Below the pieces are notes generated by a model that saw nothing but the letters and a program-made list of their open reading frames with translations, searched no databases and was not told the origin of the DNA. A stretch of DNA of 64,000 bases from Cyanidioschyzon merolae (taxonomy: Eukaryota). This document shows, in pieces, positions 1 through 64,000 of the stretch (position 1 is its first letter; the number at the start of each line of letters is the position of its first letter). The translations under genes and the position numbers were made by a program. The stretch lies in the NCBI GenBank assembly GCA_000091205.1, contig AP006492.2; one strand, 5' to 3'.

Positions 1-983
1 GCTAGAATTTGATCGAACTCTTCAACCGACTGAACCTCTTTCACCATGCTGTCAAACGTCTGCCTATGAGAAAAAACGCTCTGGAAGAATTGTAGACATG
101 GTGCGCGCGCGCGTGTGGCGACGCTGTCGCCGCTGTTGTGGCCTGTGCATGAGGCGGCGAGGCGCGGCAGCAGCGCTGGCGACTCGGGCGGCGACATGCT
201 GCTGCTGCTGCTGCTGCTGCTGCGCGCGCGCGCGCCCGGCGCTGGACGCGTCGCACTCGCGTCGATGCAGGTGCGCTGCGCTATACAGAGGTTGGCGCGC
301 TGCGAGGCTTCAGCAGCAGGGCGTTACGACTGCCAGCGTGCGAGGCCAGCCACGATATCCATGAGATAAAACGCTTGCGTCAAGTGTTGAACAAGTCGCA
401 AGACGCCTGGGCGAACATAGTTCGTCTTCATTGTCAATTCCGTATCCTCAGCATACGCTCCTTCCCAGTAAATGACGTTCTCTGTTGCGATCCGCGGAGC
501 GTTCCGCAGCGCAGCACTGAATCCATGAGACATATGCTACGAATATATCCTAGGAATAAACGCTGGTATTCGTACGACCCACTTTTCACTTGATCCTGCA
601 ATACCATAGCACAGCATCCAGCTGTAACGCATCCAGCATCTTTCCAGCCTGTCCGAGCACACGCACGACTGGATCCGTGGGGAGAGCGCGCCTCGGATCA
701 GCGCGCCGCTGCATCTGACGAGCGCCGTGCCCGCCCGGAGAGCGCACGACCTCGAAGCACAGGTCGCAGCGCAATGATCGACCTTCGCATCGATGTGCAC
801 CTATGCACATCCAAGCCGCTTCCAGTGCAAGCGCCGCGACCTGTGCTATTCTCAGGTATCATTGATCAAGCGTGCAGAGCAGACGCGTGAGCGCCTTGGC
901 GCAGCAGCAAGTCGCCCAGCGCCTCGCTGCAGGATGATGCGTGCTGGTGCGTGCTGGTGCGTCGCCACGCGCGCACACCCCGA

Positions 984-1129
984 GCGCCGCCAGAGAGATT
1001 GCCTCGATGACGCAGATGCCGAGCGCGCTGGACGTTATCGCTGGACGATCAACGAAGCGCCGCCAGAGAGATTGCCTCGATGACGCAGATGCCGAGCGCG
1101 CTGGACGTTATCGCTGGACGATCAACGAG
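984..1129. repeat. 73-bp direct tandem duplication, two copies (gcgccgccagagagattgcctcgatgacgcagatgccgagcgcgctggacgttatcgctggacgatcaacga...)
   Basis: The unit beginning gcgccgccagagag occurs at 984 and again at 1057, virtually identical. Read directly from the sequence. Confidence 0.7.
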
Positions 1130-1145
1130 TTGGAAGCAGGAGTAA

Positions 1146-1808
1146 ATGGCTTTTGTTCCGAACTTGTGGGTCCATCGACGTTCTGCAAGGACCCGAGCGC
1201 CAAAGCGAGCTCTCTGTTTACGTGCATCTTCCGTTGAAGAGCGCCCAGCTGCGACGCCGACGCTGCTGCTGGCTTTGCTCGCGGGGAACCGGCTCGGTGC
1301 TTCGTACCGGGCGTCGCGTCGCATCGCAATTCAAAACATTGCTGGACTTTTGGAGTCTACAGCTCTAGAAAAGCGTGAAGGCATTCGTTTTCCTCGCGAC
1401 CTTGGACGTCTCGAAGGTGTTTGGCGACTGTGTTACACCTCCGGCCGTTTGCCAGTGGGTTGCGTCAACAGCTACCAGGTTATCCGCGGCGCTTCGCGAC
1501 AGCTTGCGAACATTGTCGACCTGGCGCTGCCTCTGGCACCGCCGCGGACGGTTTTTCGTCTGTGCATCGAACACACCTTCGACGTTGTGGGTGAACACCG
1601 CATCCGTCTGCGCCAGACTGCCGTGCGGACGGGGATCACCGGTGAGGACGCCGCACCTGACGTGCACTGGCTGCGCTTCCCGCCCGTGCCCATACCCGGC
1701 GTCATGGCCGAGCCCGTTGGATACCTCGATACCATCTACACGGATGAGGATGGTTTGCGAATCAGTCGCGGTGACGGTGGTGAACTTCGTATTTTTGTGA
1801 AGGTGTAG
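1146..1808 (+). CDS. PAP/fibrillin-domain protein (plastid lipid-associated protein family), probably with an N-terminal transit peptide
   Basis: The 220-aa ORF has the family signature GVWRLCYTS toward the N-terminus and the characteristic C-terminus GYLDTIYTDEDGLRISRGDGGELRIFV (compare GWLDTTYLD.DLRI.RGD.G..FVL). Assignment is from memory of PF04755 conservation. Confidence 0.6.
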   Translation: MAFVPNLWVHRRSARTRAPKRALCLRASSVEERPAATPTLLLALLAGNRLGASYRASRRIAIQNIAGLLESTALEKREGIRFPRDLGRLEGVWRLCYTSGRLPVGCVNSYQVIRGASRQLANIVDLALPLAPPRTVFRLCIEHTFDVVGEHRIRLRQTAVRTGITGEDAAPDVHWLRFPPVPIPGVMAEPVGYLDTIYTDEDGLRISRGDGGELRIFVKV

Positions 1809-2659
1809 TTCTGGGTGCTACGTGTGAATGGGGGCCAGCGTTCGCGTCTCACCGTGTCGACGCCCGGATTCGAGCAACACGAAAGCGAGATCATGCACAG
1901 AGGCGTTCGTGAAAGCGCAGCAGATAGGTATCCGCTCGAGACGGCGCTTCCGGCTGGTGCGTCGCTCCGAAAGCGTCCAGACACACGCCTGAAGTGCGTC
2001 GCACAAAGCGTTCCTGTCAAGCGCGACCTCGTTTCCGGGTAGAGCCATGCATCCGGACAGACGCCTACGATGAGCTCGCAAAGGCTGCCTGCGCTCCCGA
2101 GTGCACTGGGCAGCGCCCGGTTCCCTGCTGGCTCTGACGCTGTTCGACAGAGAGGACACGCCGTGGGATGCGGTGACGTCGCTGTTCCTGTTGTCGTCGT
2201 CGTCGTCGGATGGCGTCGCTGGCATATTTACAGCCCGTTTGGGTCGGCAGCGCTTCGTCAGGAGCGGTTGCGTCCACTGGAATTCGTGCTTGTATGGCGA
2301 GTCAAGCACTCGCATAGCACGACGAGCCTGCGCGAGCCAGCGACCATGACCACGAGCCCGAAATCTGGTGCAGGGGATCCACACTCGCCGTCCCAAGGAT
2401 ATCCCGGTGCTCGTGAACGCAGCATCTCGAACAGGGCGGCGATCCACGTATGTGCTGACGGACTGGTTGCGCTCGAGCGTCGCACCAGACTTGCGGGCGA
2501 TGTGCGCGGCACCCATACCGCCTTCTAGCCGTGGGTATCTGAGCACGCGAGCACGCTTTGGGAAAACGCAAGCGAACCGTTTAGCGGGCCTGGCTGGGCG
2601 TCGAATCGCCATTCACGGGATCCTGTGAAACGTCACAAGTCATGACGTTACCGTTACCC

Positions 2660-4453
2660 TTAGTACGAGCGAGCGAAAATCGCCATGTGCGTCGCCGGGC
2701 GGCCGCTGTAGAAGCATTTCTTCCCGCGTGCTTCATCCTGAGAATCGAGCGGATAGCAGCGTATCGTCATCTTACAGTCCTGTTTGATAATGGCTTCATT
2801 GGTGGCGTCATCGTGCCACGGGACCAGAAAGAAGCCCGTTATATGCTGCTCGTCGTTGCTCTCGTTTCCATACGCTGCTGCATCTTGGTTTGAAGGCGTA
2901 AGGAAGCGTTTCATTTCGTCGTAGCTTTCTACCCGACGCGTGTGCTCCCGCAGAAATCCCTTTGCATTGTTGAATAGCCGCTCTTGGAATGCATCTAAAC
3001 GCGCGATGACGGATTTCGTCCAATGGTTATCAAAAGCGAGTTTCTCTTTCGAACGAAGACAACGGTCAACCAGCACGATCTGTTCCGCTTGCAGATCTCT
3101 CATGCCTACTTCAATACGCAGAGGTACCCCGCGACGTTCCCATTCAAAGTATTTCGCACCGGGGCGTATATGATCCCGTGCATCGACGTGGACGCGGACA
3201 CCAGCGCGTTCCAGTGCATCCTGCATTTCCTGGCAGCGTTGGCGAACGAGGCTCTGCTCCGTGGCGTCCTTGGACTGGATGGGAACAATCACCACTTGAA
3301 CAGGGGCCACTCGTGGCGGCAACACTAGACCATGGTCATCGCTATGGGTCATGATGAGCGCCCCGATGACACGCGTGGAAAGCCCCCAGGATGTGGCCCA
3401 GACGAGCTCGCGAACACCAGAATCGGCGCTCTGGTACTCGACATCGAAAGCGCGGGCAAAATTCTGCCCCAGAAAGTGAGACGTCCCCGACTGCAACGCC
3501 CATCCGTTCTGCATGATCGCCTCGAGGGTGAAGGTTTCCTCGGCACCTGCAAACCTTTCCGAGGAACTCTTTGTGCCGACGATCACCGGGATCGCTAACC
3601 ATTCCTCGAGAAACTTCTGGTACACGGTGAGCATTTCACGAGCCTTTGCTTCCGCCTCAGCGCTGGTAGCATGCGCTGTGTGCCCCTCCTGCCAGAAGAA
3701 CTCTAGGGTTCGGAGGAAAGGGCGCGTTCGCAATTCCCAGCGCACGACATTGCACCACTGGTTCACCATGAGCGGCAGGTCTCGGTACGACTGGATCCAC
3801 CTTCCGAACATGTGCCAGACGATCGTCTCGCTCGTCGGTCGCACGACAAGCGGCTCTTCGAGTCGAGCCTGCGGGTCTGGTTCGAGTGCTCCCGGAGCGC
3901 CGTCGGGCGCTGCTCGCAGTCGATGATGCGTCACCACAGCACACTCCTTTGCGAAGCCCTGAACATGCTCGGCCTCGCGACATAGGAACGACTGGGGAAT
4001 CAAAAGCGGAAAACTAACGTTTTGAGCTCCTGTTTGTCGAATTCTCCGATCCAGCTCCTCGCGAATAAGCTCCCAAATCGCCCAGCCGTGTGGTCGGAAC
4101 ACTAGGGACCCCTTGACCGGCGAGCTATCTGCTAGCTGCGCGGCTGCAATCACGTCCAAGTACCACTGAGCGTAGCTTACGGCCCGTGGGGTAATAGAGC
4201 CCTGCTCAGAGGAGCGAGCAGGCGGCTGCCCGGCGGCGATGACCCCCGGTTGCCTTCGTGACGCCGACGCGTATACCCGCCCCGCGTGCGCACTCCGAAA
4301 CCTGTAGCTGGGTGCAGGTCTCCCGCAAGCACGCCGCTCGTGGATAGCGCGACCACCTGAGCAAGCGAAGCGTCGCTTCAGACACCAGTTTACGGACGGC
4401 GAAGTGAATGCCACGCGATCCACGCTTTCCATTCGCAGCCTCAGGCGAAGCAT
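2660..4453 (-). CDS. Prolyl-tRNA synthetase (class II, eukaryotic/archaeal type), ~60-aa N-terminal extension
   Basis: The 597-aa single ORF contains RPTSETIVWHMFGRWIQSYRDLPL, FLRTLEFFWQEGHTAH and the ProRS C-terminal anticodon-binding/Zn region ending ...HMAIFARSY. Confidence 0.9.
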   Translation of the reverse strand: MLRLRLRMESVDRVAFTSPSVNWCLKRRFACSGGRAIHERRACGRPAPSYRFRSAHAGRVYASASRRQPGVIAAGQPPARSSEQGSITPRAVSYAQWYLDVIAAAQLADSSPVKGSLVFRPHGWAIWELIREELDRRIRQTGAQNVSFPLLIPQSFLCREAEHVQGFAKECAVVTHHRLRAAPDGAPGALEPDPQARLEEPLVVRPTSETIVWHMFGRWIQSYRDLPLMVNQWCNVVRWELRTRPFLRTLEFFWQEGHTAHATSAEAEAKAREMLTVYQKFLEEWLAIPVIVGTKSSSERFAGAEETFTLEAIMQNGWALQSGTSHFLGQNFARAFDVEYQSADSGVRELVWATSWGLSTRVIGALIMTHSDDHGLVLPPRVAPVQVVIVPIQSKDATEQSLVRQRCQEMQDALERAGVRVHVDARDHIRPGAKYFEWERRGVPLRIEVGMRDLQAEQIVLVDRCLRSKEKLAFDNHWTKSVIARLDAFQERLFNNAKGFLREHTRRVESYDEMKRFLTPSNQDAAAYGNESNDEQHITGFFLVPWHDDATNEAIIKQDCKMTIRCYPLDSQDEARGKKCFYSGRPATHMAIFARSY

Positions 4454-4676
4454 CAGCGAAAACGCAGAAAACTGGTGTGTGCTGCTCGCCCGGGTGTAGC
4501 GTTCGCTGCCAGCGGCAGTGCGCTGCGGCCTCGACGATGTCGCCTGGGCGCGCGCGCGCGCCTCCTCCCCAGATCAAGACTCAGAGGCGGCGCTTCCGGG
4601 GATGCAACTCGTGCAGGGATTCTCTCGACAACGAGACGTGTCGTTTGTTCGAGTCTCACTCGGTTATTGGCGAGGA

Positions 4677-6533
4677 ATGGTACAGCACGGACGACCACTG
4701 AAGCAAGTTCAATCACCACCGCCGCCTGACTATGTCATTGCCCAGTCAGTGGAGCCGCAGCCGATTCTCGAGGTGGCCAAAGCCGCCGGACTCGCTCCTA
4801 GTGAACTGGACCTCTATGGTCAATTCAAGGCAAAAGTTCGGTTGAACGTGCTTGAGCGGCTACGAGACGCGCCAACTGGTAGACTCGTCGTCGTGACAGG
4901 CATAACGCCGACCTCGCTGGGTGAGGGCAAGTCGACCACCACGGTGGGTCTATCGCAGGCGCTGGGAGCGCACCTGAACCAGCGGGTGTTTACGTGTTTA
5001 CGGCAACCTAGTCAGGGACCAACGTTTGGGATCAAAGGCGGTGCAGCTGGTGGCGGGTACGCCCAGGTCATACCCATGGAAGAGTTCAATCTGCACTTGA
5101 CCGGAGACTTGCATGCGATAACGGCAGCGAACAACCTGCTGGCGGCGGCGATCGATGCGCGCGTCTTCCACGAGTCTACCCAGTCGGACGAGGCACTTTA
5201 CCGACGACTGACAGCGAAAGGATTTTCCCCGATCATGTTAAAACGTTTACAGAAGCTTGGTATCGAGAAAACGGATCCAAAATCGCTGACGCCAGAGGAG
5301 CAGCGGCGCTTTGCGCGCCTCGATATCGACCCCGAGACAATCGCAATTCGGCGGGTACTCGATACAAACGATCGCTTTCTCCGCAGCGTTCGCATTGGTC
5401 TGGCACCCACCGAGCGTGGATACGAGCGACTCACCGGATTCGATATTACGGTTGCTAGTGAGATCATGGCGATTCTGGCACTTGCAACGTCACTGGCGGA
5501 CATGCGCGAACGCTTTGGGCGCATCGTCGTCGGGCACCAGCGCGGCACCGGTTTGCCGATCACCGCCGATGACCTCGGCATCACTGGTGCACTGACTGCG
5601 CTCATGAAGGACGCCATTATGCCGAACTTGATGCAGACGCTGGAAGCGACGCCGGTCTTTGTGCACGCTGGTCCATTCGCGAATATCGCACACGGCAATT
5701 CAAGCGTATTAGCAGACCAGATCGCATTGAAGCTCGTCGGAGCGGATGGATACGTGATCACTGAGGCTGGATTCGGTGCGGATATCGGTTTCGAGAAGTT
5801 TATGCATATCAAGTATCGAGCGGCCGGGACGGCGCCCAGGGTTGCGGTTCTGGTGGTAACGCTGCGGGCGCTCGCGATGCATGGGGCTGGCGCTGGCGTA
5901 CGCGCCGGTGCCGAGTCCAACATGGTGCGTCACATCGAGAACATCCGCAAGTTCGGTGTGCGTTGCGTGGTCGCATTGAACCGTTTCAAGGATGACACCG
6001 ATGCAGAGCTGGCGACAGTGATAGACGTTGCTCGACGTGCGGGCGCCTGTGATGCTGTGGTTGCGTCGCATTTCGAGCACGGCGGCAAGGGTGCTGTTGC
6101 GCTCGCAGAGGCCGTGGTGCGGGCTTGCACGGCGAGCACAGACGCGCAGCACGACGTGCCGCGCCTCCTCTATTCCCTGGACATGCCCCTAGAAGAGAAA
6201 GTGCGCATCATTGCCTGCGAGGTGTATCGAGCGGCGCGGGTCGAATGGACTGCAGAAGCGCGTAGAAAGTTAGAAAAACTGGAACAGCTTGGGTACGAGA
6301 AGCTCCCGGTCTGTATGGCCAAGACGCAGTACTCGTTTTCGGATGATCCTGAGAAGAAAGGCGCACCAGAGGGTTTCGTACTTCCCATACGAGATATTCG
6401 CTTGAGCGCTGGTGCGGGATTCGTCTATCCGTTGGTTGGCGAGATCCAGACGATTCCCGGGCTGCCGACCAGGCCCGCGTTCTACGATATCGATGTAGAT
6501 GTGGAGACGGGGCAAATTCTGGGCCTTTCGTAG
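4677..6533 (+). CDS. Formate-tetrahydrofolate ligase (FTHFS, monofunctional C1-THF synthetase)
   Basis: Motifs [11 protein letters not shown]...[70 protein letters not shown] and the C-terminal YSFSDDP...GF..P..D are present. The start is chosen at Met 4677 (MVQHGRP...), 17 aa before the conserved N-terminus. The ORF is open from 4518, so the start could lie there, but that would leave only ~65 bp before the divergent ProRS start. Confidence 0.85.
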
Positions 6534-7041
6534 AGTTTGCTCGCAGACGCTGTGTCCAGGCTGCAGCGATATGATTCGCGATGCGGACACGGCACTGCCC
6601 AGGAGCGGTTTTATGCGTCGAAGCGGATCGAGTCCGTTTGGGTGCCAGAAGCGCACGTCTCGGAACGACACCTGGAGCAGCAGACCGGCGTGCTCGCAGA
6701 CTCGCACCAGGGCCACTGTGAAGCCGTGTCGACGCGCTCGTTCGGCTCTGGACGAGCGCGCCCGAGCTGGAGCAGTTCATGAGCAGATCCAACCAGTCAG
6801 AGGGACTGGCTTGTGTTCCGAATCGCTATGCGAGCGGACACGGAAACGCATGGAGAAACAGGCGGTCCAGCGCATAACGAGCGAACTGCACTGAACCAAG
6901 ACGCATGTCAGGCGGAAGGTATCTAGGAAGGGAAACCCTATAAATGTACGTTGCGTTTACACGAAAACTTTGTACAAACACAAAAAAGACCTTACACTAT
7001 TCAGCGATCGCTCGCACGAGCGCTGCACCCCGGCGGGATGC

Positions 7042-7575
7042 TCACGCCTCGGTCACCTCAATATTCATTTTCTCGTCCTCGTCCTTCTTCAGCTTATTGA
7101 TGACGATGTTGAGCACCCCGTCCTTATGCGTGGCCTTGATGCTGTTACGGTCGACATTCTTCGGCAGCTTGAGCGAACGCTCGAACGCACCAAAGGCCCG
7201 CTCCGTACGCAGGTACACAACACGCCCGCCTTCGTCTTTCTCCTCAGCGCGATTCTCCTCGCGCTTCTCGCCGCGAATGGTCAAGAGGTCCCCGTGCAGC
7301 TCCACCTTCACCTGATCGCGAGGCACACCCGCGAGCTCCGCATTGATCTCGTACGCCTCGGGGGTCTCCTTGAAGTCCACCCGCGGCGTTATCATCGCCA
7401 TGACGTTCTGCGGCCTCGCGACCACACCGTTGGCCTTGGCCGGTTTCTGGTCATCGTACTGCTGTTGCTGTTGCTGTTGCTGAAGAGCAGCTTGACGACG
7501 CCGCGAGACGCGCGGGAACCCGAAAAACCAGTCGTCCATAAGGTCCTCAAACGGATCAAAGAAGTAGTAGCTCAT
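7042..7575 (-). CDS. Small heat-shock protein (Hsp20/alpha-crystallin domain), cytosolic type
   Basis: The alpha-crystallin domain reads VDFKETPEAYEINAELAGVPRDQVKVELHGDLLTIRGEK...ERAFGAFERSLKLPKNVDRNSIKATHKDGVLNIVI. The start is placed at MSYYFFDPFEDL. The ORF is open to 7680 but that extension is Arg-rich and atypical. A poly-Gln run is encoded by the CAA/CAG repeat at 7455-7495. Confidence 0.8.
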   Translation of the reverse strand: MSYYFFDPFEDLMDDWFFGFPRVSRRRQAALQQQQQQQQYDDQKPAKANGVVARPQNVMAMITPRVDFKETPEAYEINAELAGVPRDQVKVELHGDLLTIRGEKREENRAEEKDEGGRVVYLRTERAFGAFERSLKLPKNVDRNSIKATHKDGVLNIVINKLKKDEDEKMNIEVTEA

Positions 7576-7750
7576 GGCTCGCTCACGTTTGTTCGTATTG
7601 CTTCGCACCGTTTTTCCGCGCTTGTATCTCACTTGCCTGGTTTCGCACACTGGTCTGTGTTCACGATGGAGAAACACCAAAGCGTAACAAAGCCATGAAT
7701 CGACGATCAGGCGTGCTGCTCTTATAGCTTACGTGGCGGATTCGCAGCGA

Positions 7751-7805
7751 TTCGCGAGATTTCCCGAATCGCCGATCTCGCGCGAGATCCTCGGCGAAGA
7801 TTCGC
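7751..7805. promoter_or_regulatory. Heat-shock-element cluster in the shared promoter of the divergent sHSP pair
   Basis: A 4-unit HSE, TTCgcGAGatTTCccGAAtc, lies at 7751-7770 with one mismatch to alternating nTTCn/nGAAn. A 2-unit GAAgaTTC lies at 7796-7805. Both sit in the 345-bp gap between the two sHSP start codons. Confidence 0.4.
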
Positions 7806-7920
7806 GGCGCATCATCGAACGGATCGCAGATGCTGAAATACCGCGCGCAGCGAAATTTTTCCAACACTAGATTTCCATTTGTGTTCTAGCCGTGGAAACC
7901 TGTGAGAGAACCAGGGATTC

Positions 7921-8640
7921 ATGCAATACGTATTGCGCTCACTGCAAGGAAACCTGAAAATGTTGGGTCAAGCAAGTGCAAAGCTGAACTTTGTCGTGCC
8001 GTTCACTGGCTCGTCTGTTGTGCTGCGGCGTCCGTTGATGACCCCAGTGGGCGGGCGCTCGCCGTATGCACCAGCGCTCGCTCGCAGTGTTGCGAAGCGT
8101 TCGCTGAGCAGCGCACGAACGAGCCTCATGCAAGCGAATGCGAACAGTCGCGAACGTGATAACGAGCGGACGCTGGTTCGCGGACGACGGGACTGGGGCT
8201 GGCCGTTCAGCATCATGCGCCGCGATCCCTTCTTCATGTCGCCGCTGATGGACTTGGATCGTTTCTGGTCGGACTTTGACGCGCTCGCGCAGCGCAGTAA
8301 TGCGTACTTGCCGGCCCTGGATATCACGGAAACGAATGATGCGTTTGTGGTTAGTTGCGAGCTCGCCGGAGTACCCAGAGAGAATGTCAAGATCGCCCTC
8401 GATGGTGATATTCTTACTGTTCAGGGCGAGAAGAAATGGGAGCACGAGGAGAAGGACGCCAAGATGCATCGCATGGAACGCTCGTATGGTTCCTTCTCGC
8501 GGAGTGTGCGGCTGCCTACGGACGTCGTAGACGCAGAAAATATCAAGGCGCAGCACAAGGACGGCGTCCTGCGTATCACGATTCCGAAGAAAGTGAAGCA
8601 ACAAGAAAACGTGAAGGAGATTCCGATTGAGGTGTCGTGA
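7921..8640 (+). CDS. Small heat-shock protein (Hsp20/alpha-crystallin domain) with a long N-terminal extension (possibly organelle-targeted)
   Basis: The ORF contains LPALDITETNDAFVVSCELAGVPRENVKIALDGDILTVQGEK...ERSYGSFSRSVRLPTDVVDAENIKAQHKDGVLRITIPK. An alternative start is Met 7960. Confidence 0.75.
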   Translation: MQYVLRSLQGNLKMLGQASAKLNFVVPFTGSSVVLRRPLMTPVGGRSPYAPALARSVAKRSLSSARTSLMQANANSRERDNERTLVRGRRDWGWPFSIMRRDPFFMSPLMDLDRFWSDFDALAQRSNAYLPALDITETNDAFVVSCELAGVPRENVKIALDGDILTVQGEKKWEHEEKDAKMHRMERSYGSFSRSVRLPTDVVDAENIKAQHKDGVLRITIPKKVKQQENVKEIPIEVS

Positions 8641-9210
8641 TCCGCAGTGGCAGTCTCGCTAACGCATGAAACCGTGATGCGTAGGCGCTTTTAAGGGATG
8701 TACATAGGGGCTTTCGATTTCGTTGTAAAGAGTGACGAATGCGCAGTTCATGAGCATCTGCACCATTGTCCGGTACTGAACAAGTTTGCAAACGCGTCGT
8801 GACCGTTGAACGAATAGGTCGCTTCTGCTGGCGCGGATTCCCTGCGATCCGCAGAGTCGTCGTGCCGCAGCAGCTGCCGCGTGCGCGGCTCGACTGCCTG
8901 TCTGCGCTGTTGGCAACCGCTCGGTCTAGTCCGGTACGAGCGTCGTCTTCAGAGCCGGGAGCACGGCATCTCGACCGCAGCGTGTGCCGCTGTTTTCACG
9001 CATCCCGCGAACCTTCCCAAGACGATCGAGGCTGGTCTGGAGGCAAGGCCTTTGCGAAACGCCAGATCGGGATCCGCTCCAATGCTGAAGCCGACCCTCG
9101 CCCCGCTACCCGCGCCAGTGACCCCCCGGGCAAGCGGCAGTCAGCGAGGCAGCGCACTCCGCAGTGCGTTTTGCATACGGCACGCACGATGCCGAACCTG
9201 GTCGATTTCC

Positions 9211-10545
9211 TCAACTGAGTCGTATTTCGTAGTCGCTCGCTCTGGTGATGTAGCGGACCCAGGGGTAGGAGGTGTAGCCCTCGCGGCTCCAAACCTTCAG
9301 ATACCGCACTTGCATGCCACTGATCGTAAAATATGGAATCTCGAACTGGATCTGAATGGGTCTTCTCACCACTGAGTTTCTACTGGCAGCATTGGCAACC
9401 GAGGGCAAGCGAAAATAGCCTTGCAAGCTGTTCTCGCGTTGGCCAGGAAACTGTTTCATCCGCCAGTGCAGTGCATCCTTCTCGGGAGCGTACTTGACAC
9501 GACCCGAGCTCACCTGAAATTTTGGTGAATCAGCATCCTCCGGGACCGGTACCCAGATGGAAACGTCGTTCGCGGTGAGTCCCGCCTTGAAAAGCGAGCG
9601 AGCCCGAACCAAATAATCGATTCGATGGGAAGCCATATCCATTGCGGCATCCGCTGAGAAGAGCGGCCGCAGCGTCGGATTCGCCACCCGGTAACTCATG
9701 AGCTCGAACTCGCCATCCGGAGGAATGAAGGAGATGACGCGCTCCGTTTCAAACCTGGGTAATTTGACACATTGATGAAACTTGACATCTTCCAGCTCGA
9801 TGGCGCCGGTGTTCGGCGGCGTGGTGCCAGCGCTGCCGCTCGCACCGCTGCCGCGCTGCTCGATCTGGATGCTTTCGTTGAGCCCGAGGTTCAGCTCCGG
9901 CATTCCGGAAAGAAAGCATTTCACAACGATGCTGCCATGGATGCCTGCCCGCAAGACGTTACCTTGGGGTCCAATAACCATATTGACGGTCTCAATGACA
10001 TCGAGGAAGACCTCGTTCCGGTTATGATGGATGCCCTCAGAGCGCCAGCTCACCGCATTCGTCAACGCCATGGGTGGCTTGGGCTGTTCCATGACATGAT
10101 AGTCTTGGACGACGTATTCCTGGAGAATTTTCGGTTCAGTGGTCTGAGGGTAGCCAAAGTCCGCCATCTCATCGAGGAGCTCGTACACGATAACGAAGTT
10201 GTCGCGAATCGACTCTTCGACAACCTTGCCAAAGTACTCTCCAAAAACACGAATCATACTCGTTAAGAACGCGACGAGTGTCCCGCTGAAGCTGTACGGT
10301 GAAACGTCAACCGCGATAAAGTAGAGATCGTTGTGTTTCACTGTCGCAAAGTAGTATGCCCCGTTCTTCACGGGCACTAGCGGTGGGGTGCCCGCGGCGT
10401 CCCCGCTGCCGTTCGTCCACGCGTTGCGCTCGAGTCCGAGGCGGAAAGCCTCCGCTGCTTCCTGAAGGTCAACTTCGCCCCGAAAGTCGCGGGCTATTAG
10501 CAATCGACCTCGCGAGTCAAGAATTAGTACTGCAGTGACCGGCAT
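9211..10545 (-). CDS. AP-1 complex mu subunit (clathrin adaptor medium chain)
   Basis: The 444-aa protein begins MPVTAVLILDSRGRLLIARDFRGEVD. It is near-identical to mu1 adaptin in the blocks EESIRDNFVIVYELLDEMADFGYPQTTEPKILQEY, TNAVSWRSEGI..NEVFLDVIE, LEDVKFHQCVKLPRFETERVISFIPPDGEFELMSYR and FEIPYFTISGMQVRYLKV...PWVRYIT..DYEIR. Confidence 0.85.
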   Translation of the reverse strand: MPVTAVLILDSRGRLLIARDFRGEVDLQEAAEAFRLGLERNAWTNGSGDAAGTPPLVPVKNGAYYFATVKHNDLYFIAVDVSPYSFSGTLVAFLTSMIRVFGEYFGKVVEESIRDNFVIVYELLDEMADFGYPQTTEPKILQEYVVQDYHVMEQPKPPMALTNAVSWRSEGIHHNRNEVFLDVIETVNMVIGPQGNVLRAGIHGSIVVKCFLSGMPELNLGLNESIQIEQRGSGASGSAGTTPPNTGAIELEDVKFHQCVKLPRFETERVISFIPPDGEFELMSYRVANPTLRPLFSADAAMDMASHRIDYLVRARSLFKAGLTANDVSIWVPVPEDADSPKFQVSSGRVKYAPEKDALHWRMKQFPGQRENSLQGYFRLPSVANAASRNSVVRRPIQIQFEIPYFTISGMQVRYLKVWSREGYTSYPWVRYITRASDYEIRLS

Positions 10546-11640
10546 GATCGTCTTTGGAAACGGCCGTCGGTGACCTACAGTCACGTAGCCAGACACGGGT
10601 TCGCGTGCACACTGGTGGGTCACCGAAGCGCCAACGCGTTTCGATGCTGCTCGCGAGGTCCGAACCGAGCGACAGCGTGGACGCTGGAAATGCGATACGT
10701 GGTGCTAAAACAGATCACTTGGGTAACCTGCCTGACCCGGGTGACTTTGGAAGACACCCGCCCGCACGATCTGTCCCGAATAGCACAGACTAGCGTCACC
10801 GACTGGCTTCGTGAGGCGTCCGGCGCGCAGTTGCCGGCGCACCGCTCGTGCCTGGAGAAGCGCGCTGCTGGTGCGGGCACGCGTACCGGTCTGAGGGCTG
10901 CTGTCGAGGTGTTCCATATGGCCTGCTCGCGAGATGAGAGAAAAAATAATGAGGTGCGAAGCGAGCTCATGCGGGGCGAATCCTGCAACCCCGCGAAATC
11001 TGGCGGATAAGGGCACGTCATCCGTTCAGGACTGAGGTGCTTGTTTTGGAACGCTGACCTTTCTAGAGAGCGAGCTACACGAGTATTCACGAATTGCAGC
11101 GCGGGTGTTCGCTCATTCTTTTCCGACTCGGTCAATATCCATAGGAAACCTTTATAACTTTCCGTGTGCACTGGTATGAGAACGTTTAGGCTGCGTGCGC
11201 CTGCTGCGACGGAGTCACACGACATCGAGTCATAGACAACGGCCGCGCCCGAGTCTTTACGAGCAACCCGGTGTATGCGTGCTTGGATAGCGACTTTACT
11301 GTAAATGGCTGAGCACGGGCGTTGGTCCTTACCGCACGGCGACGCGCACGAACGCGTCAGCGTGAACGGTCTGAGCATCTGCTCGTGCACTAGCAAGGTT
11401 TGCGTACGGTAACTTGTAGAGCGTGCTAGGCATATGCTTGCCGCCACGTACGGCAACCGCTTTGCACGATGTAGCGCATGGAGAACGTATCGTGCCGAGG
11501 AAAGCGTGCCGTTGTTCATACACTGGGCGGTGGATCTCGTGGCAGGAACGAGCTTGGGTTCTCGTGCCATGCTATTCCTGGGGTTTTTACGAATGGGACG
11601 ACGGAAATTCGTCGGGTCGGTTTCTGGAAGCCGCAGGTGT

Positions 11641-12543
11641 CTAGCTTCGCTTTGCGAGGAGCGCGCTCCGAGACAGGCCGACGCGAAAACCCCCTGCTGC
11701 CATTCGTGATTGGACAACCGCCGCGGGGGTATTTTGAGCGTCCGTTGATTTGCTAGAAAGCGGTGCCATGGCTTTGGTGCCCAGTCGCTGGCCGATATGT
11801 CGTGTCGCTGTCGAGGGTTTCGCCGCCTCAGTGCCGGTGCGACTATTTGGCGCTGCCCGAGCCCGGCGAGTGGTGGTCGCCTGACGACTGCGCGCACCGC
11901 GTTTTGCTTTGGAGGTCTTCTCGAGCTCGCTTCCAAAGCTGGACGCATCCGACTCTGAAGAGAACGATTCACTGGATGAGTCCGTATAGACTGTATCCGT
12001 TTGATCGATCTCGTCGACTTGGTCTACTTCATCCACTTCGTCAAGCTCAGCTTCCTCTAACTCTGACTCGGACAGTTCCTTGTACGCCTTTCGACGATGC
12101 CCAGTGAGACGCGCCGAGGCCCGCCCGCGAGACTTGCGCGTCGACGGGGGCGACCTGGACTTGTTGTCAACGGACGTTCCGGCCTCCTTGCCCGATGAGG
12201 CGCGTCTCGTGGCGCGCTTCGGTCTTTCTACTGAAGATTGACCGGACGGGCGGCATGGAGAAGCACCAGGATTGCGTGCATCTTCGTCTGACGCGTCCTC
12301 GCTGAAAACCGTTGCAGTCGTGATACTATGGTAAGGCGGCGAAGGCGCTGGGGCCGCCTCCGCCTCCGCCTCCGCCTCCCCTGTTGGCTGTTCAACGGTG
12401 GTGCTCGGTGGACTCGATTCGAAATCAGAGTCTCCATCCTCGTTGTGACAAGAATCAGCCGCAGTGCTGCTAGAACGCATGAAAACTAAAGAAACGTATG
12501 AGCGGTAACTCGAGAATACCAGCGAAAGCTCACGAATACGCAA
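11641..12543 (-). CDS. Hypothetical acidic, Ser/Glu/Asp-rich protein (EAEAEA and DEVDEVDQVDEIDQ runs)
   Basis: The 300-aa ORF has an acidic, low-complexity composition that is not typical of wrong-frame GC-rich ORFs. I recognised no domain. Confidence 0.35.
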   Translation of the reverse strand: MRIRELSLVFSSYRSYVSLVFMRSSSTAADSCHNEDGDSDFESSPPSTTVEQPTGEAEAEAEAAPAPSPPYHSITTATVFSEDASDEDARNPGASPCRPSGQSSVERPKRATRRASSGKEAGTSVDNKSRSPPSTRKSRGRASARLTGHRRKAYKELSESELEEAELDEVDEVDQVDEIDQTDTVYTDSSSESFSSESDASSFGSELEKTSKAKRGARSRQATTTRRARAAPNSRTGTEAAKPSTATRHIGQRLGTKAMAPLSSKSTDAQNTPAAVVQSRMAAGGFRVGLSRSALLAKRS

Positions 12544-13679
12544 CCAAGAACAGTATCCGCTGCTCCGAGCGGCGCTGGAGGTACCTCCCGCGTACGCCGG
12601 GCCGCTGCTGGCTGGCGCGCGTCCCCGAACGCTACCGCAGCGGGGCGTGATGCTGCTGCCTTCGTGCTGGCCGCTGCTGCAGCGCGGACGCTTGATTGAT
12701 GGAAATCCCGCGGCCGCTGCGTCGACGCAGCGCGGGACTCGATTCGTTCAGCGCTCGCGCGCGCTCGAAGCGCGCGAAGCGCCGATCCCGCCATTCGCTG
12801 GTACGGGGGCGTGAAGGCCTCGAAAGGCGTTTTGGAATAATATGGAAGAAACGGACACTAATGTGCACGCTGCACGGCTCCAAACTGGGTACGCAACATA
12901 GATCCGCCTGCGGGTGTCATTCAACGGTCAAAAGGGACAGGCATTGGTACCCGAGCGTGCGTGCGGACGCTGCGCCTCGGCGTACGCGGGAGGTACTTCC
13001 AGCGCCTGCTCTCGCGTGCCTGTGTCAGATGCATGGAGCGCACTGGCCTGCTCGCTACGCTCCTGCCTTGCGGCTTGTTTCCGAACTCGTTTTCGTTGTA
13101 TATTCTGGACATTCGAAGTACATCCAAGAGAGTGTGTGAATTCATCGGAGGGTAGGTTCGCGAATATTGGTCGTGTTTTGGGGACCAGGTCCGCAGATGC
13201 TGTGCAACCGCAAATCCGTACGGCAGCGAAATAAAGATGATTCGATGCGGCCGCGAACGAGGCGCGGTACACTTTCGTATTTGATGAACCGATGCAAATG
13301 CCCGAGACTGCAAGCTCCAGCTTTCCTTGCGTAGAGGATGCTCGAAATACGCATTCTTCACGCGTTCGATTTTGCTGTTTGAAAGCAACTCGTGGGCGTT
13401 GCTATTTAGACTCCCGGATGGAGGAGCATGAGTAGTCGACGTTGGCGCACGACGACTTGTTCACAAGTTGATGCCGGATGCTCACTGAAGTTGTCATTTT
13501 CAATAATCGATTCCGTTGGAGAGAGAAATCCAACTTGATTTGAGGCCATCGATGAATCTGTATTCGACAGTAGCATGACATCTCTCATGGCATATGCCCC
13601 GAGAGGCTCCCGTCTCTTCTGTTTGCGACAAAAAGGGTATTGGAATCGGATGTGAGTTATCGTAGCGATCGCTTCCAGT

Positions 13680-14240
13680 GGAACGTGTGTTACTGCGTTG
13701 CCCGAATCGAGTGCAGACGGATCGAAGGTTCGCGAGGCCTTCTCAAGCGTCGATTTTGCTTCCGGCACTTGTTTCACCACGGATAGTATCGTGCTCCACA
13801 AATCCGTCACCGAATGGAACAGCATGGGCCCTTGCGCGTGCAGCAGACAAAGCCCTCGTCGACGGCATCGCCACGAAGAATCACCCGATCTGTGGGGCGT
13901 CGCCCCTGGTCCGGAAACGGAGGCGTGCATCGAGGCGAGCCTGCTGTGCCCGTCATGGATATGTACAGCGTGATAGGGAAAACGTTCATGTTTTACTGGG
14001 CGGTGCCCAAATGAAGAGATGTTTTGGACGCATGGGAGTCATCGACAGTGGTCAAGTGTCACTGCTGCGAAGCGTGCATCAAGGCTGTATACCTAAAAGA
14101 TGGAAATGGCTAGCGAAGCATAGATCGCTGCTCCCGCCTGTGCATGGAAATCGTAGACAGCAGCAGGTAGCCGCGACATATCGGGATGCGCACGCTACCG
14201 TCATCGTCCTCCGACTGCGAACACCGGAACTGGAGTGACG
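13680..14240 (+). mobile_element. Highly diverged relic of the TnpB/Fanzor-like repeat family (copy D)
   Basis: Its antisense ORF 13807-13989 (…SPRCTPPFPDQ…) and sense ORF 13406-13930 (…SVTDLWSTILSVVKQVPEAKS…) parallel the conserved core of copies at 24.5 kb and 30.1 kb. The sense frame GIATKNHPICGASP resembles GIVQEKPVIAGYCS of copy A. Confidence 0.25.
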
Positions 14241-14709
14241 GGATAGACCTGTGTATTTAAGGCAAATCATGAGGGCAAGGAAGAGGAGGCAGTCGCAGAA
14301 ACAGCCCATAAATTCGGTTTTGATATTCATCGTACATGAGCAAAGCTTCAGCATGAGTGCACCCGAGTTCGAGAACCTGCTCTATGTTTTCTGACATGGG
14401 CGCATGGAATTGCTCGCTGTCTGCATGGTTTACTGGATGCGGTGCCCTGCGTTGTCATCGGTTTTGGCAGACACGACTCTTGAACAAGCGTGCGGACTGG
14501 ACGCGCTCCTTCCGAGGCGTTCCTGAACAAGTGAGCTTCACAGCTTTCATGACTTGTGGCGTGTCGTCCTCTTGAGGCTTCGCTCGGGGTACTCGTCGAA
14601 CGCCTTTGCAGCGTGTCCTGCTGCGCGCGCCGGGGTTAGTGTCCGAGGACCAGCTCTCGCACGCGAACACCGAGCGTACGGCCGAACTCTTCTAAGAATC
14701 GTTTCAGCC

Positions 14710-15240
14710 ATGGATAACGAAACCTTTTCTGACTTGGACGATGACAGGCCGCTTGATGAAGTTTTGAAAAACTCGACTCGTACCGAGTCTGGGACTCCTC
14801 CAAGGAAACCGATTCGGAAGAGTAAGAAGAATCGTTCGGTACCCGCTTCCGCGAGTATCCCGCTGCGACCCGGGAGTCTCAAACAGGATCCCAGCTTGGC
14901 TGGCACGGAAGCTCTCGAGCAAGAACCAGCGAGTGTCTCGAAGAACGCTGAGAGCGGCGCAGGCGAAAACGGCGCTTCCGATAAAGCAGTTCGAGCGAGC
15001 AACTCGCCGGCAAAGAAGTATGCTCTTCCCGGACAGAGACGAGACCCGCCGCCAGAGAACGACCCTCTGCGCATTTTCTACACCACCATGAGGGAAGAGA
15101 AATTGCGAAAGTATGGCCGTTCATCTGTGCTTGCGGATGAATGGCTCATGGTACATGGCTTGCTGGATGAAGAGACGGCCCGCAGCGTTCTCGATGCACG
15201 ACGCAAGCGCCAGATGGAAGTTTTGCGTCAAACGCCATGA
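14710..15240 (+). CDS. Hypothetical protein with a Ser/Pro/Lys-rich middle and a conserved-looking C-terminal motif (DPLRIFYTTMREEKLRKYG...EWLMVHGLLDEE)
   Basis: Roughly 176 aa from MDNETFSDLDDD. The ORF is open from 14554. I cannot name the family from memory. Confidence 0.4.
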   Translation: MDNETFSDLDDDRPLDEVLKNSTRTESGTPPRKPIRKSKKNRSVPASASIPLRPGSLKQDPSLAGTEALEQEPASVSKNAESGAGENGASDKAVRASNSPAKKYALPGQRRDPPPENDPLRIFYTTMREEKLRKYGRSSVLADEWLMVHGLLDEETARSVLDARRKRQMEVLRQTP

Positions 15241-16148
15241 ATCCGTAATGGTATGGATGAAGTGGTTTCTCGCATTTTTCACGAGGTGCCAGAGCTGACG
15301 CCAGTCGACGTTAACCAACATGAATAGGCACCAGTGGTTACCCAGCAGCACCATCACGTACTAGTCGGCGCTAACCGACATGGATATGCACAAGTCGCTG
15401 CCAAGGAGCATCAGGAATCGAATGCATCCCGACTGCGAGTATGCAGACCCGCCGAATAAAGCCTCATTTGAAATCCTCCTCTGCAAAGCAGATCCAATTG
15501 CATGCCACTCGGTACTTAGATCAAAGCGGTGGATCTTCAAGGCACGCAGTCAAGAACGCAGGATCATGAATCCCGCTGTCTGCTTTCATGAGCGATCGTA
15601 TCGAAAGCCTCGGCTCTGTTGAGAGATGCGGCACATTCTGGGATCGGCGTGACGCTGGGTATCGCATCTCGAAAGGACGCTTTCACTGCGTTTTACAATG
15701 ATACCTCACGCTGACGCCGCTCGCCTTGGCTGTGCTTGTACACCGTGCGTCCTGGTGCCGAGCCAGCCTCCGTACCCACCGCACAGTAAAGTACCAGTTC
15801 ACGATGCACGTAACCTCTGTGACGAGCGGATGTTGACGGAGCGCGGTCGTTTTCCTGACCGCCTCGCACTTTCAATCGAAGTAAAATATTTATGTGACCG
15901 GGGAGAAAACCTATCTCATATATTGAGAGCGCTGTGCGCAGCAGGCGACACGGTGCCAGCGATGCCGCGTCGCTGATTCAGATGCGGCTACGGACTCGCG
16001 CATGGCTGGTAAGAGCTCGCCCCAGACACAGGGACCGGTGCTCGCACGTATGGTATCGAACGGGCATCTGGGGTCTCGTTCGCCGCTGCAGTTGTCACTC
16101 GCAGCGTCCGCGCTCGTAAGCTCCTTTGGTGTTATGACGGAATGGGAT

Positions 16149-17624
16149 TTAGTGCTTCCCAGATTTCTGAGCGCCGGTAAACCTCGCCCAGAGCGCCCAC
16201 TGCTGACTACCCCAAAACGTATTTCCCCAGCGCAGCAGGTAGGTGGCTACGCCCTCAACAAAACGAGGCGAATTTCCGAGGATTTTCGGGAAGATGTGGA
16301 TTTCGATTCCATTCACTAACTGGTAACGAGTACTCGAACTCAGTCCCAAGAACAAACCGTACATGATAGAGGTAAAGAGGACGTTACTCTTGGGGTTCTG
16401 CGGAACAAACTCGGGATCCAGCATTTGACGTACCGACAGGAGTACGTTGGTGACGGAAACCCCGATCGCCGCGCAAGCAGTACCCGTAACGAACAACTGC
16501 GTGGCTTTGAACAGATAGCATGCAATGCGCTGCTGCAATGTATATGGACGATCTACTTGGAAGATATTCGAAGGCATTCCGTTTGTATAATTGGAGACGA
16601 TGCGACCAACTGACCCAAAAGGACTTGAAGTTGCCATGGCGGGATTCAGTTTCACCGAAGGTGCCGGGAAGTAGACAAGCGCAAAGTCTGCCAGCAGTGC
16701 CATGAGCACGTTCGCAAAGACAAAGTCGAGTTCATCGAAGAAGCGATCCCGACGTACCTCGTACTCGGCACTTAGTTTCCCGCAAAGGCCTAGACCTTCT
16801 TCTATCAAAATTTTGGTGAGGAAGAGGTTATCTGCGAGGAATCGCTCACGCATCCCGCGCGATGTTCGGTTCATCAGGAAACGCGACACCGGATTGGATG
16901 CGGCGTAGATGTAGTTCTTAATCACAGCAGCCGAGATGATGCCCTTCTGGAACGCTTCACGGACATCATTTGGGATGTCGTTCCAGGTAAAGGAACGCGA
17001 CTCCATGAACCGAGTCAAGTCACCTGCAGCGCTCAGCGGACGCGATGGTTCGAAGCTGCCCTCGTCGCCGCCGCCGCCGCCGCCACCACCACCACCACCA
17101 CCGCCACCGCCACCGCCACCGCTCTTGCCTCCGGTGCCGCCAAAGTCGCTCCCCTCGTAACGAGGCTCGCTGGGTGTTCCGGGTGCTCCAGCGCGCGCCT
17201 CATAGCCGGTTTCGTCCTCTAGTGACTGGCCCCCGTTTACTGGCACGGTATTCAAGTCCGTAATTCGTGCGTGTGCAGTGCCTCCAGCATCGACTGATAA
17301 TACTAAACTTCGTAGCGGGCGCCGCGCTGGCACTCCCACGGACCTGTGTGCACGGACGGGCACTCTTGGTGGCGATCGCAATGACGTCGCGCCCCGGCGG
17401 AGCGCTCGCCGGCAACCCGTCCAGACATTCGTGCAACCCCACGAAGAAGATACCACAAAAGCCATGATGCCGCGGGTGCAAGGTTGAATTATTCGAGTTT
17501 CGTCCAGCGGGCTGCCGACTTCGTCGCCGGTCCTCTCGAACAGCACTAAAAATGACGTTCGATGATGGGCGCGGAGCGTATCGGCCGATCGCCGGCCGCG
17601 GCGAACGCCGTCCAACTGGTACAC
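16149..17624 (-). CDS. DUF3411 / RETICULATA-related family protein (plastid envelope-type), carrying an 18-residue poly-Gly tract
   Basis: The C-terminal ~300 aa (MRERFLADNLFLTKILIEEGLGLCGKLSAEYEVRRDRFFDELDFVFANVLMALLADFALVYFPAP...LFLGLSSSTRYQLVNGIE...) resemble the RER/DUF3411 membrane domain. An internal Met at 17465 (MAFVVSSSWG...) is an alternative, transit-peptide-like start. Confidence 0.55.
   Translation of the reverse strand: MYQLDGVRRGRRSADTLRAHHRTSFLVLFERTGDEVGSPLDETRIIQPCTRGIMAFVVSSSWGCTNVWTGCRRALRRGATSLRSPPRVPVRAHRSVGVPARRPLRSLVLSVDAGGTAHARITDLNTVPVNGGQSLEDETGYEARAGAPGTPSEPRYEGSDFGGTGGKSGGGGGGGGGGGGGGGGGGDEGSFEPSRPLSAAGDLTRFMESRSFTWNDIPNDVREAFQKGIISAAVIKNYIYAASNPVSRFLMNRTSRGMRERFLADNLFLTKILIEEGLGLCGKLSAEYEVRRDRFFDELDFVFANVLMALLADFALVYFPAPSVKLNPAMATSSPFGSVGRIVSNYTNGMPSNIFQVDRPYTLQQRIACYLFKATQLFVTGTACAAIGVSVTNVLLSVRQMLDPEFVPQNPKSNVLFTSIMYGLFLGLSSSTRYQLVNGIEIHIFPKILGNSPRFVEGVATYLLRWGNTFWGSQQWALWARFTGAQKSGKH
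17055..17140. repeat. (GGC/GCC)n trinucleotide repeat encoding poly-Gly inside the DUF3411 gene
   Basis: gccgccgccgccgccaccaccaccaccaccaccgccaccgccaccgccaccg on the + strand, which translates on the - strand as GGGGGGGGGGGGGGGGGG. Confidence 0.7.
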
Positions 17625-19535
17625 CGCGCTGCATACGTGGCGTAATGCCGGCGGCGAGCGGCGCGTTGTAGGCAGGATTGTTTTTCCCTGACAAACCGAT
17701 TACTTAGGCCAGCGTTTTCCGATTGGACGCCTCCTCTGTCTTTTTCTTCAGCTCACGGTGAAGCATCCGTCAAACCCATCGCTTCCGAGTTCCATCACCC
17801 ATATTTCTTCTCGGACATACCGGTCGTTTCTCATGTTCTATCGTGTGTGCCTAGTACCTGCGGTTCTGTATCCGCCTTTGGACCTTAATAGCTGGGGCAG
17901 ATAGCTCATAGAGACACAAAGGCTTTTCTATACCACAAAGGACGTCGGTTCGAGGCGTGCTTCATCCGACCTAGAATCGGGTCTCGTCGTCAGTTTGTGC
18001 CTGGACAGTCTGCAGATGCAGGTTTGCCTTTACTGTACGACACGTTAGAGACACATTTGGCTGTTAGGATATATCCTGGGAGCCGGCCCGTTCCCTCGTG
18101 ATCTTTCATGAAATGCATTGTCGTTTCGCGACACGGGCTCGTGTTTGGCATGTGCGAGTGGGTAGGCCCAGAAAGCGCACCGGGCCGGTGTGCGCATCCG
18201 ATTCAATGGACAGCGCGCACCAGTGCGATGAGGGCGCGCGACCGTCTGGCGAGGCGTGCAGATCCCGCTTCCGACACCCGGTATCGCATTGAAACTGCGA
18301 GCACTGCGCTGTCGATACTTGATGGAGGCACTTTATTCGGTACGAGCTCACACAAGGGTGTGCGTTTCACATTCGATTGGCGGGGTGCGCTTCATTGGCG
18401 AGTCGAATGCAGCCCGAGCGCGGTGAAAATGGTCTCACTGCTCGGGGGACGTTCTATGAGCAGAAACGCGATGCTTCGAATAGCAGCTGCCGGACTGGTG
18501 TTCTGCTGGTGAATTGCGCCAGCAATTTGGGAACCTCGAGATCAGTACAACAGCAGGTGTGATGCTGAGCAGGTGCGCCTCACTTGCCTCTGCGATATCT
18601 ACGGACGAAGGATGCATGGTTTCATGATCGGCATGCCGCCGAGCTGGCATCGTTCGGTCGGTTCGAGGCAACATGCTAGGCGTTCTGGCGCCCCGCATCG
18701 AATCCTGCTGTGCAATGCCGGCCTGCTTTCTTTGAGCTGCATGTTTAACTTCCGTCTCAGAAGCGAAGATTGCGCCGATTACGCGAGATCGATATGCAAT
18801 GAGAGTACCTGGAAACGCGTCCCGTGCGAAACGCTGTCGAGCATGGCAGCGGCTTCCATGTACCAGATCAGCGCTTTCCGGTCCATGAACATAGAGGGAA
18901 CCTTTTTTTCCTGGTATGCCGAACTCGCCAGTGCGGGCGTTCGGCCGGCGCCCTGCTGTTCGTTCGTTTACCGTATCCGCGAGCGCCAAGCCTCGCTTGC
19001 ACCGATGCCTCGGACCGGAGTGTTCTGTGCATGCTGCCAAATTGTAGAAACGCCGAATTCATCTTTGAAACAACGGCCTCTGTCCTTTGCGGTTCGAGTA
19101 TGTCTGCAGAGGCATGTATCTGCCTAGGATACATGTGCTCTTCCTCGCGAGCGCGCTACCAACCACCCGCCCCGAAAAACATCGACTCAAGACACCTGCG
19201 CGTGATTGTTTGCTGCGGCATTTTGCTTCCACGGCAGAGCAGGTCATCCGTTGCATAAAGATATTCGCGGGTCATTTATGCATGACTAGAGCGCGGCAAC
19301 CTTTGACTCGGTCATTACCAGACAGCACAGACGCAGGCCGTTCAGATGTGTGCAGCCGCTCAGCGCTCCCAAATCGATTACCCTAAACGGATTCTACCAA
19401 CTGCTCGAGTACTCCCAGGTATCGACGTACAACCTGCTGTTCCTGTGCAAACCTATGGGTACGCCAACAGCTCGAGAAAGGTCTCCCCATGGGGTGTCAA
19501 GGCCGGAACGAATGCGCCACGCGAGGCATTGCTTT

Positions 19536-19570
<35 letters not shown>

Positions 19571-19571
19571 C
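19536..19571. repeat. (GCAC)n microsatellite
   Basis: gcacgcacgcacgcacgcacgcacgcacgcac, read directly from the sequence. Confidence 0.8.
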
Positions 19572-19877
19572 CGGCACGCAAGGATGCGCGGACAGCGCGC
19601 CGCCATTGCCGCCGGATCGCCCGCGCCTTCGCGCAGCGCGCCGCCGGCCCGCGCGATGGCAGCCACCGCAGCGGCCGCTTGTAGTCGGACGCAGCTCTAG
19701 CTACACGCGCTACCACTGTGCCATCGGACGAGCGACTTGTCTTGTGCGCGCCTGTGTAGAGTACACGCGCTGTTTAGGAGTCTAAAGGTACGTTTGTGTC
19801 ACCTTGCAAGGGTCCCAGTAGACTTGGTCTTTGAGGAAGAAAAGCGCAGTTGACGCTGACTCAAAACCAGGACTCTG

Positions 19878-20966
19878 ATGTCAGCGTTTGCTGTGCCTGC
19901 GGCGCACCCTGCGAGGAGGCAGCGCCCGGCGCTAGGACTTGATCGGCCGCTCGTTCCGCGATGGAGTTCGAAACGGCAGGTGCTTTTTCATCGGGGTCGG
20001 CCACTCGTGACCTTTCGGAAACATTTACTAAGTGCGACAGAGAGAGTGTGTCTTAGTGAACAGAGGACGCCTGGCGTTGTCGGGCAACCGGCGCCCGAGA
20101 CTTCCTGGATGCAACGTGCCGCACGGGCGCTCTTGCTAGGTCTGGCGACGGTTAACATATGGACGCCACTTCTGCGTGGATTCAGCCTCGGTGCCGGGCT
20201 GCAGGTACTGCTGGGAGCGCCAGCAGTGAGCGCGGCGAAAACACCGCATGCACGCTACTCGCGCAAAACGCTGAGCGAGAAACTCGCGCAGGTGCCAGTC
20301 TTCGCGGTGACGAATGAGTCTGGGCAACCCTTTTTAGCTGCAATGGAACGTGGACTGCAAGTGGGACTTATTTTCTTCGACCCAGATGATGCGATAAAAA
20401 TGCTCGAGGACCTGAAACGGAGCTCCGGCAAAGAGGCAGAGGATGCACGTATTTTCATTATGGGTCTGGATCGTGCCTTCGAAATGGTGAAGAGCAAACC
20501 GCAGCCGAGCGGGCTTCGCGGACCCCGTGGCGATGAGCTGAAAATGGTCTTCCGTTTCTACCCCAATCAACAACAGCTCGAGTATGCGCGAACTGTGGCG
20601 AAGAAGACAAAACAACCCACTGTACGGGGCGTGCCGTGCTTCGTGGCAAAAGGTCTAACGCTCCGGAAAGGGAAAGAATTCGTGATTCCCATTTTTCTGG
20701 ACAAAAGGGATCTCGATGAGGCATGGAATCGACTGCGTCAGGAGCTTGCAGAGCTTCCCAAGCAGCCAGAGATAGAGGTAGGCGACCTCATCGAGGTGAT
20801 CCTGCGCTTAGAGGAGGCTGCGAAGAATCCTAAGAGTCTGAATGAGACGGAATTACAGGATCTGCGACGAGTGGCGTTCTTTCCCTCGTCAAAAAGTGTC
20901 GAATTCATGAAGAGGGAGTCCGCGAAGCAATTCAAGGGCACTGCTCGAATGCATTCGAGGCCATAA
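19878..20966 (+). CDS. TIC22: Tic22-like protein (plastid protein-import intermembrane-space component)
   Basis: The 362-aa ORF has an N-terminal presequence-like region. The Tic22 signature reads LAQVPVFAVTNESGQPFL...GLIFFDPDDAIKMLEDLK...IFIMGLDRAFEMV...GVPCFVAKGLTLRKGKEFVIPIFLDKRDLDEAWNRL. Confidence 0.7.
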   Translation: MSAFAVPAAHPARRQRPALGLDRPLVPRWSSKRQVLFHRGRPLVTFRKHLLSATERVCLSEQRTPGVVGQPAPETSWMQRAARALLLGLATVNIWTPLLRGFSLGAGLQVLLGAPAVSAAKTPHARYSRKTLSEKLAQVPVFAVTNESGQPFLAAMERGLQVGLIFFDPDDAIKMLEDLKRSSGKEAEDARIFIMGLDRAFEMVKSKPQPSGLRGPRGDELKMVFRFYPNQQQLEYARTVAKKTKQPTVRGVPCFVAKGLTLRKGKEFVIPIFLDKRDLDEAWNRLRQELAELPKQPEIEVGDLIEVILRLEEAAKNPKSLNETELQDLRRVAFFPSSKSVEFMKRESAKQFKGTARMHSRP

Positions 20967-21650
20967 ACTTCGGTTCTATATCAAGCATCTGTTTAGGGTT
21001 CCTGGTGTTCGGACGAACTGCCGATGTACGGCGTTTCGTTTCAGGCACGTACGCTAGGCATCCGAGCACGGATACCGGATGCCGTCGGGACGATCGCTGA
21101 CGCCGTGGTCGTGCGGGGCTGGCCGAGTCGCAGACGCTCCGAGCCGCCGTCTCGAATATCGCATGGCGGATGCGTCGCTTGCGATCGCAGCTGCGGCTTG
21201 CGTCCCTGCGCATCTGCACCACCGTGGAGCGTTCAGCAACATGGACGCCACATGATGCGCTTCCGGCGTCGAGAGTGCGAGCTGCACTCATGCCGAGCCC
21301 CAGAATTCCACTCAGTTCCCTATGGGGACTTTGGTGCGCACGAGCGAGCACCCTGCGAGTACCATTTCCAGCGGGCGCGCATGTTCGCAGCGGGTGCGGT
21401 GCTGCCGTCTTGGCCCCCAACCCGTGCAGCGCTGCGCTGTATGGGGCGTGGTAGGCACGCACAGCAGGCTCGGTGCTCGGAGGATCGCTTGAACGAACCG
21501 TTATCCCCAAATGGGCAAGTCGAGGTCATGGCTGGTTGTACCTGGAGTCATGGGGCGACATCACGGATTCATTCCTCGATACTGGTAAAAATCGCGCACC
21601 CGGTGATCCCTGGTCAGGTTCGAAATGATGGCGCCCCATGTGAAAAAACA

Positions 21651-21679
21651 GGCACGGCACGGCACGGCACGGCACGGCA
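21651..21679. repeat. (GGCAC)n pentanucleotide microsatellite
   Basis: ggcacggcacggcacggcacggcacggca, lying about 120 bp upstream of the permuted tRNA gene. Confidence 0.8.
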
Positions 21680-21801
21680 AAGGCGCCAGCAACGCTGGCC
21701 GCGCATCAGGCTGGCGAATCGCCATCGCATTGCACGGATCGGCGCCGCTTCACCAACCACTTTATATATTGCTCATCGCGATACCATTACATCTGAGCAT
21801 C

Positions 21802-21894
21802 GTCATATGCGTAAGCATGCGCAGGTTCGAATCCTGCCGTCTGCATCTCCTATCGCAGACGTGGCCGAGCGGTCCAAGGCGTGACGTTCAGGTG
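21802..21894 (+). tRNA. Circularly permuted tRNA-Leu(CAG) gene: 3-prime half (21802-21846) encoded upstream of the 5-prime half (21856-21894), with a 9-nt linker
   Basis: The upstream 3-prime half carries the anticodon-stem strand CGTCA (21802-06), a 15-nt variable arm TATGCGTAAGCATGC, T-stem GCAGG, T-loop TTCGAAT, stem CCTGC (B-box GGTTCGAATCC), acceptor 3-prime strand CGTCTGC and discriminator A (21846). After the linker TCTCCTATC, the 5-prime half carries acceptor 5-prime strand GCAGACG, which is perfectly complementary to CGTCTGC. It continues with TG and the class-II D-arm GCC-GAGCGGTCCAA-GGC (A-box TGGCCGAGCGG), then G, anticodon stem TGACG (complementary to CGTCA) and loop TTCAGGT (anticodon CAG). 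GAGC follows, then a T7 run at 21899-21905 that looks like a Pol III terminator. The D-arm and anticodon loop match canonical eukaryotic tRNA-Leu(CAG). A TATA-like tttatatat lies at 21763-21771. Confidence 0.75.
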
Positions 21895-22104
21895 AGCTTT
21901 TTTTCTCGTCAGTTGTTCAATGCACCGGTTCATAGTTAATGAATTGCGCTTGTGAGTTACTCGCGCTTTCTACGGTTTTTATTATCGGTTTTGCGGCGTA
22001 GAATCTCATCAAGCGACACAAAACTCCAAGCAGAGGCGTCGTACCGAGGATAGCGACGACGCGACTCCTGGTGCGGGTTCAGGGGCGAACCTGCTGCGCG
22101 CGCC

Positions 22105-22842
22105 ATGACGAGTCCCGATCCAGCCTGGCACTGGTCAGGGAAACGTCCTACGGGGAGCGTGCTGGTAGTCCCGAACGCGCTTGCGGCCGCCTATGTTCCC
22201 CAGATGGTCTGCGATCTGCTCATAGAGAACCTCGCACTGCCGCACTTGGGCTCCGTCCAAGTGCCCCAGGTGCTTCCGTTTGCGGGTCGCGGGAGGTATA
22301 GCCACACTGATTTTCACTTTCTGAGCCCTGTCGATATGTATGCGTGCCAGGATCTGGCTGTCGTGCAGCATAGGTCTCCGATCGCACGAGGGCGCTCACG
22401 AGAACACGCGTTCCTCCTGTGGAACACCTTCGGCAGATATAGTCGACTTGTGCTGGTTCTGAACAGCATCAGTGCCGTTGCACGTGAATCAGATCGTGCC
22501 CTTAGCGCGCCGCTCGGAAGCGTTTGGTATCTGGCCAATGCACCAGGGCGTGCTTGGGTGGAAGCGCATGCTCCCGAATGGATCGCGCTCAACGAAACGG
22601 ATGTGCTACCAGCGTATTGGCCTCTAGCTCGAGCGAGAGGCTGGATTGCAGCGCTGTTTGAGGCCGCCGCCGCCACGGTTCCTCTCGTCGTCCCGCACGT
22701 GTTCGTGCACGCCGGAGATAACCGTCATGTGGCGGCTAGGCTCGTGGAATCGCTCGCTCGCTGCATGTCTTGGTCATTGGAGGAATGCAAGGAACCGCCG
22801 AGCTGGGCGATCGGTTTCGATGCGAACGGTAACGGAACCTAG
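22105..22842 (+). CDS. Proteasome assembly chaperone 2 (PAC2/PSMG2)-like protein
   Basis: 245 aa. The N-terminal block SVLVVPNALAAAYVPQMVCDLLIENL parallels PSMG2 LLMPAVSVGNVGQLAMDLIISTL. RLVLVLNS matches RVIVLSSS. The C-terminus PPSWAIGFDANGNG matches IPSSWRLLFGSGLP. Similarity is weak and recalled from memory. Confidence 0.4.
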   Translation: MTSPDPAWHWSGKRPTGSVLVVPNALAAAYVPQMVCDLLIENLALPHLGSVQVPQVLPFAGRGRYSHTDFHFLSPVDMYACQDLAVVQHRSPIARGRSREHAFLLWNTFGRYSRLVLVLNSISAVARESDRALSAPLGSVWYLANAPGRAWVEAHAPEWIALNETDVLPAYWPLARARGWIAALFEAAAATVPLVVPHVFVHAGDNRHVAARLVESLARCMSWSLEECKEPPSWAIGFDANGNGT

Positions 22843-24289
22843 CAACCTGACTGCGAGCTACTTGGCACTCGTATATGCTGGTAGAGATGCATTTGCAGGG
22901 ACCAATGCCGGCTTCAGATACCGGGGGAATCAGGTGCCTCCAGGCACGCTATAGCGCCCCCGGATGAACTCTGTCGATGCTTTGGATTGGACGTTTCCGG
23001 AAGCGGGACCCGCACCCCGGCCGAGCAGGCCATAGAGGTGACTCGCGTCTGCACACGGCGACAGGTAGCCTTGTATTGAGAAATGTAGTGTTTATCGGAA
23101 CAGGTCTACTGCCTCAAATGCTGCCAGTTTACTGGTATTGTTCTGGGCAGTTTCCTGGTGAAACAACCGCCAGGCATGACGTGAGCGGAGCGCCCATCGC
23201 TTCTGCTGGTAAACGCGTGACTTGGTTGATCGTAATGCCCGATGCGACGACAAGTGGTGGCTAGGCGAAGATTTCGGAAGCGACAGCAGCTCGCTCGCAA
23301 CTCGCCACGATATCGAGCCACGGACAACGCGGCGCCTGCTGGCAGCGCTTTGTGATACGCCAGATCATTCGCACTCGGAATGCGCTCGAAAAGTGCTGGC
23401 CTCACGGAACGATTCTTCCTGTGCACACGTGCATTTGCTTGATGCGACTCCGTTGCTGGAATGGCGGCTTGATGAGCGATTCCAAGGAAAACTGTGTATG
23501 TGACCGGAGGGCGCGCACGCTGGCAAACACGTCCCGGTGCCGTGAGAAGGGCAGCGAGCGCATGACATGAACGCCGCGGCTCTACACGGAACCTGTTAGG
23601 TGCTTCTGTCTGGTAGCTTGGAAATGTAGACGATGCTAAAGAGCGGCTCCACGTTGGCGTACGGCTGACTGCGATGTATCTCGATGAGGCGTTCCTGGTA
23701 GGGGTACTTTCAAGAATGGTGGTTTCTATCTCGATCATTGTACCCAGCGGTTCCCCGCTGTCGTATCGCTAAAGTCGATGCAGCTGTCGGAAGCCTCTCT
23801 GGGGTATTTACTTTCGAGAATAGCGGATTTCTAGGCGGGCAAAACTTCGTATTGCGAGATGGCTCTCCGAATGGCGCGGCTGCATGTAGTTCACCAGGGC
23901 ACCTCTGCGACACCGGGACCACACATCTCGCGGTTTATCTTCGAAGAGGCTCGGCGTTTCTAAATGCAGCATCTGCATCGCCGCAAGATGGGTCTCTCTT
24001 CCGCTGGCCACACGTGCCGCCTGGATATCCATGACAAGGATGCGATCTGCGTCTAGATCTGAGCCTTAGAGCGTTCGGCCTGCACGCGATCTTGGTCAGT
24101 GTCCTTCATGGCGCTGTTGTGTGCAACAGCGCTGCGGAAATGGACTCGTGCGAGACTAAAATGGAACAGGTCCTCTAAATCGGACATATACAATAAAGTT
24201 GGGGTTTTCTTCCCATTATGATGAATAACAGGTTTTGCGGGCTTGTTCAGTGACGAGTTCATCCCGTCGTCTCTATCTCTCGCTCTCAT

Positions 24290-24892
24290 TTATGGCTCTA
24301 AATACGCCTGGCCGTCCGGTACCTCTAGCTCCGCTGTCACCAGTCGTTGGATGTTGATGGCAGCGTCCAAGGCCCGTTTTCGCTGGTCCAGGACTTTTTC
24401 AACGTATTTCATGCACAAGTGGTTCTTGCGAGCTCCGCCTTGCTGTCCATTGTCATCTTCGTCGTATGCAGACTCAATGCGTCCTTCGCAGCGGTGACAC
24501 TCGACTATGGTCGATGATTCGCATGTGTCCACCCGGGATCCTCGCTAGAGCGCCGTCCTGTTGCGCGTGAACGTTTTCTCCATCAACCTGTACGTGCCCG
24601 TGACGGACGTAGAGGACTCTGTTCGATGCACCCCTCCGTTTCCGCGTCAGGAGCAGTACCCGGCGATCACGGGCTTCTCCTGGACGATGCCCTTAGCGAT
24701 TATTCTACCAGCTGCATACGCAAGCGCACGCTGTTCCGTTCCATAGAGTATTTGTGGAACGCAATGTTGCCCATCATGAAACAAGTAACGGACGGGAAAT
24801 CCCGGCTGGAGAACAAATCGAGAAACTTCGAGCCCTCTACGCTCCCTCCGCCCAAGCAGTAACGCGCTTTCCACTGGAAATGTTCGCCGCAA
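24290..24892 (-). mobile_element. Decayed TnpB/Fanzor-like (IS200/IS605 OrfB-type RuvC nuclease) element, copy A, frameshifted
   Basis: Two consecutive minus-strand frames are present. 24892-24647 reads ...GFPVRYLFHDGQHCVPQILYGTEQRALAYAAGRIIAKGIVQEKPVIAGYCS. 24532-24290 reads ...ECHRCEGRIESAY...NHLCMKYVEKVLDQRKRALDAAINIQRL, a Zn-finger CxxC followed by the RuvC-III-like D.NAAINI motif. The 24540-24900 core is about 93 % identical, by eye, to the inverted copy at 30040-30400. Confidence 0.45.
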
Positions 24893-25808
24893 TGACCAAA
24901 TTCCCAGCCCAGGACTCTTTTCCGAACAAGCAGAACAACCAACAGCCTCTGGGACTATATGACGTGAATTGCACTAAGCTGCTGGGGAACGCGCTTTCGT
25001 CGATATTCACAGAGAAACAAGCACCTGTATTTCGATAGGAGTTGATTCTCTCGCGTCGGAATATCAGTGTACTTTCGGTATCATCTTCTGAGCGATTTTT
25101 CCAGAATACATCGCGTTTTTCCTCGTCAATCAAGCGACGCGCATCGCTGGCTCTCTAAGCGTTGCCTTGAAACACGCAAGCACCGCAGTTGCTTCGACTC
25201 GTGTCCGTTTGCACGCTATCCACACATCAACTACTTTACCAATCCCTGTCCGATTGCGTCATAAATCGCCTTGATTTCAAGGACGTCACGAATTCCAGCA
25301 ACAAAGCGCCCGGTGATCCACTTTGTGACCTCGACCCTGAGTATGCCCAGCCTTTACGAGTGCATCCGTGTGTGCACTGTTTTCCGTACTTCGACGAACT
25401 ACGCTGCACGCCTAGGCAAACGTTGTAAACCAATCACAACACCGGAGTACAGTAAGCGGCCCAGTGTTCCACGAGAACCAGACACACACACACACACTGA
25501 GATCGACGCTCGACCACGGCAGCCGCAGGCACCCGCCCGTCGAGCAGTTCCGTTCAGAGGAGAGGAAAGCGCGCGCGTGATGTCCATTTTGGGATGCCAT
25601 CAACTGTGGCGCGCCAATCGTCTGTTGTTGCGGGTGCGCGAGTCCCAGCGCCGACGGCCTGCGCGCGCCCCCTCGGTGGTACATTGCGCGCAGGTCGCTG
25701 GACGGCGGCGACGCTGCCACCCGCGTACCGATCCTGAGCGATGCAGCGGCCGGTGCGCTGGGGCGCGGGCTGGTGCCGATAGCGTCCCCAGCGAGATAAA
25801 CAGGCGCA

Positions 25809-26861
25809 GTGCCCCGGAACCGAGGGACAAGTCCGCAGCAGACGAGAGAGAGCGCTCGTTGGTGCTCCTCAGAGCGCCATGGTATGAGTGGGCGGGTTCG
25901 AAGGCACAGCTTGGTGGTGGGCGAGCGCGGACCGGAGGGAATCGATGCAGCTACCAGCGCTTCTGAGGGCAACACATCTGCAACCTTGCACGGTTCGGCG
26001 GCAACCGAAGAGAACGACGCTTTAGCTCTAAAGTGCATTGAGGTGCTTCTTGCGCGCGAGCACCTGTTTACGTATCCTGCTGACTATGAGCCGCCTCTGG
26101 TAGACTCGGAGCAGTACCGTAGACGCTGTTTGCAGGTTCAGCGCTCGGTCAGTTTCGTGCGGCGTTTGCGCATTTCGGAGGAAGTGGCGGGCCTTTCGGT
26201 TGCATTCTACGACCGCATACATAGTGAGGTGCTCCCAGCAACTTTGGAAACCAGTATCACCGACGAGGTATGGGGAGCAGCGTCGCTTGCGCTCGCTTGC
26301 GAGGCCCGCGAGCTACCGGCCGCGCTCGTCGTTATTCTGCTCGCTGGCGACGATCGAGCGAAATCGCTTCGTATCTGGGAAGCAAAGCAGCGCCTACGAG
26401 CGCATCTAAACTGGCGTATTGAAATGGTCACGCCATACCAGTACATTCGAGCCATTCCGAGAGCTCCCACGCACGTGCGAATACTCGCGAGTGGTATCGT
26501 GACCCTAGCGTTGACGGATGTGCAGCTCATCAGACAGCTTCCGTCGCGCATTGCCGCAGCGGCTGTTGCAGTAGCTTTTATCATCTTCGACGAATTGCAT
26601 GAAGCGGTTGAGCGAAGCATGGAGGAGCAGCTGCGTGTGCATGCGCTCGAACGCTTCACGCCATTGAGGACGAGCCCGCGCTCGCCTGGCCAGCGCGAGA
26701 CGGTCGCCACGACGCCCGCCGGGTCGTGTCCCCTGATGAATCCCCAGACGCTTGACCTGGAGCTCATGCGTAGACTTTTGCGCATATTTTTCTTCAGTGA
26801 GGCTCCGGACATTGCGGGTGGAGTTTTCTCACTCAGTTCTTTGTCAGAGACCAGTACATGA
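25809..26861 (+). CDS. Cyclin-like protein (cyclin box fold), low similarity
   Basis: 350 aa. The region RRRCLQVQRSVSFVRRLRISEEVAGLSVAFYDRIHSEV...ITDEVWGAASLALACEARELPAAL fits the cyclin N-terminal domain pattern (target-locus helix, then FLS-like and LA..K.EE-like positions). Judged by eye only. Confidence 0.4.
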   Translation: MPRNRGTSPQQTRESARWCSSERHGMSGRVRRHSLVVGERGPEGIDAATSASEGNTSATLHGSAATEENDALALKCIEVLLAREHLFTYPADYEPPLVDSEQYRRRCLQVQRSVSFVRRLRISEEVAGLSVAFYDRIHSEVLPATLETSITDEVWGAASLALACEARELPAALVVILLAGDDRAKSLRIWEAKQRLRAHLNWRIEMVTPYQYIRAIPRAPTHVRILASGIVTLALTDVQLIRQLPSRIAAAAVAVAFIIFDELHEAVERSMEEQLRVHALERFTPLRTSPRSPGQRETVATTPAGSCPLMNPQTLDLELMRRLLRIFFFSEAPDIAGGVFSLSSLSETST

Positions 26862-27918
26862 ACCGCTGGTACTTGTCTGAGATCGTAGCTCGGGAAGGAT
26901 TCTCCATTGCCAACATGGCGAATAGCCATAAAAGTGCTCTAGGATGTTGTGGAAATCACGTAAGAAGCACCAGATTCCCGACTGATGCGCACATAGACGC
27001 GGAAGCGTACATGGGCTGTCTTGTCTGTCCCTCGAGCGGGAACCTTCGCCGCAGCGCCCTGCGGGATTCGTCGGTTGCGTCGCCTGGATGCGCAGCGAGA
27101 ACATGGCTCATGGGCGGGCGCGCTGCTCACATCAAAAGTAGAACGGTTTGAATGCAGGTGCATTTCATTGAAGCTGCAGCCGGATCGGCATTTCGGCAAC
27201 GGAGGACGCCAGGATCGAGTCCGCTGCGCACCAGCTCCAGCGGCTGCCGCACCCCTTGTTCACTGATGTGCATCACGCGGATTGCCTGCTACGGACTGTG
27301 CGCTTCGATACCCGAATTCGAGGTCATTTCATTCAGCGACAGACAGGAAGTTCGACCAGGTGACCCGGGATCGGCTTCGACCTTGAGCGATGGGCAGAGC
27401 TCGACTGCATTGCTGGCGCTGCGATGTCGTCGGCGGGTGCAAAGTCGGTCCTCGTGCCACTCGAGCTGAGCAGTCGGATCGTCGCAGGCGACGTCTGCGT
27501 CGAACGCCGCGAAACAAAAGCGACGGGTTCGTCTCCCCTGGGCAGTGCCAGGTTCCCGGTCCTCGAAGCGCTCTCAGAAGCGTCTGTGCGCGGACGATAT
27601 ACGCGGCGCACGGTCGTCGGCGGAGCGTATCATGCGCAGCGGTGACTGCGCTCACGCTTCAAGAGTGCTCCGGTTGCGAGCGCTCGAGCCCGTACCATGA
27701 ACACTTTAACGACAGACAGCGGCTTGGCACCGGTTGCGGTACGCAACGTCGGCAGCGGATGTCGAGCGTCCGACTCCAGTCGGTCAGGATTCGAATGCCA
27801 GCCGCCAACCCGTGAAACTGGCATCGCCCTTTCGCAAAGTCCAGGATTCACTTCACTGTTTTTACGATAGCGACGGAATATGGGCAAGAGAGTCGAATGG
27901 CGACAGAGCGCTCTACAT

Positions 27919-29373
27919 CTAGCCCGCTAGCGGTGGATAGGAGTGCTGAACAACGCCCAGCAATGCCTCGCCATTGTAGTGCAGAACGTTTTGACTGTAA
28001 GCGCATGGTGGGATGAAAATGATCCGACGCTCCTCGTCAAGCGCAAGACCAGCTCGATGTCGCTGTATCAGGTATTCGATAAAGTTCTGGTATCCGTCCC
28101 TATCCTCCTCGCGTTCCGGTTCGAAGTAGAACACTGCTGCATCAGGAAGCACGAACTCATTCAGATGGTTGAGGTTGAAACGCCGCTCGACGACGACGAC
28201 TGGCGGGATGCTCTCCTCGTCGGTGAGGGGTCCCCCGATTTGGTGCGCAACCAAGCGACACACGAATCGACCAGTCTTCTGGAGCCGGCACGTCCACTTG
28301 GGTACGTATCGCACAATCGGATACATGAAACGCCATCGACTGTCCTCGGAGACCAGGGGCTCTCGATTGGACGCCTGCGCTTCTTGGCTCAGGTGATAGT
28401 CCAACAAGAGTCGCCAAAGATATGCGTCGGTTTCGAGTGCTCGCCAATTCTCCAAGCACAGTTTTCGCCACAAATTTTCGTCCGAAGCAAATTTGCACCA
28501 TTTTTTGCATACGCCCCGCACGCGCCCTAGTTGAGGACCATTCATGTAGGTGAAGATTCGACGCAAAGTATCATCTGGTAGATCGGATATAGTCGTCGGT
28601 CTATTTCCGAGAACATACGACTTGGTCTCACGGGACGCCTTTTGGTACCTGCTCGACGCTGCCGCGCTTGACGACAGCGCGCTCAACGACAAGGGTGCGC
28701 GAACTAGGGTTACGCGCGCGGAGCCCCGCGAAGCCTCCTCGGCGCCGTCGGCTTCTGGCACTGCTGAACCACTCCCCAAGCCGCTGCTACCTTCCTCAAC
28801 CATAAAGTCTTCCGCGGCGTCCATGGCTTCGATTTCAAGGTGTGCAGCGGAGGCAGCGGCAGGTGAGAGCATCCCGTTGCCGGACGCGCTTCCCGCGCTT
28901 GCAAACCAAAGCGGCTCCCGCAGGTTGTTACCGCCCGTCCAGCTATCCTGCACGCTAGCGGCCTGCGTCTGTATCAAAAACGTTCTTAGAAAGTCGCGTA
29001 TGAAGGATGCTGAACCGTCCATGAGCGCAGGCTTCGTCTCTACGTAGAGGATCAACTGGCGGAGCACTTTGAGCAAGTAAGGAACCGAGTCGGGTCTTTC
29101 GAGGGCACTTTCCGCGCCCTCAAAAGCGTTCTGGTTACCCTCAATATCCCTTTCTTCTTTAGCACAAAGGCTGAGCGGCTTCTTCACAGAGTCCGTCACG
29201 CAAGCAGGTTTCATGCTTTCAAACAGGACTTGGTTCAAAGCGTGTTCGCGAACGTTCGCACACGAACGGTTACCTGCTGCCCTGGTACGCTGCAATCGCG
29301 TGCACGAGCGTCGCGGCCGCGAATTGCGTTCCGCAGGCAGGCGCCATCTCGAGGCGCAATCCTCGATCCACAA
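27919..29373 (-). CDS. F-box domain protein with an uncharacterised conserved C-terminal domain
   Basis: The F-box reads ISDLPDDTLRRIFTYMNGPQLGRVRGVCKKWCKFASDENLWRKLCLENW. The N-terminal half is Ala/Ser-rich and low-complexity. The C-terminal ~130 aa (VCRLVAHQIGGPL...RIIFIPPCAYSQNVLHYNGEALLGVVQ) look globular but I cannot name them. Confidence 0.55.
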   Translation of the reverse strand: MWIEDCASRWRLPAERNSRPRRSCTRLQRTRAAGNRSCANVREHALNQVLFESMKPACVTDSVKKPLSLCAKEERDIEGNQNAFEGAESALERPDSVPYLLKVLRQLILYVETKPALMDGSASFIRDFLRTFLIQTQAASVQDSWTGGNNLREPLWFASAGSASGNGMLSPAAASAAHLEIEAMDAAEDFMVEEGSSGLGSGSAVPEADGAEEASRGSARVTLVRAPLSLSALSSSAAASSRYQKASRETKSYVLGNRPTTISDLPDDTLRRIFTYMNGPQLGRVRGVCKKWCKFASDENLWRKLCLENWRALETDAYLWRLLLDYHLSQEAQASNREPLVSEDSRWRFMYPIVRYVPKWTCRLQKTGRFVCRLVAHQIGGPLTDEESIPPVVVVERRFNLNHLNEFVLPDAAVFYFEPEREEDRDGYQNFIEYLIQRHRAGLALDEERRIIFIPPCAYSQNVLHYNGEALLGVVQHSYPPLAG

Positions 29374-30038
29374 GCGACATCCTGGGCAAGTAACGGTGAA
29401 CGAAAAACATGGATCTTTACATTCGATGCACGCTTTGGAGTCGTGATTAGAAGTAATACCTCGATAGTTGAAGTAGACGAATGGGGTGTTTAGGATTTGT
29501 AAGGAGGTTTAGGAATGTCGGTCGTCTATATGGAGTTGCCGCTTCGATTCCTTGCCGCTGCGTGTCGAGGCGTCATCGGATGCAAGATGATTTGCGACGA
29601 TTTTGGACAAGCGCTTACAAGACAAGTACCCGGATGATCCAGCTTCTATGTACGGCGCCTCCGTGCTTCCCTTGTTGCTCTTGGTGTCGCATGAGCGAAT
29701 CACGCTTTATTTGATGGATCGATCTTTCTCTTTTGACGCGAATCGAGGACGTAGCGCTTCGCGCCACAGGATTGAAGAGGGAAAACTCCGTGTCTTTTGG
29801 ACGACATGATCATAAACTCGTGCCGAAAGTTCACTGAATGTTTCATGTGGACGAAGAAACGATTGCGTGCGAAAAGCATGTGGCTCTCTCTTTGCTGGCG
29901 TCGACAAAACGGCAATTCCTTGAGCAGAATCGTGGAATTCACGGGACAGGCCCCTCTCCGAATACCGTCTCATCTGTTGCATGGAAAACGGCCTTGGACT
30001 CGGAATTCAGTGACCAAAATGATCGCTTCTGGTAGAGC

Positions 30039-30566
30039 GTGCGTTACCGCTTAGGGGAAAGGGAGTATAGAGGGACCGAAATTTCTCGACTTGGTCTCCG
30101 TACTGGATTTCCCGTCCGTTACTTGTTTCATGATGGGCAACATTGCGTTCCACAAGTACTCTATGGAATGGAACAGCGTGCGCTTGCGTATACAGCTGGT
30201 AGAATACTCGCTAAGGGTATCGCCCAGCAGAAGCCCGTGATCGCCGGGTACTGCTCCTGACGCGGAAACGGAGGGGTGCATCGAACAGAGTCCTCTACGT
30301 CCGTCACGGGCACGTACAGGTTGATGGAGAAAACGTTCACGCGCAACAGGACGGCGCTCTAGCGAGGATCTCGGGTGCACGTGTGGAAATCAGTGACCAA
30401 CGTCGAGTGTCACCGTTGCGAAAGACGCGCAGAGTCTGAATGCAAAGAAAATGACCACGGCAAGCGAAGCATCGATTGCAACTTCGATCTGTGTTTAGAT
30501 GGCGTAGAAAACGGCCGGGAGCGGGGCAACCCGGAAATCAACGCTGTCATCAACATCCTTCAATAA
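30039..30566 (+). mobile_element. Decayed TnpB/Fanzor-like RuvC nuclease element, copy B (inverted relative to copy A), frameshifted
   Basis: 30039-30260 reads ...GFPVRYLFHDGQHCVPQVLYGMEQRALAYTAGRILAKGIAQQKPVIAGYCS. 30375-30566 reads ...ECHRCERRAESECKEND...CNFDLCLDGVENGRERGNPEINAVINILQ, a CxxC Zn-finger followed by a RuvC-III-like NA.INI motif. Confidence 0.45.
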
Positions 30567-30699
30567 CGGACAACGGTACTGGAGCGACACGAGAGACCAG
30601 CGCTTTCAAAGCCTGGGACGAGGAAGCTGTCCCAGGAAACGCCCTCAAGGGCCACGATTGCTAACACTGACTCAAACTTTGGCTTGTACGCGCGTGTTC

Positions 30700-31335
30700 G
30701 CAGCGTGCACCCAATCCATTTTTAGCATTCAACGAGCGTATCGTACACCAGGAAGGGTATGCATGGGTTTATTTTTTTTCATAACGGCCGTATCTATCAC
30801 ACTGACCGTGACCGTCGCCGGGAAAATGTGTTCTGAGCTCGATTCCTTTCGGTAACGTAGGCATCATCGGCAATTCGGAATTAGCATTCAACGAGCGTAT
30901 CATACACCAGGAAGGGTATGCATGGGTTCATTTTTGTCAGAACGGCCGTATCTATCACACTGACCGTGACCGTCGCCGGGAAAATGCGTTCTGAGCTCGA
31001 TTCCTTTCGGTAACGTAGGCATCATCGGCAATTCGGAATTAGCATTCAACGAGCGTATCATACACCAGGAAGGGTATGCATGGGTTCATTTTTGTCAGAA
31101 CGGCCGTATCTATCACACTGACCGTGACCGTCGCCGGGAAAATGCGTTCTGAGCTCGATTCCTTTCGGTAACGTAGGCATCATCGGCCATTCGGAATTAG
31201 CATTCAACGAGCGTATCGTACACCAGGAAGGGTATGCATGGGTTCATTTTTTTCAGAACGGCCGTATCTATCACATTGACCGTGACCGTCGCCGGGAAAA
31301 TGCGTTCTGGGCTCGAGTGCATTGGGTAACGTACG
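30700..31335. repeat. Satellite-like tandem array, ~158-bp unit, four copies
   Basis: The unit start ttagcattcaacgagcgtatc recurs at 30722, 30881, 31039 and 31197, giving periods of 159, 158 and 158. The copies are more than 90 % identical by eye. The array lies immediately outside the left arm of the large inverted repeat. Confidence 0.8.
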
Positions 31336-31707
31336 CACCATTGGCAATTCGGAACGCTCAGCTGAGAGATCCTTTCGTGAAGCACAAATACACCGTATTC
31401 CCGGGGATGCGTTTGCCCTGCAGGACGAGCGGATATGTGCTTACTTCAGAAAAACCGGCGGTGTGGCTTCCGCAGTGTGTGCGCGTGTGTGGCTGCAGCT
31501 CTTACGACAGCCGAACGGAAGCACGGCGCGCGCTCCCGTGTGCAGGCGCGAATCAAGCCCAGTGCACATAGCTCAGACGCAGGTACTTGTCAGTATGGCC
31601 CTGGGCTCAAGGTCACTGTTTAGCAGAGGTCACGGCAGCTTACGCAACGGACGCCAGCTTTGGCGAGTGCGCCGGGCACCAACCATTGCTCTACATCCAA
31701 GTGCGTA

Positions 31708-34283
31708 TACTCTGTTCTATGGAATAGTGGACGACAATGATCGTTCACCATTTACGCAGTAGAGGCTTTCGCTGTGCGTATATGGGGCACGCTGGACTTG
31801 CTGGATCGCTGAACCGTACCCATACCAGTGCCGTGGTCCATGCGAGAATCCCCTGCCCTGTGACTTTACCACAGATTTTTTTCATCGAAAGTCGCTAGCG
31901 TTTCAGCACAGTGCATGTACCGAGTCCTCAACGAGGATCTCGAACGTTCGCTCGATACAAAGCCGTTCGACGCCCCGCATGCACGAGATATCTCCATATG
32001 TTGAGCGGGGCGTTCGAGTCTCGGCGCCGAAAGTACGTGTACGCCAAACTGTTGCTGGCGGAATCACAACGTCGCAAGCAACGCCCTTGTGATTGCCCCA
32101 GTATCTGGGGTTGCGTCAGCGAACCGAGCACCATACAGTGCATCCGGCTCTGTGCAACGCTCTTGTTCTCTATCTTGCTCAGCGTGCGCCTGCGCTCATG
32201 ATACCTGTATGTAGTCTTGGAGGCCCGTCGATGCGCATCGCAGCAGCTCAATGCCTGGACCCGGTCGAGGCTCCATACAAGGATCGGAGGCAGCGCCTTT
32301 CCGCACGAGCGTACGTCCAGCAGCGTGGGCTACCGTCGAGCGACTCGCTGACCAGTGATTTGCGTATCTGACTCATCGGAGAAGAGGGATGGTGCACGCT
32401 TCTCGCATCGGTGCAAGTGAGGCCGTCGGCGACCCCAGCACCGGCTCATGTGCGTTTGCCAAAGCGTATCCGCGTGAGTCGTTCGTGGCGGCCCGTATAC
32501 GTTGCGCGTGAAGCGTAGAAAGCACACGTCGCTGCTCGATACGGTGCATAGCGCATCGAGACGAGCCCAGACGCTGTCTTTCGACTTGTCGGTATGCCTG
32601 CTGGCGTCATTGGTGCCCGGATCCCGACAATACCGCGCCCTGGAAGAGCTGAGCAGCTTCATCCGCTCTCCGTTCATGTCTCTCGCGCCGTCGTCCTGTT
32701 TAGAGGTACGGCAACCGCGGTGACGCCTTTCAAACTGGAATCCACGCTCTCCACAACCTCGCTCCCTCTGCTTGCCTTGAACGGTCGCAAGAGCGAGCCT
32801 GGTATCTCGAAACAGGTCTAGGTTTTACAACGTGCGTTCAGCTGGGTATGCCGTCGCTCTCCGTGGACCCTGTGAAACTCGAGTCCATCTCCTCGCTACA
32901 GACGAGAAACCAGGAACGCGATGCACCAGTGTCCTCGCGAAGCTCCTGAAGCGCTGCCTACTTGTACGCGTGAACCAGCTGTACCTCATTGTAGCGCCCA
33001 TCCAGTACACGAATTTGTGTCTATGGTGATCGCTTGGGCCTCGATGTGGTACATGGAGCCACCATCGAACAGACGCTTCGTGTGTCGAGGGCGCTCGCAT
33101 ACAACCAGCTAGTCTGCTCTGTTCTGCTCTGTTGTGTTCTGCTCTGTTGTGTTCTGCTCTGCCCTGCTCTGCTCTGCTCTGCCCTGCTCTGCTCTGCTCT
33201 GCTCTGTTCTGCTCTGTTCTGCTCTGTTCTGCTCTGTTCTGCTCTGTTCTGCTCTGCTCTGACAAGCATGACTGGCGAATACGCGGAAGCGCAAGATATA
33301 ACGACGGCTGGCACACATCAGGTTCCGAACTTGCTGTGGGTATGACGTGTGTCGCTCCGAGGCCGACAACTACACGATGCGCTTCGACGACCTGAAGCGA
33401 CGCTCGCGCTCGATGCCACGTCTATGCTGTTTTGCATGGCGTCCTGTTTCTTACTTCTTTTATCTAAAAATAGGCCTTGACAATGGTTTCAGGCTGGGTT
33501 TTCGGCTCCGACGGGTTTCGCATCCGGTCCGTCCTCGTTCTCTGTGTCCAGTGCGTGCATCGCCTTGTTGCGGACTCGGCGCGGGCGCCTAGGTATGGTC
33601 GCGATACTCTGTGGCCGGTTTTTCCGGGGGATTCACTCATGCAAACACACACACACACACACTGGGTGGACGGCGGTACTGAAACTCATCTTGTCTATGA
33701 ACGCATTTGCGATTCCTCAGGTACGTCCTCGTCTGCTTCTCAGTTGCGAGCATATCCACACGCCGCCGAGCGCCTTTCCGCACCCTCCCCTATAAACAAA
33801 ATCAGCGAAGCAGCAGCAAAGTCTCCTTGAGTGAGACGACCAACCTTATCTTCCCTCCTGTAATGAGCGTTCGCTGCCAAGTACGAAATCGATCGCGTGT
33901 CTTGTTCAACGCGCGACGGTCTCTTGTACATGTGCACGTTTTTTGCAGAGTCCATGCACGTCTCTTCATAGCCGTTTGCATCAGCGGTCCGGAAACGTCA
34001 TATCCTGCTGCTTCCTCGGTCGTATCTCTTAGAGAACGTACGCTGCGGAATGTTTCGACGAGGAGACGATCGTGCGGTTACACTTTGACATGTTGTGTTT
34101 TGGGCGCACAGCGTTCAGGATACGGTCGACGCGTACCATGGTGCAGTCACCTGCTCGCAGCAGAATCACTGACCCGCGCAACGAAACCCATTTTTCGCAA
34201 GCGAGCAGTAACGTCAGCAAGACTTTCCGTGAGCTCAGTCCATTCTACAGGACACTTGGCTTTTGTTGAATACCCGCAAGGAA
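31708..34283. repeat. Left arm (~2.58 kb) of a large inverted repeat; partner at 48372-50949
   Basis: Mirrored six-frame ORFs with near-identical translations are present, for example 31911-32201(+) against 50456-50746(-), and 34147-34395(-) against 48322-48504(+). The nucleotide-level boundaries were found by eye: the outer edge is at ...catactctgttctatgg, and the inner edge is at ...gttgaatacccgcaaggaaaacga. Internal (CA)n at 33644-33662 and GCTCTG(T/C)TCT arrays at 33108-33259 are mirrored in the partner arm. Confidence 0.85.
33108..33259. repeat. Degenerate decamer tandem array GCTCTG(T/C)TCT inside the IR arm (mirrored at 49391-49543)
   Basis: Read directly from the sequence: gctctgttctgctctgttgtgttctgctctg... 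Confidence 0.75.
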
Positions 34284-34571
34284 AACGAAAAAAACAAAAA
34301 GACGTGCTGGCTAATGTGTGCCCGCATTGAAGACGCAGAGTTAACACCCAGATTGTTGTCGCGATAGTGCCTGCCCGAGACGAGCGCTCGTGCACTATGC
34401 GGCTGGAGCTGCGACTGTACCAAAGAGAGAGTGGAATTCGTTTACTCCTTCGACGATGGGTTTAAAGAGCACCGCTAGAAAACACAGTCGATCGGCCATG
34501 CAACACGATTCGCGCTGTGCTTGAACCAGACCAGGGTGCAAGGACGCTCAACCATTGGCAAACCGATCGTA

Positions 34572-35216
34572 TCACTGCGCGGTAACGGGCGGCGTCGGCA
34601 GCGGGCCATGCGGGCGGATCAACTTCACGTTACCGCCATCCTCAATCAGCTTTCCTTCCGCTCGTAGCTTTTCGTACTCTTCACGTGTGAAGCGCGTAAA
34701 GCCCCAGTATCGCGACACGTAAATACGCTGGCGTCCAGGGAACTTGTACTTGCTGCGTCTGAGTGCTTCCTTCGCTGCCTCTACGTGTTGCTCTTTCACG
34801 CGCACGCTCATGAGAATCTGTCCGATATCGACTCGAGCGACGGTGCCTTGAGGCTTCCCAAAAGCGCCCCGCATACCGGTTTGCAGGCGATCAGCGCCTG
34901 CACAGGACAACATTTTGTTGATGCGGATCACGTGGAACGGGTGAACACGCACCCGTAGGTGAAATCCATCTTTCCCAGCAGTCGCAGTCAAGTACTTGTT
35001 GGCAGCAACTCGGGCTGCTTCGAGTGCTTCACTTGACAGCTGCTCCCGCTCGTCGGAGACCAGGTTCACACAAAAGGGCAACTCGTCCGTAGCGGCCTTC
35101 TTTCGCCCCAAGTCGAAGATGCGGATCTTAGGGTCCGGCACACCTCGACAGTAGCGCGACTTGGGGTATGGCTTATTCTTGCAATAGCGGTAACAACGAG
35201 CAGGGCGCCGACCCAT
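34572..35216 (-). CDS. RPL10: 60S ribosomal protein L10 (uL16), complete single exon
   Basis: [37 protein letters not shown]...[18 protein letters not shown]...YVSRYWGFT is essentially canonical uL16. Confidence 0.95.
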
Positions 35217-35714
35217 GGTGAAGGTATGCTCCTAAGAACCCGACAATACGCTTCGCGACGCTCGAACCAGGAAAAGCGTGCGTTCGTATCGCTGGGAGTC
35301 GCCGCGGCGCATCGATTCCGTTTTGTACAGGATGTGGATCGATATGCGCGCGGCGCCACGGCGACGCGGGGTCGTCATCGTGCCGAACGTGTGCATCCTC
35401 TGAAATATGTCCGTTAAGTACAGAAAAAGACAGATCGTTGCGACGGCTGCAGAAGCACATCGCGCAGGGCGGTGCCATGTACGTAACGTCCTTTTACGGA
35501 AGATAAGTACAATATAGTACAATATGTTACAGGCCTGGCGGGATATCGACGGCGTGCACTGCGCTCGTAGCGCCGACGCTGCAACCAGCGACCCTGTTGA
35601 CGTCCCCTGTACGCACCGAAGCGCTCACGAGGTCTGTGGGGCGTTCGTGTAGGTCCTAGGGCGCCTGTGTGTGTCTCTGTGTTCTGACGTTACGTTTAGC
35701 CGCAAACAGGCACG

Positions 35715-36332
35715 ATGGGCGCATACAAATACCTTCAAGAGCTTTGGCGTAAGAAGCAGTCGGAAGCGCTGCGCTTTCTTCAACGAGTACGAGCCTGGGA
35801 GTACCGCCAGCGCCCGACAGTGCACCGGGCGACACGGCCGTCACGCCCGGACAAAGCGCGCCGCCTGGGGTACCGGGCGAAACAAGGATATGTGATCTAC
35901 CGGGTGCGGGTGCGTCGAGGCGGACGAAAACGTCCTGTTCCGAAAGGCATTCAGTATGGGAAACCAAAGCACCAGGGAATAACGCAACTCAAGTTTCAGC
36001 GCAATAAGCGCTCGGTCGCGGAGGAACGCGTAGGACGTAAGATCTGCGCGAACTTGCGCGTGCTGAACTCATATTGGATTAACGAGGACGCGCTTTACAA
36101 GTATTACGAAGTTATTTTGATTGATCCGAACCACAACGCTATTCGTCGTGACCCTCGAATCAACTGGATCTGCCGCCCGACCATGAAACACCGTGAACTG
36201 CGCGGCCTGACCAGCGCTGGAAGAAAAGGAAGGGGCCTGCACCGCAAGGGCCATTTGGTCAACAAAGCTCGTCCAAGTGTACGTAGCGTCTGGAAGCGCC
36301 ACAACACTCTCTCTCTTAGACGCTACCGTTAA
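35715..36332 (+). CDS. RPL15: 60S ribosomal protein L15e (eL15), complete single exon
   Basis: [32 protein letters not shown]...[19 protein letters not shown]...RRYR is canonical eL15. It is head-to-head with RPL10, separated by a 498-bp gap. Confidence 0.95.
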
Positions 36333-36350
36333 GCGTAGTGCCACTCAGCC

Positions 36351-36764
36351 TCACTTGGCTGATGGCGCAGGTGTCGAGCCTTGTCCTCGTAGACGCACGC
36401 CTAGCGCTTTCTCCATCTTGTTGATGATAACGGGGTTTGGTGGAACCGCTGCGCGCTCGTAGTCGTTCACTACTCTGGCGCGTTCTCCAATGGCCTGGGC
36501 AAGCTGGGTCTGCGTCCAGCCCTTCTGCTGCCGTGCCTGTTGAATCCGCTTAGCAAGACTTAAAGGCACACTCTGCAGACGTTCAGGTTCGTGCGCCTCG
36601 TCTAAACGTTTTGCGTTCGGAACGAGGTTCTTCTTATTGCTTCCGGCTCCAAACTTCTTCTCAGCTGCAGCGCCTGTAATAGGTCCCGTCAAGCTCTGGG
36701 AGGACACCTGGTTTCTCTTGGCTCGGGGGTTTATCACCACTTCCTTCCAGTCCTGAGTTTCCAT
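36351..36764 (-). CDS. MBF1: Multiprotein bridging factor 1 (MBF1; HTH XRE-type transcriptional coactivator)
   Basis: 138 aa from METQDWKEVVINPRAK...KRLDEAHEPERLQSVPLSLAKRIQQARQQKGWTQTQLAQAIGERARVVNDYERAAVPPNPVIINKMEKALGVRLRG. The ORF stays open upstream to 36986 only through a 12-bp tandem repeat that translates as EKRT x6, so I treat the extension as a 5-prime leader artefact. The stop lies 18 bp from the RPL15 stop, a convergent arrangement. Confidence 0.8.
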   Translation of the reverse strand: METQDWKEVVINPRAKRNQVSSQSLTGPITGAAAEKKFGAGSNKKNLVPNAKRLDEAHEPERLQSVPLSLAKRIQQARQQKGWTQTQLAQAIGERARVVNDYERAAVPPNPVIINKMEKALGVRLRGQGSTPAPSAK

Positions 36765-36917
36765 CGGTTTCGCACGCTCTAAGAAAAAAATACTCCAGAA
36801 CAGGAGAGCTTTAACTGCTTTTGTTGCGACAACTTCTGCTGCCGCTTTGCTACGCGCGAGAACGGCGATCGCGGGCGCTCCTGGAAGCGTCTCGCGCAGC
36901 GTCTCAGATTGTGTACC

Positions 36918-37000
36918 TTTTTCAGTTCGCTTTTCAGTTCGCTTTTCAGTTCGCTTTTCAGTTCGCTTTTCAGTTCGCTTTTCCATTTCGCTTTTCAGCT
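36918..37000. repeat. 12-bp tandem repeat (cttttcagttcg)x~6 immediately upstream of MBF1
   Basis: Read directly: ttcagttcgcttttcagttcgcttttcagttcgc... Confidence 0.75.
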
Positions 37001-38150
37001 CTTTTCTGGTGAGGTGTGAGGTTTCTTCACGAATAAGTAGTTTTTTGGACTAGGTCTCCGCAGCCGCACTCTCAGGTATCTGCTATTGATTTCTCGTTAT
37101 ATAACAGAGGAAAAGCTCTGCTTTCCTTATACTCTATTTCTCTTTCCGTCCTTATACGGAATTGTTCTCGAGTGCACGCTATAGCATCATCGTTTGGGAA
37201 CTCGGACGCTACGCCCAAGGAGGTGTCTTCGCTGAGCGAGGTAGCGTACGGTACGCATCCCTGTGTATGGTTTTTCCAGAGTCGCGGAGAAGATCGTTCG
37301 CCTGATCCGTATCAGGCCCGAATCTAAAAGATGCACGTTGGTCGTTGGCTATTGATCGACGCTGAAATGTTATGCCAACGCTTCCCTCTTGCCACGAACT
37401 GCGTGCTTCGAAGCGTCACCCGGGATTCGAGCTGTCGCGCGCTACCAGCACGCTTGTTATTTTAGCGCACATCACATGGCTTCTAGCATGAGGCGCGGCT
37501 ATGAGGTCGAACGCGATATCATCGCGACAGGCGCTTGCGTTATGATATGCGATTAGGGACGAGCGTTTCCCGGGTTTGCGGCTTCTGAGATTCAGTCAAG
37601 GTCTTTACAGTGCGTAGAACTGTGCGGGTGTCAGAGCTGCAGTATCGTCTCGGTACTGGTCGATATCGAGGTTCGGCCGCCGTCCATCAGGTACAACGCA
37701 CTGGTGCAGCCGACTGCAAATGGCAGTTTCCAGCGATCAGGTGTAATGCATTTGTGCAGTCCACTGTGAAATGCGAGGTCGAGCGAACTTTGCACTTTGA
37801 AACAGCTTATCTTCCATTTGAGAAGCAGACTGCGTTTTAGGACAGATCTTGCGTCACACACACGCGTGATACGGGCATACGGAGCGCCCATGCTGTTCCG
37901 TTCCACGCGCCTAACCGAACAACTTATGGTAAAACGCTTCTGTATCGCCGGAAGTGAGGCTCCGATAAGCGTAGACTGCCAGTCTACCGCAGCGTCCAAC
38001 ATAACCCCAAACCTGTTTGAAAAATTGCACAGGGTTGGGCGCGTAGGCGGCATGTGTTGCAAGCAACCTGAAGCGTACAAACAGATTCGACTAGAATTCA
38101 TAGCTTTAAACCGTGTACGACATATTTTGCGTACCCCGCGTGCCCGCGCG

Positions 38151-40430
38151 TTAACGATAGGTACTCGATGATGATGATGATGGTGGTGGTGGTGGTGGTG
38201 GCGGCGGCTGTCGCCCTTGCAGGGCGCCAGACCAGGGACCCTGTGCTCCCGACTGCACCATTCCTTGGCGTGCTACGCCCTGCGAACCAGAGGAAAACTG
38301 CTGCTGCTGCTGCTGCTGCTGCTGTTGAGCAACCAGCGGCGGCGGTGGCACAATAGGCGCGCCGGTACCCGCGTGTGCCATCGAGGAGCTCCATGGATGG
38401 CCCGCTTGACCGATAGGATACGGCATTGACGCACTCGGCAGCGACTGTGCACCAGAAGTCATCGTCGTCGTCGTCGTCATCGGTGGCGGCAGCGGAGGCG
38501 CGCCTCCCGAATACATGGATGCAGCACTCACTCGAGGCGACGCCGGAACCTGCGACCTTGGTACAGCAGGCGCCTGCTGCGGAGCGTGCAGGGCAGTTGA
38601 TCCACTTCGAGACATCGGGGGAGGCTGCGGCCTCATAAGCGGCGATGTCAGTGACGACTGCGGAGCTTGTCCAGCAAAAGCACCCGCATTGCTCTGCACA
38701 GGAGTGGCTATTCCCGGTAAAGGCGGAGGCGGCGCTGGTCTAACGGGTGGCGCTGCCGGCGACGGTGGCGGTTGCGGAAACGCACCCACCTGTGCGGCAC
38801 CATAGGCGGGCGGTGCTCGCTGGGTGCTGTTTGGCGAGAATGCCGCTGGCGCTGGAGGCACGCTACGCTCCATGCCGCTCGCGTTCGAGGCCAAGCCCGG
38901 GGGCAAACCTCTGGCACCAGAGGCGGCAGCGTTCATAGCGTAAACACTCGTCGTTCCAGGTGGCGGTGGCATGATCCCTGCCGCAGGAACGAAGGACCCC
39001 GACGTCCGTGCGCCCGCGACAGGTACTTGATTCGTCGCGGCAACCTGCGACGTCACAGAGGCAGGAGGCATACCTGGGAACCTCGCACCTGCACCAGCGA
39101 AACTGGAGTCGAAACCCGAACGCACCAGATTGCCTGCACCTGGGTGTGATCCAGGCGATACCGCTGGCGACATGTGTGCCAACTGCGGTGTTACCGGTCC
39201 ACTGGGGGCCCTCTGCCGCAGCGACGCCGGCACACTACCAGCAGATGCAGTAGACGCCGTGGCAGCGGAGCCCAGTTCCTGCTGTGCTTGTGCGCGTTCC
39301 CGGTCACGAATCGCTTGCGCTCCAGCCTCCGATGCCTCGGCGATCTGCTTCCACTCGCCTGAAGGCAGCTGCCTCCAGAGAGATACCGTCTGATCGCCAC
39401 AGGATACAGCGAGAAACAGACCTGCGGTGCTCCAGCTGAGGCCCCAACATGGTGCCTTGAAGCGTGGTAGCTCTACATAGCTCCACTGACCGCCGTCGTG
39501 CTTCGCTGCCTCTCCATGAGCTCCACTCGGTACACGCCGCCAGATGAGCACTCGGCCGTCTTGACCTGCGGATGCGAGGACTTGACCAGCACTGCGACTT
39601 GGGCACCAGGCCACCGCACGTACCCAGTCGGTATGACCTGGGAGTTCTCCGCTTCGGGGCGAGGACACGCCGTCGCCTTCGATGCGCCAACACTCGGAGG
39701 ATGCATCGTAGATCCATATCCGTACCAGGTGGTCGCAACCACCGGTGGCAAGGCGCATCGGTGACCAAGTGCCCGCTGCGTCAGCGGCCTGCTCAGCGAG
39801 CGTGCTGTTTATATTGCCGGCAGGTGCCCAGGATAAGCAGGTCGCTCCGAGCTTGTGCGCGATGCCAGTTGCGGGATCAGCAACCCATTCGACCCGCCAA
39901 CTTCCGTCGCGCTCATCGCGTCGACAGACGGAAACGCGACCGTCTGAGGCAGCACACGCCAGCGTGAGACCATATTCCGGGGGCGCGAAAGCCACCGCGT
40001 TCACGGAAGCCGGTTCATGTGCCCGGTGTTCGTAAATAGGTTGCAGCAGGGGTCCTGGAGTCGGTCGTGAGCGCGCCCCGCCCGGCCAAGCAGCAGGCGG
40101 AGGCTCCTGCTCCGCCCATACGATCACGCGACCATCAAAGCCACAGGACGCTAGAACTGTTCCAAAGCACGGGTGCGCCCAGGAAACCTGCCATACAGGG
40201 CCACTTGTGCTCGCTTGCACCTCGCTTACGAGTCGTGCGGAACTCAAGGCACCACTCCCTAAACCAGCGTTGCTGCAGTCAAACACTTTGATTTTACCGT
40301 CTGCCGCACACGTCGCCAGTCTTTTACCATAAAAGTCAAACTGGAGGTCCAAGATGCGGTCATTATGTTGTGTCTCTATGAAAAGCTTCGGCACAATGAG
40401 CGCGCCTTCAAGAGCAGAGTCTTCCGTCAT
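38151..40430 (-). CDS. Sec13/Seh1-family WD40 protein fused to a ~400-aa Pro/Ala/Ser/Gln-rich low-complexity C-terminal tail
   Basis: The N-terminal ~350 aa match Sec13: HNDRILDLQFDFYGKRLATCAADGKIKVFD, GPVWQVSWAHPCFGTVLASCGFDGRVIVWAEQ and LATGGCDHLVRIWIYD. A continuous ORF then runs through polyQ (CAG/CTG repeat 38296-38330), polyT and polyP stretches to a stop at 38151. Confidence 0.7.
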   Translation of the reverse strand: MTEDSALEGALIVPKLFIETQHNDRILDLQFDFYGKRLATCAADGKIKVFDCSNAGLGSGALSSARLVSEVQASTSGPVWQVSWAHPCFGTVLASCGFDGRVIVWAEQEPPPAAWPGGARSRPTPGPLLQPIYEHRAHEPASVNAVAFAPPEYGLTLACAASDGRVSVCRRDERDGSWRVEWVADPATGIAHKLGATCLSWAPAGNINSTLAEQAADAAGTWSPMRLATGGCDHLVRIWIYDASSECWRIEGDGVSSPRSGELPGHTDWVRAVAWCPSRSAGQVLASAGQDGRVLIWRRVPSGAHGEAAKHDGGQWSYVELPRFKAPCWGLSWSTAGLFLAVSCGDQTVSLWRQLPSGEWKQIAEASEAGAQAIRDRERAQAQQELGSAATASTASAGSVPASLRQRAPSGPVTPQLAHMSPAVSPGSHPGAGNLVRSGFDSSFAGAGARFPGMPPASVTSQVAATNQVPVAGARTSGSFVPAAGIMPPPPGTTSVYAMNAAASGARGLPPGLASNASGMERSVPPAPAAFSPNSTQRAPPAYGAAQVGAFPQPPPSPAAPPVRPAPPPPLPGIATPVQSNAGAFAGQAPQSSLTSPLMRPQPPPMSRSGSTALHAPQQAPAVPRSQVPASPRVSAASMYSGGAPPLPPPMTTTTTMTSGAQSLPSASMPYPIGQAGHPWSSSMAHAGTGAPIVPPPPLVAQQQQQQQQQQFSSGSQGVARQGMVQSGAQGPWSGALQGRQPPPPPPPPPSSSSSSTYR

Positions 40431-41507
40431 AGCTAGTTGTCGTTGTTGAAACGACGTAGGCGGTGCCGAAACGGCCGTCAGGTACGCCGCACTGCTGGTT
40501 CGACGTCGGCGGCTTTGGCTGCGTTTTCAACCGCTGCTTCCCGAACGCCCCGTTCGGGAGGAGGATACGAACGTTCCCTCGGTACCCTGGAGGTACACGG
40601 TAAAGCAACCGTAGCGAACAGTGTTGAGCGCTGCTTGAAAGTACTGCTAGGATAGTGCTGTGTCCCGGTTTGGTGTTGGACGCGAGGGTAGCTTTGCGCT
40701 ATTGACGCTAGGCTCAGAACGTCCACTCTTGTTCGTTTCCGAGAGATCACTGACACTGCTACGGAACAGGAGCTGTTCAAAACTTCCGGAACGCTCGTGT
40801 CAAAGAGACTTGCGTCTGCTCGACCGCGCAGAAGTGGACACTGCTGGGAGTTACTGATTGAAAGGCTTCGGACTTGCCCGGTTCACAACTGAAAGGATCT
40901 GTCTTGAGCGACAAGCTGCCCATTAACGAGCGTAGCTCCCCGCTATTCAACTACTTGCAAGGCAAAGAAGCGCCTCCCCTCTTTTCGAGACAGTGCGTGT
41001 GTGCGTGCTTGATTCCTTGTTTCAGAACGTGCGCAGCTCTCTTGTTCCAGGACTGAAACGAAAGACTGCACCGCGGCATACCACTGTATCAGCTTTTACC
41101 TTTGGACCAAGCTCGCAGCCTGATTTGCAAAACTTGCCAAATCTTTCGTCCTATTCCGTCCCATACGCAGTGCATACGAGTTTTGATCGAGTCTAGTTCG
41201 ACAGTGTCGAGTTCCGCGCGCTTCGCGTACGTGCGGTGTCCCTAGAAATTGCTGGCACGAGAGAAGACCTGCCTGCGATAGTTTCGGTGCAAAAGTGCCC
41301 GTGCGTGCCAACAGAACGGGCAGTTCAGTCTGCTGCGACTGCGTACAACTTGTAGTCTCTCTGGTGCAAAAAGTCGCCCGCTCACACGCAAAACTGCAGC
41401 GAGCGCGCTGCGAAGGCCGCAGCACATCGACCCTGGCGCGTAGCAGTGACTTGCTGGCGGCTCTTTTGTCATTATCGCTTTGTTCGCTCGTTCAGGTTCT
41501 TTTCGAG

Positions 41508-42035
41508 ATGACGTTACCCGACGCCTTTGGCATATTTTGTATTTCACTCATTGCGTCATTGGTTTCAGAGTATTTGCTATATCTCACCGTCTATCGCAGA
41601 CAAAGTTTCCGGAACGATCGAGATGAGCTCATCGCCTTGCAGCGGAAATTGCACCAGGAGGAGCATCGCATTGTGCGGGCTGATCGGAAACCGCTCCACG
41701 AGCGACGCATTGCATCCCTGGAGAGAACCCTGCAGGAGACGTATGCGCGAGCGAGTCGGCGGAAAATGTGGATGAACCTTGCGATTTCCATCTTTTACTT
41801 CTTCGTTTATCGCGCAGTTCACCGAACGTATTCTGGTCGAGCTGTCGCCGCGCTTCCGTTTGAACCCATTCCAGCAGTACGTCGAATCACTCATCGAGAC
41901 GTCCCCGGGGATCATCCTCGAGAGACTGGCCTTGCTTTCATTTATATGCTGTGTTCTATGACGTTGCGCGTTTTTATCGGGCGCGTTAGTGGCCATGATT
42001 TACCACCCGTAGTCGCGCGCCGCTTGTCCAAGTAG
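41508..42035 (+). CDS. TMCO1: TMCO1 / calcium load-activated calcium channel (DUF841) family ER membrane protein
   Basis: From MTLPDAFGIFCISLIASLVSEYLLYLTVYRRQSF through the coiled-coil to GRAVAALPFEPIPAVRRITHRDVPGD...AFIYMLCSMTLRVFIGRVSG, the protein parallels human TMCO1 (GRVVAKLPFTPLSYIQGLSHRNLLGDDTTDCSFIFLYILCTMSIRQNIQKILG). Confidence 0.7.
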   Translation: MTLPDAFGIFCISLIASLVSEYLLYLTVYRRQSFRNDRDELIALQRKLHQEEHRIVRADRKPLHERRIASLERTLQETYARASRRKMWMNLAISIFYFFVYRAVHRTYSGRAVAALPFEPIPAVRRITHRDVPGDHPRETGLAFIYMLCSMTLRVFIGRVSGHDLPPVVARRLSK

Positions 42036-42234
42036 GAACGTGCGCATAGGTTCACGCCTGCGAGCGAGCGAGCGAGCGCAAAGTCGCACGATTTCTACTG
42101 CCCGGACGCGCAGTTTGCTGGGTCCGGAGCACCTGCCTCGGATCTCGTGTGCTATGTTGCGCATACGCTGTTTACCAAGGCAACTGGTCGTGACTCGAAC
42201 TTTGCTTGCTGCACCGTAGCCTCGAGGCGTTGAG

Positions 42235-43047
42235 CTACTGCGTCGCGCTGTCCTTACCATCGCCACCGCTGCTGTCTTCATCGTCTTCGACATCTTCCTC
42301 GGGATACACTCCTTTGACGAGAGGTGTTACCCATCCACCGTAGAAACTGCGCGGTTCCGGACGTACTCGGTATTCATCCACCCAACAGGCATCCACCTTG
42401 GCAGGATAAAATGCGATGTGGTCTTTCAGCATCCGGTAGGCCCTGGTCGGAAAATCGTACGACCAGGCTGCTCCTTCACTGACCTCCCAGCCAACTTCAA
42501 CATCGTAGTACGTAGCTTCACCTTTGAATTCGCAAAAAGTGCTCCTCACTTTGCTGGAAACCATCACGTACTGCAAGTCGATATCATCGAGCGGAATGTA
42601 ATACGAAGGCGGATGGGAGTACTCAAGAACCCGGTAACCTCGCCGAGTCTCCGCAATAGTGACTTGGTTGTGCACCACACGCAGGTGTCGAGTGTTCGGC
42701 TCCACACGCGGCGGACGCGGGTACGACCAGATTGACTCACGCTCGGCTAGAGGCGGTTTCATCACGCGCTTCGTTTCCAGGTCCGTCGGGAGGTTCACGG
42801 GCAAGTCACTGCTGCACAGAGGCCGGAATACGTGTGAGCACGCTTTCCGCAGTCTTTGGCCTTTTCTCAAGCAAGTATTTGCGCGTTCCAGACCAGCACC
42901 CCGGAAAGATAGAACTATTCGGTCAACAAACATAGCACTCGAGTCCAAGTAACCTGGAGCTGCCAGATACCCGCTGCGCTCCACGAACGAAGCGACGCCC
43001 TCAGGGGTGATTCGGCCAGGTGTCAATGACCAGGCGACGCGCTGCAC
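42235..43047 (-). CDS. DUF427 domain protein with an N-terminal extension
   Basis: SIWSYPRPPRVEP...YYIPLDDIDLQYV...STFCEFKGEATYYDV matches the DUF427 signature (SxWDYPRPP...YYFP.DV....L..S...T.C.YKG.A.YY) as I recall it. The start codon is uncertain; M1, M39 and M96 are all candidates. Confidence 0.5.
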   Translation of the reverse strand: MQRVAWSLTPGRITPEGVASFVERSGYLAAPGYLDSSAMFVDRIVLSFRGAGLERANTCLRKGQRLRKACSHVFRPLCSSDLPVNLPTDLETKRVMKPPLAERESIWSYPRPPRVEPNTRHLRVVHNQVTIAETRRGYRVLEYSHPPSYYIPLDDIDLQYVMVSSKVRSTFCEFKGEATYYDVEVGWEVSEGAAWSYDFPTRAYRMLKDHIAFYPAKVDACWVDEYRVRPEPRSFYGGWVTPLVKGVYPEEDVEDDEDSSGGDGKDSATQ

Positions 43048-45920
43048 CAGAGGTGTCGCAGGAAACGCCCCAGAGCGCAGCGTTCAGCGTTCGGTGCTGC
43101 GCTTGCGAGGGCCATGCTGCGTTAGCGGTAAACTATGTTTTAGTCTTGGCTACGAGCCAGATCTATTTACCGCTTAGGGCATGTCCAGACGTGCACTGCT
43201 CCGTTGCACTCAGGATGTGAGCCGCTTTGCAGCCGCGTTGGAACACCGACCCGGAGCGCTTCTGGCACTTGACGTTGGTCGGCGAAAAATTGGCGTAGCT
43301 GTTTCGGATACATAGTAAGTCTTCTTTCGTGCTGATCATTCCGTATGGGAGCACGGACTGGACAGATGGACTCCGCTGAACACCAGCGAGGTGGAACAAG
43401 GCCAAGCACTCACTCGACAACGTTGTCCAGACAAAGTTGTCTATGACGCATGATCCGTGGTCGGGTATTATAGAGCCTTGTGAGAGCGAATGAAGACCGA
43501 TTTTAGCTATGCTGCACCTTATCTGTTGTTTGGGTGCATGCAAGTGCGCTGGTCTCCGACAATTACATTGTTCAGACACTAACCTGTGGAAGCGATCCCG
43601 GTCGGTTAGTCGCATTGCTGCTTTCCCGCTCGGCACACTAGTTCGATATGGAGACCCCGTCCACGTCCAGTACAAGCTCGTGCAGCAGCTGCTTGACACA
43701 ATTGCAAAATACAGCGTGGTTGCCCTGGTCTCCGGATATCCGCTGGAGCTTAGCAGGTCGCGAGAAGGACCCTCCTGCTCTATGGTCCGGTCGTTTCTCT
43801 CATCGCTAACGGTGACACCTGAGCTAATGTGTCGAGTGGTGCCGACGTTGTGTCTGCCTTTGCCATGTTTGCTGTGGGATGAGCGATTTTCGTCGGTTTC
43901 AGCGCAGTGGTACCAGTATGTTGAAGAGCCCGGACGCCGCGGCCACGTGCGTCCGCTGCCGCAGTGGAAGAAACGTGGTATCGATGCGTATGCCGCGCTC
44001 ATTATTTTACGTGGCGTTCTGGAATGTGACTGGGCGCGATACCAGGCACCGCCGCGGACTCTCTAAAAGGCCTGAGGGAAGGGCGGCGGCACAGATGCGA
44101 AAGCGCATGCTCTATGTGCCTGCGGTGTATGTCCATGCTGCGGTGCGTTGGCGAGACCCAGCGACCGTTCGCTTCTCGGTAATTGGAGTAGGTGACGGAG
44201 GCATTGCCAGCTGCAGAGCCTATGACGGTATCGTTAGAATCCCGAAGGTATTCACCGCGAAAATGCTGTTGCAAGCAATGCGGCTTTTGTGTTTGGCGAT
44301 GAAGGGACCACGCGGGCGCTAGGAGCGGTATCTCTCGGAGCTGCCTGTATGCGCCTGAACGCATGCGATGCTCGTGATCACCAGGTCCGCCTCTTAGCCG
44401 ACTGAATATCTGCGCTCGCGGAAAAGAAGCCCACCGAACAAGAATGAGCGCGCACGTACCGTCCAGTGGAAAGCGGACGCCAGTGTGCGGCCATATCTAC
44501 GGTAAGGATGCAGTCACGAGTGTTACGGTGCAGAAGCGAGATAGTTAAGCACATTCCCCGAGAAGCGCAAACCCCGGGAGCCGCTGCGCAAGCAGCTGCA
44601 TCTGTGCGAGATTTAAATGGAAAACTGGACTGCTTGCTCTGTTCTTCACGTTCGATTTCTGTCCGAATCGTTTTAGATGTACCGCGTCGACATTCGAATA
44701 GCAGCTACATGGACTTGCGGATTCATGCGTAGGTGTAGGATTCCCGGTCGCATGGTTCTCGGAGTCGCTCCTTCGAATATCTCTGCCGCTGGCACTCGTC
44801 ACGTCATCGGAGCCAGGCTGATTCGCGACGCCCTCACACGAGGGATCGTAAAGCAACCGATATCGTCACCCAATGCATACGTTGAAGCCTCCACGCTTCT
44901 CCTTTCCCTACGTATAGTGCGCACGAATCATGCATGCTTCTTGATTTCGATCTTTGTGTTTCACAACAACTCGTGGGTACAGGGGTTCGCGCCGATCGGC
45001 TGACGACGGGAAACCTCGACATCGTCGCTTGACGACCTGATCACGAGCTCCTGCCAAATGTTCGCTAAAAATATTACGTCAAATAACCGAATTCGTTCGA
45101 AAGACGAATACTTCTCTGCTTGTGGACGTTGACGAAACCATATTTGGCAGCAGTTTCGTGATACCTGTTTCGCAAAAGAAGCCCGTGATTGTGGACAATG
45201 CTGCCCATCACGAAACGGAGGTCGCCATCCAGAAGAGCCATCTGTACCCGGCACGGGTAACACCGGGCGATGAAGCGAGCCGTCACCCGTCACAACGCGG
45301 CGTCCGGGAAAGTCGGTATTAGGGACATTTAGGAACCCTTGACCCCCCGTCAAGTATCAGCGCGACAGAGGCTGCACAGCTGCTGTTTACAATAAGATGA
45401 ACATGGCAAGCGAAGCATAGATCGCAACTTCAGCTCATGCATGTGTTGCCTAGGAAGCAGCCGGAAGCAGCAAAATCGGAACTTGAACGATGCGATCAAC
45501 CTATCTCAACTGCTGACAACAGTACTGGACATACGGGACAGACCAGCATACTTAAAGTCGGAAACGACAGGGAGGCAAAGGAAGCAGCCCACGAATGTTG
45601 GCACTCATAACACCGACGTAAGACACCTGAACTTTCGCCTGTACGCAAGTCACAGGGTACGTCTGTCGCCCTGCACGGCAACGTACGCGCAGCGCGACGA
45701 CCGCAGATTGAAGCTACGCGCGCGTCTGCCTTGAGGCGACTCCATGACTAGCGACATAAATGTACATAGTAAAACAAAAGTACACTGACATGAACTTTTT
45801 CTGGGCCTCGAGCAGAGGCGCCCGGCGGGCCTGCAGCGCTCCATGGCAAACGTTGCTATATCGCGAACGGCAAGGTTTAGAAGCAAGACGGCGCTGCTGC
45901 GAACGCAAACTTAGGATACC

Positions 45921-48116
45921 ATGTGGGCCGCATTTGTCTTTTTACCAACGTCACGCTTTCTTCAAAGGGCGTCTCCCCCGTGCCCTAGCTCGAATCTATG
46001 TGGAAGACAGCGATCTGCAGGGCGCGTGTCAGCGGGGACGGCGTCGCTGCGTGCGCAAGAGGGCACCACGAACACACCTCCGCGAAAGCTTTCACCCGTC
46101 GAAGGCATAAAAGAGCGCTCGAACCAGCTTCGCTATCCTCTCATAGACGAGCTGAGAAACGACGAGATTTTCGTCTCTGGGGACGCAGGCCAAATACTCA
46201 AGTTTCACGGCACCTATCAGCAGGACGATCGGGATCAGCGCACCAAGGGTGAACAGAAGAAATATCAGTTTATGCTTCGTTTGAAGATGCCGGCAGGCGA
46301 ACTGCCGGCGAGCTTCTATCGCGTTCTCGACGACCTGTCGGAGCAGTATGGGAACAGCACGCTGCGGGCCACAACGCGGAGCACTTTCCAGATCCACGGT
46401 GTTCTCAAGGGGAACCTCAAGCACGTCATGGCAACGATCATGAACGCCGGTGGCAGCACTGCAGGCGCTTGCGGCGACATCAACCGGAACGTTATTACCA
46501 CGCCAGCGCCGTACCAGAGTCCGCCCTACCAACACGTTCGCTTCATTGCCAAAATGCTCGCTGAGGTATTCGCGCCACAGACGGGTGCGCTCTGTGAGGC
46601 ATGGCTCGACGGCGAGAAGGCGGCTTCAATTGAATACTGGAAGAGGGACATCGATATGGATGAAGTGAAACGAATACGTGAGCACGACAATGGACGAGGA
46701 CAGGTGTTCAGCGGCAAAGAGGAGCCTATCTACGGAGAAACCTACCTGCCTCGCAAGTTTAAGATGGCCGTGACTGTTCCCGGTGATAACAGTGTCGACA
46801 TCTTCACGAACGATATCGGCATCGTCGTGCTCATGGATGATAACTATGTGTTACAGGGATACAACATTCTCGTCGGTGGCGGTATGGGACGCACCCACAA
46901 CAAGGAGGCAACCTTTCCACGCCTTGCGGATCCTCTCGGATTCGTTCCGCCTGATTCGCTTTTCGATACCATCAAGGCTATCGTCGCCGCGCAGCGCGAC
47001 CACGGTGATCGGCAGGTCCGCACAAACGCCCGAATGAAGTATCTTGTACACCGTCTGGGTATCGACGGTTTCCGTGATCTCGTTCGCTCTTACATGACCG
47101 ACAATGGTGCCGCGCTACAACCGTGGCGTCCGATCCCGGCCTGGGAGCACCGCGACTATCTCGGCTGGCACGAAGACGGTACCGGCAAGCTCTTCTACGG
47201 GCTGCTGATTGACAACGGGCGGGTGCGCGGCCCGCTGAAAAAAGCGCTTCGCCAGATCGTAGACGAAATATCGCCTGGTATGATCATGACGCCGCACCAA
47301 AACCTGCTTTTAACCAACATCATGCCAGAGCAACGGCAAGTCGTCGAGGGCATCCTGGCCCAGCACCAGGTCTACCGCGACGTGCGGCACATTGATCAAC
47401 TGGTGCGCAAGGCGATGGCATGTCCGGCGTTGCCACTCTGCCCGCTGGCGATCACAGAGGCTGAACGTGTGATGCCCCAGTACCTCGAGCGCATTCGCGA
47501 GATTCTCGGCAAGGCTGGCATAGCACCAAGCGAATCGTTCTTTACGCGCATGACCGGATGCCCGAACGGATGCAGCCGTCCCTACATGGCAGAATTGGCC
47601 CTGGTCGGCAGTGGACCCAACGAGGTATACCAGCTCTGGCTGGGTGGCTCGCCCAACCAAACCCGGCTCGCTTGGCCGTTTGCAGACCGGCTATCATTGA
47701 ACGAGCTCGATCGCGTGCTCGAAGCGCTCTTCGTTTTTTGGCGGCAAGAACGCCGACCTGCTGAGGCTTTCGGAGATTTTTGCGATCGCATCGGGAAAAA
47801 CGGACTTGAGCAATTCGTCTCCCAGTATGGCGAGGGGCATGCGAATGGCGATACCTCGAAGGCACGCGCAAGTACATCACGCCTATCCAAGAGCACCGCA
47901 AACAACGAAGAGAAAGTTCCGCTGCGACCCCGCGTCTCCCTGCGCCCAGCGGTGCATGCGCGTCTGCGAACGATGGCGGCCCGAGCTGGTGTTCCGCTCA
48001 AAGTCCTCGTGGATGAGATTCTGACCAAGTTCATCGCCTCCCCTGAATCCGAGAAGATGTTCGGGGGCCGTATCTCTTCGGCGATCAAGACAGATGGGAA
48101 TACTGCGATGGACTGA
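45921..48116 (+). CDS. Ferredoxin-dependent sulfite reductase (siroheme/4Fe-4S hemoprotein), with a presequence and an ~90-aa C-terminal extension containing an RHH-like motif
   Basis: NIR_SIR-type blocks are present: ILKFHGTYQQDDRD, MLRLKMPAGELPASFYRVLDDLSEQYGNSTLRATTRSTFQIHGV, GDINRNV, and the Cys cluster TGCPNGCSRPYMAELALVGSGPNEVYQLWLGG. The C-terminus reads ...RPRVSLRPAVHARLRTMAARAGVPLKVLVDEILTKFIAS. Confidence 0.9.
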   Translation: MWAAFVFLPTSRFLQRASPPCPSSNLCGRQRSAGRVSAGTASLRAQEGTTNTPPRKLSPVEGIKERSNQLRYPLIDELRNDEIFVSGDAGQILKFHGTYQQDDRDQRTKGEQKKYQFMLRLKMPAGELPASFYRVLDDLSEQYGNSTLRATTRSTFQIHGVLKGNLKHVMATIMNAGGSTAGACGDINRNVITTPAPYQSPPYQHVRFIAKMLAEVFAPQTGALCEAWLDGEKAASIEYWKRDIDMDEVKRIREHDNGRGQVFSGKEEPIYGETYLPRKFKMAVTVPGDNSVDIFTNDIGIVVLMDDNYVLQGYNILVGGGMGRTHNKEATFPRLADPLGFVPPDSLFDTIKAIVAAQRDHGDRQVRTNARMKYLVHRLGIDGFRDLVRSYMTDNGAALQPWRPIPAWEHRDYLGWHEDGTGKLFYGLLIDNGRVRGPLKKALRQIVDEISPGMIMTPHQNLLLTNIMPEQRQVVEGILAQHQVYRDVRHIDQLVRKAMACPALPLCPLAITEAERVMPQYLERIREILGKAGIAPSESFFTRMTGCPNGCSRPYMAELALVGSGPNEVYQLWLGGSPNQTRLAWPFADRLSLNELDRVLEALFVFWRQERRPAEAFGDFCDRIGKNGLEQFVSQYGEGHANGDTSKARASTSRLSKSTANNEEKVPLRPRVSLRPAVHARLRTMAARAGVPLKVLVDEILTKFIASPESEKMFGGRISSAIKTDGNTAMD

Positions 48117-48371
48117 CATGGAGTCGCCAACAGCACCGGTGTTTCCAGAAGAACCGCATCCTGTGATACGTGAAAGCCCATGTCGAAGAACGGTCGATCA
48201 AGTGTGTGCGGTATAAAGTAAGCTCTTGTTGGCTCGCGGCAGTGACCGCAAAGGTTCCCATCTCGCACGACGCTGAACGCGGTGAGGGTATTCAGCATGC
48301 GTATGCCTCTCAGCGGGCTGCATGCTGGAATATCGTTACCGGAAGAGCCGTTCTGTTTTTTATCGTTTTCC

Positions 48372-50949
<2,578 letters not shown>

Positions 50950-51891
50950 TGCGGCAGCAACATCGATCCATGAAGTTGCCCGTTCTGCCCGGCGAATGCA
51001 TAGCATGTGCTCAGAGCAGAGCAGTCGACACACACCATCCTGTGATCTTGGAACGATGGGCGGCATTTTACGCTGCACAAACGCAACCGCGTCCTGGATA
51101 TCGCGCAATATCCCCCAACAACACCGAGACGAAATGCGAGTGCGTATGCTTAAAGCGGAAAGTCCGTTGCCAGCTGTAAACAGTGCTCTAGACGAGCGTC
51201 TAACCACTTGTTCTAGTCTAGTTGGATAGCAACGAGCCGCTTTTAGCGATTTTCGGCATATGCAGGGGCACTTTCGCGAGAGCGCAGCGGCAAGCCCCAA
51301 AAAGCGCCCATGCCTGTCCGAATGCGCTGGCAGCAGGCACCAAAGCGGGATTACGAGCGCTCGCCACACAACCCTGGTGCACGATGCGCGGCATCCGGAC
51401 TGGGGACGCTGCCTACCCGAGGCAGCGTCGGATGCGGATGTGGATTTCGCCCCTCTGCGAGTCACTGCTTCATCTGATGTGGCTGGTGCGCAGCACAATC
51501 GTCTAGGTCGCGCTTGTCTGCAAGCGTTTGCAAGCTGGATACAAGGTGTTCACCTTTTCGTGCAAAAAAATCTTGCTGTTTCTGGCGCTATCTTCCAGTA
51601 TAGATATCCGGCGAGGAAGGAGCTCTCGGTAGGATGTCATCTTGGACATCAGCTACACACCAGTGAGAGAGGGATGGCGGGCAATTTCGGCCAACAACGT
51701 CATCCATGTCGTCCTTGAGCGGACCCAGGAATCACGAACCGTCGGCACAGAGCAAATACGGCTGGCTATCAACAAGGCCTCTCAAAGCCTCCCCAGAGAC
51801 TCACGAGGAGCTCTGTGATCGGCCCGCAGTCGGGAGCATCCTTTGCATTGCCGCGATGTGGACGCGCTTGTCAACGGCAAGTCCCAAATTC

Positions 51892-53448
51892 CTACCGTTT
51901 TGAACGTCGCTGGTGTCGCCCAGTCGGCAGTGCATTACGAGAAGATGGATGCACAACCGGCAGGACCGGCGCAAGATATGTTTGACGTGGCCCAAAGAGC
52001 TCCTCCGTCCCCTGCGCTGAGTTATGCGCCGCATTGCTCGGGCAGTTCGCCGCCTTGCGACGCGACATGCGCTGATGGCGTCGAAGCTTCTCAGAATATT
52101 CATCTGCTCTCAGAATGAAATCTCGGTAGAGACCATCACGTCCGCCAACGGGCTTCGGAATGGAGCTCAGCGAGCCACGGGTGGAGAGTCGAGGCGCGCC
52201 GTCGATGGATCGAGCGAATCGAGGCAGCCGAATCCTTTCTCGGTGCTTCGCTCCGATTCCCGATGTATCAGTATCACCCGCGGTGACTTCTTTGATGCAG
52301 CGAATGAGCGTGCCATAATTACCGCATTCGGGGCAGAAACGGATCGTTTGCTCGTCCAGTTCCTGTGCATCTATGGTACGATTGCAGGCAGTGCAGAGGC
52401 GAATGAAATGCCGTGCCCAGCGGATCGTTTTCCGTGAGTCAACACTCACCAACGGAATATCGAGACACCGCATCACGTTCTGCATACTAAAATCGGTTGT
52501 CGCAATGGCCACCTGACCGGGTTTCAGCGCGTCCCATCGGAGCTCGGAGGCGATAGCTTCCGGGTTATGGGTCGGTGGCAGCCAGGTATCCGCACATAGA
52601 GCCTCAGCATGTGACGACATGCCTCTGCTCGAGTCCACATATGCAGAAGAAGCGCCGTTTTCACTGGAGTCTTTCTCAGCTTCAGAGGGAATACAAGACT
52701 GCACATCATTTTTCATTGACCGCTGTGACTCTTTCTCACATGCCGTTCTGTTGCACTCTGCTCGGTGGTGCGGCCGACTACCTGGATACATGGACAGTTC
52801 GTCGACTCCTCGCAGCAAACTCTCTGGTAACGAGGCATCGAGTTCAGAAAGTCTTCGCCGGACTTTTTTGAGACCCTCCCCGAAAACATACGTGCGAGGG
52901 TCGAAAAAGTCGGGATTCCGGGTTGATTCGCGACGCCAGGATAGCGCAGACTGCGCTATTCGTTCTCCGTGTATGTCAAACGAGTCGGAAGCAGTGCGCG
53001 TACTGGGCGCGGAACCCGCGCCGCACGTCTCTTCGACTCCGTTCCCCGAGGTAACAGGTTCGCTGGGCTTCTCTGGGTGCCCGAGATCAATCGCGAGTGC
53101 AATCAAATTGACGTCCGCTGTGCTCAGGAATCCCAAGTCGCCAGTTTCGCGTGCAGCGCGCTCAACACAAGCCACGGCTTTGGGAGAAGGCTCCGACACC
53201 GTCAGCGCTCGTGCGTCATCCGCTCCTCCTGACTTGAGTCCAAGAAGCCACTCGAGTCGCTTTCGGGCAGCCTCGTCTCGAACTTCGTGTAGCACATCAG
53301 GTACTGTACATAGTTGCAAATCTTTCTCGAGCGCGGCGCGCTGAAGCCAGCTTTCCGAGGCGTGGATCCAGGCGCTTGCATCGAGCACCAAAAACCGACG
53401 CGTGGCTGCGTTTTCCACCATGGAGTCTCGGGCACGAGTGCTGTGCAA
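51892..53448 (-). CDS. NOB1: NOB1-like pre-18S rRNA D-site endonuclease (PIN domain plus C-terminal Zn-ribbon)
   Basis: The N-terminal PIN domain reads RRFLVLDASAWIHA...CTVPDVLHEVRDEAARKRLE. The C-terminus reads ATTDFSMQNVMRCLDIPLVSVD...RLCTACNRTIDA...RFCPECGNYGTLIRC. A long acidic, Ser-rich linker separates them. Confidence 0.8.
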   Translation of the reverse strand: MHSTRARDSMVENAATRRFLVLDASAWIHASESWLQRAALEKDLQLCTVPDVLHEVRDEAARKRLEWLLGLKSGGADDARALTVSEPSPKAVACVERAARETGDLGFLSTADVNLIALAIDLGHPEKPSEPVTSGNGVEETCGAGSAPSTRTASDSFDIHGERIAQSALSWRRESTRNPDFFDPRTYVFGEGLKKVRRRLSELDASLPESLLRGVDELSMYPGSRPHHRAECNRTACEKESQRSMKNDVQSCIPSEAEKDSSENGASSAYVDSSRGMSSHAEALCADTWLPPTHNPEAIASELRWDALKPGQVAIATTDFSMQNVMRCLDIPLVSVDSRKTIRWARHFIRLCTACNRTIDAQELDEQTIRFCPECGNYGTLIRCIKEVTAGDTDTSGIGAKHRERIRLPRFARSIDGAPRLSTRGSLSSIPKPVGGRDGLYRDFILRADEYSEKLRRHQRMSRRKAANCPSNAAHNSAQGTEELFGPRQTYLAPVLPVVHPSSRNALPTGRHQRRSKR

Positions 53449-54918
53449 AAGTAGTACTTTTTCAGTTCAGTGTTCCAGCGATAAGCTACTGCTCGATCGT
53501 TGCTGTCTCGTATGCGTCTTTCCGGTAGACTTGAACCTCGACCTGAGCGTCTGCCAAAACGTATACAGAGAATATATGTGGCCGCGCGTCGGCAGCGCTC
53601 GGTCGTGGCCGTCGAAAACAGCGACCCGGCGCTTTCGCGAGGGCGCAAACGTATCGATGCTGGTGCCAGTGAGGAGCCGCGCCAGTCACCGCAGCACCTG
53701 TGCTGCCGTGGACTTTGCATGGACTGATGCCGCCAGGACACTGGTGTCCGTCAACCTGCCACAGTACCTGTCATCGGGCGAGTGGTTTTTGGTGTTACGG
53801 ACGAGTGAGGCGCCTATTTTATCGTTCCGCTTCTGCAGCAGGTTCCGCGCCCCCCAGAGAACACGTGTCGTTTACCAGAGTCGAAGACTGTTGCTGCCGA
53901 TGACGGTGAATATCCAAGTATTGGACTTTTGCGAGGCTCCGCAACGTGGAGCTATCCCATGCAGGTTCCTCGTTGGAGGAGTATCCACGGAGACGGACCC
54001 GAATGCAGTGACGCACCGGCGGACTTGCACGATTCGACGCGTGCGCTCTTCAGCGAGGATGCCGGATGCATCGACGCAGTCGCTGGCGTTGCTCCGAGCC
54101 CATAGCACATCCGGGCGACAGGATCGAAATCGGGGCCGTGTTTGCCAGTAGCAGCTGGTAGCGTGGTCATCAAGGGGTTGCTCAGGGCGCCAACCTCAAC
54201 GATGGAACCTGGAACCCCGATTCTCGTGCGCCGTCATAGGTGCACTGCACGCGGCTCGGCACCAGAGCCGGCAAGAGCGTTTAGAAATGTCTCGCTGTCA
54301 TCAGCGGGTCCGCCGTGGAGATGCAGTTCGTGAACAAGTGGCATATCGATCACGAATCGATCGTCATACGAATCATATGATTTTCGTCCGCGATGCAGAA
54401 AAACGCATCCATAGACAGAAGATGAGGACGCCTGCTTTTCTGGAAATTGGGGTGTATGTGCGCGTCGTTGAGTTCGTATCAGGGACGACCTCAAGATCGT
54501 CGCTCCTTTGCACTCTGTGGGGCAGCCTCTCGGTCTTTGGACATAAAGGGATGATGACCGCACGCAACCGCCAACGTGCAGCCGCTGGTCGAGATCGCCC
54601 GGCCACTCAAGGACAACTGCACACTTGTTCATTCCAGGCATGTGCAGCTGATGTTTCTGGAGCATCGTTTATGAATCTGAACGGGTACTCCCGGCTGGGC
54701 AAACACTGCTGCTGCCCGAGCAAGACACCAGAGTCGGAGCACAGACGCTTGCACGTTCTCCCGGACCCAGACAAGTCTTCCTGTCGAGAATACAGATCCA
54801 GTCGTTCCAGGGACCGGAATGTGCCGTGCCTCCCATAGAGCCTGAATGCGAGACTGGATGCCGCACAGTCGCTGCTGCGGACCTTGGCGAAGATCGACCA
54901 GCTTTCCGCGAACAGGAC

Positions 54919-55330
54919 GTGCGTCGATCAGCTGATGCCCATGGTCGATCGAGGTGGCACGCATCCAGGGTCCAGCGATCAACACGGTAATCAGTATTGT
55001 CCATAAAAGTTCTGTTTGTGTGTGCGTCGATCAGCTGATGCCCATGGTCGATCGAGGTGGCACGCATCCAGGGTCCAGCGATCAACACGGTAATCAGTAT
55101 TGTCTATAAAAGTTCTGTTTGTGTGTGCGTCGATCAGCTGATGCCCATGGTCGATCGAGGTGGCACGCATCCAGGGTCCAGCGATCAGCACGGTAATCAG
55201 TATTGTCCATAAAAGTTCTGTTTGTGTGTGCGTCGATCAGCTGATGCCCATGGTCGATCGAGGTGGCACGCATCCAGGGTCCAGCGATCAACACGGTAAT
55301 CAGTATTGTCCATAAAAGTCCTACGTGTGT
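54919..55330. repeat. Tandem array, ~103-bp unit, four copies
   Basis: The unit start gtgcgtcgatcagctgatgcccatggtcgatcgaggtggcacgcatccagggtccagcgatcaacacggtaatcagtattgtc... recurs at 54919, 55021, 55125 and 55228. Confidence 0.8.
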
Positions 55331-55537
55331 GCACCTCCATTCGAGCGAGCGCGCACAGCTCCACTCGAGCGCAGGTTCCACGCGGCGGATCGAGGCGCCC
55401 CGGAGCGCGCGCGTCCTGCGAGGAGCGCAAAGTACGTCCGCAGGTACCTGGCAGTAACCTCACACGGACGACATCTCTTATCGTTCAACCGGAGCTCGTA
55501 TCGCGCTGAGAAATATCAAACTTCGGTAACGACGAAA

Positions 55538-56011
55538 ATGCTCGGGTTTGTGACAGGCCTCATTCCCTTAACCAGAAATGACTCTGTCGTCGACAGCAGC
55601 TTGAAACGTTGCCGGGTTCGCACGAGTAAGGTTTCGCTGCGGATGCAGTTGAAGCGCCTCAGGTGGAGTGAGTTTGAGGATCGCGCAGCGTACGCGCCGT
55701 TGCCCAGGAACTGGGCAGGCGAGTTCGACTCCATAGGACCGCTGGATCCGCCGAAAAGTCAAGAGGAGAAACTGCCAGAGCAAATCTTCGGTCAGAAGTA
55801 TGAGAAGCCGCTCCCGCTGAATATCACTCCTGAGGAAGAAGCTGCTTTCAAAGCGTTTCAGAGCGCCGAACAGCGAGCACGGCAGGAAGCCGTCGCTCGT
55901 CTAGCCGAGAAGAAGCAGCTGGAAACCGCAGCGCCTGGCATAATGAGCAACTTTGATCCCGCTTGGGTTTACAAGACCCCAGTTCTCGAGTACTGGCGGA
56001 GTCGCAAGTGA
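55538..56011 (+). CDS. Hypothetical protein (conserved-looking, Lys/Glu-rich C-terminus ...NFDPAWVYKTPVLEYWRSRK)
   Basis: The ORF is open from 55325, but that 5-prime part overlaps the 103-bp tandem array, so the first Met after the array (MLGFVTG...) is preferred. I recognised no family. Confidence 0.3.
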   Translation: MLGFVTGLIPLTRNDSVVDSSLKRCRVRTSKVSLRMQLKRLRWSEFEDRAAYAPLPRNWAGEFDSIGPLDPPKSQEEKLPEQIFGQKYEKPLPLNITPEEEAAFKAFQSAEQRARQEAVARLAEKKQLETAAPGIMSNFDPAWVYKTPVLEYWRSRK

Positions 56012-56288
56012 AGACGGGCAGAACTCTGTTTGTCGTTTGCTTCCGCGTTTACGCGCACTAAAGGCTATAGTTGCACGAAGAGACTTGTTAGCGTCAACAG
56101 GGTTTGGAACGGGAACGACTATCACATAAACCACTTCGTTTCGTTTCACGCTACACCCCTGTCTTGTTACAGTTCATCAGGTTCATTCAGCCAACACAAG
56201 CGCAGACGCTAAAGTTTTGGTTTCTCTACAGCATGATCACCACCAGACTCTAAGGGTTTTTTCTGCAATTGATCTCATTTTTCCTCGA

Positions 56289-57044
56289 TCACGCCCTCGG
56301 CTTTAAAGGCACCGCTCTCTCATGCCCATCCAGCTCGGTCACCAGCAGTCGAAGTAAGTTGATGGCAGCGTTCAAGTCCCGATTTCGCAGCTTCCTGTCA
56401 TTTTCTAAGATTTCCAAGCACAGGCGAAAGAATAGATCTACGCCCCTCTCACTTTTTGCATCCTGTTGGTATACAGCCTGAGTGCATGCTTCGCATCGGT
56501 GATACATGGGTGTTGTCGGGTGTTCCGAAATGTCCATCACACCTCCGAGTGCCAACATGTGGCGGGTGAGCGCCTGCTTCACTTCTCGGTACACCGTCTT
56601 GATTGGTATACAAGGCTCTCCTATATGTAGTCCTATGTTTCCGCGCCCGGCGCCCTGCCCGACGATCATGGACTTCTTCTGGGAGATGCCCTCGGTGCGT
56701 ATGCTGTCCGCTGTACGCGCAAGTACACGCTGTTCCATTCGATGACAGTTTGGTGAAACGCGATGTTGTCCACGATGACACAAATACCGGAAGCCAATTC
56801 TCGGCATGAGAAGAACGCGAGAAATGCCGATTCGTTTAGGCTCGCTTCGTGCTAAAAGGCGACGCACGCTGCACTGGAAGCGAGAGCTATGATGACTCAA
56901 GTCCAAGCCAATACGCCTTTCCGATCCAAACGCAAGACACGGAGGCCTCTGGTACCATATCCCGTGAGAGGTTTCAAGCTGCTGTCGAATGCCTTTTCGC
57001 CGATGACACAAAGCGAGAGGCACTTGTCTTTCCAACGGAATCAA
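56289..57044 (-). mobile_element. Compact TnpB/Fanzor-like RuvC-domain ORF (copy C), N-terminally truncated relative to bacterial TnpB
   Basis: The single 251-aa frame has a RuvC-I-like RRIGLDLS, a middle region GFRYLCHRGQHRVSPNCHRMEQRVLA... homologous to copies A/B, a Zn-finger ...TTPMYHRCEAC..., and a RuvC-III-like NRDLNAAINLLRL (compare TnpB DRDVNAAKNIL). Confidence 0.5.
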
Positions 57045-58090
57045 TCATTTGACGTAAAGTGGTCAGTTGGTGTTCAGCTCAAGCGCGTGCAAAACTCCTC
57101 GAAAGACGACGTCGATTATGATTACATGTCGCTAGTACAGAGACTCGAATTGCTGCGCCCATGTGTTGCCTTGAAACAGAATTTCAGAAACCTTGAAGAA
57201 TGTGTGACTTGAGCTTGCTTCACGTATGGAAACGGTAAGCGTTGAAGCCTGCACCTATGAATTGGATGATCATGTCGATTGCGTTTTCGGATTCTTCGAT
57301 CGACGATGTCGCGAATCATCATCTTGGTTCCGGTGACATGCCGAGTTCCAGCGGCAGAGAGATTCGAAGGAGCCCCTCCGACCTACAGACCGAGAACCCC
57401 AAAACTGCGTATGCAACCGCAAGCCCATACTCCTGCACTTCGAATGGTGATACTATAAATCTTAGAAAGGGTACGGAAAAATCTCGAGCTAGGAATAGAG
57501 CGAGCCGTTCAGTGCCCCAGTTTAACCGAACACGCTCATTGTGGGGCTTGTTCAATATAATGAGGCGCCCGACGTCTGACTGCTACGAAAACTATCCGCA
57601 ACGGGTCCCTGTGCACCAGGTTTGCCAATTAAGCTCGAGTTCTGCGGGCGCTGTGCAGCCTGATCGTAAGCCGGGAACCTTTCGCCACCAACGGGAACGC
57701 GGTTCGGTTACGTCCGCACCCGCTCGCCCTGCAAACCACCTGGCGTTCACCACCGCTCTCACAAAGCAACCTCCCAGCGCAGTTCTTTTGAACTTCAATG
57801 CACCACGTCCTCCTATCTGAAGAAGATTGACCAAGATCCCGACGAGACACTCGCCATCAAAGTGCCTTCGTTCCACAGGAGCGCATCGACGTTTCCGCTC
57901 AACGCCACCGTTCAACCAGTCTGGACAGCAGCACAGAGGCGCTGCGCGTTCATTCCGAACGCCTGCCCCTGAACGGCTCGGTACTGAAGCGCTGCACGTG
58001 CAACGCGGTTGCAGGACAGACTTGTTGTTGTTGTTAGCTGCGATACACCTTGTCCAAGTTCGGCTTTGTTATTATTGAAAGCACACGAAC

Positions 58091-61000
58091 ATGCAGGTGA
58101 GGCCGCTCCCTGATCTCGCTCGTGAGCTTCACGCTTCCCAAGTGCGGGTCGTGGTTCGCGCGCTGCAAGAGCTCTGGGTAGAGCACGGCGCTCTCGGTGA
58201 CTGTTCTGCAACCGCCGAAGATCTTGCTGCTATTCTAGTAGAAGAGATAGGTGCTCGCGATGTCGATTTTGATGTGGAAACGTTGGAATCAGAGAGCGCT
58301 GGTAGCGCGGACGTCGACTCGGACGAGCTGCTCGAGGGCCTTCGCGCGCTCCGCGAAGCCAAACGAAAGGTTGCACTAGCGAAACAAGGGGAAGAGCGTT
58401 CCTTAGAAAACGTTGATGCTGAGCATTTTTCAGAGCGAGCCGAAGAGCTCGTGGTATTCCTTCTAAACGAAGTCAGTCGCGAACGTCTTGGTCACTCGCT
58501 GGCAAAGAGGAGCGCTTTGGAGACCCAGCGTGCTGAGAGCGGAGTCCCAGCGGACGCGCACCAAACTCACCGGGCAGGCCATGCGTTCTTCAATCTTGTC
58601 CTAGCTCTCTACACCGCTGTGATGCTCAGAAGTGAGCGCTCAAAGACGAGGCATCTCGGCTGTCTGCTGCTCGCACGACTGCCAGTACGGGCAGCAATGA
58701 CCGCCCTGGCGCTTGACCGAGGCAAGGTCGTTGCGATTCTGCTTCGAGAACACAGCTTTCTGCGCAAGGCGGCAGCAAGAGCGTTGAGTACGCTCCTACT
58801 GCGGTTCGTGGATGTCGTGTCTGGCGCAAATGCGGCAAAGCCTAGTCAGTTCGAGGACGTCGACTCGATATGGCTGCGACGATTGCGCTATGATCAACAC
58901 TTCTTACGGACGCTTGCAACTGTGTTTCGCGGTCTCGTCATCGCGCTCGAAGACCCAGATGATGAGGTCTTCGCCGAATCCCTCCTCGGACTTGTGCGTT
59001 TGTGTCGAGGTCGACCAGAGGGAGCGGAAAGCGCGCGATCTCCCCTGGGGCTCCATTGTTTCGAGATTCTGGATGCGTCTGGTGCCGCGATTATTGCCCG
59101 CTTTTATCAAACATCGGACCCTGAGCTGAAAAGCACGATATTGAGAGAGCTCCCTGGTTTTATCGCACTGAGCCTTGACCGCCACAAGCAGGGCAGCAAT
59201 GCTGCCGGAAAGACAGCACCGCGCGCTGCACCACCACAGACCAAAAGGAAGGTCTCGTGTGCGGTCGATCCCGGAGCAGGCCCAGCGCCGGAGGCCGACG
59301 ATCTCTGGGCGCTATCTTTCGTGAGAGAGTTCTGCATGCCCATGTTGAAGCTGGAGCGGAACCTCGTGCGTCTTGAGGATGAGGCAGCTGCTGAGACAAA
59401 CGCGTCGCATGGCAGCGGATCCCAGCCCAAATCGCATCGCCACACGAAAGCTACGGAACGGAACGAGTCCGTCTGGCGGGCTGTAGTTGTATTTCTTCTG
59501 GAGTTGGCGTGCCTGACTCGCAACAGGGACGTCCAGGATTTGCTTGCCTCGGAACTTCCAGCATTGCAGGTAGCACTGTCTCAGCGGGAACTCTCCTCAG
59601 GTCTGTCTGCGTACCTTTTTCGCAGTCTGCTTTCGGCGTCGATGGAGCTCTTGCCTACCCCAGAGGGCCAGTACCGATTTCTGTTGAAGGAGCTGGAGCT
59701 GTGGCCAAGACGACCGCGTTCGTGTCAAACTCGAGCGAATTTGATGCTCCTGGTCTCCCTAACCATGGATTGCGCCTATCGCTTTCCCTCTGGGCGCGTT
59801 GAAAACGGAGCACCTTTTGGCGCTTCGGCCAGCGCCTTCACGGATGTACCCAGTATCTGCCGAGCGCTGTTCCCGCCACTTCGGAGGAACCTCCTGGACA
59901 GTCACCTTGTTCGTGAATCAGACTGGAATCGTCTCCGGGACACCCTGTTCTGCGCAATGACCGTGGTTTGCGCGAGACTACATACTTCGCTCTGCGGTAC
60001 GGGGCAACAGGCATTCGATACCAATCGGGCACATACGAACCCTTCAGGTCAACAGGTTGACCTGCTGTCAGAGGCTCGCTGCCATGAGCTCACCACAACT
60101 CTCCATTTCCTGAGCAATTTTCGCGAGATTGTTTTTCGTTACCACGGGCTGAGTGCTCAGTACGGTGATTTCATGGCAGCGCTGATATGTTTGGCTCTGC
60201 AGGCCGTCTTCTACCAGCGCGGCGTGCCGTTGGCGCTCCAGCAAGTCGCCATTGGCTTCATGACGGAGACGCTTCGTGACTGCGCAAGGCACGTGGCCTC
60301 GCCGACTGCTCTGAAAATCTTCTCTCGAGGCATATGCTGTGCTCTGCCCTTACTGCCACCATTCGAGGCAGAAAACGAGTTGTATGATATGCTGGTGATT
60401 TTCCTTGAGCAGGCAGTGGCTCGTGCCTCAGCGCTTCCGGTGCAACGTCGAGTCTGGAGATCGTCGACAGGCGTGCTCCGTTTTGAGACTTGTGCTCCCG
60501 TCCGAGCATGGCAAAGCGCCGAAACTGTCGAATTAAGCGGTTCCGCCCTGTCTCCCGATGAAAACAAGACAGGCGCGGGAGACCCACTGCTGCAGATGCT
60601 CCTTGATGCTGGTCAAAGCCCGCAGATGCTACTCAGAAAAGCCACAAGCGGCGCAACGGCACCGAATGCGAACCCTGGTGAGCGCAAAGTGCACGCCGCG
60701 CGGCACTCGATTCCGAGTTTACTGCTTGACTCGGACGAGGAAACAAATCTCGAGGAGAAGAACCCTGCAGACGAGAGGCAGGTACCGCTGCGTACGCTGA
60801 TATCCGAAGCAGCCCCAATGCTCTACGACACCCAAACCGGCACCGAATATGCGGAATTCGTACGGCGAACGAACCTCGAGCTCATCGGATCTATTTTCGA
60901 GATGCAGAAGCGCTTTCCGGGAGCGAACTCGCGGGCGCTACGAACGTATGTGCAGCTAGCTGTACTGCAGATTGAGCTCTTAGCAGAGAGTCCCAGTCGA

Positions 61001-62443
61001 GCCTACCGTGATGACGTTTTTCTTGATGTGGCCGCAGCAGCTGACAGCCAGTTGCGTTTCCTGCGCATTGGGGAATACGCTACCCCTGAATCCCGGGATG
61101 CACTCCTGCGGCGAGTCGCTACCAAGGATGACACTCAACTGCAAGCGTTCCTAATTGTGAATGGCGGTCAGGCACGTCCGCTTGTCGCAGCGCATATCAC
61201 GGATGCTGTGGTGGACGTAGTGCGCGCGCTGTTACTCCACGAGCACCTCTTGATGCAATGTGTTCCTGATGCCCTACGCAAGGCGACCGTCTCGGAAGTG
61301 AATGGGCTGGAACGGAGCTGGGTCACGCGCCAGCCGTCCGTCGCTGCGTTTATAGAACGTTTCCTGGCATTCGTTTGGCCGCGCGTATCGACTGGTCCAG
61401 CACCAGGGACACCTGCGCCAGCCGTACAACTCTGCGGTGACCATGGGCCGCTGCGCATTCAGGCGCACTATACTCTGGATCATCGAGCAGGTCTTGTGCG
61501 TTTGGTCCTTGATGTTGAGTATCAAGAGGATGCTTGCGGTTTTGCGGATATTCGCATCGGTTTCTGCGGAGACGGTGATTCGAGCGATTCCAGCGACACA
61601 GCATCCTCGGCAAGCGCTGACGCTGTGAAATCGCCAGCCGACGCTGGCTGGCTGCAGGTCCCCGAACAGTACCAGTATCGATTCTTCCTGCGGCAAAGTG
61701 CTACGTTGCAGGTGCCGCTTCCCTTGCGCCGTGGTGTCTACTACGTCGAACCGATTCGGGTTCGAGTCTGGTGGCGTCCGTGTGATAGCCTCGCGAACAT
61801 GTTCGTGACCGAGTCGTCGAATGGAACGGACGCTGCAGTGCCCGTTGTTGGTGTCGATGATTATCAAACTCGAGCTGCTGCCGCTGTGGCAGTTTGGCAA
61901 TGCAGGACAGCGATGCCGATGGCGCTCGGTGAAGTACCTGTAACGCCGTCGCGCTTACTCCTGTTTTCTCCATTGGACACGGGTACGGGTGCGTCGTCCC
62001 TTGAGTTTTGCTACGGACTCTGGGATCGCTGTCCGGCTGGGCGGGCTGCGGCCATGGCGCCCGCCGAAACCTCTCTGCCAGCAGTGTCGCGCTCCTATCT
62101 ATGGGTCCATTACCTGCTCAGATTTCTGGAGACCACCTTCAGTTTCAGAACCATGGCGAAAGCTCCAGACTCTGAGCCACAATACGCGGTCTTGTACGCT
62201 CGTTCTCGAGTGCACGGGTACAGCGTTCTGATGCGCCTGGAGGCACCGCTGGACACAGCCTTGCAAGGCACAGGGTCACCGCGCGATTTAGAGCCCGGGA
62301 TGCGACCGTGGATACTGATGCATCTGCGCTCTGAGGATGCGCTCTTTCTCGACGTATTCTATGGTCATTTGGTGAATGCGCTACGGCACTGGGAGCTACC
62401 TCTCGACGTCCGGGAACACGACGAGCGCTCCATCATGAGCTGA
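58091..62443 (+). CDS. Large hypothetical protein (1450 aa), Leu/Ala-rich and probably helical-repeat; unknown function
   Basis: An uninterrupted 4.35-kb ORF with non-repetitive, protein-like composition. I recognised no motif. Confidence 0.45.
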   Translation: MQVRPLPDLARELHASQVRVVVRALQELWVEHGALGDCSATAEDLAAILVEEIGARDVDFDVETLESESAGSADVDSDELLEGLRALREAKRKVALAKQGEERSLENVDAEHFSERAEELVVFLLNEVSRERLGHSLAKRSALETQRAESGVPADAHQTHRAGHAFFNLVLALYTAVMLRSERSKTRHLGCLLLARLPVRAAMTALALDRGKVVAILLREHSFLRKAAARALSTLLLRFVDVVSGANAAKPSQFEDVDSIWLRRLRYDQHFLRTLATVFRGLVIALEDPDDEVFAESLLGLVRLCRGRPEGAESARSPLGLHCFEILDASGAAIIARFYQTSDPELKSTILRELPGFIALSLDRHKQGSNAAGKTAPRAAPPQTKRKVSCAVDPGAGPAPEADDLWALSFVREFCMPMLKLERNLVRLEDEAAAETNASHGSGSQPKSHRHTKATERNESVWRAVVVFLLELACLTRNRDVQDLLASELPALQVALSQRELSSGLSAYLFRSLLSASMELLPTPEGQYRFLLKELELWPRRPRSCQTRANLMLLVSLTMDCAYRFPSGRVENGAPFGASASAFTDVPSICRALFPPLRRNLLDSHLVRESDWNRLRDTLFCAMTVVCARLHTSLCGTGQQAFDTNRAHTNPSGQQVDLLSEARCHELTTTLHFLSNFREIVFRYHGLSAQYGDFMAALICLALQAVFYQRGVPLALQQVAIGFMTETLRDCARHVASPTALKIFSRGICCALPLLPPFEAENELYDMLVIFLEQAVARASALPVQRRVWRSSTGVLRFETCAPVRAWQSAETVELSGSALSPDENKTGAGDPLLQMLLDAGQSPQMLLRKATSGATAPNANPGERKVHAARHSIPSLLLDSDEETNLEEKNPADERQVPLRTLISEAAPMLYDTQTGTEYAEFVRRTNLELIGSIFEMQKRFPGANSRALRTYVQLAVLQIELLAESPSRAYRDDVFLDVAAAADSQLRFLRIGEYATPESRDALLRRVATKDDTQLQAFLIVNGGQARPLVAAHITDAVVDVVRALLLHEHLLMQCVPDALRKATVSEVNGLERSWVTRQPSVAAFIERFLAFVWPRVSTGPAPGTPAPAVQLCGDHGPLRIQAHYTLDHRAGLVRLVLDVEYQEDACGFADIRIGFCGDGDSSDSSDTASSASADAVKSPADAGWLQVPEQYQYRFFLRQSATLQVPLPLRRGVYYVEPIRVRVWWRPCDSLANMFVTESSNGTDAAVPVVGVDDYQTRAAAAVAVWQCRTAMPMALGEVPVTPSRLLLFSPLDTGTGASSLEFCYGLWDRCPAGRAAAMAPAETSLPAVSRSYLWVHYLLRFLETTFSFRTMAKAPDSEPQYAVLYARSRVHGYSVLMRLEAPLDTALQGTGSPRDLEPGMRPWILMHLRSEDALFLDVFYGHLVNALRHWELPLDVREHDERSIMS

Positions 62444-62965
62444 CGCCCCGGCAACGAGTGCCCGACTTGTGATTGCACCGCTCGCGATGCTTTGTGCTTC
62501 ATGGTAAGCAGAAAGGACGCACTTGCGCCCCGGCAGTCATGATACTGCGCAGTGCAGTGCAGTGCAGTCGATATGCGCATGGCGTTTGTTGCGTAGCTGC
62601 CTGCGGCACTGGAGCGCGGTGCATACGCCTGCGTGTCGTCGTTGGGCAGCACGCAGCGGTTATGTAAATCTGGACTTTATTGGACACGATGTGCATGGTA
62701 CACGATTTTCATGGTGTGTCTAGTTTAAAACCAAAATATACAGCTCTTTGCCGCGCGTCGCCACCCGATCCGACGGGCGGCGACGCACATCATCTTCCGC
62801 CCTGAAGAAATAGCCGACTCTGGCAGCTGCGTTCTTGGTACGCAACTCCTGCACGGCGGATACGCTTGGTGTTGACGTGGAGCTATCGCCGGGGGGCGCT
62901 CGAGTGCACCTTAGAAGCAGCGACTGCGTGCGGCGTGTGCGCGCTTTGCAGCATTTTGCAGCGCC

Positions 62966-63547
62966 ATGGGCAAATCATACCGGAACTTTTCTAAAGTCTA
63001 TAAGATCCCGCGACGGCCGTTCGAGAAAGAACGCCTTGACGCGGAGCTCAAGCTCTGTGGTGAGTACGGCCTCCGCAATAAGCGCGAAGTATGGCGGGTT
63101 CAGTACGCGCTTTCGAAGATCCGGGCAGCCGCCCGGGAGCTTTTGACAAAAGATGAAAAAGATGAGCGACGCATCGTCGAGGGCGCTGCCCTGCTCCGTC
63201 GCTTGACGCGGTACGGTTTATTGGACCAGACGCAACAGGATCTCAACTACGTTTTATCGCTCAAAGTTCAAGACTTTTTAGAACGTCGACTACAGACGCA
63301 GGTGTTCAAGTTAGGGCTGGCAAAGTCTATTCACCACGCACGCGTTTTGATTCTGCAGCGGCATATCCGCGTTGGCAAACAGCTAGTGACAGTTCCTAGT
63401 TTCATGGTGCGCGTTGACTCCCAGAAACATATCGACTTTGCGCCAACGTCACCGTTCGGAGGTGGTCGTCCAGGTCGCGTCAAGCGTCGCCGTTTGCGGC
63501 GAGAGTCCAGTGGCGATGCTGGCGACGCCGCCGACGACGACGAGTAA
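62966..63547 (+). CDS. RPS9: 40S ribosomal protein S9 (uS4), complete single exon with an acidic C-terminal tail
   Basis: [39 protein letters not shown]...[49 protein letters not shown]...[12 protein letters not shown] is canonical uS4. Confidence 0.95.
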
Positions 63548-64000
63548 CACGACACGTTCAGCACTGGATGCGGTTCCGTGTGTGAGTGTGAGTGTAAGTG
63601 TGTGTGTGTGCGGGCGGGCGTAAGCTTCGGATTCCATGATGTTCCGCGCGTCCTCCGTTGTTGCATGTGGCTGTGTACGTGTTTTGAAGGGCGTAAACTG
63701 CGGATTCCACGATGTTCCGCGCGTCTTCATCTCTTGACGGTTGACGATGCAGTCCCTGCTGCACCTGGTCGATGCGGTCGATCGAGGTTGCTCGCCTCCG
63801 GGTCCGATGTCCAGGAGAAGCTCCAGGGTTGCGTTCCCCACGCGCAGTTGTCGATAGCGCTCGGGGACACCAGCGCACCCGACTGGCAACATGGGGCCGT
63901 TTCTGGAACGTCTCTGCATCTGCATGCCACAAACAGATGGGCGAACCCAACCTCCAGACCTTTGACGTCGCGCTGAGCGCTCATCGAGGCGAGCGGCGAA

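Follow-up and report, generated by a model that had tools for sequence, protein, structure and literature searches.

Results

We identified a circularly permuted tRNA-Leu(CAG) gene at positions 21800-21892 of the window, a 64,000-nt stretch of Cyanidioschyzon merolae DNA. This gene is already known, and it is confirmed rather than new. The locus is very probably the single nuclear gene for the cytosolic tRNA-Leu(CAG) of C. merolae 10D, permuted at a type II junction (37/38). Its gene order, canonical product, junction fold, flanking signals and invariance among strains are established in the present analysis. Three other readings, namely a silent relic, a coding sequence and a tRNA-like RNA that is not ligated, together hold only a very small share of the probability.

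Organization of the gene

As shown in Table 1, both halves of the tRNA are encoded on the plus strand and the 3' half is placed upstream of its 5' counterpart, which is the order of a type II permuted gene. The unit is flanked by a TATA-like box within 50 bp upstream and a T-stretch downstream, the arrangement expected of such a gene. The original prediction had placed the TATA-like box about 30 nt upstream of the 3' half, and it is found there. The sequence between the halves contains no T-run and no TATA sequence when read through, and thus no promoter or terminator separates them.

All elements listed in the original prediction were located on the plus strand by sequence reading and string search, but every coordinate given for them was one base too high. 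The two pairs of strands that it had called perfect complements, GCAGACG with CGTCTGC (7 bp) and TGACG with CGTCA (5 bp), are indeed so. Since a T also follows G37 in the trailer, either placement of the split fits the sequence; the coordinates in Table 1 use the published 37/38 junction.

Table 1. Features of the permuted tRNA-Leu(CAG) locus (window coordinates).
Feature	Position	Strand	Remark
TATA-like element TTTATATAT	21761-21769	+	ends 30 nt 5' of the tRNA 3' half; presumed upstream RNA polymerase III promoter (putative role)
Proximal leader	21790-21799	+	CATCTGAG (21790-97) pairs with anticodon loop and trailer; CA (21798-99) and T38 form a 3-nt bulge at the 3' cleavage site
tRNA 3' half, positions 38-73	21800-21845	+	starts with T38 under the published 37/38 junction
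T38	21800	+	first base of the 3' half
Anticodon-stem 3' strand CGTCA	21801-21805	+	string search
Long variable arm TATGC-GTAA-GCATG	21806-21819	+	string search
T arm GCAGG-TTCGAAT-CCTGC	21821-21837	+	string search
Acceptor 3' strand CGTCTGC	21838-21844	+	string search
Discriminator A	21845	+	CCA not encoded
9-nt intervening sequence TCTCCTATC	21846-21854	+	length equals the published 9 bp
tRNA 5' half, positions 1-37	21855-21892	+	ends with G37 under the published 37/38 junction
Acceptor 5' strand GCAGACG	21855-21861	+	string search
D arm with G18G19	21862-21881	+	D stem GCC/GGC at 21864-66 and 21878-80
Anticodon-stem 5' strand TGACG	21882-21886	+	string search
Anticodon loop TTCAGG(T), U32 U33 C34 A35 G36 G37, anticodon CAG	21887-21893 (TTCAGG 21887-92)	+	
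Trailer TGAGC	21893-21897 (GAGC 21894-21897)	+	first two bases lengthen the leader:loop helix
T7 run	21898-21904	+	presumed RNA polymerase III terminator

The unit is located between a Tic22-like gene (BAM80241, 19878-20966), from which it is some 0.9 kb downstream, and a PAC2-domain gene (22105-22842). Three proteins encoded in the window are 100% identical to the C. merolae 10D proteins BAM80241, BAM80251 and BAM80233. Long ORFs are sparse across the window for DNA of 57% GC. Among the ORF products, Pfam matches identified Tic22-like, RETICULATA-related, F-box/SPOC, cyclin, WD40, sulfite reductase, ProRS and FTHFS proteins, a set that points to a photosynthetic eukaryote with few introns.

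Rearranged product and chance controls

When the 5' half was joined to the 3' half, the resulting 84-nt molecule was called tRNA-Leu(cag) by ARAGORN. As originally predicted, it is a class-II tRNA in which all stems are paired: the acceptor stem is a perfect 7 bp, the anticodon and T stems have 5 bp each, and the variable arm is of class II (ARAGORN and sequence reading). The consensus bases U8, G18G19, U33 and U54U55C56, the T loop TTCGAAT and the discriminator A are all present, as is the pair G15:C48, and CCA is not encoded. The rearranged halves therefore make a canonical cloverleaf.

The native sequence behaved differently. ARAGORN found no tRNA in the window in its native order, whether introns were allowed or not. 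With Rfam, the window as a whole had no match at the gathering threshold, and the search at E<=10 near the site brought up nothing relevant.

Two controls measured how often rearrangement alone produces a tRNA call. In the fixed-geometry control, all 127,814 segments of 93 nt on both strands were rearranged as 46, 9 and 38 nt. tRNA calls were obtained at offsets 21796-21803 only, plus the same site from the opposite strand. In the geometry-free scan, about 144,000 doubled segments of 90-170 nt were submitted to ARAGORN with an "intron" permitted at the artificial junction, and 99 of 102 hits were the permuted tRNA-Leu locus. The remaining three, at ~1497-1626 (Cys-gca), ~43073-43212 (Asn-att with intron) and ~47637-47756 (Lys-ctt), are single calls, have mismatched stems and aberrant loops and were rejected as false positives. 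No second tRNA was found in the 64-kb window by ARAGORN, Rfam or either rearrangement control. The permuted-gene signal at 21800-21892 is far beyond chance.

Both molecules fold with better energies than dinucleotide shuffles: the precursor has z = -2.8 and the assembled tRNA z = -2.4. The unconstrained MFE folds of both molecules miss the exact D and anticodon arms. Unconstrained MFE folds of tRNAs commonly fail to give the exact arms.

Processing junction

We folded the region 21786-21899 with the cloverleaf enforced as a constraint. In the best constrained fold (-40.6 kcal/mol), the leader segment CAUCUGAG (21790-97) pairs with UUCAGGUG (21887-94) to form an 8-bp helix. The partner strand consists of U32 to G37 and the first two trailer bases, and the helix has a U32·G pair where the anticodon-intron pair sits. 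A 3-nt bulge, C-A-U38 (21798-800), adjoins the anticodon stem. As modelled, this junction is a relaxed hBH motif at 37/38, that is, a junction of the BHB type. The relaxed hBH at 37/38 is the usual substrate of the eukaryal splicing endonuclease (Soma 2014, PMC3978253).

A strict hBHBh' fold can also be drawn, with a 4-bp central helix, a second bulge G36-G37-U and a 2-bp outer helix, at -31.4 kcal/mol. Because this fold is about 9 kcal/mol less stable, the 5' cleavage site (between G37 and U) is placed inside a helix in the best model.

The original prediction had pointed to complementary leader and trailer motifs as a possible bulge-helix-bulge structure. These motifs, TGCTCA (21770-75), TGAGCA (21794-99) and TGAGC (21893-97), are all present. 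Their pairing at the junction was evaluated along with the strict hBHBh' fold, and both were rejected, the single-bulge fold being about 9 kcal/mol better. TGCTCA adjoins the TATA-like box, and for it to pair with the trailer, transcription would have to start at or before 21771. The hexamer is probably 5' of the transcription start, and its pairing is unlikely to matter.

The order of elements also admits a reading in which the two ends are never joined. Anticodon-stem 3' strand, T arm, acceptor hairpin, D arm, anticodon-stem 5' strand and a closing end helix follow one another in YrlA and in permuted tmRNA as they do here. In YrlA and permuted tmRNA the closing helix is made from both ends of the RNA. 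On that pattern the locus would encode a tRNA-like non-coding RNA, either a YrlA-type Y-RNA module or a two-piece tmRNA-like RNA, with its ends left open at the anticodon side. We consider this reading extremely improbable. YrlA occurs in bacterial or phage genomes, usually near rsr/rtcB, whereas the genome here is eukaryotic and the neighbouring genes (Tic22, PAC2, F-box, cyclin) are too. The YrlA family (Rfam RF02553) gave no match at E<=10 in 20000-24000 and none at the gathering threshold in the window. No tmRNA family matched at E<=10 in 20000-24000 either, and ARAGORN, run for tmRNA on the native and on the rearranged sequence, made no call. The acceptor pair at 3:70 is A3-U70 and not the G3:U70 of tmRNA, and the anticodon arm is full, with a complete loop that keeps U33, CAG and G37. 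Circular intermediates are moreover documented for the permuted gene class in C. merolae (PMC3978253).

Proposed processing pathway

Under the permuted-gene reading, we propose the following route to the mature tRNA. The start of RNA polymerase III would be set by the upstream TATA-like box and not by the inverted A and B boxes. One linear transcript would carry the leader, the 3' half, the 9-nt intervening sequence, the 5' half and the trailer, and would end at the T-run. This precursor may fold as a cloverleaf in which the acceptor stem is closed by a loop made of the discriminator and the 9-nt sequence. Its anticodon stem would be lengthened by the helix that the leader forms with the anticodon loop and trailer, the 3-nt bulge lying on the 38 side (hBH). 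The tRNA-splicing endonuclease (cmSen2/34/54) would then cut off leader and trailer, and tRNA ligase would seal G37 to U38, which makes the RNA circular. The 9-nt sequence, which would close the acceptor stem in this circular intermediate as well, would be excised by RNase P and tRNase Z so that the stem opens, and CCA would then be added.

The single transcript, endonuclease cleavage, the circle, removal by RNase P and tRNase Z, CCA addition and aminoacylation would thus follow what the literature describes for this gene class. The enzyme that acts at each site of the Leu(CAG) precursor is the one we infer from that class.

Identity with the published gene

Circularly permuted tRNA genes were reportedly discovered in C. 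merolae, by Soma et al. in 2007 in Science 318:450. The original prediction had named Cyanidioschyzon as one of the few lineages that carry such genes, and this agrees with the source of the window, C. merolae 10D, for which eleven permuted tRNA genes are listed in Table 1 of Soma 2014 (PMC3978253). One entry of that table is Leu(CAG): it is of type II (37/38), lacks an intron and has an intervening sequence of 9 bp (Soma 2014, PMC3978253). The anatomy found here is the same in each of these respects, so that the call of a circularly permuted tRNA-Leu(CAG) gene stands. The intervening sequences of the C. merolae permuted genes range from 7 to 74 nt, with 9 nt for Leu(CAG) (Soma 2014, PMC3978253). 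In most C. merolae tRNA genes the 50 bp upstream contain a TATA-like sequence, and most of the permuted genes have a T-stretch downstream (Soma 2014, PMC3978253).

C. merolae has 43 tRNA genes, which serve 42 anticodons, and only Gly(CCC) is duplicated; together the 43 are enough to decode all codons (Soma 2014, PMC3978253). It follows from this literature count that the permuted gene would be the sole Leu(CAG) gene, with no conventional tRNA-Leu(CAG) copy elsewhere in the genome (PMC3978253). The locus is almost certainly the published C. merolae Leu(CAG) gene, an identification that is based on the matching anatomy and the single-copy status and not on coordinates.

As a class, the permuted tRNAs of C. 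merolae are functional, according to northern and aminoacylation evidence (Soma 2014, PMC3978253). RT-PCR and sequencing of the class gave the linear permuted precursor, a circular intermediate that keeps the intervening sequence, and the mature CCA-tailed tRNA (PMC3978253).

Strain comparison and overlapping ORF

Hot-spring metagenomes contain eight syntenic loci (L001-L008), whose identity to the window is 98.5-99.4%. The tRNA locus was aligned over 261 columns with all of these loci except L002 (flank identity 99.4%). Seven columns are variable, and all seven lie outside 21785-21900: there are 0 substitutions inside this interval and 7 in the 145 flanking columns. If substitutions were uniform, the chance of no variable column in 21785-21900 would be about 0.02. 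The TATA-like box and the proximal leader are invariant among the strain loci. This pattern fits purifying selection on the unit as a whole, the linker and the proximal leader included. The strains are too similar (98.5-99.4%) for covariation to show in L001-L008.

The T7 run is TTTCTTT in L001, L003 and L004, which reflects a T-to-C change at window position 21901 (about three to four environmental strains). An unbroken run of 7 T is thus not strictly required. The variant may bear on the number of T residues that RNA polymerase III of C. merolae needs for termination.

In the window strain, an uninterrupted 286-aa ORF (21024-21884, plus strand) runs over the tRNA unit, and on this account the sequence could be read as part of a protein gene whose tRNA-like features are incidental. 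We give that reading almost no weight. Pfam gave no match for the ORF, and the protein collection has no entry with its exact sequence. Its frame is also not kept among strains. A (GGCAC)n microsatellite (21651-21680) and an A-run (21644-21649) differ in length among C. merolae strains. Compared with the window, this region has a 5-nt deletion in L001, L003 and L004, a 4-nt deletion with a longer A-run in L005, and a 10-nt deletion in L006-L008. As these indels are not multiples of three, the ORF ends in three different frames among strains, and in L008 an earlier frameshift occurs at 143 aa. The nucleotides of the tRNA unit are invariant even so. The ORF at 21024-21884 probably does not represent a genuine coding sequence, at the 3' end at least.

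The invariance of the unit also bears on whether it could be a silent relic, in which a decayed tandem duplication has left the 3' half from one tRNA-Leu and the 5' half from the copy after it, with no expression or processing. One origin discussed for permuted genes is a tandem duplication that then lost its outer halves, and Soma 2014 has a section on scenarios (PMC3978253). However, each of the two boundaries is exactly at 37/38, the leader and the anticodon loop are complementary, and the unit is flanked by a TATA-like box and a T-run. No substitutions are found in the unit across strains, and the flanks vary. According to the literature, this is the only gene with a CAG anticodon among the 43 that suffice for all codons (PMC3978253), and the permuted tRNAs of C. 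merolae are expressed and aminoacylated (PMC3978253). We therefore regard a relic as very unlikely and retain the functional permuted gene.

Candidate permuted tRNA-Leu-like loci outside the window

Metagenome contigs were scanned with the pattern GGTTCRAATCC N{21,50} TGGCCGAGYGGT, which describes a T arm, a short gap and a class-II D arm. Ordinary tandem tRNA genes accounted for 100 of the 125 matches listed, and no cyanidiophyte orthologue was present among the matches listed.

Also among the matches listed was a candidate permuted class-II tRNA-Leu(UAA), L083, at 1270-1400 (plus strand) of contig Ga0208427_1028509 (36% GC). In its upstream part the anticodon arm (TTTCC-ATTAAAA-GGAGT) is intact and is joined by a variable arm, a T arm and the acceptor 3' strand. 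Behind these, a 5-nt linker (TATAA) leads to the acceptor 5' strand and the D arm. The junction is at about 26/27. The leader GTAAGCA..GATATA is complementary to the trailer TATATC..TGCTTAC. When rearranged, the parts give a clean tRNA-Leu(UAA). The candidate heads a cluster of four normal tRNAs (Leu-CAA, Lys, Glu and Leu-UAA). Neither ARAGORN nor Rfam gave a native call over it, and no viral relative or Pfam domain was found for L083.

A scan of viral contigs for the same signature gave L156:9680-9800, L162:690-810, L186:1420-1540 and L220:8730-8850, all on the plus strand. L156 and L220 are GVMAG giant-virus MAGs, and all four loci lie amid ordinary tRNAs in large same-strand clusters. They share one layout. 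In order, it has the leader TAGTTTCA, a conserved ACAGCA, the variable arm, the T arm and the acceptor 3' strand; a 3-5-nt loop leads on to the acceptor 5' strand and a class-II D arm, and an A-rich spacer and the trailer TGAAACTA complete it. None of the four matched an Rfam family.

The five side loci are on AT-rich contigs. Their acceptor stems, T stems and leader/trailer helices vary in sequence with complementarity kept. A canonical anticodon arm (UAA) is clear in L220 and L083 only, and the ARAGORN models for L156, L162 and L186 are inconsistent. In L220 and L083 the split is at about 26/27, which is between the D arm and the anticodon stem. A specific follow-up scan gave no additional members of the set. 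The five loci are tRNA-Leu-like, permuted and possibly related. A 26/27 junction is absent from types I-V of the 2014 catalogue (Soma 2014, PMC3978253). The category itself is known, since the prasinoviruses BpV1 and BpV2 were reported earlier to carry a permuted tRNA (PMC3673656). That a permuted tRNA-Leu architecture recurs in five unrelated contigs, giant viruses included, with an uncatalogued junction at about 26/27, is a tentative proposal that we find rather doubtful. If the side loci were functional, permuted tRNA-Leu genes would be more widespread than thought, would extend to giant viruses and would include an uncatalogued junction type.

In 13 further loci (L016, L024, L026, L032, L040, L059, L062, L064, L075, L080, L084, L113 and L128), a tmRNA gene is followed 3-27 nt on by a tRNA with anticodon CAU. 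These are AT-rich metagenome contigs of organelle- or bacteria-like character. In 12 of them the CAU tRNA measures 83-87 nt and has both a long variable arm and a D arm of class-II type; the exception is L024, with a call of 74 nt. A class-II-type tRNA with a CAU anticodon beside tmRNA is unusual. The Rfam match to tmRNA covers only 63-69 nt in L059, L062 and L080, corresponding to the tRNA-like domain without the tag region.

Discussion

In permuted tRNA genes an essential RNA is stored in scrambled order and restored via a circular intermediate by ordinary splicing and end-processing enzymes. Such genes escape standard tRNA finders, and both ARAGORN and Rfam miss the Leu(CAG) gene. The rearrangement controls used here are a simple and specific screen for them. 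The value of the Leu(CAG) locus is one of confirmation: a published gene was recovered from raw sequence alone, together with its promoter, terminator and junction. The locus itself moves no open question forward, and nothing novel is left there.

Several known systems resemble the Leu(CAG) gene. Permuted two-piece tmRNA genes are reportedly found in alpha-proteobacteria and others, as described by Keiler et al. in 2000. In these genes too, the piece with the acceptor 3' strand comes upstream of the one with the 5' strand, and processing opens the acceptor hairpin. In contrast, they are bacterial, their pieces stay unligated, and they have no anticodon arm and the G3:U70 alanine identity, none of which is true of the Leu(CAG) gene.

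In the archaeon Thermofilum pendens, the tRNA-iMet and tRNA-Tyr genes share circular permutation and processing at a BHB motif (Chan et al. 2011, PMC3218864). Unlike the Leu(CAG) gene, they have the junction at 59/60 in the T loop, encode CCA and contain an extra intron at 37/38 (PMC3978253). The Bathycoccus prasinoviruses BpV1 and BpV2 carry a permuted tRNA gene as well, as reported by Michely et al. 2013 (PMC3673656), but in a viral genome; this case bears on the viral side loci described above.

The closest relatives are the other type II genes: Gln(CTG), Thr(CGT), Thr(AGT) and Gly(CCC) of C. merolae, Ser, Leu(TAA), Cys and iMet of Ostreococcus/Micromonas, and Ser of the Bigelowiella natans nucleomorph (PMC3978253). 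They have in common with Leu(CAG) the 3' half first, the 37/38 junction, a short linker, a junction of the hBH type and a bias to class-II tRNAs (PMC3978253). They differ in anticodon and lineage, and their intervening sequences are 5 to 64 bp long (PMC3978253). With the published C. merolae Leu(CAG) gene itself, the locus shares the organism, the anticodon, the 37/38 junction, the 9-bp linker, the lack of an intron, the TATA-like box and the T-stretch, and no difference between the two is detectable.
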